The translations under genes were made by a program, and so were the position numbers. Of a stretch of 38,044 nucleotides of DNA, positions 1 to 38,044 are shown piece after piece. This DNA comes from an uncultured Planctomycetales bacterium. Its GTDB lineage: Bacteria; Planctomycetota; Phycisphaerae; UBA1845; Fen-1342. A model generated the notes under the pieces. It was not told the DNA's origin. It worked only from the letters and a program-made list of their open reading frames with translations, and did not search any database. Numbering within the stretch: the first letter of the stretch is position 1; each line of letters starts with the position of its first letter. The DNA lies in the NCBI GenBank assembly GCA_964508075.1, contig CAZDTB010000001.1, positions 1-38,044 on the forward strand, in the 5' to 3' direction.

Positions 1-204
1 TCCGGCTTTCCAGGCGTCGCGGATTTCATCCTGGAGCGCCATGACCGCCCGGGGGCCCATGTCGCCCACCAGCATCGCGTCGGCCAGCTCATCGAGCAGC
101 GCCTCGTCGATCTTTCGACCGACGGACAGCACGCCGCGCAGCCCGGTGACGAGCTTGTCCCGCGTTCGGCTGAGCCCCTTCCTGAATCGGTCAAGCAAGC
201 CCAT
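1..204 (-). CDS. ftsY: signal recognition particle receptor FtsY, first 68 codons only (gene runs off the left edge)
   Basis: Not in the ORF track because there is no stop inside the window. A reverse-strand ATG at 204-202 opens a frame to position 1: MGLLDRFRKGLSRTRDKLVTGLRGVLSVGRKIDEALLDELADAMLVGDMGPRAVMALQDEIRDAWKAG. This matches the opening of the FtsY N domain (LxxxLxKTRxxL ... KIDExLLEELEExLIxADVG pattern, recalled from E. coli FtsY). The start overlaps the nusB stop (191-193) by 14 nt. Confidence 0.7.
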   Translation of the reverse strand, partial: MGLLDRFRKGLSRTRDKLVTGLRGVLSVGRKIDEALLDELADAMLVGDMGPRAVMALQDEIRDAWKAG

Positions 205-730
205 CGACGTCATCCGTTTTGTTATTGGTCTGCGAGTCGGCCGGGTCATCTTCACGTGCGCCGGCCGCCTCGACGGCGGAGCGCCGAATCGCGTCGAGCA
301 CGCCGTTCACAAACGCCGGCGAGTCCGCATCGCCGAAGCGCCGGGCCAGCTCGATCGCTTCGTTGATCACGACCTGCGGGGGCGTCTCGGGATGCTCGAG
401 CAGCTCGTACAAACCCAATCGAAGCACGTTGCGATCGACCGGCGTCATGCGCGCCAGGCTCCAGTGGGCGGCGGTGCGGGAGAGCTTGTCGTTCAGCACC
501 TCCCGCTGCGCCCAGGTGCCGAGCGCCAGGCGGCGCGCGAAACGCAGCAACTCATCAGGCGGCGGCAGCTCAATCTCGAGATCGGCCAAGGCGCATTCGT
601 CGTGGAAAAAGTAATCGAGCTGCTCGATGAACTGGCCGCCGACCGCTTCGAAAGCACAGAGTGCCTGCAACGCGAGCATGCGCGCCTGCGAGCGTCTCTT
701 GACCGGATATTGCTCTTGCCGTCGTTTCAA
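191..730 (-). CDS. nusB: transcription antitermination factor NusB
   Basis: 179-aa ORF with ..KRRSQARMLALQALCAFE.. and ..DRNVLRLGLYELLEHPETPPQVVINEAIELARRFG..FVNGVLD.., typical of NusB. It lies immediately downstream of ribH, the conserved ribH-nusB pair. The start codon at 730 reads TTG. Confidence 0.9.
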   Translation of the reverse strand: MKRRQEQYPVKRRSQARMLALQALCAFEAVGGQFIEQLDYFFHDECALADLEIELPPPDELLRFARRLALGTWAQREVLNDKLSRTAAHWSLARMTPVDRNVLRLGLYELLEHPETPPQVVINEAIELARRFGDADSPAFVNGVLDAIRRSAVEAAGAREDDPADSQTNNKTDDVDGLA

Positions 731-754
731 GCTGGATTTCGCCCGGACCCCGTC

Positions 755-1219
755 CTACAACGCCGCCAACAGGTTCACCATTTCCACCGCCGCCAGGGCG
801 GCGTCGGCCCCCTTGTTCCCAGCCTTCGTTCCCGCGCGGTCGATCGCCTGTTCCAGCGAGTCCGCCGTGATCACGCCGAACGTGACCGGCACCCCGGTCT
901 CCAGCGCGACCTGTGCGATGCCCTTAGTGCATTCGCTGGCGATGTACTGGAAGTGTGGCGTTTGGCCGCGGATCAGGCAGCCGAGGCAGATCACCGCCGC
1001 GTAATCCCCCGAGCGGGCCAGCTTCTGCGCCGCCAGCGGCAGTTCGAACGAGCCGGGGACCCAGACCTGGGTGATGTTGTCGCGTTCGGCACCGTGACGG
1101 ACGAGGGCATCGAGGGCCCCTTCAACCAGCCGGCTGGTGATGAAGTCGTTAAAGCGGGCGACCACCAGCGCGAAGCGGTGCGGCCCGGCTTCCAGCTTTG
1201 CGGAAATCACGTTGGGCAT
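755..1219 (-). CDS. ribH: 6,7-dimethyl-8-ribityllumazine synthase
   Basis: The internal ATG at 1219 of track ORF 755..1432 gives 154 aa: [91 protein letters not shown], a textbook RibH. The upstream 71 codons of the track ORF look non-coding. Confidence 0.9.
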
Positions 1220-1331
1220 TGCGGGTATCCGTTTACAAAACCACCGATCCGGCGGTAGTTTACCGCCGGTATGCCCGCCGGGCAATTCAACCGAGTCTCG
1301 GCGTGGCCCGCAAGGAGAGACGGTCGCATTT

Positions 1332-2138
1332 ATGACACGCGGTAAGCGATGGGCAATTGGGGTCGGCGGTGTGCTCGCCGTCGCGATGATCCTGTCGGTG
1401 CTGTTCCCCGATGAGACCAGGCACGTTCGCACGCTCCGACTCCGAAGTGAGCTGCGTCGTCAGATGCAATCCCCTGATCGCGAGCAGCGCAAGCGGGCCG
1501 CCTGGGCGGCGATCGAGCGGCCCATTCCGGAGCTGGAAGAGCTCATGGTTCGGGGCGTGCTGGGGGGCGAGCCCGACGCCGGCGTGCGCGAGGCCTATGT
1601 CTATGCCCTCGGAAACCTTGCCGACCGGCGTTACTTCGCCGCCGTCGAGACCGTCATCGACACGGATCCCAGCGGCTATGTCCGGGCCGCGGCCTGGCTC
1701 GCCGCCGCCCGCGTCGATCCCCAGCATTTTCACACGCTCGCCGAGACGAACTCCGATCCCGGGGATCCTTGGGATCGGCTGGGCATCGCGCAGGGGCGGC
1801 TTTTCCGCGGGGACGTACGCGGTGCGCGCGAGCTGCTCGAACAAGCTCGGAGCGGCGACGACGCGCGCCGCTACGTGGCCGGGCGGGCGCTCTACAAGTG
1901 GCTGCGACCGCTGCTTGACGCGGCGGGCCGCTGGCCAGTGGCGGCCGATGTGACCGAGGGGCAGGCTTGGCCCCCAGAGTTCGTGGACGAGATCGAACGG
2001 CGCTGCGCCACGCTGGACCTTCAGGCTCTCGCGGACGACACCCGCCAGCACGACCAGGCCGCCGCCCCCGTGCGGCGATATATCATGCGCATCAACGGCG
2101 CGCGAGAGGGGCTGGTTAGCCTGCTCTTCGGACACTAG
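1332..2138 (+). CDS. hypothetical membrane-anchored protein with HEAT-like repeats
   Basis: The ATG at 1332 inside track ORF 1137..2138 gives [25 protein letters not shown] (N-terminal TM helix). It is followed by helical repeats of the PBS-lyase/HEAT type (..[11 protein letters not shown].., ..[14 protein letters not shown].., ..[15 protein letters not shown]..). No specific family recognised. Confidence 0.5.
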
Positions 2139-2183
2139 TCGAAGTGTACCTCTTCTGGTTAGAGGGGTTTCCAGTTTGATGTA

Positions 2184-2216
2184 GCGTCGGGTCTCCGTGC
2201 CCGACGCAGTTTCTTG
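2184..2216 (+). terminator. putative rho-independent terminator between convergent genes
   Basis: Hairpin with perfect 8-bp stem GCGTCGGG (2184-2191) / CCCGACGC (2200-2207) and an 8-nt loop, followed by AGTTTCTT. It lies 46 nt after the stop of the 1332..2138 gene. Confidence 0.45.
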
Positions 2217-2364
2217 AGGGACACATCACGGCTGGCACGCCGGCCCCGGCCGCTACACTTTGGTGAAAACTGTTCCAGCCCACCGGTTTCGCCAACCGAG
2301 CCGCGCGCGAATCAACCGGGATTCGTGGCCAAGCATCGGCGCAGCACGTGCAGTATGCGAGTCA

Positions 2365-3795
2365 TCAGCGTCGTCGGCGACGCTTCCTCTTGTCGCCCTT
2401 GCGCGGATTGTACTTGGTCGAGCCCTTCTTCATCCGGGGCATCTTGCCGGCGTCTAGCATCCCCGAGCGGCCCAGGGCCTGCGTCATTCTCATTCGGTCG
2501 CGGAAGCCCATTCCCGCCATCTGCTTCATCATCCCGCGCATCTGCGTGAACTGCTTGACCAGCCCACTGACGTCCTGCTGTTCCACGCCGGCACCCTTGG
2601 CGATGCGTCGGCGGCGCGAGGCCTCAATGATGTCGGGGTTCTGGCGTTCCCTGGGCGTCATCGAATGGATGATCCCGCGGAAGCGGTCGAGATCCTCCTC
2701 GGGCACCTCCATGTCGTCCAGAGCCGAGCCGACACCCGGGATCATCTTCATGATCTGCTTCATCGGGCCCATCTTGCGGAACTGCTCGAGCTGCGAGAGG
2801 AAGTCGTCGAACCCGAACGAACCCTTGGCCATCTTCTCCTGGGCCTTCTGAGCTTCTTCCGCGTCGAAAGTCTGCTGGGCCTTCTCGACCAGCGAGACCA
2901 CGTCGCCCATGCCCAGAATCCGGCTGGCGATGCGATCCGGATGAAACTCCTCGATCGCGTCGAGCTTCTCGCCGATGCCGATGAACTTGATCGGCTTGCC
3001 GGTGACGGCCTTGACGCTCAGCGCCGCCCCGCCGCGCGTGTCCGAGTCGAACTTCGTCAGGATCGCACCGTCGAGCTCGAGCCGCTGGTCGAACGCCTTG
3101 GCGGTATTGACCGCGTCCTGCCCGGTCATCGCGTCGAGCACGAGGTAGATCTGGTGTGGTTGCGTGGCGCTGGCGATCTGTGAGATCTCGGTCATCATCT
3201 CTTCGTCGATCGCCAGGCGGCCGGCAGTGTCGAGGATCACCACGTCGCGGTCCAGTTTGCGCGACTCGCGCGCCGCGTTGCGGCAGACCTTGACCGGGTT
3301 CTGGTGATTGCGCTCCGCATGAACGGGAACGTCGAGCTGCCGGCCGAGCACTTCGAGCTGGTCGACCGCGGCGGGGCGCTTCAGGTCCGCCGCGACCAGT
3401 AGCGGCTTTTTGCCCTTGGTCATGCAATAACGGGCCAGCTTGGCGCAGGTCGTGGTCTTGCCGGAGCCCTGGAGGCCGGCCATGAGGACGATCGTGGGCG
3501 GCTGCGAGACGAACGGGATCCGCGTTTCGATCGGCCCCATGAGCTCGACCAGGTTGTCGTACACGACCTTGACGATCACCTGGTCGGGCCTGAGCGTGTC
3601 GATCACGCGCATACCCAGAGCTTGTTCCAGGCAGTTGTCGCAGAACTTCCGGGCCACCTCGACGTGCACGTCGGCTTCGAGCAGGGCCGTACGGATCTCG
3701 CGCATCGCGTCGCGGACGTTGGCCTCGGTGACCTTGCCGCGGCCGCGCACGCTGCGGAACACGCTGCTAAACCGTTCGCTCAGGGCGTCAAACAT
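2365..3795 (-). CDS. ffh: signal recognition particle protein Ffh
   Basis: 476-aa ORF: MFDALSERFSSVFRSVRGRGKVTEANV.., P-loop GLQGSGKTTTCAKLA, DTAGRL, TKFDSDTRGGAALS, and a Met-rich M domain (..MGPMKQIMKMIPG..MRGMMKQMAGMG..). Basic C-terminal tail. Confidence 0.95.
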   Translation of the reverse strand: MFDALSERFSSVFRSVRGRGKVTEANVRDAMREIRTALLEADVHVEVARKFCDNCLEQALGMRVIDTLRPDQVIVKVVYDNLVELMGPIETRIPFVSQPPTIVLMAGLQGSGKTTTCAKLARYCMTKGKKPLLVAADLKRPAAVDQLEVLGRQLDVPVHAERNHQNPVKVCRNAARESRKLDRDVVILDTAGRLAIDEEMMTEISQIASATQPHQIYLVLDAMTGQDAVNTAKAFDQRLELDGAILTKFDSDTRGGAALSVKAVTGKPIKFIGIGEKLDAIEEFHPDRIASRILGMGDVVSLVEKAQQTFDAEEAQKAQEKMAKGSFGFDDFLSQLEQFRKMGPMKQIMKMIPGVGSALDDMEVPEEDLDRFRGIIHSMTPRERQNPDIIEASRRRRIAKGAGVEQQDVSGLVKQFTQMRGMMKQMAGMGFRDRMRMTQALGRSGMLDAGKMPRMKKGSTKYNPRKGDKRKRRRRR

Positions 3796-4010
3796 ACTCT
3801 GGTAAGTCTACTCGCCGGGCCGCGAGGCAGACAAGGGGACCATAGTCTGAGGGTGAGACCGGACCGCAGGACGGTGAGTATTCACGATTCTGAGACGCCA
3901 ACCGTTCGAGCCCAAAGCGCGAGCGAGGGTCTTGCGTGAGTGCCGTGTATAGGCCCTCCCGCGCTCGCCCTTCGAACGCCGTGTGGCAACCCGTGATCAC
4001 CGGCATCGAT

Positions 4011-5207
4011 CTAGCCGGTCACTTCCGCCACCACGATGGTGACGTCGTCTTCCGGGTTGAGCGAGCCCTCCTCGCGATCGAGGTGGTTGCTCACGGCGTT
4101 GACAAAGCCGTCGGCGTCGAGTTTGGCCCATTGGTGGAGGTGCTCGGTAAACTCGACCCGCTCGGTTTCCCCGTCGCGGTCGTGGATGAACAGGTTTTCC
4201 AGCCCGTCGGTGTAGAAGATCACCTTGTCGCCCGGCGCAAGGTGGTCGTGATGCTCGTCGAACTCCGGCTCGAGCCCGGCTACGCCCAGCAGACCGCCTT
4301 CGCAGCGCATCTCGCTGATCTCGCCGGCGGCGTTCACATGGAACGGATACGGATGGCCACCCCGCGCCAGGCGGATGTCCAGCGACTCGGTGTCGATGAT
4401 CGCGTACGCCGCCGTCACGAACTGCGCGTGTGGCAGGTTCTGGCGTGCGAGACCTTCGTGCAGGAGGCGCATCGCCTCCGTCGGCGGTACGATGCGCTCC
4501 GTGTCCCCGTTCTGTTGCTTGGAGGTCAACGCCCGCCGCAGGAACATCGTCATCAGGCCGGCCGCCGTGCCGTGCCCCATCGCGTCCGCGATGAAGATTG
4601 CGACGTGTCGGTCATCGACGGGGAACACGTCAAAGATGTCGCCGCTCACCCACACCGCCGGGCGAAACATGTGTGCGAACCGCAGCGGCGGAACGTTGGG
4701 CAGCGTCTGCGGCAGGAAGTCACGCTGCAACCGGCCGGCCAGACGCATCTCCTGATCGATCTCGTCGAAGTAGCTGTTCAGGTGGCGCCCCAGGCGATGC
4801 AGGCGTTGGATCTCCTTCTCCATCCGTTTCATCACCGGGGCGTAGCGCGCCAGCGCCGTAAGCCGACCAACCACTTCCACCGGGCTGACGTCGGCTGGCA
4901 GACAGTCGATCAATTGCCCGTCCGGCACTTGGCAGCCGTCGGGGACCCCCCAGAGCAGCGCCGGAACGCTCTCCGCCTGAGCGCGCGTCAGCAGCGACTG
5001 GATCAGCTCGGTGTGCGTGGCGTCGTTCTCGGGATCGAGCACGCAGACGAGCATATCCGCCGCCCGCAGGAGATTCGCGTCCGGGGCAGGCTCAAAACCG
5101 AGGTAGCTGGCGGGCAATCCCCGGGCTTGCAAAAGGTTGCAGACATCCTGCGACCGCGCCTGCGATGCGCCGAACAGTAGAACGTTCGGGATAGAGCCCG
5201 AAGCCAT
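4011..5207 (-). CDS. PP2C/SpoIIE-family serine phosphatase with N-terminal degenerate receiver-like domain
   Basis: 398-aa ORF. The C-terminal ~240 aa carry SpoIIE/PP2C hallmarks (SGDIFDVF, IADAMGHGTAAGLMT, LARGGHPYPF, IFYTDGL, DDVTIVV). The N-terminal ~120 aa have a CheY-like beta-alpha pattern (VLLFGAS..MLVCVLDPEND..PALLWGV) but lack the acidic pair and the conserved Lys. Confidence 0.8.
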   Translation of the reverse strand: MASGSIPNVLLFGASQARSQDVCNLLQARGLPASYLGFEPAPDANLLRAADMLVCVLDPENDATHTELIQSLLTRAQAESVPALLWGVPDGCQVPDGQLIDCLPADVSPVEVVGRLTALARYAPVMKRMEKEIQRLHRLGRHLNSYFDEIDQEMRLAGRLQRDFLPQTLPNVPPLRFAHMFRPAVWVSGDIFDVFPVDDRHVAIFIADAMGHGTAAGLMTMFLRRALTSKQQNGDTERIVPPTEAMRLLHEGLARQNLPHAQFVTAAYAIIDTESLDIRLARGGHPYPFHVNAAGEISEMRCEGGLLGVAGLEPEFDEHHDHLAPGDKVIFYTDGLENLFIHDRDGETERVEFTEHLHQWAKLDADGFVNAVSNHLDREEGSLNPEDDVTIVVAEVTG

Positions 5208-5308
5208 GCAGCGAACCCCGATAATCCGGCGATGCCGGCACCAACCCCCGCATTACGGCCGGCGAGCGGCCGATGAGCTGCGGGTCCTCTGCTGGTGGCT
5301 TCGTCGCG

Positions 5309-5842
5309 CTAGGGTTGCGCCTTGAATACCTCGTCGGGAATCTCGAGCCGATCCCCAGGGCCGATACCCAGCCGTTCAAACGTTCCGGCCTTCACTTCCA
5401 AGGCGAACATGGCCGGCTCGTACGAGGGGTACGTCTGCAAAGTCAATATCGGCATCGTGTGGGTGGTGACAATCGTGCCGTCCATGCGGGCGTAGGCGAT
5501 ATCCAGCGGGGTGATCGTGTTCTTCATCCAGAAGCCGAGGTAGCGTTCGTCCGGAAAAACAAACAACATGCCCTGGTCGTCGGCAATCTCGCTCTCGGGC
5601 ACGAACATCAGCCCTTCCTCACGCTGGTCGGCGTCCTGGGTGAGCCAGACGCGGAAGGTGTTGCCTTTGATCGTAACCGTCGCGGTCTGAAGCGTGTCGA
5701 GGGGGAACTGTCGTCGCGTGGCGCTGCTTTCGCCGCCGTCGCTGCTCGGAGTGCCGATACAGCCGAAACCTTGAATAACTGCGGGGATACTCACCGCTAC
5801 GGCCAGTAGGCGTCTTTTCGTATTCAGCATCGACATAGACAT
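5309..5842 (-). CDS. DUF192 (COG1430) domain protein, probable lipoprotein
   Basis: 177-aa ORF with a signal peptide ending in lipobox-like GFGC. The core ..TFRVWLTQDADQREEGLMFV..GMLFVFPDERYLGFWMKNTITPLDIAY..FALEVKAG.. fits the DUF192 pattern as I recall it. Confidence 0.7.
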   Translation of the reverse strand: MSMSMLNTKRRLLAVAVSIPAVIQGFGCIGTPSSDGGESSATRRQFPLDTLQTATVTIKGNTFRVWLTQDADQREEGLMFVPESEIADDQGMLFVFPDERYLGFWMKNTITPLDIAYARMDGTIVTTHTMPILTLQTYPSYEPAMFALEVKAGTFERLGIGPGDRLEIPDEVFKAQP

Positions 5843-6101
5843 ATATGTATCGGTCCTGCGGGTCGAACGATTTCAGGAGGATACGCGAAAACCGGGCCGC
5901 TCGACAAGAGATCGATCGGAGACCGGTCCGCTCAGCTCTCCGCATGCAGGTTGTCTAGATAGTTCTCAAACGGCCAGTGCTCCAGGTGCCGGTTACAGCT
6001 CTGGATGGGAGGAGTGCTCTTGCGGGCGCCGTTCGTCCACCCACGCCGCCGTTGGCGTTTCGCTTTCATAATCAGCGTGCAAACAGTAACCTCCCGCCGA
6101 T

Positions 6102-6833
6102 ATGGACGGCGTGATCAACCTGAACAAGCCGACCGGGATCACCTCCGCCAAGGCGCTCTACCGCGTGCGCAAGATCACCCGGGTCCGCAAGAGCGGCCAT
6201 GCCGGGACGTTGGACCCGGGTGCCGCGGGCGTGCTCCTGCTGTGCCTCGGCAAAGCGACCAAGCTGGTCGAGGCGCTGATGGATCAACCCAAGGTCTACC
6301 GGGCCACCGCCCGGCTCGACGTCACCAGCGAGAGCTTCGACCGCGACCGCCCGCTGATCGATGTGCCGGTTGCGGCGGTACCCGACGCGGAGGGCGTCCG
6401 CGCGGCCTGCGGGCGCTTCGAGGGCGTCATCGAGCAGGTTCCGCCCGCGATCAGCGCCGTCAAGGTTGGTGGGCGACCGGCCTACAAACGCAGCCGTGCC
6501 GGTGAGACCCTTGAGCTCAAAGCCCGAACAGTTCAGGTCTACTGGCTCCACGTTCGCCGCTACGAGTGGCCGACGATCGACTTTGAGCTCGCCTGCGGCC
6601 GAGGAACCTACGTTCGGGCCCTGATCCGTGACCTGGGCACGGCGCTCGGCACAGGCGGCTGCCTCACTGCGCTGACCCGCACCGCCGTCGGCCCGTTCCG
6701 CCTCGCCGAGGCGCATAGCTTCGCCGATCTGGAGAGCGCCGACGGGCAGGAGGACTATCTCATCCCGCTCCAGCGAGCCCGCGATCTGCTGGCCCAACGT
6801 CCGGTCCCAATCCCGCCGCGACCGGAGCGCTGA
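6102..6833 (+). CDS. truB: tRNA pseudouridine(55) synthase TruB
   Basis: 243-aa ORF: MDGVINLNKPTGITS..VRKSGHAGTLDPGAAGVLLLCLGKATK..YRAT..GVIEQVPPAISAVKVGGRPAY. The catalytic Asp lies in GTLDP. Confidence 0.9.
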   Translation: MDGVINLNKPTGITSAKALYRVRKITRVRKSGHAGTLDPGAAGVLLLCLGKATKLVEALMDQPKVYRATARLDVTSESFDRDRPLIDVPVAAVPDAEGVRAACGRFEGVIEQVPPAISAVKVGGRPAYKRSRAGETLELKARTVQVYWLHVRRYEWPTIDFELACGRGTYVRALIRDLGTALGTGGCLTALTRTAVGPFRLAEAHSFADLESADGQEDYLIPLQRARDLLAQRPVPIPPRPER

Positions 6834-6945
6834 ACCCCTAACCCTCTTTGCCCAACTTGTGCGTGCGAAGTGCAGGTCGAACGTGTTAGAATACTTGCGG
6901 GCTCTGGCTGGAGCCCAAGTTGGAAGAGGCGAGGGAGCTTGCGAG

Positions 6946-8094
6946 ATGACACGCCGTTTGTCTGCTTTGTTCGTCCTGAGTCTGGCCGTGGCGAGCGCCG
7001 CCGGTGACGTCCCGCTCCGGATCGTGACGTTCAACACCTACCAGGGGATCGACAACGCGCCTGCCGACCGGGCGGCGTCCGGAAACCTGCTGACCTCGTT
7101 GGACCTGGACGGACCCGGTCCGAACACCAGCCTGATGCCGGATATCGTCTGCCTCCAGGAGACCACCAGCCTGGACGACCTGGAAGACTTTCGCGACGAC
7201 TTTCTGCCGGGGTACCAGGCCCTAAAAGGGCCCACCACCGACGGGTTTTACTCGAACGGCTTCTTCGTGCGGGGCGACTTGAGCGTGCTGAGGTTTGACG
7301 AATTCGGCACGCCGGGACCGCGCCCGGTGCTGCGGCTGATTGTGGACGTCCCCACGACCCCTGAGTATGTGCTGATTTACAACGCGCATTTCAAGGCCGG
7401 GCAGTCCGGCGAGGATCCCGATATCCGCCGCGCTGAGGCCAATGCCATCGCCAACCGCGTGTCGGTCGACCGCGAATTCGGGATCGACGTGGACGGAAAC
7501 GGGACCAAGGAGTTCTTCCCCACGCACTACTTTTTTGCGGGTGATCTGAATCAGGACGACTTCGAAGACGACGTCATCGATGCGCTGCTGGAAGGCGGCA
7601 GCAACGGTCTGCCGACCGGGCTGAACGATGTCCGCGTCGAGACGCTCTACGGTGCCCAGTTTCCGACGTTCCTCGGCAACACCTTCAGCACCCGCACCAG
7701 CCTGAGCAGGCGCTACGATTACGTCCTTGCCAGCGACGAGATCTTCGCCGCCTTCGATGCCAACGCCGACCAGATCGTGGACCAGGACGAGCTCAACGAA
7801 ACGGGCTTCGTCTATATCTCCGGGGACGACGACGGCCTCCAGGCCAGCGGAGATATTGACGCGACCACCGTGGCCTCGGACCACGCCCCGGTCATCGTCG
7901 ATTTCTCAATCCCGGGCATCACCGGCGACCTGGACGGCGATGGCGACGTTGATCTGGCAGACCTCGCCGCCCTCCTCTCGAATTACGGTACCCCCAGCGG
8001 GGCCGGGCCGGAGGACGGCGACCTGGACGGCGACGGCGACGTTGACCTATCGGACCTCGCCGCCTTGCTTGCCAACTACGGGACCGGGCCGTAG
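6946..8094 (+). CDS. secreted endonuclease/exonuclease/phosphatase (EEP) family protein with C-terminal dockerin-type repeat pair
   Basis: The ATG at 6946 (preceded by GAGGGAG) gives the signal peptide MTRRLSALFVLSLAVASAAG. EEP motifs are present: IVTFNTYQGI, DIVCLQET, ..YNAHFKAG.., SDHAPVIVDF. The C-terminus has two DLDGDGDVDL[AS]DLAALL[SA]NYGT repeats. Confidence 0.8.
   Translation: MTRRLSALFVLSLAVASAAGDVPLRIVTFNTYQGIDNAPADRAASGNLLTSLDLDGPGPNTSLMPDIVCLQETTSLDDLEDFRDDFLPGYQALKGPTTDGFYSNGFFVRGDLSVLRFDEFGTPGPRPVLRLIVDVPTTPEYVLIYNAHFKAGQSGEDPDIRRAEANAIANRVSVDREFGIDVDGNGTKEFFPTHYFFAGDLNQDDFEDDVIDALLEGGSNGLPTGLNDVRVETLYGAQFPTFLGNTFSTRTSLSRRYDYVLASDEIFAAFDANADQIVDQDELNETGFVYISGDDDGLQASGDIDATTVASDHAPVIVDFSIPGITGDLDGDGDVDLADLAALLSNYGTPSGAGPEDGDLDGDGDVDLSDLAALLANYGTGP
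7927..8085 (+). repeat. two 22-codon dockerin-type (EF-hand-like Ca-binding) repeats inside the EEP gene
   Basis: 7927-7992 and 8020-8085 encode DLDGDGDVDLADLAALLSNYGT and DLDGDGDVDLSDLAALLANYGT. The two are also closely similar at nucleotide level. Confidence 0.85.
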
Positions 8095-8485
8095 GCGGGG
8101 TCGTTCGCAGCGTCGCGGGATCGTCGGAGCGAAGTTTTTTGCGGACGCCCCACGGTTTGCCCGACCCTCGCCGGCGGCTGGTTCCGGTGGCGCAGACGCT
8201 TTCCCACAACCTGATTCTATGGCCCTCGCGCGTTGATTGGCTCGCCGTCGGGCGCTACGCATTCTCAGACCAGCGGCGCTTAACTGCTTCCAAGTAAAAA
8301 GGTTACGATTCGTTCAAGGGCTGCCCCGGCTCCCGTGCCGGGGAGGATTCAGCAGTCTCGTGCGAACCGCGCGGACCGTTGTCGCGTATGCAAACCGAGA
8401 CCGCGAACGCCCAGGAGCGGCATCTCTCGCCCGGCTCCTGCGGACGCCGTCCGGGCGAACTTCAGAGAACTTTTCGAACTCCGGC

Positions 8486-8515
8486 TTGATTATCCGCGAG
8501 AGGGGGGCCTATCAA
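8486..8515 (+). promoter_or_regulatory. putative sigma70-type promoter of PEP-CTERM gene 1
   Basis: TTGATT (8486-8491), 18-nt spacer, TATCAA (8510-8515). The homologous position in the paralog also carries a TTGAxx/TAxxAx pair, and both sit 18 nt upstream of the conserved leader block. Confidence 0.4.
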
Positions 8516-8533
8516 TCAATGACACCTGTCAAT

Positions 8534-8584
8534 GAGGAGATTGAAGTGATCGGGCGGGCCGATCACCATCTCTCACGGATCCGT
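8534..8584 (+). promoter_or_regulatory. conserved 51-nt leader element, copy 1 (hairpin plus anti-SD-like CUCUC)
   Basis: GAGGAGATTGAAGTGATCGGGCGGGCCGATCACCATCTCTCACGGATCCGT is 49/51 identical to 9599-9649. It contains the hairpin GTGATCGG-gcggg-CCGATCAC at 8546-8566, TCTCTC at 8569-8574, and the palindrome CACGGATCCGTG at 8574-8585. Confidence 0.6.
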
Positions 8585-8602
8585 GCATGGAGAGGAAATC
8601 CA

Positions 8603-9181
8603 ATGCTTAAGAAGTTACTGGCTGCTACCTCGGTTCTTGTTGTAGTCGCGGCGGTTAACGCTCAGCCCGTCGTGAATCTGGTTGATCTGGGCGAATTGAT
8701 CACGGGCACGAGGACGTACGACCTTGTCGTCACCATCCCTGCGGGCGATGACTGGACCGTGTGCGGCATAACCGCCACGCTGGACAACGGTTGGTTCGTC
8801 GACACCGAGACCTACAATCCACCGATGTATGATTACGGGATCGGCGACCCCAATGACAGCTACTTCACCTCGCCGCAGTTCTACCCGAACGCCGCGAACT
8901 TGGGCGCCGTCTCGTTCGCTGACCCGAACGTGGTTATCGAAGCTGCCCAGTTGCGTCAAGGCGATACGTTTGACACCGTCAACACGGGCGGCGGCGACTT
9001 CGTGCTCCACCGCCTGACGGTCGATCCGGACGGCGGCGCGTGGCTGGACGTGGCGGGCGACACCGCGCTGGCGAGCACCGGCGGCACACTCTACCCGTAC
9101 GACTTCCATGTCTGGGTTCCCGAGCCCGGCAGCCTGGCACTGCTTGCGATCGGTGGCCTGGCCCTGATTCGGCGCCGGTAA
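8603..9181 (+). CDS. PEP-CTERM sorting-domain protein, paralog 1
   Basis: The ATG at 8603 is preceded by GGAGAGGA with a 6-nt spacer. Signal peptide MLKKLLAATSVLVVVAAVNA; C-terminus VPEPGSLALLAIGGLALIRRR (PEP motif, TM helix, Arg cluster). The 122 upstream codons of track ORF 8237..9181 are rejected. Confidence 0.85.
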   Translation: MLKKLLAATSVLVVVAAVNAQPVVNLVDLGELITGTRTYDLVVTIPAGDDWTVCGITATLDNGWFVDTETYNPPMYDYGIGDPNDSYFTSPQFYPNAANLGAVSFADPNVVIEAAQLRQGDTFDTVNTGGGDFVLHRLTVDPDGGAWLDVAGDTALASTGGTLYPYDFHVWVPEPGSLALLAIGGLALIRRR

Positions 9182-9221
9182 CAAGGCCTGATTCAGCTAG
9201 CGGACGGCAAACGACATCGAG

Positions 9222-9258
9222 GCTTGGGCGAAACGCAGGGGTCGCCCAAGCTTCTTTT
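9222..9258 (+). terminator. rho-independent terminator of PEP-CTERM gene 1
   Basis: Stem GCTTGGGCGA (9222-9231) / TCGCCCAAGC (9242-9251), 10-nt loop, then TTCTTTT. Confidence 0.7.
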
Positions 9259-9551
9259 ACGCGCGAATCGACATGCTCACCGCCGCTAATTACCACGACG
9301 AGCCCCCGGGGGGGGGCACCGGTGGTCGGGAGTATGTTTCGACACCGCAACGGTGCGAGAAACGGGCCGCACGCACATAACTATTTGCCATTGCGCAGAT
9401 TACAGGCATTTCGCCAGAATCCCGGCAACCCCGCTGGCTATAACGCGACCGAATCCCGGTGCCGCCGGCGAGCGGAGCGCGCCGCAATGGCCAGTGGGAG
9501 CGGCGTGGCTGCCCCCCCGGGAAAAATACGCAGACTTTTCTCAGTTTCGGC

Positions 9552-9580
9552 TTGAAAAACGGGTTCTGATGAGGTAGCAT
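9552..9580 (+). promoter_or_regulatory. putative sigma70-type promoter of PEP-CTERM gene 2
   Basis: TTGAAA (9552-9557), 17-nt spacer, TAGCAT (9575-9580), 18 nt upstream of leader copy 2. The upstream flank (AGACTTTTC..CGGCTTGA) is recognisably homologous to that of copy 1 (AGAACTTTTC..CGGCTTGA). Confidence 0.4.
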
Positions 9581-9598
9581 GGCGTTTGACCTTTCGAG

Positions 9599-9649
9599 GA
9601 GGAGACTGAAGTGATCGGGCGGGCCGATCACCAACTCTCACGGATCCGT
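9599..9649 (+). promoter_or_regulatory. conserved 51-nt leader element, copy 2
   Basis: GAGGAGACTGAAGTGATCGGGCGGGCCGATCACCAACTCTCACGGATCCGT. Hairpin at 9611-9631, ACTCTC at 9634-9639. The reading frame equivalent to copy 1 is closed by TGA at 9650-9652, so the block is not conserved as coding sequence. Confidence 0.6.
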
Positions 9650-9668
9650 TGACAGGAGAGGAAGTCCT

Positions 9669-10292
9669 ATGAAGAAACTACTAGCGTTTGTTACAGTTCT
9701 TGCCTTTGCCATGACGGCGAACGCGTCGATTACCGCCAGCTTGGTGTACAACGGTTCGCCGCAGGGTGCCTGTACGCACACTTACGACGTCCTGGTTACG
9801 GTAGCCGACGATCCGGGCCCCCCGGTCGACCCGGACGACTGGACGGTTGCGGGCATGACGGCCACGCTGACCGGTGCGTGCGTGTTCATCGACACCGAGA
9901 CCTACAACCCACCGCTGTATGATTTCGGGATTGGCGACCCCAATGACAGCTACTTCACCTCGCCGATGTTCTACCCGAACGCCCCGAACTTGGGCGCCGT
10001 CACGTTCGCTGACCCGAACGTGGTTATCGAAGCTGCCCAGATGCGTCAAGGCGATTGGTTTGATACCGTCGACACGGGCGCCGGTACTTTCGTGATCCAC
10101 CGTCTGTCGATCCTGTGCGATCCCTGTCCTCCCGAGCAGGAGTGCTGGATGCACATCGACCTGGAGATCGGTGCCGCGAACACCGGTGGCACGCTGTTCC
10201 CGTACAGTTGGGATGTCCAGGTTTGCATCCCTGAGCCCGCCAGCCTTGCGCTGTTGGCCCTTGGTGGCCTGGCCCTGATTCGTCGTCGTTAA
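9669..10292 (+). CDS. PEP-CTERM sorting-domain protein, paralog 2
   Basis: 207-aa ORF preceded by GGAGAGGA with a 6-nt spacer. Signal peptide MKKLLAFVTVLAFAMTANA. The central block is shared with paralog 1. C-terminus IPEPASLALLALGGLALIRRR. Confidence 0.85.
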   Translation: MKKLLAFVTVLAFAMTANASITASLVYNGSPQGACTHTYDVLVTVADDPGPPVDPDDWTVAGMTATLTGACVFIDTETYNPPLYDFGIGDPNDSYFTSPMFYPNAPNLGAVTFADPNVVIEAAQMRQGDWFDTVDTGAGTFVIHRLSILCDPCPPEQECWMHIDLEIGAANTGGTLFPYSWDVQVCIPEPASLALLALGGLALIRRR

Positions 10293-10327
10293 TACGATCG
10301 AATCCGGCCACAATAAGAAGTAAATCC

Positions 10328-10366
10328 GCTTGGGCGAGTCCCGGGACTCGCCCAAGCTCTTTTTTT
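10328..10366 (+). terminator. strong rho-independent terminator (possibly bidirectional) between PEP-CTERM gene 2 and the convergent glycosyltransferase gene
   Basis: Perfect 15-bp arms GCTTGGGCGAGTCCC / GGGACTCGCCCAAGC (10328-10357) followed by TCTTTTTTT. An A-rich tract upstream could serve the opposite strand. The stem sequence is homologous to the 9222 terminator. Confidence 0.8.
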
Positions 10367-10433
10367 GCGCCGGGCACGGCGCGATGACTCGGCGGATGCA
10401 CCTCCAGCGCCGATCACGTTCCGACGAACGATT

Positions 10434-11669
10434 TCAGGTGGTTTCCGAGGGCCGCGCCCGCGATTGCACAAAGGCCGTCGCGGCGGCGATCTCGACGAAG
10501 GGCATCAGCGGGACGCGGTAGCGTAGCGAGCCGATGAAGACGCAGTGGGCGAGCGTGAAGTAGATCACCGGCAGCCACAGCAGCAGGTGCAGTCGCCGAC
10601 GGGGGGATACTGTTTCGGCGGAGTGCTTCTTTCCGAGCGTGCCGGCTAAGCCGGTGAAGGCGAGCAGCAGCGTGACCACCGTGAATGCGGCACTCACGAA
10701 GCCGGTGATGCCGCCGCGGTAGTCAGAGACGTTTGGTGACGGGCTCCAGGTGCGTCGGAACTTGACCCAGGCGAGCTTCAGCACGCGGCCCGGGTCGCTG
10801 CGCACTTGTTCGATTGCGAGCCTCTGCAATTCACGGTCGCGCTCGACTTCGTTGAGCCCGACGAGTTGGGGAAGCTCCTCGAGGAACGCCTGGTTGCTGC
10901 TGCCGTCGGCTTGTGGACCCTGGGCGTCGTAGAGTGTGACGCCGCCGTTGGTCGAGAGCCACGCCGAGGTGCCGATCATGGCCCGATTGCGCAGCCCCCA
11001 CGGGAGCAGGCAGACGGCCATCACGGCAATGTACAACGCCAATCGTCGTGTGGCGCGCACACGGTGCGAGTCGAAAAGCCACAGGACGACCCACAACAGC
11101 AGCAGCCATCCCGCGGCGGACGGGCGTGTCATCAGTATCGCGGCGCCGCACACGGCTACGCCGTACGTTGCCGCGCGCGATGCCTTCGCGGGATCCGTTA
11201 TCAGCCGCCAGGCACAGGCGGTGAGCGCCACCGCGAACAAGCTGAACGACACTTCCGTCAGCAGCAGATTCGCAAAGAAAATCGCGTATGGATCGAGGCA
11301 CACCAGGATGCCGGCGATCAGAGCGGCGCGCCGGTCGAGCGCCCTTCCTACGAACGAATAGGCGATCCAGGCCGTGGCGGCGCCCAGGAGGGCCTGAAGC
11401 AGGCGGGCGATCAGGATTCCGGTCCCATCTGCCCACGCGCACAACGCCAGGAAGAGCGGGTAGCCCGGCATGCGGGCGGCGTATCGGGCATCGGCGCTGA
11501 CCAGCGTCCCGTCGTGCACGAGGTTACTCGCGAGCTGCCAGTGCAGCTCTTCGTCGGGAAACTCCAGCGCCGCGCCGGTCCTGCTCCAGCGCAGCAGGAC
11601 CCAGGCGACGCGCAGTAGAAGGGCGACGACGAAGATCGCGGACACGAGTCCTGGTGTTTTCGGCTTCAC
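10434..11669 (-). CDS. GT39/GT83-like (ArnT/PMT_2-type) polytopic membrane glycosyltransferase
   Basis: Multi-TM protein with the N-terminal loop ..FPDEELHWQLASNLVHDG..YAARMPGYPLFLA.., typical of dolichyl/undecaprenyl-phosphate-sugar dependent GT-C enzymes. I place the start at the GTG at 11669, which overlaps the tilS TGA as GTGA. The track ORF extends to 11798, inside tilS. Confidence 0.65.
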   Translation of the reverse strand: MKPKTPGLVSAIFVVALLLRVAWVLLRWSRTGAALEFPDEELHWQLASNLVHDGTLVSADARYAARMPGYPLFLALCAWADGTGILIARLLQALLGAATAWIAYSFVGRALDRRAALIAGILVCLDPYAIFFANLLLTEVSFSLFAVALTACAWRLITDPAKASRAATYGVAVCGAAILMTRPSAAGWLLLLWVVLWLFDSHRVRATRRLALYIAVMAVCLLPWGLRNRAMIGTSAWLSTNGGVTLYDAQGPQADGSSNQAFLEELPQLVGLNEVERDRELQRLAIEQVRSDPGRVLKLAWVKFRRTWSPSPNVSDYRGGITGFVSAAFTVVTLLLAFTGLAGTLGKKHSAETVSPRRRLHLLLWLPVIYFTLAHCVFIGSLRYRVPLMPFVEIAAATAFVQSRARPSETT

Positions 11670-13135
11670 GATTCGGCGGTCGATCCGCGAAAAGTCGGGG
11701 TGAACACGAGCCGCAGCGCGCGGCGCGAGTTCGCCCGCAGCTTTACGCGTTCGTCGATCCGCAGGGGCATCACCCAGACCACGCCGGCCTGGTCGCACAA
11801 GACGCCGGTGCGGGCCCTGAGGGGCGGTTCGATTTTCTCGTCAATGAAGAAGTCGCTCAAGCTCTTGGTGCCCGGGGCGCCCAGCGGGTGGAAGCGGTCG
11901 CCCGCGCGGCGCCCGCGAACGAGTAACGGCAATTGCAGGCGGTCGTGGTCGAGCCATTGCTCGTTCGGGTGCGCGGTCTGGCGCAGCTCGTCGATCTTCT
12001 CCGGGTCGACCTCGCACGCCTCAGCGGTCAGCTCGCCGTTGAGCTGCGGCAGCGGGGTCGTGCCGGGACAGGTGACGAAGACCGGGGTCAGTTCCGCGGG
12101 CGTCTCGGTCATCGCCCGCGGGCGGAACTCCAGCCGGTCGTAAACCTTGCGAACTGTCACCGCGCCCGGCAGGTGCAGCTCCTTCCCGCTCGCGCGGTCG
12201 GCGGCCAGTCGCAGCACGTCATCGACGTTCGTGAAGCTGAGATCCTGTTCGCCCCCGGGCAGGAGCGAGACGGCGCGGCGGATGACCTCGGCCTGAATCA
12301 CGCGTTGCTTGCTGACCAGGGCGCGGGTGTTCAGGACGATCCGGCTGGGCTGTTCGCTGACGACCAGCGAGTCGAAGATCCGCGTGGCGGCGTCGCGCAA
12401 GTACGTTTCCAGCCAGCGGGCCTGCTCGGCCAGACGGAGCAGGGCGTCGGTCACGTTCGGGTTGAGTTGCTCGCGAAGCATGGGCAGCACAACGTTGCGG
12501 ACGCGGCCGCGCGTGAACTCGGTGTCCCGGTTGGTCTGGTCCGTGCGGTATTCGATCCCGCGCTGCTCGCATAGCTGCTCAATCGTTGCCCGCCGATGAT
12601 CCAGCAGCGGACGTATCAGGAGAACCCGCGAGCCGGGCTGGATGGCTCGGGTTTGGCGCATGCCGGCCAGGCCGCGCATCCCGGTTCCGCGGCAGATGCG
12701 ATGCAGAATCGTCTCGGCGTCGTCGTCGGCGTGGTGCGCGACCGCGATGCCGACCGCGTCGGTCTTGAGCGCGACGCGTTCGAGGAATTCGTAGCGGAGT
12801 TGGCGGGCAACTTCTTCGGTCGAGCCGCCGTGAGTTTCGACTTCGGACGGAATGTGCACGCGTTCGATGTGCACCGGCAGCGCGAGCTGGCGGGCGAGGT
12901 CCTTGACGAACTCCGCGTCGGCGTCGGCCGCGTTGCCGCGCAGACCGTGGTGGAGGTGGGCAGCGTGCAGTTCCCAGCGCAACTCGCGTTGTTCAGAAAG
13001 TTGACGCAGAGCGTGCAGTAGCAAAACCGAATCCGCACCGCCGGAAACCCCGACCACCCAGCGTGTCTTGGACACGAGTAGCCCGTGCCGCTCGAACCAC
13101 CGCCCCAGTTCTTCGAGGAACGAGTCCCAGTTCAC
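11666..13135 (-). CDS. tilS: tRNA(Ile)-lysidine synthetase TilS
   Basis: 489-aa ORF with the PP-loop VVGVSGGADSVLLLHAL and HLHHGLRG. The C-terminal ..GDRFHPLGAPGTKSLSDFFID.. is the TilS substrate-binding domain signature. GTG start at 13135. Confidence 0.9.
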   Translation of the reverse strand: MNWDSFLEELGRWFERHGLLVSKTRWVVGVSGGADSVLLLHALRQLSEQRELRWELHAAHLHHGLRGNAADADAEFVKDLARQLALPVHIERVHIPSEVETHGGSTEEVARQLRYEFLERVALKTDAVGIAVAHHADDDAETILHRICRGTGMRGLAGMRQTRAIQPGSRVLLIRPLLDHRRATIEQLCEQRGIEYRTDQTNRDTEFTRGRVRNVVLPMLREQLNPNVTDALLRLAEQARWLETYLRDAATRIFDSLVVSEQPSRIVLNTRALVSKQRVIQAEVIRRAVSLLPGGEQDLSFTNVDDVLRLAADRASGKELHLPGAVTVRKVYDRLEFRPRAMTETPAELTPVFVTCPGTTPLPQLNGELTAEACEVDPEKIDELRQTAHPNEQWLDHDRLQLPLLVRGRRAGDRFHPLGAPGTKSLSDFFIDEKIEPPLRARTGVLCDQAGVVWVMPLRIDERVKLRANSRRALRLVFTPTFRGSTAES

Positions 13136-13308
13136 GCCGCGCTCCTGTCGGTGCCGCCGCGCGGATCACGGGTTCGCCGCGCGGCGAACCAGCTATTATA
13201 CGCGGGATTGGGTCGAGTCAGGGGGAGAAACCATGAGGATTATGCGATTGTGCGATGGAGGGATGGCGAGGGATTCAGTCGGCTAGCGCTCTGGTATGAC
13301 AACATTGT

Positions 13309-13971
13309 CTATTCAACAAAGAATGACTGCGGAACAACCTTGACGCTGTCCGGCAAGCAAGCCCGCACCGCCGACGTGTAGGCCGCGGCGCCGTCGCGCG
13401 GGTTGGTCGGCGGTGCCAGCTCGTTGAGGCAGTCGAGCAAGTCGTGCGTGTCCGCCTCGCTGCTGGGCAGATCGCGCGCGTTCTTCGCGATCGCGACGAC
13501 CAGGAGCTGCTCCAAGGGCGGGGCGTCGGTGACGTCGATAGTGATGTCATGCACCTGATCCGGAGTGAGCTCGGCCAACGGGCGGCCGTCCTCCCATTCG
13601 TACAACTGCCAGGCCAGACATTGGCAGTCTTTCTCCCAGGTGTGGAAGATCGCGAGCACGGCACACTGCTGCGGCGAGCTGGGCTCAAAGCGATCGATGC
13701 GCACGCCGTCGTAACGCGGTACGCTGGGGCAATAGGCGATCTCGAACTGCGGCCGTGGTGTCGTTGCTGGGGGGAGCAACGCCAGCAGGATTGCCGCGGC
13801 GGCGGCGGCGCCTACCCCGAGTCGCCAGGGCAGACGGCGATCTCGCTCGCGATCAAAGCGGATGATCGCCGGAGTGTCGTCACCGAGGCGTTCGGAAAGG
13901 CGAGCGGCGTGTTCGAGCGCGTCGATTTCCGCGGCCATTCGAACCAGGTTCTCGAGCTCCTTGTCCTTCAC
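13309..13971 (-). CDS. single-pass membrane protein, putative anti-sigma factor
   Basis: The GTG at 13971 is preceded by GGAAGG with a 6-nt spacer, 29 nt after the sigma-factor stop. It has a short helical N-terminus, a TM helix (LGVGAAAAAAILLALLPPA), and a ~150-aa Cys-containing outer domain of no family I recognise. The call rests on position and topology only. Confidence 0.4.
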   Translation of the reverse strand: MKDKELENLVRMAAEIDALEHAARLSERLGDDTPAIIRFDRERDRRLPWRLGVGAAAAAAILLALLPPATTPRPQFEIAYCPSVPRYDGVRIDRFEPSSPQQCAVLAIFHTWEKDCQCLAWQLYEWEDGRPLAELTPDQVHDITIDVTDAPPLEQLLVVAIAKNARDLPSSEADTHDLLDCLNELAPPTNPRDGAAAYTSAVRACLPDSVKVVPQSFFVE

Positions 13972-13999
13972 GATGGACCTTCCATTAGCAACCCTTCGA

Positions 14000-14683
14000 T
14001 TATTCACGTTTGCCGTCCCGGCGCTCGGCGCTATCCATCGAAAAGCCGCGGGCGACCAGACATTCACGCAACTTCTTGTATGCCAACTGCTTGCGCGCAT
14101 GAATCGTGCTGGCGGCCACACTCAGTTGCTCAGCCAGGGCGCGCTCCGATTCACCGCCGGCCAGCCCGATGATGATCCGGCGCTCTTCCGCGGTCAGGCT
14201 GAACGGCGTTCCCGTGGCGTGAAGACACGCGCGCACCGCCTCGAGGAGTTCGCCCGCTTCGAGCAACTTCGCCGGGTTATCCGAAGCTTGCGATTCATTC
14301 AGCAGTGCTGCATCAAACCAGCTGTGAGAGATCGGCGTGTGGCCCGTTTGACGAAGGTGCTGGAGCCAGAGTTTGTGTGCGACGGCGTAAACAAAGGTCG
14401 AGATGGCGGCCTTTCGTCGATCGTAACGCCGATCGCGGAGTGCTTCCCAGACGGCGATCCAGGTGCGTTGGGCGAGCTCGTCCGTCAGTTCCGCTTGTCC
14501 GCCGGTGCGACGCAGCAATATACGCTTGAGCCCGGGCTCCAAGCGGCGGAGCAGGTGCTCGAAGGCGCCGCGGTCGCCGCTCTGCGCGCGGTCGGCGAGT
14601 TGCGTCAGCGGATCGGCGGATTCGTCTGGGCGCGACGGGGTACGCATGGCACAACTGTACGCAAGCTCCGGGGGGGAATTCAA
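14000..14683 (-). CDS. ECF-type RNA polymerase sigma-70 family factor
   Basis: Region 2 (..ELAQRTWIAVWEAL..FVYAVAHKLWLQHLR) and region 4 HTH (LTAEERRIIIGLAGGESERALAEQLSVAASTIHARKQLAYKKL). The track start at 14683 is TTG. An ATG at 14647 (MRTPSRPDES..) is an equally plausible start. Confidence 0.85.
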   Translation of the reverse strand: MNSPPELAYSCAMRTPSRPDESADPLTQLADRAQSGDRGAFEHLLRRLEPGLKRILLRRTGGQAELTDELAQRTWIAVWEALRDRRYDRRKAAISTFVYAVAHKLWLQHLRQTGHTPISHSWFDAALLNESQASDNPAKLLEAGELLEAVRACLHATGTPFSLTAEERRIIIGLAGGESERALAEQLSVAASTIHARKQLAYKKLRECLVARGFSMDSAERRDGKRE

Positions 14684-14954
14684 CCGCCGGGGCGGTATCT
14701 CCCGCCCGCTGCGCTCGGATTGTGTCGGACGAGGGGCAAGTTTTCCGGAGAAACTGCCGAGCGCGGCGTGCGGGGGCGTGAATACAGAAGCGATACCGCT
14801 GCCGGGAAGTGACGCTGGTCGTCACCCGGGAACGGAATCGTCGATGCTTCTATGCGCGGTGGGAGGAAGCAGCCCGCCGTCTGATTTGCCAAGCGACTTC
14901 TCTCGCCTGGCTGAAGGAGTCATTCTGTCACGATGTTCGTCGGAGGATAGTCAC

Positions 14955-16115
14955 ATGCACGATGGTCGCGATAACTACGCCGGAAGGAAAGAGGCGTGCT
15001 GGTCTCTGGTACCGTTCGTTGCCCTGCTGATCGCCATCCCGGCCACTCTGGCCCAGGTGCCGGTCGAGGAGCGGCCGACGTCGGCGACGCAGACCGCCGC
15101 CCCCAAGCTCGAAGTCAGCACGAGCGTGTGGGATTTTGGCCAGAAATGGGCTGGCGAGAAAGCCGAGACGACGATCACGCTGAAGAACGTCGGCGACGCT
15201 CCGATTCGCGTCGAGAAGGTCAAAACGAGCTGCGGCTGCACGGTGGCGAGTGTGAAGAAGGAGCTGCTCGAGCCGGGTGAGTCCGAAGACGTCAAGGTTA
15301 CGTACAACACGAATAAAGCCGTCGAGACGGTCTCACAGAAGATCCATGTACACTCCAACGACCCGACCAGCCCGATCACGACCATCGAGGTCAAGGGGCG
15401 GGTTAAGCAGGTCGTTAGGTTGTCCGAGGCTCGCGGCCTGAACTTCGGTTACATCGGGCGCGACGACGTCATCACCAAGTCAGTTGAAATCGAGTGTGCG
15501 TACACCGAGCCGCTCGCGTTGCGGCTCAAGGAGATGCAGTCCGAGAGTTTCGACGTGCGCCTGGAGGAGATCGAGGCGGGTCGCCGCTACAGACTGACCG
15601 CGACGACGAAGCCGCCGCTGCAGGACGGCTTGAACCACGCGAACGTCCAGTTGCTGACCGGGCTGAACCTGGTTCCCGAGGTTCCCGTGCGCATCTGGGG
15701 CACGGTTCAGGCCCCGATCGCCGTGATGCCGAATGCGCTGTACGTTTCGGGCCAGATCAACGAGCCGACGCAGCGCGATCTGCGCGTGACCTCCCGCCGG
15801 GATGAGCCGCTGAAGGTGACGGGCGTCACCGTGAGCGATCCGGTAATCAAGGCGGAAGTGCTGCCGACTCCCGCTCGACCGGCGAAGTCGTCGTTGGCCA
15901 ACGTGGCGACAGTCCGCGTGATGTTGCCGCCGCCTGACGAGCTCCCCGCCGGCGGAGCGACGATCACGATTGCCACCGACGATGAGGAGTACGCCGAGCT
16001 GGTGGTGCCCGTCCGCAAGAGGGCAGCGGCGAAGAAGCCAGCCGTACCCGGCAAGAGCTTGAAGGCCCAGCCGACGGCCGACTCATCTAAACCTCCGAAG
16101 GAAATCAGGCCTTGA
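14955..16115 (+). CDS. DUF1573 domain protein (three Ig-like modules), exported
   Basis: The ATG at 14955 is preceded by GGAGGA. TM/signal segment ACWSLVPFVALLIAIPATLAQ. The first module, WDFGQKWAGEKAETTITLKNVGDAPIRVEKVKTSCGCTVAS.., is the DUF1573 signature including SCGCT, and two further beta-rich modules follow. Lys/Pro-rich tail. Confidence 0.8.
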   Translation: MHDGRDNYAGRKEACWSLVPFVALLIAIPATLAQVPVEERPTSATQTAAPKLEVSTSVWDFGQKWAGEKAETTITLKNVGDAPIRVEKVKTSCGCTVASVKKELLEPGESEDVKVTYNTNKAVETVSQKIHVHSNDPTSPITTIEVKGRVKQVVRLSEARGLNFGYIGRDDVITKSVEIECAYTEPLALRLKEMQSESFDVRLEEIEAGRRYRLTATTKPPLQDGLNHANVQLLTGLNLVPEVPVRIWGTVQAPIAVMPNALYVSGQINEPTQRDLRVTSRRDEPLKVTGVTVSDPVIKAEVLPTPARPAKSSLANVATVRVMLPPPDELPAGGATITIATDDEEYAELVVPVRKRAAAKKPAVPGKSLKAQPTADSSKPPKEIRP

Positions 16116-16594
16116 GCGTCGCAATTGCACGGCTGGTGGGGGTTGTGGGCCTGTCTGTGGCGGTATCCGCCGGGTCCGCGTTAGTTCGCCACTTGCCCTG
16201 GGTGCCTGATCCAGGGGCCGTGGAAGTGGAGGTGCGGCGACGCGATCAGCTACGGGCCACGGCTGGCGTGACGCTCGATGGGTTCCTGGCGCTGATCGAC
16301 GACGGGGCGGTCGTGGTTGACGCCCGTCCGGCCTCGGCGTTCGAGAAGGGGCACCTCGCCGCCCCGCAGACGTTTGTCATCAACGTCCCCGCAGACGAAT
16401 TCGACGCTCATCTTCCCCAGTTGAGGGAGTTCGAAGGCTGTCGGTTCGTGCTGTATTGCTCCTCCGAAGCGTGCGACTCTTCGGCGGAGGTGTGCGCCGC
16501 GATGGTGGACGTCGGCTTCGATCCGGCCGATCTGTTCATTTACTTCCCGGGCTGGGAAGGTATCGTGGAGGCGGGGCTGGAGACGGTGGAGTAG
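16112..16594 (+). CDS. membrane-anchored rhodanese-like domain protein
   Basis: The TTG start overlaps the upstream TGA (TTGA at 16112-16115). N-terminal TM helix, then ..VVVDARPASAFEKGHL..FVLYCSSEACDSSAEVCAAM..GFDPADLFIYFPGWEGI, a rhodanese fold with a Cys-containing active-site loop. Confidence 0.8.
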   Translation: MSVAIARLVGVVGLSVAVSAGSALVRHLPWVPDPGAVEVEVRRRDQLRATAGVTLDGFLALIDDGAVVVDARPASAFEKGHLAAPQTFVINVPADEFDAHLPQLREFEGCRFVLYCSSEACDSSAEVCAAMVDVGFDPADLFIYFPGWEGIVEAGLETVE

Positions 16595-16599
16595 CGCTC

Positions 16600-17088
16600 G
16601 TGAGCGGAGCAGTACTGGAGAAGAACGGTTCACGCAGAGGCTGGCAGGCGGCGGCGTTGATCGGGCGGCTGGTGGTCGGTGGTCTCTTCGTTTACGCCGG
16701 CTCCAGCAAGATTCTCGACCCGATGAAGTTTGCCGAGCAGGTCCGGGCGTATGAGCTGGTGCCGGTTATCCTGACCAACGCGATTGCGATTGTGTTGCCG
16801 TGGCTGGAGCTGTTTGCGGGCGTGCTGCTGATTGTCGGGTTCTGGCGGGCCGAAGCGCGTCTGGTGATCTTCCTGATGATGGTTGGCTTCACGTTCGGAA
16901 AAGTCAGCGTCGAGGTGCGGGGGATGAACATCGACTGCGGCTGCTGGGGCAGCGACTGGCTGGAAGCTGTGTTCCACGGCATCCGCGGGATTCTGCTGAA
17001 CCTGGTCCTGATCGGTCTGCTGCTGGTGGATTACTACGGTCAGCGTTTGACCACTCCACCGGTCCGTGCGGTTCAGCCGGCCGCGTGA
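16600..17088 (+). CDS. MauE/DoxX-family redox-associated membrane protein
   Basis: GTG at 16600, 5 nt after the rhodanese stop and preceded by GGTGGAG. Four TM helices and the family-typical ..NIDCGCWG.. motif. The track ORF start at 16456 lies inside the rhodanese gene. Confidence 0.75.
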   Translation: MSGAVLEKNGSRRGWQAAALIGRLVVGGLFVYAGSSKILDPMKFAEQVRAYELVPVILTNAIAIVLPWLELFAGVLLIVGFWRAEARLVIFLMMVGFTFGKVSVEVRGMNIDCGCWGSDWLEAVFHGIRGILLNLVLIGLLLVDYYGQRLTTPPVRAVQPAA

Positions 17089-17219
17089 GTTCTGGTGCCG
17101 GCCGGCGGCGCGGTTGCGCTTTGCCCGGCGCGACGCTTTCACGCCATATCCGACGTTCCTATACTCAGCGTTGCCATTGACGTACTGGCTGAGATGCCGA
17201 CTCCAGGCGGAGCGCGCGG

Positions 17220-19428
17220 ATGAGTGTGGGAAGTGATATCCCCCGGGTGGACGGGCTCGACAAGCTCCGGGGTGCGACCGCCTACGTCGATGACCTCGCG
17301 ATTCCCGGCGTGCTGCACGGCGGCACCATCCGCAGTCCGGTCGCCCGCGGTCGCATTACACGCATTCATTTCGATCCCGCCCTCAATTGGAACGAGTTCG
17401 TCATCGTCGATCACCGCGATATTCCCGGGCCGAACGAGGTCGTGATGATCGAGAACGATTGGCGGGCGCTCGCGGCGGGCGACGTTCGACACAAGTACGA
17501 GCCGGTGGTGCTGCTCGCCCATCGCTCGATCCGCAAACTCCGCGAGGCGTTGCGTGCCGTCCGCGTCGAGGTCGAACCGCTGCCCGCCGTGCTCGATCCG
17601 CGCACGGCGCTGACGCCGGAGCTGATCCAGCACGGTGACGACAACGTGTTCAAGCGGATCGATATTCACAAAGGCGACGTGGCGGCGGTCTTCCGGCAGG
17701 CTCCGCACGTGATCGAAGGCGAGTATCGCACGGGGGCCCAGGAGCACGTCTATCTCGAAACGCAGGGCATGCTCGCTTACCGCGCAGACGGGCAGCTCGT
17801 GGTGCGCGGCACGCTGCAATGTCCGTACTTTGTGCTGAACGCGTTGATGCACTTTTTCCAACGGACGCCCGAGGAAGTGCGCGTGATTCAGTCGCCGACC
17901 GGCGGCGCGTTCGGGGGCAAGGAGGATTACCCGTCCTTGCTCGCCGTTCACGCCGCCCTGCTGGCCGAGAAGGCCGGGATGCCGGTCAAGATCATCTACG
18001 ATCGCCGGGAAGACATGGCGGCGACCACCAAGCGGCATCCCAGCCATGTGCGGCATCGCACCGCGGTTGCCGACGACGGGCGTCTGCTGGCGATGGAAAT
18101 CGACGTGCTGCTCGACTCCGGCGCCTATGCAACGCTCTCGCCGGTCGTGCTGAGCCGCAGTTGCATCCACGCGGCTGGGCCGTACCACTGTGAGAACGTC
18201 CACGTCCACGGCGAGGCCCGCTTGACCAACTCACCGCCGTACGGTGCTTTTCGCGGCTTCGGCGCACCACAGGCGTTATTCGCTATCGAACGGCACATGA
18301 ACGTCATTGCCGAGCGGCTGGGGCTGGACCCGGCGGAGCTACGGCGGCGGAACCTGCTCCGCGCTGGCCAGACCACCGTGACCGGGCAGGTCTACCGTGA
18401 CGGGACCGATCTGGTTGGTTTGCTGGATCGCGGGCTCGAGCTCGCCGCCTGCCAGCAGAAGCGAAAAGAGCACGCGGTGTACAACCGGAAGCATCCGTAC
18501 CTGCGTCGTGGCCTCGGCTTTTCGTGCTTCTTTCACGGGGCGGGCTTCACGGGGAGCGGCGAGACGTATTTGGCTTCGGAGGTTCTCGTCGCGGGTCTGC
18601 CTGACGGTCGGGTCGAGGTGCTGACCGCTCAGACCGATATGGGGCAGGGGGCCCAGACCGTCCTGATGCAGATTGTTGCCGACCGGCTCGGCCTGGATCC
18701 GAGCTACGTGTACGTTGCGACGCCCGACACCGCCCGTGTTCCCAATAGCGGCCCGACCGTCGCGAGCCGAACGACGATGGTGGTTGGCAGTCTGCTGCAA
18801 CAGGCCTGCGACGACCTGGTGGCGCAAGTCAGTCCGGCCGGATCGATTGCTGGAGAAGCGCTGCGGGACGCGATCCGGGCCTGGCATGCGGTCCATCTGG
18901 GCAAGCAACTGCTCGGCCGCGCCAGGTACCGCACCCCGCCGAACATTCAGTGGGACGAAGAGCATTATCGCGGGGACGCGTACGCGACCTACGCCTGGGC
19001 GACACACGTGGCCGAGGTGGAGGTCGACCTGCGCACGTACATCGCGCGCGTCACGGACTACGTCGCGTTGCAGGAAGTCGGCAAAGTCGTCAACCCGACG
19101 CTCGCGGCAGGGCAGATTCGGGGCGGCGTAGCGCAGGGTATCGGCTGGGCGCTGACCGAGGAGGTGCGGCTCGAAGAAGGCGTCATGACCAATACTCAGA
19201 TGACGAACTACGCCATCCCCACCGCCGGCGATCTCCCGCCGATTCGCGTGTTTTTCGAGGAGCAGCCTTCGCCATACGGCCCGCGCGGAGCCAAGGGGAT
19301 CGGCGAGCTGCCGATGGACGGCCCGGCCCCGACCGTGATCAACGCGGTCTGCGACGCGCTCGCCACGTCGATCAACGAGATCCCGCTGACGCCCGAGCGG
19401 CTGCTGGAGCATCTGGAGGGCGAGCGCG

Positions 19429-19436
<8 letters not shown>
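17220..19436 (+). CDS. xanthine dehydrogenase/aldehyde oxidase-family molybdopterin-binding large subunit
   Basis: 738-aa ORF with the a/b-hammerhead N-terminus ([26 protein letters not shown]..) and the GGAFGGKE motif. ..RGFGAPQ.. and ..[22 protein letters not shown].. are typical of the family. Confidence 0.9.
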
Positions 19437-19890
<454 letters not shown>

Positions 19891-19891
19891 C

Positions 19892-20716
19892 GTGCAGGTG
19901 CTGACGCCGAAAACGCTGGATGAAGCGTTGGAGATGCTGGCGGCCGAAGGTGAGTCTATGACGCCAATCGCCGGCGCAACCGATCTGCTGGTCTCGTGGC
20001 ACGGTCAGCCGAAGGACGATTTGAATCTGCTGGACCTCACGCCGCTACGTGATCAGCTTGGGCCGTTGCGAATGTCGGGCGACTTTCTGGAGCTTGGCGC
20101 CCTGACGACCTATTGGGACGTGATCGCCTCGCCGGAAGTCGCGACGGCCTTTCCGTTGTTGGCCGAAGCTGCCCGGCAGGTTGGGGCGATCCAGATCCAG
20201 GCCCGCGGAACGTGGGCCGGAAACATCGGCAACGGCTCGCCCGCCGCCGACGGCGTGCTCGTGCTGATGGCGTGCGACGCGAGCGTGATACTGCGATCGC
20301 CGGCCGGCCAAACCGACGTCCCCCTCGACGAGTACTACACCGGGTACAAGCAAAGCGTTCGGCGGCCAGAGCAACTGATCGTTGCGATCCGTGTCCCGCG
20401 CCGCCGCCGCGAGCACGAGTGGTTCCACAAGGTCGGCGCGCGCACCGCACAAGCGATCAGCAAGGTCGGCGTCGCGATCGTCAAGGACGAGCAGGGCTGG
20501 CGCGTGGTCGCCAACAGCGTGGCGCCGATCGTATGTCGTTGCCGGGCGTTTGAAAAAGCGCTCGCCAACGGCAGGACCTTTCAAAACCCTGAGGAAATCC
20601 GCCAGCTGCTCGACGCCGACATCTCTCCGATTGACGACATCCGCTCGACGGCCAGGTACCGGGCGACGGTGCTGAGTCGGCTACTGTACTTCTGGCTGGC
20701 GGAGAACCTGCCGTAG
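19892..20716 (+). CDS. FAD-binding medium subunit of the molybdenum hydroxylase
   Basis: 274 aa with a GTG start 1 nt after the small-subunit stop. ..PIAGATDLLV.., ..GAIQIQARGTWAGNIGNGSPAAD.., and a C-terminal CO-dehydrogenase-flavoprotein-like domain (..IDDIRSTARYRA..). Confidence 0.85.
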   Translation: MQVLTPKTLDEALEMLAAEGESMTPIAGATDLLVSWHGQPKDDLNLLDLTPLRDQLGPLRMSGDFLELGALTTYWDVIASPEVATAFPLLAEAARQVGAIQIQARGTWAGNIGNGSPAADGVLVLMACDASVILRSPAGQTDVPLDEYYTGYKQSVRRPEQLIVAIRVPRRRREHEWFHKVGARTAQAISKVGVAIVKDEQGWRVVANSVAPIVCRCRAFEKALANGRTFQNPEEIRQLLDADISPIDDIRSTARYRATVLSRLLYFWLAENLP

Positions 20717-20927
20717 TCCCCGTTGACGTCTATCGATCCTGCTGCGAGCGACCGCAATCTATCCGCCAAATGACCGGGCGTGAAAACGCGTCGCGCGATG
20801 GCCTGCACAGCGGAGCCGCCGTGTCCCCACGCCGGTCTCCGGGCCGGGGACGGCCCGGCTCTGTTGTATGATCGCGCACGAACATATGGCATGGGCCAAG
20901 ATGGGTCTCGGACGCTATCATTCTGCC

Positions 20928-21749
20928 ATGCCGGAACTGCCCGAAGTCGAGACGATCGTTCGCCACTATCGCCCGCGGCTGGAGGGGCGGCGGGTGACGC
21001 GCTTCGTCTCGCGCTGGGCTAAGCAGGCCGAACCGAGTGTGGCGGCGGTGCGGCGGGGGATCGTGGGGAAGCGTATCCGGCGGGTGTGGCGGCGGGCGAA
21101 GTTCATCGTGGCCGACCTGGGCGGCGGACGCCGACCGGCCTATCTGCTCATCCACCTGCGCATGAGCGGGCGGTTTGAATGGGCAGCCGAGCACGATCGC
21201 GAGCCGCAACACGTTCGAACCATCTTCGACCTTGATGACGGCAACACGCTCTGGTTTTGCGACTCCCGCAAGTTCGGGAAGGTCATCTACACGACCGACA
21301 TTGCCGCGGCCACCAGTCATCTTGGTGTCGAGCCGCTTGAGCGCGCGTTTACAGCCGCTGCTTTCGAAGAACTGCTGCACGGGCACGCGCGGCAGCTCAA
21401 GCCGCTGCTGCTCGACCAATCGTTCGTCGCGGGGCTGGGGAACATCTACACCGATGAAGCTCTGTTCCAGGCACGCTTGCACCCGGCCACGCGGTCGAAC
21501 GAGCTGGTGGCGCAGCAGGCTCGACGGCTGCGAAGAGAAATCCGGGCCGTACTGCGCAAGGCGATTCGCCACCACGGGACATCGTTCGACTCGGTCTATC
21601 CTGACGGTGGAATGAAGCGGCACCTGAAGGTGTATGGGCGGGCCGGACTGCCGTGTGTGCGCTGCGGTACGCCGGTGGCTGGCCTGCGGATTGCCCAGCG
21701 CGGCACGCACATCTGCCCGAAATGTCAGCCGCTGGACGGCAAGCGGTGA
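20928..21749 (+). CDS. mutM: formamidopyrimidine-DNA glycosylase
   Basis: The ATG at 20928 gives the canonical MPELPEVE N-terminus. An H2TH region (..LLDQSFVAGLGNIYTDEALF..) and a C-terminal zinc finger CVRCGTPV..ICPKCQ are present. Track ORF start 20868 is rejected. Confidence 0.9.
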   Translation: MPELPEVETIVRHYRPRLEGRRVTRFVSRWAKQAEPSVAAVRRGIVGKRIRRVWRRAKFIVADLGGGRRPAYLLIHLRMSGRFEWAAEHDREPQHVRTIFDLDDGNTLWFCDSRKFGKVIYTTDIAAATSHLGVEPLERAFTAAAFEELLHGHARQLKPLLLDQSFVAGLGNIYTDEALFQARLHPATRSNELVAQQARRLRREIRAVLRKAIRHHGTSFDSVYPDGGMKRHLKVYGRAGLPCVRCGTPVAGLRIAQRGTHICPKCQPLDGKR

Positions 21750-21799
21750 ACCCGGCCGCTGGGGAGGCAGTATCAGTAGTATGTTCGCCCACGATCTCC

Positions 21800-21827
21800 G
21801 AACCCTGAACCCTGAACCCTGAACCCT
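21800..21827 (+). repeat. perfect tandem heptamer (GAACCCT)x4 abutting the asnB start codon
   Basis: Read directly: GAACCCT GAACCCT GAACCCT GAACCCT at 21800-21827, then C, then the ATG at 21829. Confidence 0.95.
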
Positions 21828-21828
21828 C

Positions 21829-23736
21829 ATGTGCGGCATTGCCGGAGCCATCGCTCTTTCGCCCGAGACGCGCGTCGCCGCTGAGGAGCTGCGCGTCATG
21901 TCGGCTCAGCTCGTCCACCGCGGGCCTGACGACGAGGGGCACTACCTTGATCCGCAGGGCCGCTGCGGGTTCGGGTTTCGCCGGCTGTCGATCATCGACG
22001 TGCAAGGCGGGCACCAGCCGATCGCCAATGAAGATGAGTCCGTTTGGGTCATCTTCAACGGTGAGATCTACAACTTCCGCGAGCTGCGCGCCGAGCTGCA
22101 GCAACAGGGGCACACGTTTCGCACGCAGGCCGACAGCGAAGTCATCGTGCATCTCTACGAGCAGCACGGCGAGGCGTGCTTCGAACGTCTGAGCGGGATG
22201 TTCGCGATCGCGATCTGGGATGAGAACGCCGGCACGCTGCTGCTGGCGCGCGACCGGTTCGGCAAGAAGCCACTGACGTACGCGCAGCAAGACGGCCGGC
22301 TCTACTTCGCGAGCGAAGTCAAGGCGATCCTCGCCTTGCCGGGCGTGCGCCGTGATCTGGATCCCCAATCGCTGCACCGCTACCTGCTGTTCCAATACGT
22401 GCCCGCGCCGCATTCGATCTATCGCGGCTTCCGCAAGCTGATGCCCGGGCATTTCGTGCGGGTCCGGGCCGGCGAGCCGCTCACGGCGTTACCGCGGGCC
22501 TACTGGGAGTTGCCGTTGCCCGCGCCGTTCGCCGGGACGTACGCAGACGCGAAGGCTCGTCTGGGCGAGCTGTTGACGAAAGCCGTCGAGAAGCGCCTGA
22601 TCGCCGATGTCCCGCTCGGTGCGTTTCTGTCCGGCGGGGTCGACTCGTCGATCGTGGTCAGCCTGATGCGCAAGCTCGGCGTCTCGCCGCTGCGGACTTT
22701 CTCGATCGGCTTTCCCGACGCGCGCTACGATGAGACCGCGTACGCGCGCCGCGTCGCCGAGCTATTCGAGACCGAACACCACGAGCACACTGTTACGCCG
22801 CAGGCCCGCGAGATCCTCGACACACTGGCCTGGCACTACGACGAGCCGTTTGCCGACTCGTCGGCGATTCCGACGTATTACGTGTCGCGCTACACACGTG
22901 AGTCGGTGACGGTGGCGTTGACGGGTGACGCCGGCGATGAGTGCTTCGCGGGCTACGACCGCTACGTCGCGGCCCGGCTCGCCGCCCGTCTTGACATCCT
23001 GCCGGGCCCGTTGCGGTCGTTGCTGGCGGCGACGGCGAAGGTATTGCCGCGGCGGGGACCCAAGTCGACCAGCAACCGGCTCTATCGCTTCCTCTCGGCG
23101 CTGGGTCAGACGTCGGCCCGGCGATACCTGTCGTGGGTAAACATCTTCCGGCCGGCGATGTTGGCAAGCGGCTATCGGCCGGGGTTTGCCGAGCGGATCG
23201 ATTTCGATGAGCCGTTGCGCTGGTTCGACGGGCTGTATGGGGGTGGCCGGGGGGCGGCCCCCGAGCGGGCGAACCACACCGATTTTCTCAGCTACCTCCC
23301 CTATGACCTGCTGACCAAGGTCGACATCGCGTCGATGGCCTGCAGCCTCGAATGCCGCTCGCCCTTCCTCGACCACGAACTGGTCGAGTTTGCGCTGTCG
23401 CTGCCCCAAGAATGGCGGCTGGGCTCCGGCGGCGGCAAACGAATCCTCAAAGACTGGGCCGGCGACTTTCTTCCGGCGCAGGTACTGAATCGGCCGAAAA
23501 TGGGCTTCGGTGTGCCGGTCGGCGAGTGGTTTCGTAACGAGCTACGAGACCTGCTGCGAGAGCGACTGGGCGCGCCGGATTCGCTCAGCGGCCGCGTGTT
23601 TCGGCCGGAGTGGCTGCGCGGCGTCGTGGAGGCACATTTATCCGGACGTGAGAACCACGAGCACCCGCTCTGGGCGCTGCTGATGCTCGAGCTCTGGCGT
23701 GAGCGCTGGCAGCCGGCCGATCTGCGGAGTGCCTAG
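21829..23736 (+). CDS. asnB: asparagine synthase (glutamine-hydrolysing)
   Basis: 635-aa ORF. MCGIAG N-terminal nucleophile Cys2, ..RGPDDEG.., ..NGEIYN.., and the PP-loop-like SGGVDSS in the synthetase domain. Confidence 0.9.
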   Translation: MCGIAGAIALSPETRVAAEELRVMSAQLVHRGPDDEGHYLDPQGRCGFGFRRLSIIDVQGGHQPIANEDESVWVIFNGEIYNFRELRAELQQQGHTFRTQADSEVIVHLYEQHGEACFERLSGMFAIAIWDENAGTLLLARDRFGKKPLTYAQQDGRLYFASEVKAILALPGVRRDLDPQSLHRYLLFQYVPAPHSIYRGFRKLMPGHFVRVRAGEPLTALPRAYWELPLPAPFAGTYADAKARLGELLTKAVEKRLIADVPLGAFLSGGVDSSIVVSLMRKLGVSPLRTFSIGFPDARYDETAYARRVAELFETEHHEHTVTPQAREILDTLAWHYDEPFADSSAIPTYYVSRYTRESVTVALTGDAGDECFAGYDRYVAARLAARLDILPGPLRSLLAATAKVLPRRGPKSTSNRLYRFLSALGQTSARRYLSWVNIFRPAMLASGYRPGFAERIDFDEPLRWFDGLYGGGRGAAPERANHTDFLSYLPYDLLTKVDIASMACSLECRSPFLDHELVEFALSLPQEWRLGSGGGKRILKDWAGDFLPAQVLNRPKMGFGVPVGEWFRNELRDLLRERLGAPDSLSGRVFRPEWLRGVVEAHLSGRENHEHPLWALLMLELWRERWQPADLRSA

Positions 23737-23824
23737 CGGCCCTCAGTCCGCGATCCGATTGTACCGATCAGTTGGGTAGAGACGAGGGGAGGCGTTGTGC
23801 GCTGCTCCGGATGGCGTGTGCGCG

Positions 23825-24250
23825 ATGATTGTAGACCAGGACGAAATCGAGGCCCTACTCGCCCAGGCGGACGATCTGGTGGCCGAAACGGGCGAGGAGG
23901 TACATGCGGCGGCGACGGCGGCGCCCGCCCCGGACGCCGGGGCGCCCGCTACGGCACCGCCGCCGCCCCAGCCATCCATCAACGTGTCCTCCGAAGTCGC
24001 CCGGATCCTCAGGATCCAGGTGCCCGCGCGTGTGCAATTGGCGTCCCGGCGAATGAGTATCGCCGAGGTCCGCAAGCTGTCACTCGGAATGATCATCGAG
24101 TTCCACAAGGCCGTCGACGACCCACTCGACTTGCTCATCAACAACCACCCGGTCGGCAGAGGTATCGCGGTCAAAGTGGGTGAACGCTTCGGGTTGCGGG
24201 TTTCCGAGATCCGCGACGCGGCGACGCGCATCAAGTCGATGGGCAAGTGA
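23825..24250 (+). CDS. fliN: flagellar motor switch protein FliN-like (SpoA domain)
   Basis: The C-terminal ~85 aa (ILRIQVPARVQLASRRMSIAEVRKLSLGMIIEFHKAVDDPLDLLINNHPVGRGIAVKVGERFGLRVSEI) align closely with the FliN/SpoA consensus (..V.V.LG...m.i.ell.L..G.vi.LD.....P.di.vNg..iA.GEvV.v...fGvRi.ei). Start uncertain: ATG 23825 or TTG 23795. Confidence 0.75.
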   Translation: MIVDQDEIEALLAQADDLVAETGEEVHAAATAAPAPDAGAPATAPPPPQPSINVSSEVARILRIQVPARVQLASRRMSIAEVRKLSLGMIIEFHKAVDDPLDLLINNHPVGRGIAVKVGERFGLRVSEIRDAATRIKSMGK

Positions 24251-24282
24251 GCGCCAACGTCCCGGGTTCACCAGCTCTTCCC

Positions 24283-25923
24283 TTACGATTGTCGGCGATG
24301 ACGAAGCACGAGCCTGGTCTCGGGCAGCCTCATCAGTGCGCTCAACGCCAGGTAGATGCCGCTGCCCAGCGAAAGCGCGCCGAGCGTATCGATCGCCCGT
24401 CGCAGCACCGTCAGCTCAACCGCCTCGCTCAGGCCCGCGATCCACAATCGGCGCAGCCACATCACGACCACAGCGCTGACCAGCGCCGCGCCGAGCATCC
24501 TGACCGCCGCCCATACCGCCGCACGATCGATCGGGCCCGCTCCCGATTTCCGCCGCAGCAGCACCAGGCCCACGATCACGGCCAGCGTCGAGGTAGTCGA
24601 CGTGCTGATCGCGAAGGCCGCCTCGCGAATCCCCTCGAACCAGATCAGCACCAGGCTCATCGCCAGGTTGACCGGCACGAGCACACAACTGATCTTCACG
24701 GGCGTGCGCACGTCGCCAACGCTGTAAAACGCGCGCAACACGATGTGCTGTACACAAAACGCCCACATGCCCAGGCCATAGAACATCAGCACGCGCGCCG
24801 CCCGGGCGGTGTCGGCGGCGTCGAAGTTGCGATACTCGAACAGCAATTGCACGATCGGCCCCGCCAGCACGACCATCAGCCCGCCGGTCAGCAGCCCCAC
24901 GAACAACGCCAGACGCAGTGAGCGGGCCACTTCCGCCGTCCATCCAGTCCAGTCCTGGCGGGTCGCCAGCCGGCTGAACGTGGGCAGAGCCGCAACCGCC
25001 AGCGAGATCCCCAGCACACCCAGTGGAAACTGGTAAAGTCGCTGTGCCACCGTTATCGCCGAGAGCGCCCCCTCACTGAGCGGATAGGTGAACGAAGCCC
25101 CGAACCAGTTCGCCGTCAACGGACCGTCCTTCACGTGCGTCAACAACGCGCAGATCTGCGCGTCCAGAAACGTCCCCAGCAGCAGCACGCCCTGCCCGAA
25201 CAGCACCGGCAGCATCTTGTGCGACATCTCCCGTACGTGCGGGTCCCGCCAGCGCGGCGACCAGCCCAGCACCACGCCGTGCCCCCGCAAAACCGGAACC
25301 AGCAACGCCAGTTGCAGCACTCCGGCCACCAGCACGCTGATGGCGACGCCGAAGATCTGCTTCTGCGGATCGCTCCCGCCGATCGCCGGGCCCAGCCAGA
25401 CGATCCCGGCGATCATGACCAGATTGAGCACGACCGGTGTCAGCGCCGCCGGCACGAAGCTCCCGACGCAGTTGAGAATGCTCGAGAAGAGGGCCACCAC
25501 GCAGATCGTGAGCATGAACGGCAGCATCAGCCCGGTGAGGGCCAGAATCAGCTGGCGCGCCGGCCCCGCCGGATCGATCAGCCAGATCGCCAGGATGATC
25601 CCCTCGATCGCCACAATGACGACCAGAATCACCAGCGTCAGCAGCGCCAGCGTGCGGGCGAGCAGCTTCCATGCTGAGGGCTGCCCCTCCGTCTCAAGCG
25701 TGCGCGTGAACGTGGGCACGAAGACCGCCGCGAGCGCCCCCTCGCCAAACAGCCGCCGGAACAGGTTCGGAAACTGGAAGGCGTAGTTGAAGGCATCCAG
25801 CGCCCAAGTCAGTCCGAACGTGTGCATCAGCAGCATGTCGCGGATCAGACCCGTGACCCGCGACACGAGCGTGCAGACGGCGATCAGCTTGGCCGACGAT
25901 ACCACCGGCCGATGGTCGGACAT
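24283..25923 (-). CDS. murJ: lipid II flippase MurJ (MviN)
   Basis: 546-aa polytopic ORF. The N-terminus ..LVSRVTGLIRDMLLMHTFGLTWALDAFNYAFQFPNLFRRLFGEGALAAVFVP.. is the MurJ signature. Confidence 0.9.
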   Translation of the reverse strand: MSDHRPVVSSAKLIAVCTLVSRVTGLIRDMLLMHTFGLTWALDAFNYAFQFPNLFRRLFGEGALAAVFVPTFTRTLETEGQPSAWKLLARTLALLTLVILVVIVAIEGIILAIWLIDPAGPARQLILALTGLMLPFMLTICVVALFSSILNCVGSFVPAALTPVVLNLVMIAGIVWLGPAIGGSDPQKQIFGVAISVLVAGVLQLALLVPVLRGHGVVLGWSPRWRDPHVREMSHKMLPVLFGQGVLLLGTFLDAQICALLTHVKDGPLTANWFGASFTYPLSEGALSAITVAQRLYQFPLGVLGISLAVAALPTFSRLATRQDWTGWTAEVARSLRLALFVGLLTGGLMVVLAGPIVQLLFEYRNFDAADTARAARVLMFYGLGMWAFCVQHIVLRAFYSVGDVRTPVKISCVLVPVNLAMSLVLIWFEGIREAAFAISTSTTSTLAVIVGLVLLRRKSGAGPIDRAAVWAAVRMLGAALVSAVVVMWLRRLWIAGLSEAVELTVLRRAIDTLGALSLGSGIYLALSALMRLPETRLVLRHRRQS

Positions 25924-26048
25924 GGCGGCCGATCATAGCGGCGTCGACGGTCGACACAAACGGCGGCGAGCAAGACGCGCCAGGGCCCCACGCCCGCCGC
26001 TGCCAATCGCGATGTCCACCTGATCGAAACTTGGTGTCGCGGGGTGGT

Positions 26049-26076
26049 TTGCCTGCCGCCGGGAATATGGTATGTT
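26049..26076 (+). promoter_or_regulatory. possible promoter for tRNA-Pro
   Basis: TTGCCT (26049-26054), 16-nt spacer, TATGTT (26071-26076) with a TG 1 nt upstream (extended -10-like). Motif match only. This would give a ~70-nt structured leader (CTGCCGGC..GCCGGCAG inverted repeat). Confidence 0.3.
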
Positions 26077-26152
26077 TAGAGAACTGCCGGCCCGCAACCG
26101 TCGATATCCTGACGGCCGGGCTCACCGGGATCGTCGCCGGCAGTTTGAGTTA

Positions 26153-26227
26153 CGGGGTGTAGCTCAGCCTGGTCAGAGCGCTGCGTTCGGGACGCAGAGG
26201 TCGCTGGTTCAAATCCAGTCACCCCGA
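26153..26227 (+). tRNA. tRNA-Pro (anticodon CGG)
   Basis: Hand-folded cloverleaf. Acceptor CGGGGTG/CACCCCG, D arm GCTC..GAGC, anticodon arm CTGCG-TTCGGGA-CGCAG (anticodon CGG), variable AGGTC, T arm GCTGG-TTCAAAT-CCAGT, discriminator A. No encoded CCA. Confidence 0.9.
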
Positions 26228-26245
26228 TTGCCGCGAAGCGGCAAT
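26227..26245 (+). other. perfect hairpin abutting the tRNA 3' end
   Basis: ATTGCCGC-gaa-GCGGCAAT (8-bp stem, 3-nt loop) starting at the discriminator base. No U tract follows. Confidence 0.6.
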
Positions 26246-26246
26246 A

Positions 26247-26278
26247 GAGCAGGCGAGCAGTGGAGCAGGTGAACAGGA
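26247..26278 (+). repeat. four in-phase degenerate octamers GAGCAGGN (iteron-like)
   Basis: GAGCAGGC GAGCAGTG GAGCAGGT GAACAGGA, contiguous at 26247-26278. Confidence 0.7.
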
Positions 26279-26322
26279 GGGGACGCAATCCGGGTGCCCG
26301 CGCCGTCTGCATTGTCTCGTGA

Positions 26323-26365
26323 AGCTCGCCTGCGGTCACCTGTTCAACTGATCTCCTGCTCAGAC
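26323..26365. repeat. 43-bp direct repeat, copy 1
   Basis: AGCTCGCCTGCGGTCACCTGTTCAACTGATCTCCTGCTCAGAC is 42/43 identical to 28780-28822 (C vs G at one position). The flanks on both sides are unrelated. Confidence 0.9.
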
Positions 26366-26376
26366 CGGGGCTGGCG

Positions 26377-26739
26377 ATGGCCTTCATGTTCGAGAAGCTC
26401 GACGTCTACCAGAAGGCCGTGGACTTCATCGATCAGGTTACCGTTCTCACCGAACAGTTCCCCCGCGGTTATGGCTTTCTCGCCGACCAACTGAACCGGG
26501 CTGCGCTGTCGATCGCAACCAATCTCGCCGAGGGTAACGGTCGATTCACAAAAGCGGATCGCAGGAACTTCTTCACGATTGCGCGAGGTTCTACGCAGGA
26601 GTGCGTGCCGTTGCTGGAACTCGCGCGACGGCGCGGGCTGATCGGTGACGGCAATCACACGGCGCTACGAGACGAACTTGAGGTAATCGGGAAGATGATC
26701 AGCGGCCTGATCGCAGGGCTCGAAAAGCGCACGACGTGA
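26377..26739 (+). CDS. four-helix-bundle protein (23S rRNA intervening-sequence protein family, PF05635/TIGR02436; same fold family as DGR Avd)
   Basis: 120 aa: MAFMFEKLDVYQKAVDFIDQVTVLTEQFPRGYGFLADQLNRAALSIATNLAEGNGRFTKADRRNFFTIARGSTQECVPLLELARRRGLI.. This matches the family pattern (FE.L.VWQ.A......fP..E...L..Q.rRAa.Si..NIAEG.gR.s..e...F..iA.GS..E). Confidence 0.85.
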   Translation: MAFMFEKLDVYQKAVDFIDQVTVLTEQFPRGYGFLADQLNRAALSIATNLAEGNGRFTKADRRNFFTIARGSTQECVPLLELARRRGLIGDGNHTALRDELEVIGKMISGLIAGLEKRTT

Positions 26740-26773
26740 GCCGGGGCTGCAGATCTGCCTGCAAGACCGCATC

Positions 26774-26821
26774 GACGAAGACCCGTAGGATCGGTTCAAA
26801 TGAGTGCCACTCACCCCGATT
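26774..26821 (+). repeat. degenerate copy of the tRNA-Pro 3' half (att-like remnant)
   Basis: GACGaAGA (26774-26781), GGTTCAAAT (26793-26801) and TCACCCCGATT (26811-26821) match tRNA positions 26191-26198, 26206-26214 and 26219-26229 in the same order. The T-stem 3' strand is replaced. Confidence 0.5.
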
Positions 26822-26943
26822 CGAAGTTACGAGAGACGCCCGACTTGCAGCAGACGCGAGCCGGCCATGTTCGTTTGGCGTCCCCCTTTTCGGCGAGGTT
26901 CCCCCTTTATAGCAGCAGACGGTCCGTCGCGTAGAATGCAGGC

Positions 26944-28431
26944 ATGGCTCTGCGATCGAAAACACGAAGAGCGCTGAAGTGGGCTGCCTTGACCGGCAGT
27001 ATCCTGATTCCGTGCCTGATTGTGGGTAGCTATTGGTCAGTGCTAAACGTCGAGATTCACGCCAGCAACAGCTACGAGCTTGGCGTTGGAGCAGGCCGCT
27101 TGTACGTCGCACGTCTCCATCCGACCTTCATTCGTCCGGCTCGCCCCAGTGGGTGGGGGATTAGGCGAGGTGAGGATCATTACGACTATCGTCCATGGCA
27201 GGCTCGCTTCTTCGTGGATGTGCCCCTTTGGCCCGCTTGGGTGTTGCTCGTTCCTATCACCGTGATCATGTTTCGCCGGGACCGTCCTCCGCCGGTCCAT
27301 CTCTGCTCGAATTGCGGCTACAACCTCACCGGCAACGTGACTGGCCGTTGTCCGGAATGTGGGGAGATCGTGTCGTCGAAGAGCATCACTCGGAACGGCG
27401 ATCGATGTGTAGAGCCTGATCACCGAGGGAGTGTCCGCCACGATCGCTGGGTGTGGGTGGCCATCGTCGTGCCGGTTGCGATAGTGGCGTTGCTATTCCT
27501 CGCAAGCCTCTTGCTGCGACAGTGGCACCTGAGTTACGTGGTCAACGTGGTCGAAACACACGGCCAGCCAGCGGTGAATGGCATCTATGCCTACCGAAAA
27601 GCGACTGGTGAGTGGCCGGAGGACGTATACGAACTTGTGCCCGAGTACATCGACGAGTTGACCGGGCATCATGTATTCGACTTCTGGGAGTCTGACTCCG
27701 GCCCGCTGCTCAGCATCAAAGTCGGCATGGAGTCCTATGTCTACTACACGTTTGACCCACAGAGCGAGGATTTCGGGTGGACCTACGGCGACGTGCGACT
27801 CGATGTGCCAGCGCCGGCCACGAATCGGAGAATCACGCAGCCGCCTGTCGATCAAGGAGTCCGAATCGAGGCCTTGATTGAGCATTTGGCAATCTCTGAT
27901 GAGCCCGCGACAACCCTCCCCGTGTACACACCGTCACGAGACACGCCGAGGACGGACAAGCGAGTCGTGGCGTACGAAGCCGCCGAGGAGTTGAAGAGCT
28001 TCGGCAAGGCGGCGTTTCCCTGTTTGCTGAAACACCTGGACGATCGACGGCAGTCTGTCGCGTTTCGACGTGTCCTGCCGTCAACGGTAGGCGATGCGTG
28101 CTTCTGTATCATCCAGGAGCAGGTTGTCCCACTTCCAGACGATTACCCCGGCAGTTTCTACAGAACAGGAGCCAACGGAGACTACTGTGAGCGACCGGTT
28201 TTCTTCAGACCGGGGCCGTTCGACGAGAACACGATCCGATCTTGGTTGGAGGAACGAAACCTCAAGTCCTTGGTCGAGATGCAGGTCGAGGGCCTCGAAT
28301 GGCTGATCGCTGAAGAGAAGCGGATCGGCTTCAGAAGCGATCAGGACCGGGAAGCGTACCTCACGCCGCTTGAAAGACAACTTGAAGAGCTCAAGTCGAG
28401 GCTCCTGGAAGCACCGGACGTTCGGCCCTGA
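26944..28431 (+). CDS. hypothetical membrane protein with CxxCGY-x11-CPECG zinc ribbon
   Basis: 495-aa ORF with 3 predicted TM helices. The cytoplasmic motif CSNCGYNLTGNVTGRCPECG (nt 27304-27363) recurs in many planctomycete hypothetical proteins. The C-terminal 300 aa are helical with no family recognised. Confidence 0.7.
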   Translation: MALRSKTRRALKWAALTGSILIPCLIVGSYWSVLNVEIHASNSYELGVGAGRLYVARLHPTFIRPARPSGWGIRRGEDHYDYRPWQARFFVDVPLWPAWVLLVPITVIMFRRDRPPPVHLCSNCGYNLTGNVTGRCPECGEIVSSKSITRNGDRCVEPDHRGSVRHDRWVWVAIVVPVAIVALLFLASLLLRQWHLSYVVNVVETHGQPAVNGIYAYRKATGEWPEDVYELVPEYIDELTGHHVFDFWESDSGPLLSIKVGMESYVYYTFDPQSEDFGWTYGDVRLDVPAPATNRRITQPPVDQGVRIEALIEHLAISDEPATTLPVYTPSRDTPRTDKRVVAYEAAEELKSFGKAAFPCLLKHLDDRRQSVAFRRVLPSTVGDACFCIIQEQVVPLPDDYPGSFYRTGANGDYCERPVFFRPGPFDENTIRSWLEERNLKSLVEMQVEGLEWLIAEEKRIGFRSDQDREAYLTPLERQLEELKSRLLEAPDVRP

Positions 28432-28523
28432 CAACGAGATCTGCGAGGACACCATCGCTCATACATTGGCGATGAAGGGACGGTACACGTCCGATGCGCG
28501 TAAGCCCTTTGGCCCCAGGCATC

Positions 28524-28831
28524 CTACCCGGCTGCTGCTTGGTGGAGCTTAATCGTCTTCGCCGCCGACACCGCCCGGTTATCCCTGACCTCGTAGTAGA
28601 AGCGGGCGGCGGCTTAGTCGCTGTGGCCCAGCAGCTTCGACAACACGTCGCGGGGGACCTGTTCGCTGACAGTCTGTGCGAATGTGTGACGTAGCCGATA
28701 GGGTGTCAACCCGTTGCCCTTGCCGAGGACCTTCTCCGATGCCCGACGGAAGATCGAACGTAACCCGGACACCTTATACAGCTCGCCTGCGGTCAGCTGT
28801 TCAACTGATCTCCTGCTCAGACGGATGCGCG
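28524..28831 (-). pseudogene. tyrosine recombinase (phage-integrase family) C-terminal remnant, 5'-truncated and interrupted by a stop before the catalytic Tyr
   Basis: The reverse strand reads ..LTPYRLRHTFAQTVSEQVPRDVLSKLLGHSD*AAARFYYEVRDNRAV.. It has the HxxR-type box (YRLRHTF) and LGH. An in-frame TAA at 28616-28614 sits 3 codons after the His, and the expected catalytic Tyr (RFYY) lies just beyond it. No N-terminal or core-binding part exists, because the GH38-like gene ends at 28862. Confidence 0.7.
28780..28822. repeat. 43-bp direct repeat, copy 2 (inside the integrase remnant)
   Basis: AGCTCGCCTGCGGTCAGCTGTTCAACTGATCTCCTGCTCAGAC. On the reverse strand it encodes LSRRSVEQLTAGEL of the remnant. 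Confidence 0.9.
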
Positions 28832-28861
28832 AGGCCGGACGGAAGGCCGAGCAGTTTCCTC

Positions 28862-31800
28862 TCAAAACTCCACGATCACGGTTGCCAATCCACGTGGCGG
28901 TAGCACCAGCCGAACGCTGCGACCACGGGTCGTGATGAGGCGTGCGTTGCTGCCGTACAGGTCGGTGATCAGCGCACGCCGCGGCTTCAATTCGTCGAAG
29001 CGTAGTACGGCTCGGGTGCGGCAGCCTGAGATTTCCTGAAGCCGGAACAGGCACGCGTTATCGTCATCTGCCCGACCGACGCTCAGCAACATCACGTTCT
29101 TGGGCTCAACCTGGACAAACGAACCTCGGGGCGGGCGCGGCGACGACCGCCCTCCAGCCTGCAACGGGGTCTCCGGGAGGAACTTCGCCCGCAGTGGGTT
29201 CGCCACCTCGTAGGCGAAACGGCAACTGGCCGCCAGGTCGTGCGATCGCAACCGCCCGCTGGTGAGGCTGAATCGGAAGGTGTGCCCACCGGGCTGGCTG
29301 GCCGGGAAGTTGGTGTGCCAGTAGTTGTTCAGCAGCCAGCCGACGACCGTCCCGTTGAAGCGCGGCAGTTGCTCGCGGAACTGAAACGTTGAGATTTCGT
29401 TCAGTTGCACCAACGGCGTGTCACGGGGGACAAGCGTAGTGGCTGCGTGACCGGCCTCGACCCGGACGAAGTTCTGCACCGTGTAGAAGTCGTAGCAGGT
29501 CGTGGGGATCTGATCGACGCCGGGTTCCATCGCCGCTCCAGGGACTTCCAGCCAGGTTCTGGGCTTGCCACCGGAAAAGGGGAACGCCACGTAGGCCGCC
29601 TGCGGGTCCGGATGTTCGTGGAGGCTCAGGCACCAGATGAAGTCAATTCGTTTCTCGCGCTCGTACAACCGAATTGTCGTGGTCAGTCCCGCCAGTCCGT
29701 GGCAGGTTCCGTCGAACGTGATCTGCTGAAAGCAGCCCGGCAGCTCCGCCCGTCGAAACGCCCGCGCAGTCGCAGCAGAGCGTTTGAATGCGCGCCGGCT
29801 AAAGCGCTTCCTCCGATCACTGCGGTTGGCCCAGTCTCTGGCCTCGGGTGCGGGGAGCTGTTCCTGGATGATCCGCCCGAACGGCAGCTCCCTGTCGCCG
29901 CGGACCAGATTCCGTCGCAGTTGCTTGTCGTAGATTTCCCGGATCCGGCCGGTTCGAGCCTCGGCCCGCACGCGGTAGTAACGGTTTTCCACCACGCTCT
30001 GAGCACCTTTGACCCGTACCCATTCCAAGACCTTCGGTTTGCGGTTCCGAGTGACACGCAGGACCTTGTATCCGGTAGCGGGTACGTTCTTGAGTTGGAT
30101 TCCCAGTTCCAGAAACGTGCCCTGCCGCTGCTCGCGCCAGTAAGGAACGGCGCGGCCCGTCTCCGCGTCCGCGAGGTTCTCAACGCAGTAGCCGGGCAGC
30201 GGCCACTGGATGCCGTTCAGTTCAGCCACGCCGCTGCGGGCCCAGGCGAGTGGGTTGTGGACGACGACACAAGCTGAATTCGGGAGCGTTGTTCGCCCGA
30301 TCCGTTCGAGGGCCGCGTGCAATGCCGACTCCGACTCGAGACGCGCGCGATAGAAATGGTCGCGCTTGTATTGCCACTGGATCTTCGCAGAGTCGCTCTG
30401 CGGGGCGGCGACACTTGAAGCCGACCCCCAGGTGTGCTCGCCCGCCAGTTCGGCCGCGTCGTACGCCCGTTCGATTTCTGCGGCGGGCGGCTGCCAGGAG
30501 CAGTCGGTCGCACGGACGTACGACGATGCGATCCCGGCCGCGCTCAACAGGTGTTGCGTTTCGCGGGCGTAGCGAACCTCGTCGGCGGCGCTGCCGAGGC
30601 CGTGTGCCCAGTAGTCTGGCCAGTGACCGCGATAGACCGGAACGCCATCGGGCAGCACTTGGCGGAGCTGCCGGAACCACGGGCTCAGCGTGTCGAGTCG
30701 CATCGTCGGATTGACGAAGCGTGCGTTCCAGTCGCGGACGGTGAGGCTTGGGCCGACCGTGGGCGGCGCACAGTCCAGTTTGGCTCCGGACATCAGTAAC
30801 AAGACATGATCGTAGGCGTACCGCTTTTTTGCGAGATCGGTGAGATAGCCTGCGACGCCACCCATGCAGTCGTCCACGCCTCGCTCGATGCCAAACCGGT
30901 TCCCGAGCAGATAGATGTCGCCGTGCCAGACCAGCACGCGCTTGCCCTCCGGCGATTCCCACCAGAAGGGCATCGGCCGCTCGAGCGGGCGGCGGGCCAT
31001 GTCGGCGTTGATCGCCATCGAGAGGTTGCGGACCCCGAGGTCGTGCAGAGCGGCCGGATAGATCCACGGCAACCCATTGATGTCACAGGCCATGCTGCTG
31101 TCGACCGGAATACGATGGCGGCGCGCGAAATCGTGTATGAATCGAAAGGACCGTACCACCTGGTCGGTGCTGGGAAGGTCCGTCATTTGCAGAAAGCCGG
31201 CCGTGGCTTCGATCGAACCCCGGCGCAGATGGCCGATCAGCGCCCGGAACTGCTGCCGCGACGCGAAGCGCTGGAAGTTCCGCAGGTGGTAGGCCGTCTC
31301 GATCGTCCAGCGGAAGCGGGCCGGCTCGGGAAACGATCTCGTCTGCTCGACGAGGGCCATCGCCTCGAGCATGAACTTGAAAAAACTCCGGTTGACGTTG
31401 GGTTGATAGTCCACATAGCCGACATCCGTGTGCGTGTGATTGACGAGATGAATCGTCCAGTTGCGCGGCGGTGCGACGCGCGCGCGCAGCACCCGACTGT
31501 CAAGCGCCACACGGAGCCAGCGGGGTGTATCGACAACCGAAAAGCCGAGCCAGTTATCACTCTGACCAGGGGGGATTCTGATGTGCCGTGACTCGGTGTG
31601 GGTCCCGATGCGGTAGTCCACGACGACAGTACGTGGGCCGGCTGAGTTATGGATTCTCAGGAGGGCAAGTTGCCGTCCGTCGCGTTGGACGAGATCCGTG
31701 GCGGCGAGCTCGATCTTCAGTGACACGTGTGGCTCCAGCAATGCAAACCTCAGAGGGCGACACCGCACCCGGCTTTTTACACGCGAATGGCGGCCGGCCG

Positions 31801-31885
31801 CAATCGGCGCGCACAGTATTCCGCCCCGCCGCGCACTTGACACGGGCAGCAACGAACCTAACGTGGCCGTTTGCCGTCGCCGCAC
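28862..31885 (-). CDS. glycoside hydrolase family 38-like protein (alpha-mannosidase type)
   Basis: Long ORF with the metal-binding opening IHLVNHTHTDVGY (HxHxD of the GH38 N-domain) and ..MACDINGLPW.., ..FWWESPEGKRVLVWH.. further on. The true start is uncertain. The first 50 codons look non-coding, and the GTG at 31726 (VSLKIELAATDL..) is a candidate. Confidence 0.6.
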   Translation of the reverse strand: MRRRQTATLGSLLPVSSARRGGILCAPIAAGRHSRVKSRVRCRPLRFALLEPHVSLKIELAATDLVQRDGRQLALLRIHNSAGPRTVVVDYRIGTHTESRHIRIPPGQSDNWLGFSVVDTPRWLRVALDSRVLRARVAPPRNWTIHLVNHTHTDVGYVDYQPNVNRSFFKFMLEAMALVEQTRSFPEPARFRWTIETAYHLRNFQRFASRQQFRALIGHLRRGSIEATAGFLQMTDLPSTDQVVRSFRFIHDFARRHRIPVDSSMACDINGLPWIYPAALHDLGVRNLSMAINADMARRPLERPMPFWWESPEGKRVLVWHGDIYLLGNRFGIERGVDDCMGGVAGYLTDLAKKRYAYDHVLLLMSGAKLDCAPPTVGPSLTVRDWNARFVNPTMRLDTLSPWFRQLRQVLPDGVPVYRGHWPDYWAHGLGSAADEVRYARETQHLLSAAGIASSYVRATDCSWQPPAAEIERAYDAAELAGEHTWGSASSVAAPQSDSAKIQWQYKRDHFYRARLESESALHAALERIGRTTLPNSACVVVHNPLAWARSGVAELNGIQWPLPGYCVENLADAETGRAVPYWREQRQGTFLELGIQLKNVPATGYKVLRVTRNRKPKVLEWVRVKGAQSVVENRYYRVRAEARTGRIREIYDKQLRRNLVRGDRELPFGRIIQEQLPAPEARDWANRSDRRKRFSRRAFKRSAATARAFRRAELPGCFQQITFDGTCHGLAGLTTTIRLYEREKRIDFIWCLSLHEHPDPQAAYVAFPFSGGKPRTWLEVPGAAMEPGVDQIPTTCYDFYTVQNFVRVEAGHAATTLVPRDTPLVQLNEISTFQFREQLPRFNGTVVGWLLNNYWHTNFPASQPGGHTFRFSLTSGRLRSHDLAASCRFAYEVANPLRAKFLPETPLQAGGRSSPRPPRGSFVQVEPKNVMLLSVGRADDDNACLFRLQEISGCRTRAVLRFDELKPRRALITDLYGSNARLITTRGRSVRLVLPPRGLATVIVEF

Positions 31886-31949
31886 GGTTCGAAACGACCG
31901 GCGGCAACCGGCAACCTGTTTTGGTCACGCAGGGGACGAGACTCATCCG

Positions 31950-33074
31950 ATGGGATACGCCTACACGCCTGGGCTGAGCGTCGCCGAGCACACAGTCATC
32001 CGCCGCGTGCGGCGACTCCCGCTCAAAGGTCAGGTGCTCGTCCAGGTCGGACAGCGGGTGAAGGCCGAGGAGGTTGTGGCCGAAGCCAACCTGCCGGGCG
32101 ATGTCCGGCCGGTCAACGTGGCGAGCGAGCTCGGAATCGCGCCGGATGAGCTGCCCGACGTCATGCTCAAGAAGGAAGCCGACGCAGTCGCCCAAGATGA
32201 GCCGTTCGCGCGGACGCGCGGCCTGTTCGGGCTGTTCAAGAGCGAGTGCCGGGCACCGATCGAGGGGACAATCGAATCGGCCTCCGCGGTGACCGGCCAG
32301 GTCATCATCCGTGGCCGGCCCACGCCGTTGCGAAAACTGGCCTATGTCGCCGGAACGATCGTCGACGTGCAGGACGGCGAATCGGCGACGGTCGAGGCGA
32401 CCGGGACGCTCATTCAAGGCATTTTCGGGCTGGCGGGCGAAGCCGTCGGCACGCTCGAAATCGTGGTGGACTCCCCCGATGCAATCCTCGACGCCGATCG
32501 CGTCAAGCCCGAGCACGCCGGAAAGGTAATCGTCGGCGGCAGCCTGATCACGGCCGATGCCGTCAAGATGGCGATCAAGCACGGCGTGAAGGGCATCGTC
32601 AGTGGCGGCCTGGACGACACTGACGTGCGCGCCGCGCTGGGCTACGAATTGGGTGTGGCAATCACCGGAGAAGAAGACCTGGGCGTGACGGTCATTATCA
32701 CCGAAGGCTTCGGGAAGATCAGCATGGCCGCGGGCACGTTCGAACTGTTGCGCAAGCGCGCCGGCTCGCTGGCCAGCATCAACGGTGCCACGCAGATCAG
32801 GGCCGGCGTCATCCGGCCCGAGATCGTCATCCCCGCGGACGGCAAGCATTCGACACCAGATACCCGCGGCGACGAGGGCGGCGTTCTACAGATCGGCACG
32901 CGCCTGCGGGCGATTCGTGAGCCGTACTTCGGGCGTCTCGGGCGGTGCATTGCGTTGCCGCCGGGGCTCACCATGCTCTCGACCGAGGCCGAGGTCCGTG
33001 TTCTCGAAGTCGAGTTTGATGACGGGCAGCGCGCCATCCTGCCGCGCGCGAACGTCGAGCTGATTAACACGTAG
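31950..33074 (+). CDS. uncharacterised protein: barrel-sandwich-hybrid-like N-terminus, Gly-rich alpha/beta centre, KOW-like C-terminus
   Basis: The ATG at 31950 (MGYAYTPGLSV..) lies inside track ORF 31698..33074. Motifs: GQVLVQVGQRVKAEEVVAE and RAPIEGTIESASAVTGQVIIRG, KVIVGGSLITADAVKMAIKHGVKGIVSGGLDD, IGTRLRAIREPYFGRLGRCIAL..RANVELI. Domain labels are pattern-based and not searched. Confidence 0.55.
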   Translation: MGYAYTPGLSVAEHTVIRRVRRLPLKGQVLVQVGQRVKAEEVVAEANLPGDVRPVNVASELGIAPDELPDVMLKKEADAVAQDEPFARTRGLFGLFKSECRAPIEGTIESASAVTGQVIIRGRPTPLRKLAYVAGTIVDVQDGESATVEATGTLIQGIFGLAGEAVGTLEIVVDSPDAILDADRVKPEHAGKVIVGGSLITADAVKMAIKHGVKGIVSGGLDDTDVRAALGYELGVAITGEEDLGVTVIITEGFGKISMAAGTFELLRKRAGSLASINGATQIRAGVIRPEIVIPADGKHSTPDTRGDEGGVLQIGTRLRAIREPYFGRLGRCIALPPGLTMLSTEAEVRVLEVEFDDGQRAILPRANVELINT

Positions 33075-33089
33075 TCGAGATGAAAGCGG

Positions 33090-34928
33090 GTGGCCGATCC
33101 GATGGCTGACACCAGCGACATCCGGACCATCCTGGCGACCGACTGCGGGTCGACCACCACCAAGGCCATTCTGATCGAAAAGAAGGACCAGGAGTACCGT
33201 CTCATTGCGCGCGGGGAAGCTCCGACCACCGTCGAAGCACCGGCCGAAGACGTGACGCGCGGCGTCATCAACGCGGTGGGGGAGATCGAGGATTTGACGG
33301 GCCGGAAGTTCATCCGCGGCGACACCATCAAGCACCCACGCGAGGGTGACAGCGGGTGCGACGCGTACGTTGGCACGAGCAGTGCCGGCGGCGGGCTACA
33401 GATGATGGTCGCCGGCGCGGTCAGGAAGATGACCGCCGAGAGTGCCGAGCGCGCCGCGCTAGGGGCCGGTGCGATCGTGATGGATGCCTTGGCCGTGGAC
33501 GATCGACGACTGCCGCACCAGCGGATCGAACGCATTCGCAGCAAGCGGCCCGACATGGTCCTGCTCTCAGGGGGGACGGACGGCGGCACCAAGACGCACC
33601 CCGTCGAAATGGCGCAGATTGTCGCCGCCGCCGACGCCCAGCCGCGCTTCGGAGCCGGCTTCAAGCTCCCGGTAATCTACGCCGGCAACGTCGAGGTCCA
33701 GGACGAGATCAAGCGCATCCTGGGTCAGCGTACGGCGTTGTACGTCACCGAGAACATCCGTCCGACACTCGAGGCGGAGAACCTGGGTCCGGCTCGCGAC
33801 CGGATCCACGACCTGTTTCTCGAGCACGTCATGGCTCAGGCCCCCGGCTACGGCAAACTAATGCGCTGGACCACCGTGCCGCTCATGCCGACCCCCGCTG
33901 CGGTGGGCCTGATTATGCAGTTGATCGCCGAGCGCGAGGGGATCCAGGTGGTCGGCGTGGACATCGGCGGTGCGACCACCGACGTGTTCAGCGTCTTTCG
34001 CGGCGACCGAGACAATCCGAACAGTGAGACCGTATTCAACCGCACGGTCAGCGCGAACCTCGGCATGAGCTACAGCATCTTCAACGTTGTCGCCGAGGCC
34101 GGATTCGACAACGTGATCCGCTGGGTACCGCTGGAGCTCGACGAGCGCGACATCCGCAACCGCCTGCGCAACAAGATGATCCGCCCGACGACCATCCCAC
34201 AGACGCTTGACGAGCTGATGATCGAGCAAGCCCTCTGCCGCGAGGCGCTGCGCCTGGCCTTCATCCAGCACCGGGCGATGGCGGTGGGGCTCAAGGGCGT
34301 GCAGCAGCAGCGCACCATCGCCGACCTGTTCACCCAGGCGGCCGGCGGCGAGACGCTGGTCGACCTGCTGGGACTCGACATGATCGTGGGCTCGGGCGGC
34401 GTACTGTCGCACGCGCCCCGGCGGAGCCAGGCGGCGCTGATGATGGTCGACGCCTTCCAGCCCGAGGGCTTCACCGAGCTGGCGGTCGATTCGATCTTCA
34501 TGATGCCGCAGCTCGGCGTGCTCAGCACGGTCAACGAGCGGGCGGCGCTCGAGGTCTTCAACCGGGATTGCCTGATTCGGCTTGGCTCCTGCATCGCCCC
34601 GCGCGGCACCGGGAAAGAAGGGCGGACGTGCATGAATGTGCAAGTGCGGGCCGACGGCCGCTCCGAGAACCACGAGCTCATGTACGGCCAGATAAGGGTT
34701 GTCCCGCTGAAACCCGGCACCAGAGCCACTGTCACCGCCACACCGGCCAAGGGGTTCGACCTCGGCGCAGGCCCGCGCCAGCCGGTGTCGCGCGAAGTTG
34801 CTGGCGGCGTAGTTGGCCTGATCCTGGACGCCCGCGGCCGTCCTTTCGCACCCCCGCAGGAGCGCGTAGCCAGGGTAACGAAGCTGACGGAGTGGAACGA
34901 AGCCCTGGATATCTACCCGGCGCTCTGA
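33090..34928 (+). CDS. GlmL/MutL-like (PF13941) ASKHA-fold ATPase, long form
   Basis: The N-terminus ILATDCGSTTTKAILIEK..GEAPTTVE.. resembles clostridial GlmL (..CIDFGSTYTKA..APTTVE.. from memory). A second phosphate motif is VVGVDIGGATTDVFS, and ..VGSGGVLSHAP.. is also present. There is a ~150-aa C-terminal extension. Start is GTG 33090 or ATG 33102. Confidence 0.7.
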   Translation: MADPMADTSDIRTILATDCGSTTTKAILIEKKDQEYRLIARGEAPTTVEAPAEDVTRGVINAVGEIEDLTGRKFIRGDTIKHPREGDSGCDAYVGTSSAGGGLQMMVAGAVRKMTAESAERAALGAGAIVMDALAVDDRRLPHQRIERIRSKRPDMVLLSGGTDGGTKTHPVEMAQIVAAADAQPRFGAGFKLPVIYAGNVEVQDEIKRILGQRTALYVTENIRPTLEAENLGPARDRIHDLFLEHVMAQAPGYGKLMRWTTVPLMPTPAAVGLIMQLIAEREGIQVVGVDIGGATTDVFSVFRGDRDNPNSETVFNRTVSANLGMSYSIFNVVAEAGFDNVIRWVPLELDERDIRNRLRNKMIRPTTIPQTLDELMIEQALCREALRLAFIQHRAMAVGLKGVQQQRTIADLFTQAAGGETLVDLLGLDMIVGSGGVLSHAPRRSQAALMMVDAFQPEGFTELAVDSIFMMPQLGVLSTVNERAALEVFNRDCLIRLGSCIAPRGTGKEGRTCMNVQVRADGRSENHELMYGQIRVVPLKPGTRATVTATPAKGFDLGAGPRQPVSREVAGGVVGLILDARGRPFAPPQERVARVTKLTEWNEALDIYPAL

Positions 34929-35202
34929 GCGCCGCTCCGCGGCAGCCCCACGCGTTTGCAGCCGGGCGCTGCGCGCCGCGCGCCATCTGCCTGGTGGCCG
35001 GCCGCGGGCCGATTTGCTCGCATCCTGTGACAATTCGGCCAAGCGCCGAGGGAAAACTTGGCCGTTGAGGCCAGCGGCGTGGGGGCCTGGTCGATAACGC
35101 AGTTGCAAGCGTAACATGCTGTCGCATATGCGGTTCTGCCCGGGGAGTGCGAGGATGTGGCGGCGCTGATTCAAAAAACATCCGAGAGGCCAGTAGTTTT
35201 CC

Positions 35203-35230
35203 TTGCTATTGCTCGTGAATCGAGTATATT
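35203..35230 (+). promoter_or_regulatory. near-consensus sigma70-type promoter upstream of the DUF1559-like gene
   Basis: TTGCTA (35203-35208), 16-nt spacer, TATATT (35225-35230), in a locally AT-richer stretch. This would give a ~240-nt leader before the ATG at 35475. Confidence 0.35.
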
Positions 35231-35474
35231 GCCGGTGTGGGGGGGACGCGGATGGGCGACCAGAGCGTCTCGGTCAGTCCGTGTTACACTTGTGATCGAG
35301 AAGCGGGGGCGGCTATGTTCATCTCGCCGCCTTCAAGCTTGGAATGCCGTCGTGCACACGATGCTTCTCGCGTTCAAACAGGAAACGGCCCATGATGAGA
35401 GCTTCGGCTCTCGTAACGCTGCTGTAATCGTGGAGCAAGCTGGACCGATCTCAACTGGTTGAGAGGAGTCAGTC

Positions 35475-36329
35475 ATGTCCCGCAGAGCTCAGGACACACG
35501 CGGTTTCACATTGATCGAGTTGCTCGTGGTGGTGGCGATCATCGCGCTGCTGATCTCGATCCTGCTCCCGTCCCTGGCACGGGCGCGCAAGCAGGCCAAA
35601 CGCTCGGTTTGCGCCAGCAACCTGCACCAGATCGGCTTGGCGATGCCGGCCTACCTTCAGGACAACGACGACTGGTATCCGGCCTGCTCGGATAACCCGG
35701 CCGATTTCGACCAGGTGGACGAGGACGGTGACCCGGTTGTGTACAACATGGTCTGGTTGTGGGCGGGGGACCATGCCAGAGCGGAGGAGTGGCAGGACTA
35801 CGACCGCCCCCCGCACAAGCGCGTCATGTACCCCTACATCCATCCCGAGTTCTTTTTATGTCCAGCGGATCGTATGGCGCCAGACTACTGGCCTGACGAT
35901 CCCAATTCGGAATGCGAAACCCTGCACGAAGCTACGGGCACGAGTTATCCGCTGAACGGCTATAACTGGGACGGGTTCGGGACCTGGCGACCCAGATCGT
36001 TCGGCCGGCTCGGCGTCCTTGGTCGCAAGGCTACGCACGCCACCAACCTCAAGTGCGTCGTCACCGGTGACGCCGTCATGGACGAGTACTTCGGTGATAT
36101 CGACCCGGGTTACGGGCTGCCGAACGGGTCCGGCATGCGCTGGCACGACGACAACGAGCCCTGGGCGAACCTGCTCTTCGTCGACGGGTCCGTCCAGTAC
36201 GTCTTGATGACGCGAAGCGACCGCGGCCGTCCCCCCAAGTACTACTGGTGGGAGAACAAGCACTTCTCGTTCTGTCCGACGGCTGTGGAGAAGCGTGACG
36301 AGTACCCGTGGTACCGGCCCGGCCAATAG
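35475..36329 (+). CDS. prepilin-type N-terminal cleavage/methylation domain protein, DUF1559-like (H-X-DG type)
   Basis: The ATG is preceded by GAGAGGAG with a 6-nt spacer. N-terminus [41 protein letters not shown], and near the C-terminus ..[21 protein letters not shown]. This is the planctomycete/verrucomicrobial pseudopilin-like family. Confidence 0.85.
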
Positions 36330-36483
36330 CGTGGAATTGAACCTCAGCCGATCCTCTCGCCACACCCAATGCCACCGGCTATCATCGTCTGCTGATGACC
36401 ACGGCAGACCCCCAGGTCTGCCTTGTTTTGGCGGCCAAGATGTCGTCGTAGTCTTTGGATTGCGCGGAGGGGTTGTTGCGAAT

Positions 36484-38044
36484 ATGTCTGAGTTTGAGTC
36501 AAACACTCCGCCTGGAAAGCAGGTCTACCTCAGCACACTTACGCCAACGTCAAGAACCTCCACGTTGCAGACTGATCGCAACGCCGCCGGAGGCGAGCTC
36601 GACCTGGGAGGCTTGGTGTTTCCACGCGGGCTGGGCGTGACGGGGACCACTGAGCTTGTCTACCGGCTGACGGAGGACTTCGCCCGGTTTGAGGCCTGGG
36701 TCGGTTTGGATAGCTCGTCGCCCGCGGGACGCGTTTCGTTCCAGGTATATACCGACGGCGAGTTGGGCTTTGACAGTGGACCGATGGAGCACGCAGCGCA
36801 GGGTGATACCGTCAACGCCGGCCGACCGGTCGGAGTGAAGGTCGCATTGGGGGACGTGAGCGAATTGCGTCTGGTGGTTCGCGAGTTCAACGGCGGCGGC
36901 GGCAGTGTCATGGCGGACTGGGGTGACGCGAAGCTAATACGCCCAGGCGCGACGCGTCCCCACGCGCGGTCTGTGCCGCCGCGCGACGCGCTCGCGTCGA
37001 CGCCGCCGATGGGCTGGAACAACTGGAACAACTTCGGCACGCAGATCAACGAAGAGCTGATCCGGGAAATGACCGACGCGCTGGTCGCCCGCGGATTGAA
37101 GGACGCCGGTTACCAGTACGTGTGCCTGGACGACGGCTGGCAGGGTGAGCGCGGCGATCAGTGGAATCAGACGAGGTTCCCGAATGGTATGAAGGCCGTC
37201 GGAGATTACATCCATTCCAGGGGGTTGAGATTCGGCATCTACTCCCGCCCGGCGTGGGTTCGCGGGGAGGAGGGGAAGGTCGCCGCGGCGTTCGCGCGCT
37301 GGGGAGTGGACTACCTCAAGTACGATTACAGCGACGTCAATGCCGAAGAGACCAACCGCAGGATGATCGCGGCGATTCGCGAGACCGGTCGTCCGATCGT
37401 TTTCAACATTTGCGAATGGGGCAAGAACCGGCCATGGGAATGGGGCGCCAAAGTCGACGCCCAGAGCTGGCGCGTCGCCTATGACGTAATCGACATGTGG
37501 GACGCGCCGCGTGATGACAACCGCGGCCTCGGCTTCATGCGAGCGGTCGACCAGACCGAGACCCTCGGACGCTTTCAGACACCGGGGCGCTGGAACGACC
37601 CCGACATGTTGGTCGTCGGCCTGAACGGCAATGGGTTCCTGAAGGGTGGGGGTTGCAGCTACGCCGAATATCGAACGCACTTCGGCCTCTGGTGTCTGCT
37701 CTCCGCGCCGCTGCTCGCCGCATGCGATCTGAGGAACATCGACGAGCAGACCAAGGCGATTCTCACCAACCCCGAGGTCATCGCTCTTGATCAGGATCCG
37801 CTCGGCACGGCGGCTTGGCGGGCCAGGAAGCTGGCCGAACTGGAAGTGTGGCAGAAGCCTCTCCATGATGGCGACTTGGCCGTCGGGTTACTCAATCGCG
37901 GCGACCGGCCGGCGGTGATTTCGGCGCGCTGGCTTGACCTGTGCATCACCGGCAAGCACCACGCACGCGACCTGTGGGCCAGGAGCGATCTCGGAGTGCA
38001 TGGCATGGGGATCGAACGAGAGGTCGCGAGCCACGAGATGCTGC
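36484..38044 (+). CDS. NPCBM-domain plus GH27 alpha-galactosidase, 3' end outside the window
   Basis: Not in the ORF track because there is no stop in the window. My translation from the ATG at 36484 is MSEFESNTPPGKQVYLSTLTP..LDLGGLVFPRGLGVTGTTELVYRL..FEAWVGLDSSS..VSFQVYTDG..MADWGDAKLI (NPCBM pattern). It then continues PPMGWNNWNNFGTQINEELIREMTDALVARGLKDAGYQYVCLDDGWQ..GVDYLKYDY.. (GH27 catalytic domain). Antisense track ORF 36934..37866 is rejected. Confidence 0.8.
   Translation, partial: MSEFESNTPPGKQVYLSTLTPTSRTSTLQTDRNAAGGELDLGGLVFPRGLGVTGTTELVYRLTEDFARFEAWVGLDSSSPAGRVSFQVYTDGELGFDSGPMEHAAQGDTVNAGRPVGVKVALGDVSELRLVVREFNGGGGSVMADWGDAKLIRPGATRPHARSVPPRDALASTPPMGWNNWNNFGTQINEELIREMTDALVARGLKDAGYQYVCLDDGWQGERGDQWNQTRFPNGMKAVGDYIHSRGLRFGIYSRPAWVRGEEGKVAAAFARWGVDYLKYDYSDVNAEETNRRMIAAIRETGRPIVFNICEWGKNRPWEWGAKVDAQSWRVAYDVIDMWDAPRDDNRGLGFMRAVDQTETLGRFQTPGRWNDPDMLVVGLNGNGFLKGGGCSYAEYRTHFGLWCLLSAPLLAACDLRNIDEQTKAILTNPEVIALDQDPLGTAAWRARKLAELEVWQKPLHDGDLAVGLLNRGDRPAVISARWLDLCITGKHHARDLWARSDLGVHGMGIEREVASHEML

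Follow-up and report, generated by a model that had tools for sequence, protein, structure and literature searches.

Within the window (the whole 38,044-nucleotide stretch of DNA that we analyzed, from an uncultured Phycisphaerae bacterium), two adjacent genes, a and b, encode PEP-CTERM proteins, and each is preceded by a 51-nucleotide block (8534–8584 and 9599–9649) situated between a sigma-70-like promoter and the Shine-Dalgarno sequence (SD) of the gene. The features of the locus are as follows, with RNA helices being predicted.

8486–8515, plus strand: promoter of gene a, read from the sequence (–35 TTGATT at 8486–8491, 18-nt spacer, –10 TATCAA at 8510–8515)
8522–8602, plus strand: leader a, the predicted 5′ UTR from approximately +1 to the start codon (covariance model R1, 102 bits on 8521–8605)
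8525–8530, plus strand: 5′ pyrimidine tract CCTGTC (CCTTTC in b-type leaders), candidate P0 partner of the SD GAGAGG; conserved in all a-type and b-type leaders
8536–8573, plus strand: extended hairpin P1a+P1, from RNAalifold, compensatory changes and G·U wobbles
P1a, plus strand: GGAG 8536–8539 with CTCT 8570–8573, plus TG 8542–8543 with CA 8567–8568
P1, plus strand: GTGATCGG 8546–8553 with CCGATCAC 8559–8566; loop GCGGG 8554–8558
8574–8585, plus strand: P2 mini-hairpin and palindrome CACGGATCCGTG (stem 8574–8577 with 8582–8585, loop GATC), presenting ACGGAU
8589–8596, plus strand: SD of gene a, GGAGAGGA, invariant in 16 of 16 core leaders and complementary to both CUCUC and the 5′ CCUUUC tract
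8603–9181, plus strand: PEP-CTERM gene a, 192 aa, with C-terminal matches to Pfam PF07589 and TIGR02595
9222–9251, plus strand: hairpin after gene a, GCTTGGGCGA...TCGCCCAAGC then TTCTTTT, read from the sequence (repeat families D5 and I1)
9552–9580, plus strand: promoter of gene b (–35 TTGAAA at 9552–9557, 17-nt spacer, –10 TAGCAT at 9575–9580)
9586–9668, plus strand: leader b (R1, 104.5 bits on 9586–9671)
Parts of leader b, plus strand: CCTTTC 9590–9595; P1a 9601–9604 with 9635–9638; P1 9611–9618 with 9624–9631, loop 9619–9623; P2 9639–9650; SD 9655–9662
9669–10292, plus strand: PEP-CTERM gene b, 207 aa (Pfam PF07589)
10328–10357, plus strand: intrinsic terminator after gene b, a 13-bp stem then TCTTTTTTT, called by a terminator scan

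The promoter of gene b was the sole promoter-like call within 8100–10450, and the gene b protein has 59 homologous protein clusters, nearly all of them metagenomic. Judged from its sequence, the hairpin at 9222–9251 is likely an intrinsic terminator, which would make gene a monocistronic; the terminator scan made no call for this hairpin. On the side of annotation, some gene callers erroneously extend the a-type ORF through the leader.

A preliminary description of this DNA had placed the blocks, hairpin, CTCTC tract, palindrome, SDs and promoters at coordinates that all agree with the sequence, including a promoter-like pair 18 nucleotides before each block (TTGATT-18-TATCAA and TTGAAA-17-TAGCAT). 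Direct comparison bore out its count of 49 identical positions among the 51 of the block, the two differences being T/C at 8541/9606 and T/A at 8569/9634. Both copies contain the hairpin (8546–8566 and 9611–9631), followed by TCTCTC at 8569–8574 in copy a and ACTCTC at 9634–9639 in copy b; the palindrome matches at 11 of 12 positions in copy b, and the SD lies 6 nt from the ATG in each case (8603 and 9669). A 42-nucleotide block pattern allowed up to three mismatches matched the window twice, at the two blocks, with shuffles leading us to expect zero matches; neither this pattern search nor nhmmer nor the covariance model found a further copy of the leader in the window. The claim that the block is conserved above its surroundings held. 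Pairwise alignment of a and b together with a repeat finder showed the promoter spacers and signal-peptide codons to be poorly conserved, as had been described, but a 229-nt stretch in the middle of the two coding sequences is 90% identical, compared with 96% for the leader. The leader is the best-conserved part of the a/b pair, though the mid-CDS stretch is conserved too.

Adjacent paralogs that share such a mid-CDS stretch might carry similar blocks merely through recent tandem duplication, or through gene conversion between the copies, in which case the blocks would have no function. Comparison with related genomes makes this reading scarcely credible. The leader was present upstream of the promoter-bearing paralogs at the syntenic locus (truB, Exo_endo_phos, PEP-CTERM array) in all related metagenomic contigs and MAGs fetched (loci L001–L011, L024–L028 and L032–L036, and the Phycisphaerae MAG contig JAUWNI010000179.1). 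Leader identity across genomes was 80–97% (66–70% for L032), with leader b being identical to the b-type leader of L001 and 97% identical to those of L008 and L026. Compared with L001 and L004, TruB and EEP of the window were 93–95% identical in amino-acid sequence, and compared with L003, L008, L010 and L032 they were 78–86% and 71–87% identical, respectively; the four-fold sites of truB/EEP were 45–63% identical, which is near saturation, and the PEP-CTERM proteins were 38–58% identical across the same comparison. Because a-type and b-type leaders are each orthologous across genomes, the a/b identity predates those splits, and this orthology rules out a recent duplication or conversion: the core is kept in all of these genomes despite their near-saturated synonymous sites, and the flanks retain a-specific or b-specific sequence. 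As judged by these sequence comparisons, the leader is shown to be under strong purifying selection from approximately +1 to the start codon.

The recurrence of the block before orthologs and paralogs at all related loci supports its earlier designation as a selected cis element, neither a chance match nor a recent duplicate. The suggestion that it is dedicated to this PEP-CTERM family also held, in that the GTDB matches came from one genome, a Phycisphaerae MAG with three copies that were all at the syntenic locus, and the covariance model matched only upstream of genes of this family. A protein-based metagenome scan matched the generic PEP-CTERM tail, with L013 and L014 as its useful loci, and a scan of viral contigs returned no matches. 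Core leaders lie behind a TTGAnn-17/18-TAnnnT promoter at a fixed distance of 30 nt (±2) from P1. The hexamers of the a-type promoters of L001, L003 and L024 are at this same 30-nt distance, and those of L008 are 2 nt further upstream, with the spacer sequence varying; the promoter of gene b is conserved in all b-type orthologs, fixed 30 nt from P1. Across genomes, conservation sets in at the predicted +1, ~7 nt downstream of the –10 box.

Comparative evidence shows that the leader would form an extended hairpin, in which GGAG(A) pairs with CUCU(C) as P1a (GGAG/CUCU) and stacks on the 8-bp P1 (GUGAUCGG/CCGAUCAC). RNAalifold returned P1a+P1 independently on both of our alignments. In the MAFFT alignment A3, 93% of cells pair, and double changes affect 5 pairs, compared with 1.5 in shuffles (0/500) and 1–3 in slid controls; in A4, a broader alignment fitted to the model, 11 pairs have double changes, compared with 3.9 in shuffles. 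Given how strongly the element is conserved, this covariation comes from a small number of independent events. L003_a, L010_b, L032 and L008:7216 carry compensatory changes, with P1 variants GUGGUCGG/CCGACCAC, GUGACCGG/CCGGUCAC and AUGAUCG/CGAUCAU and with the P1a of L032 changed from GGAGAU/AUCUCU to GUGAU/AUCAC, and P1 has no mismatches in the 16 core leaders. The covariation thereby supports an extension of the 8-bp hairpin by pairing between CUCUC and the 5′ GGAGA tract, a pairing that had been proposed from the window. Single-leader MFE z-scores were unremarkable (–0.2 to –1.5).

Every RNA helix is also an inverted repeat in DNA, and an operator is therefore compatible with compensatory changes taken by themselves. 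In such an operator, GTGATCGG-N5-CCGATCAC and CACGGATCCGTG would bind a dimeric transcription factor at approximately +25 to +65 from the TSS and act as a roadblock repressing both paralogs. The palindromes are perfect, are highly conserved in sequence as well as in pairing, and keep a constant distance from the promoter, and the symmetric double changes in both half-sites of L003_a and L010_b are also expected of a dimeric operator. However, all three one-sided changes in P1 (L024_a, L032 and L033) are transitions giving a sense-strand G·U, which on the antisense strand would read C·A and which breaks the symmetry of a DNA palindrome; this wobble pattern, though it comprises few events, appears to disfavor a DNA operator. 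The nested P1a, with its conserved G·U, its asymmetric internal loop and its covariation in L032, is also unlike an operator, conservation is continuous from +1 to the SD and thus extends beyond the palindromes, and the locus has no conserved regulator gene. We consider a DNA operator unlikely.

P2 (the CACGGAUCCGUG hairpin) is weaker than P1a+P1 and is lost in distant relatives. Approximately 80% of its cells pair, with many mismatches, notably at the outer pair, and its covariation consists of C-G/A-U/G·U at the outer pair and A-U to G-C in L008_a. Thus, the palindrome first noted in the window is present, but it is the least robust part of the leader, being absent in L032 and L014. We rejected pseudoknot pairing of the P1 loop GCGGG with the downstream UCCG, because the loop variants GCAAG (L003_b) and GAGGG (L032) occur without matching downstream changes.

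The 5′ arm of the hairpin could also be read as the start of a translated upstream ORF, in which GAGGAG(GAG) would be followed after 6 nt by GUG (8546/9611) and 9–13 codons (V-I-G-R-A-D-H-H/Q-L...), with translation or termination near the main SD modulating the PEP-CTERM gene. An invariant GUG follows this SD-like tract at canonical spacing, b-type frames stop at codon 10 (UAA/UGA) or codon 14 (UGA/UAA) with the stop surviving G/A changes, and the alignments contain the synonymous changes GAU>GAC, CAU>CAC, CGG>AGG, GCC>GCU, UCA>UCG and CGU>CGC/CGA. Against these stand the non-conservative changes I>T, D>G, L>H and R>Q, and the events that we read from the alignments total ~7 synonymous and 11 non-synonymous, with second positions changing approximately as often as third positions. 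The frame moreover enters the main ORF in most a-types and in L032; in the window it is open from GTG 8546 into gene a and closed by TGA in copy b, as had been noted. The putative SD and GUG are base-paired within the covariation-supported P1a/P1, and compensatory pairing accounts for the same substitutions. An upstream ORF that is translated but has no constraint on its sequence stays a minor rival, in our estimation highly improbable. We also rejected a conserved peptide, in agreement with the preliminary description, because the substitutions lack 3-periodicity and codon 10 alternates between Ser and stop.

Length and sequence differ among leaders in the junctions (P0/P1a and the P2/SD linker of 3–7 nt) and in the P1a/P1 internal loop, unlike in the stems and hairpin loops, which are nearly invariant, and primary-sequence conservation of the stems exceeds what pairing alone explains. 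Since it is the helices and loops, not the junctions, that keep their sequence, we think that the input is most likely a trans-acting RNA-binding factor and not a small-molecule pocket. One ligand-based proposal is by analogy: in Methylophaga nitratireducenticrescens GP59, 3–4 tandem PEP-CTERM genes each lie behind their own c-di-GMP riboswitch (PMC12530212). These c-di-GMP-I (GEMM) riboswitches resemble our case in that adjacent small PEP-CTERM genes each have their own copy of one cis-regulatory leader RNA, and they would be the functional analog of a new small riboswitch class in Phycisphaerae/Planctomycetota, whose aptamer and expression platform the leader would comprise, sensing a c-di-GMP-like second messenger or an envelope or biofilm signal, with the P0/P1a-P1/P2 junction closing over the SD upon ligand binding. 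However, our leader has no sequence or structure match to GEMM-I/II, is smaller, and combines conserved helices with variable junctions, unlike a ligand pocket. None of the present evidence implies a ligand; a generic riboswitch would have a conserved unpaired pocket and freely covarying helices, and here the junctions vary and the stems and loops are near-invariant. We regard a riboswitch as improbable.

The same lack of relatives was seen across known RNA families. Searching the whole window with Rfam 15 at gathering thresholds returned only a tRNA, and in E-value mode the region 8200–9800 and the two 121-nt leaders returned only noise (E > 0.5; 7–20 bits, compared with gathering scores of 33–70), with c-di-GMP-I (RF01051), c-di-GMP-II (RF01786), ROSE/fourU thermometers, JUMPstart and Rhodopirellula-1 among the non-matches. 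The earlier impression that the leader belongs to no known family is therefore upheld for Rfam 15, whereas the thermosensor reading offered with it has no support of its own. An sX11 match on the minus strand at 9214–9374 (E = 0.54) falls in the terminator region and was set aside as a chance match. In the literature, we found no link between PEP-CTERM and an RNA motif or UTR. Three other identities were rejected: an intrinsic terminator or attenuator in the leader (P1 is followed by CAUCUCUC, with no U-run, and the terminator scan made no call inside the leaders); a CRP-like site (the spacing of GTGA-N13-TCAC is wrong); and a Dam/GATC phase-variation switch of the agn43/pap type (the block has three GATC, yet the window has one per 115 bp, with O/E 1.0 and ~20 comparable clusters). 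GATC sites are lost piecemeal in orthologs.

We then considered access to the SD. An anti-SD tract with an alternative partner, as in SD-sequestering switches, is present, in that CUCUC pairs with the 5′ GGAGA and is complementary to the SD. CUCUC:GAGAG is compatible in 86% of cells and P0 (CCUUUC:GAGAGG) in 77%, figures to be read against slid controls that are themselves high (57–77%) and shuffles that are uninformative. P0 is present in many MFE folds. The SD is invariant, so that neither P0 nor the CUCUC:SD fold has covariation. In constrained folds, P1a and CUCUC:SD differ by –1.5 to +5.7 kcal/mol, and the probability that the SD is unpaired is 0.24–0.51. In L032, the one leader with a compensatory P1a change, CUCUC:SD complementarity is weakened. 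As a sequence-compatible candidate, an alternative fold in which CUCUC sequesters the SD may form. Leaders with SD, anti-SD and anti-anti-SD elements (translational riboswitches and protein- or sRNA-controlled 5′ UTRs) are similar, in that the 5′ GGAGA and the SD GGAGAGG compete for CUCUC, the 5′ pyrimidine tract also pairs with the SD, and the folds are near-isoenergetic; unlike those leaders, covariation here supports only the SD-free pairing, P1a.

A passive stabilizer or translation enhancer would require no switching: a 5′ SD-like tract (as in STAB-SD) and a stable 5′ hairpin would protect a very abundant surface-protein mRNA from 5′-end-dependent decay. As in cryIIIA and S-layer leaders, an SD-like, GGAGG-like sequence near the 5′ end, with no productive start codon, is followed by a stable hairpin (P1a-P1) in front of a gene for a secreted protein sorted to the cell surface, and each gene would be monocistronic with a strong terminator. 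In addition, the ENA contigs L029–L031 have 98–338x coverage and extend only from the leader to approximately the terminator, in contrast to ~3–4x for genomic-length contigs with the same gene, which would fit a very abundant transcript if the samples are metatranscriptomes. However, the 5′ purine tract is paired in P1a and not free for the 30S, ~12–15 nt precede the hairpin, and a simple stabilizer could do without invariance in the sequences of loop, stem and SD and without two conserved anti-SD tracts. This reading thus seems to us distinctly unlikely; constraint on the sequence of the whole leader, unlike in STAB-SD elements, suggests specific recognition and not generic protection.

One candidate for such recognition is repression of the CsrA/RsmA type, which is a specific version of the trans-acting step in our best explanation (below). 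The GGA platform would comprise the 5′-end GAGGAGGAGA, the ACGGAU of the P2 loop and, at the SD, AGGAGAGGAA, with a CsrA dimer bridging the P2 loop and the SD and blocking the ribosome. The ~85 nt contain five conserved GGA motifs (in the P2 loop at 8577–8579, in the SD at 8589–8596 and in the 5′ tract), of which one is in a short hairpin loop 11–16 nt upstream of the SD GGAs. The arrangement that we looked for, at least two GGA of which one overlaps the SD and another lies within 10–63 nt in a hairpin loop, is present in the core leaders. UCACGGAUC resembles the RsmE/CsrA consensus, (A/U)CANGGANG(U/A). Biofilm and surface genes are typical CsrA targets, which also counts for this reading. CsrA together with FliW has been reported in Planctomycetes (PMC4682653). 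The leaders of pgaA, glgC and B. subtilis hag share the multiple conserved GGA, of which one lies in a hairpin loop and others overlap the SD, as well as the surface- or biofilm-type target. However, CsrA sites do not feature a long hairpin of invariant sequence such as P1, and this reading leaves unexplained why P1 and its GCGGG loop are so strictly conserved. L032 and L014 lack the GGA hairpin P2 but retain the remainder of the leader, roles in the SD and in P1a also account for the purine tracts, and a global regulator needs no family-specific leader confined to one locus. We consider CsrA, too, quite unlikely.

Our best explanation, to which we give about an even chance, is that a structured 5′ untranslated leader RNA of ~80 nt, with the block as its core, is expressed from a sigma-70-type promoter and acts in cis on each PEP-CTERM mRNA. 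The predicted transcript would start at this leader, probably an RNA element that has not been described before and that controls translation of the PEP-CTERM genes. The internal CUCUC, complementary to the invariant SD, would normally be held in P1a, and the 5′-terminal CCUUUC/CCUGUC would pair with the SD as helix P0, closing a three-way junction of P0, P1a-P1 and P2. Because the SD is complementary to two pyrimidine tracts, the leader would set the accessibility of the ribosome-binding site; it would probably also affect mRNA lifetime. The putative trans-acting factor would recognize the hairpins and GGA motifs, and the leader would co-regulate separately transcribed paralogs.

Among environmental bacteria, PEP-CTERM/exosortase surface proteins are widespread, and how they are regulated is poorly understood; to our knowledge, almost nothing is known about post-transcriptional control in Planctomycetota. 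The leader is a well-delimited candidate, being short and near-invariant in front of fast-diversifying proteins, with one copy for each independently transcribed paralog. If it is a regulatory RNA, it would be a new family for RNA databases and would offer a route to the signal behind the control of these surface proteins in an uncultured lineage.

The two neighbouring PEP-CTERM genes, a and b, are preceded by blocks (8534-8584 and 9599-9649) that differ at 2 of 51 positions, which bears out the 49/51 identity given in the preliminary description; all of its coordinates and sequences matched when re-checked against the window. The leaders and genes comprise the following features, those from promoter to Shine-Dalgarno sequence (SD) being read from the sequence:

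18 nt 5′ of the respective block: promoters TTGATT-18-TATCAA (a) and TTGAAA-17-TAGCAT (b)
Inside both blocks: perfect hairpin GTGATCGG-GCGGG-CCGATCAC
Inside both blocks: (T/A)CTCTC tract
Inside both blocks: palindrome CACGGATCCGTG, 11/12 in copy b
3′ of each block, 6 nt before the ATG: SD GGAGAGGA
8603-9181: gene a, 192 aa, ending in a PEP-CTERM sorting signal
9669-10292: gene b, 207 aa, ending in a PEP-CTERM sorting signal

A 42-nt block pattern allowing up to 3 mismatches matched only twice in the window (zero matches expected by chance), and neither nhmmer nor a covariance model found further leader copies in these 38 kb. The proposal that the block is better conserved than its flanks held for the promoter spacers and signal-peptide codons, which are poorly kept, but because the a/b pairwise alignment also shows 90% identity over 229 nt in mid-CDS, the leader is the best-conserved segment between the copies and not the sole one. 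Each gene is followed by a terminator-type hairpin, that of gene b being called by a terminator scan. These hairpins (9222-9251 and 10328-10357) have a common stem, GCTTGGGCGA...TCGCCCAAGC, and apical parts that differ (AACGCAGGGG versus GTCCCGGGAC) yet stay self-complementary; the same terminator type lies 3′ of homologues in the related metagenomic loci L014 and L026.

The PEP-CTERM proteins form a small family, with 59 clusters at 90% identity that come nearly all from metagenomes, and contigs with homologues have a common synteny of truB, a gene for a secreted Exo_endo_phos protein (EEP) and an array of 1–8 PEP-CTERM paralogues (window 6102-10292, L003, L008, L010, L032 and L036). The C-terminal end of the window's EEP (6859-8094) consists of two 93-nt tandem repeats (7923-8085) encoding GDLDGDGDVDLxDLAALLxNYG, putative dockerin/EF-hand-like calcium-binding modules with weak Pfam Dockerin_1 and EF-hand matches. 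As anticipated, the leader recurs before related genes: in every locus compared at the DNA level it lies 5′ of the paralogues with their own promoter (L001-L007, L003/L012 with three copies, L008/L009, L010/L011, L024-L028, L032, L033-L035 and L036). In L008 and L010, whose arrays are long, the downstream paralogues without a promoter have other, shorter hairpin spacers; two of them (L008:7216 and L008:7923) keep a diverged P1 stem, AUGAUCG/CGAUCAU. These spacers (L008 5505-8004, L010 7778-10072) are 69–154 nt long and carry their own conserved GC-rich hairpins and an SD of GUGGAGGCAAACC or GGGGAGGACGA; they may serve intercistronic processing or stability, as elements separate from the main leader. 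The more distant L013 and L014 (~35% protein identity) retain GAGGAGG, a P1-like hairpin, a UCU(C) tract and GACAGGAGAGGAA, without the CACGGATCCGTG palindrome. When one genome per GTDB species was scanned with a degenerate 22-base pattern, a single genome matched, the Phycisphaerae MAG CSMAG_2420 (JAUWNI010000179.1); its three matches all fall at the PEP-CTERM leader locus. A scan of viral contigs found nothing. Locus recurrence, the single GTDB genome and the viral null therefore indicate a leader that is specific, as first suggested, to one PEP-CTERM family, here within a restricted lineage of uncultured Phycisphaerae.

Neither a recent duplication nor gene conversion was accepted as the sole explanation, as the a and b types are orthologous across genomes near synonymous saturation. 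Between the window and L003, L008, L010 and L032, TruB is 78–86% and EEP 71–87% identical in amino acids (93–95% for the closer L001 and L004), four-fold-type third positions are 45–63% identical, which is near saturation for a 64% G+C genome, and the PEP-CTERM proteins fall to 38–58%. Over alignment columns 16–89, the leader is 80–97% identical, with the exception of L032 (66–70%). Each genome has an a-type leader (TATCAA promoter, AAACCTGTCAA, ...GTGCATGGAGAGGAAATCCAATG) and a b-type leader (TAGCAT promoter, GACCTTTCGAGGAGGAG, ...GTTAACAGGAGAGGAAGTCCTATG), and because both are recognisable in each, the a/b duplication is older than the genome splits, with the common core constant since. The fast evolution of the paralogues (38–58%) relative to the flanking genes (71–95%) suggests that this family of surface proteins is under diversifying selection.

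Conservation begins ~7 nt 3′ of the -10 hexamer, at the predicted +1, and the intervening 7 nt vary freely, a pattern that would be expected of a transcript-level function. RNAalifold predicted the same fold from 14 leaders aligned plainly with MAFFT (A3) and from a broader but model-fitted alignment of 21 sequences (A4): stem P1, GUGAUCGG/CCGAUCAC, extended by UG/CA and then by P1a, GGAG/CUCU, which a conserved G·U closes. Across P1a, P1 and the mini-hairpin P2 that follows, 93% of cells in A3 pair. Both sides changed in 5 pairs of A3, compared to 1.5 ± 0.7 in shuffles (0/500 as high) and 1–3 in slid controls; model-fitted A4 gave 11 pairs, compared to 3.9 and 2–6. The compensatory changes were as follows:

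P1, L003_a: A-U to G-C
P1, L010_b: U-A to C-G
P1, L008:7216 and L008:7923: G-C to A-U
P1a, L032: A-U to U-A (GGAGAU/AUCUCU to GUGAU/AUCAC)

One-sided P1 changes (L024_a, L032 and L033) gave a sense-strand G·U in 3/3 cases, and the 16 core leaders contain no non-wobble mismatch in P1. Because each G·U is a C·A on the antisense strand and breaks two-fold symmetry in DNA, this pattern, albeit from few independent events, favours a sense-strand RNA helix over a palindromic DNA operator, an alternative that the nested asymmetric helix and the conservation onset at +1 also make unlikely. Single-sequence MFE z-scores were unremarkable. P2 (CACG-GAUC-CGUG) is weaker, with ~80% of cells pairing and many mismatches. 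It shows some covariation, in that its outer pair varies among C-G, A-U and G·U and an A-U became G-C in L008_a, but neither L032 nor L014 retains it. Four other readings were considered and discarded: a Dam/GATC switch, a terminator/attenuator, a pseudoknot and a CRP-like site.

Two purine tracts occur in the leader, 5′ GAGGAGGAGA and the invariant SD GGAGAGGAA, together with two pyrimidine tracts, 5′-terminal CCUUUC/CCUGUC and internal CUCUC. Of the mutually exclusive SD folds envisaged previously, pairing of CUCUC with the 5′ purine tract (P1a) was confirmed, but the two-state model is not universal, because the compensatory P1a change of L032 weakens CUCUC:SD. The SD might be occluded by CUCUC or by the 5′ pyrimidine tract (candidate helix P0), which in many MFE predictions forms the closing helix of a three-way junction P0/P1a-P1/P2. 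Compatible cells amount to 86% and 77%, respectively, with high slid controls owing to the low-complexity tracts, and covariation is uninformative for both helices because the SD never varies. Constrained folds put the gap between P1a and CUCUC:SD at only -1.5 to +5.7 kcal/mol, and ensemble calculations gave SD unpaired probabilities of 0.24–0.51, intermediate values consistent with tunable access.

Sequence is conserved in the stems and hairpin loops and variable in the junctions and P2-SD linker, so the leader looks more like a protein- or RNA-recognised element than a small-molecule aptamer; a new riboswitch class, sensing for example a second messenger, seems very unlikely. Five conserved GGA motifs, one in the P2 loop, and a report of CsrA/FliW from Planctomycetes (PMC4682653) would suit a CsrA-type mechanism, which leaves P1 and the members without P2 unexplained and which we consider rather improbable. 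An upstream ORF is formally present, with an SD-like tract, 6 nt and an invariant GUG (window 8546-8602 and 9611-9652); its stop is codon 14 in copy b, codon 10 in several orthologues and either of the two across b-types, and most a-types, including gene a, have it in frame with the main ORF. The substitutions in it do not look like those of coding sequence, and P1a/P1 buries the region where it would initiate, leaving a translated role highly improbable. Gene callers run the a-type ORF through the leader in protein P0028 (219 aa; L004 2154-2813, L006 1644-2303; MKPVNEEIEVIGRADHHLSRIRVWRGNP-MLRKLL...), a start call, almost certainly wrong, that leaves the signal peptide inside the protein; the corresponding open frame in the window reaches back to TTG 8237.

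A passive stabiliser or enhancer would suit abundant expression, and is a reading to which we give little credence. Contigs L029, L030 and L031 (ENA ERZ25073492/493/481; 744–807 nt, 98–338x coverage) begin within the leader, at AAGTGATCGG or AGGAGACTG, and run to about the terminator; in sister samples, contigs of greater length that carry this gene (L026-L028) have ~3–4x coverage. The short contigs may have been assembled from metatranscriptomes and represent a monocistronic mRNA of very high abundance.

No Rfam 15 family matched the leader at any sensible threshold, in agreement with the initial failure to recognise one, and full-text literature searches found no RNA motif or UTR element described for PEP-CTERM genes. 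At gathering thresholds, Rfam matches nothing in the window but a tRNA gene (26153-26227), which has no relation to the leader. The leader falls within cis-regulatory mRNA leaders and outside every defined family; it may be likened to SD/anti-SD leaders in mode of working, and in parts resembles CsrA targets and STAB-SD/5′-hairpin stabilisers. Functionally, it comes closest to the arrangement in Methylophaga nitratireducenticrescens GP59, where a c-di-GMP riboswitch stands before each of three PEP-CTERM genes that lie side by side, and before a nearby VPLPA-CTERM gene (PMC12530212); the RNAs are unrelated, and the common logic is one leader copy per paralogue.

Support is solid for the conservation and for the partial covariation, over a narrow taxonomic range. 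We consider it likely that the leader is selected, transcribed and structured; it represents a real leader family, apparently undescribed so far, that is specific to PEP-CTERM paralogues in Phycisphaerae. The best explanation of the whole, which we hold with about even confidence, is a cis-acting 5′-UTR RNA that, operated by a putative trans factor, would set ribosome access, and probably mRNA stability as well, for each separately transcribed paralogue.
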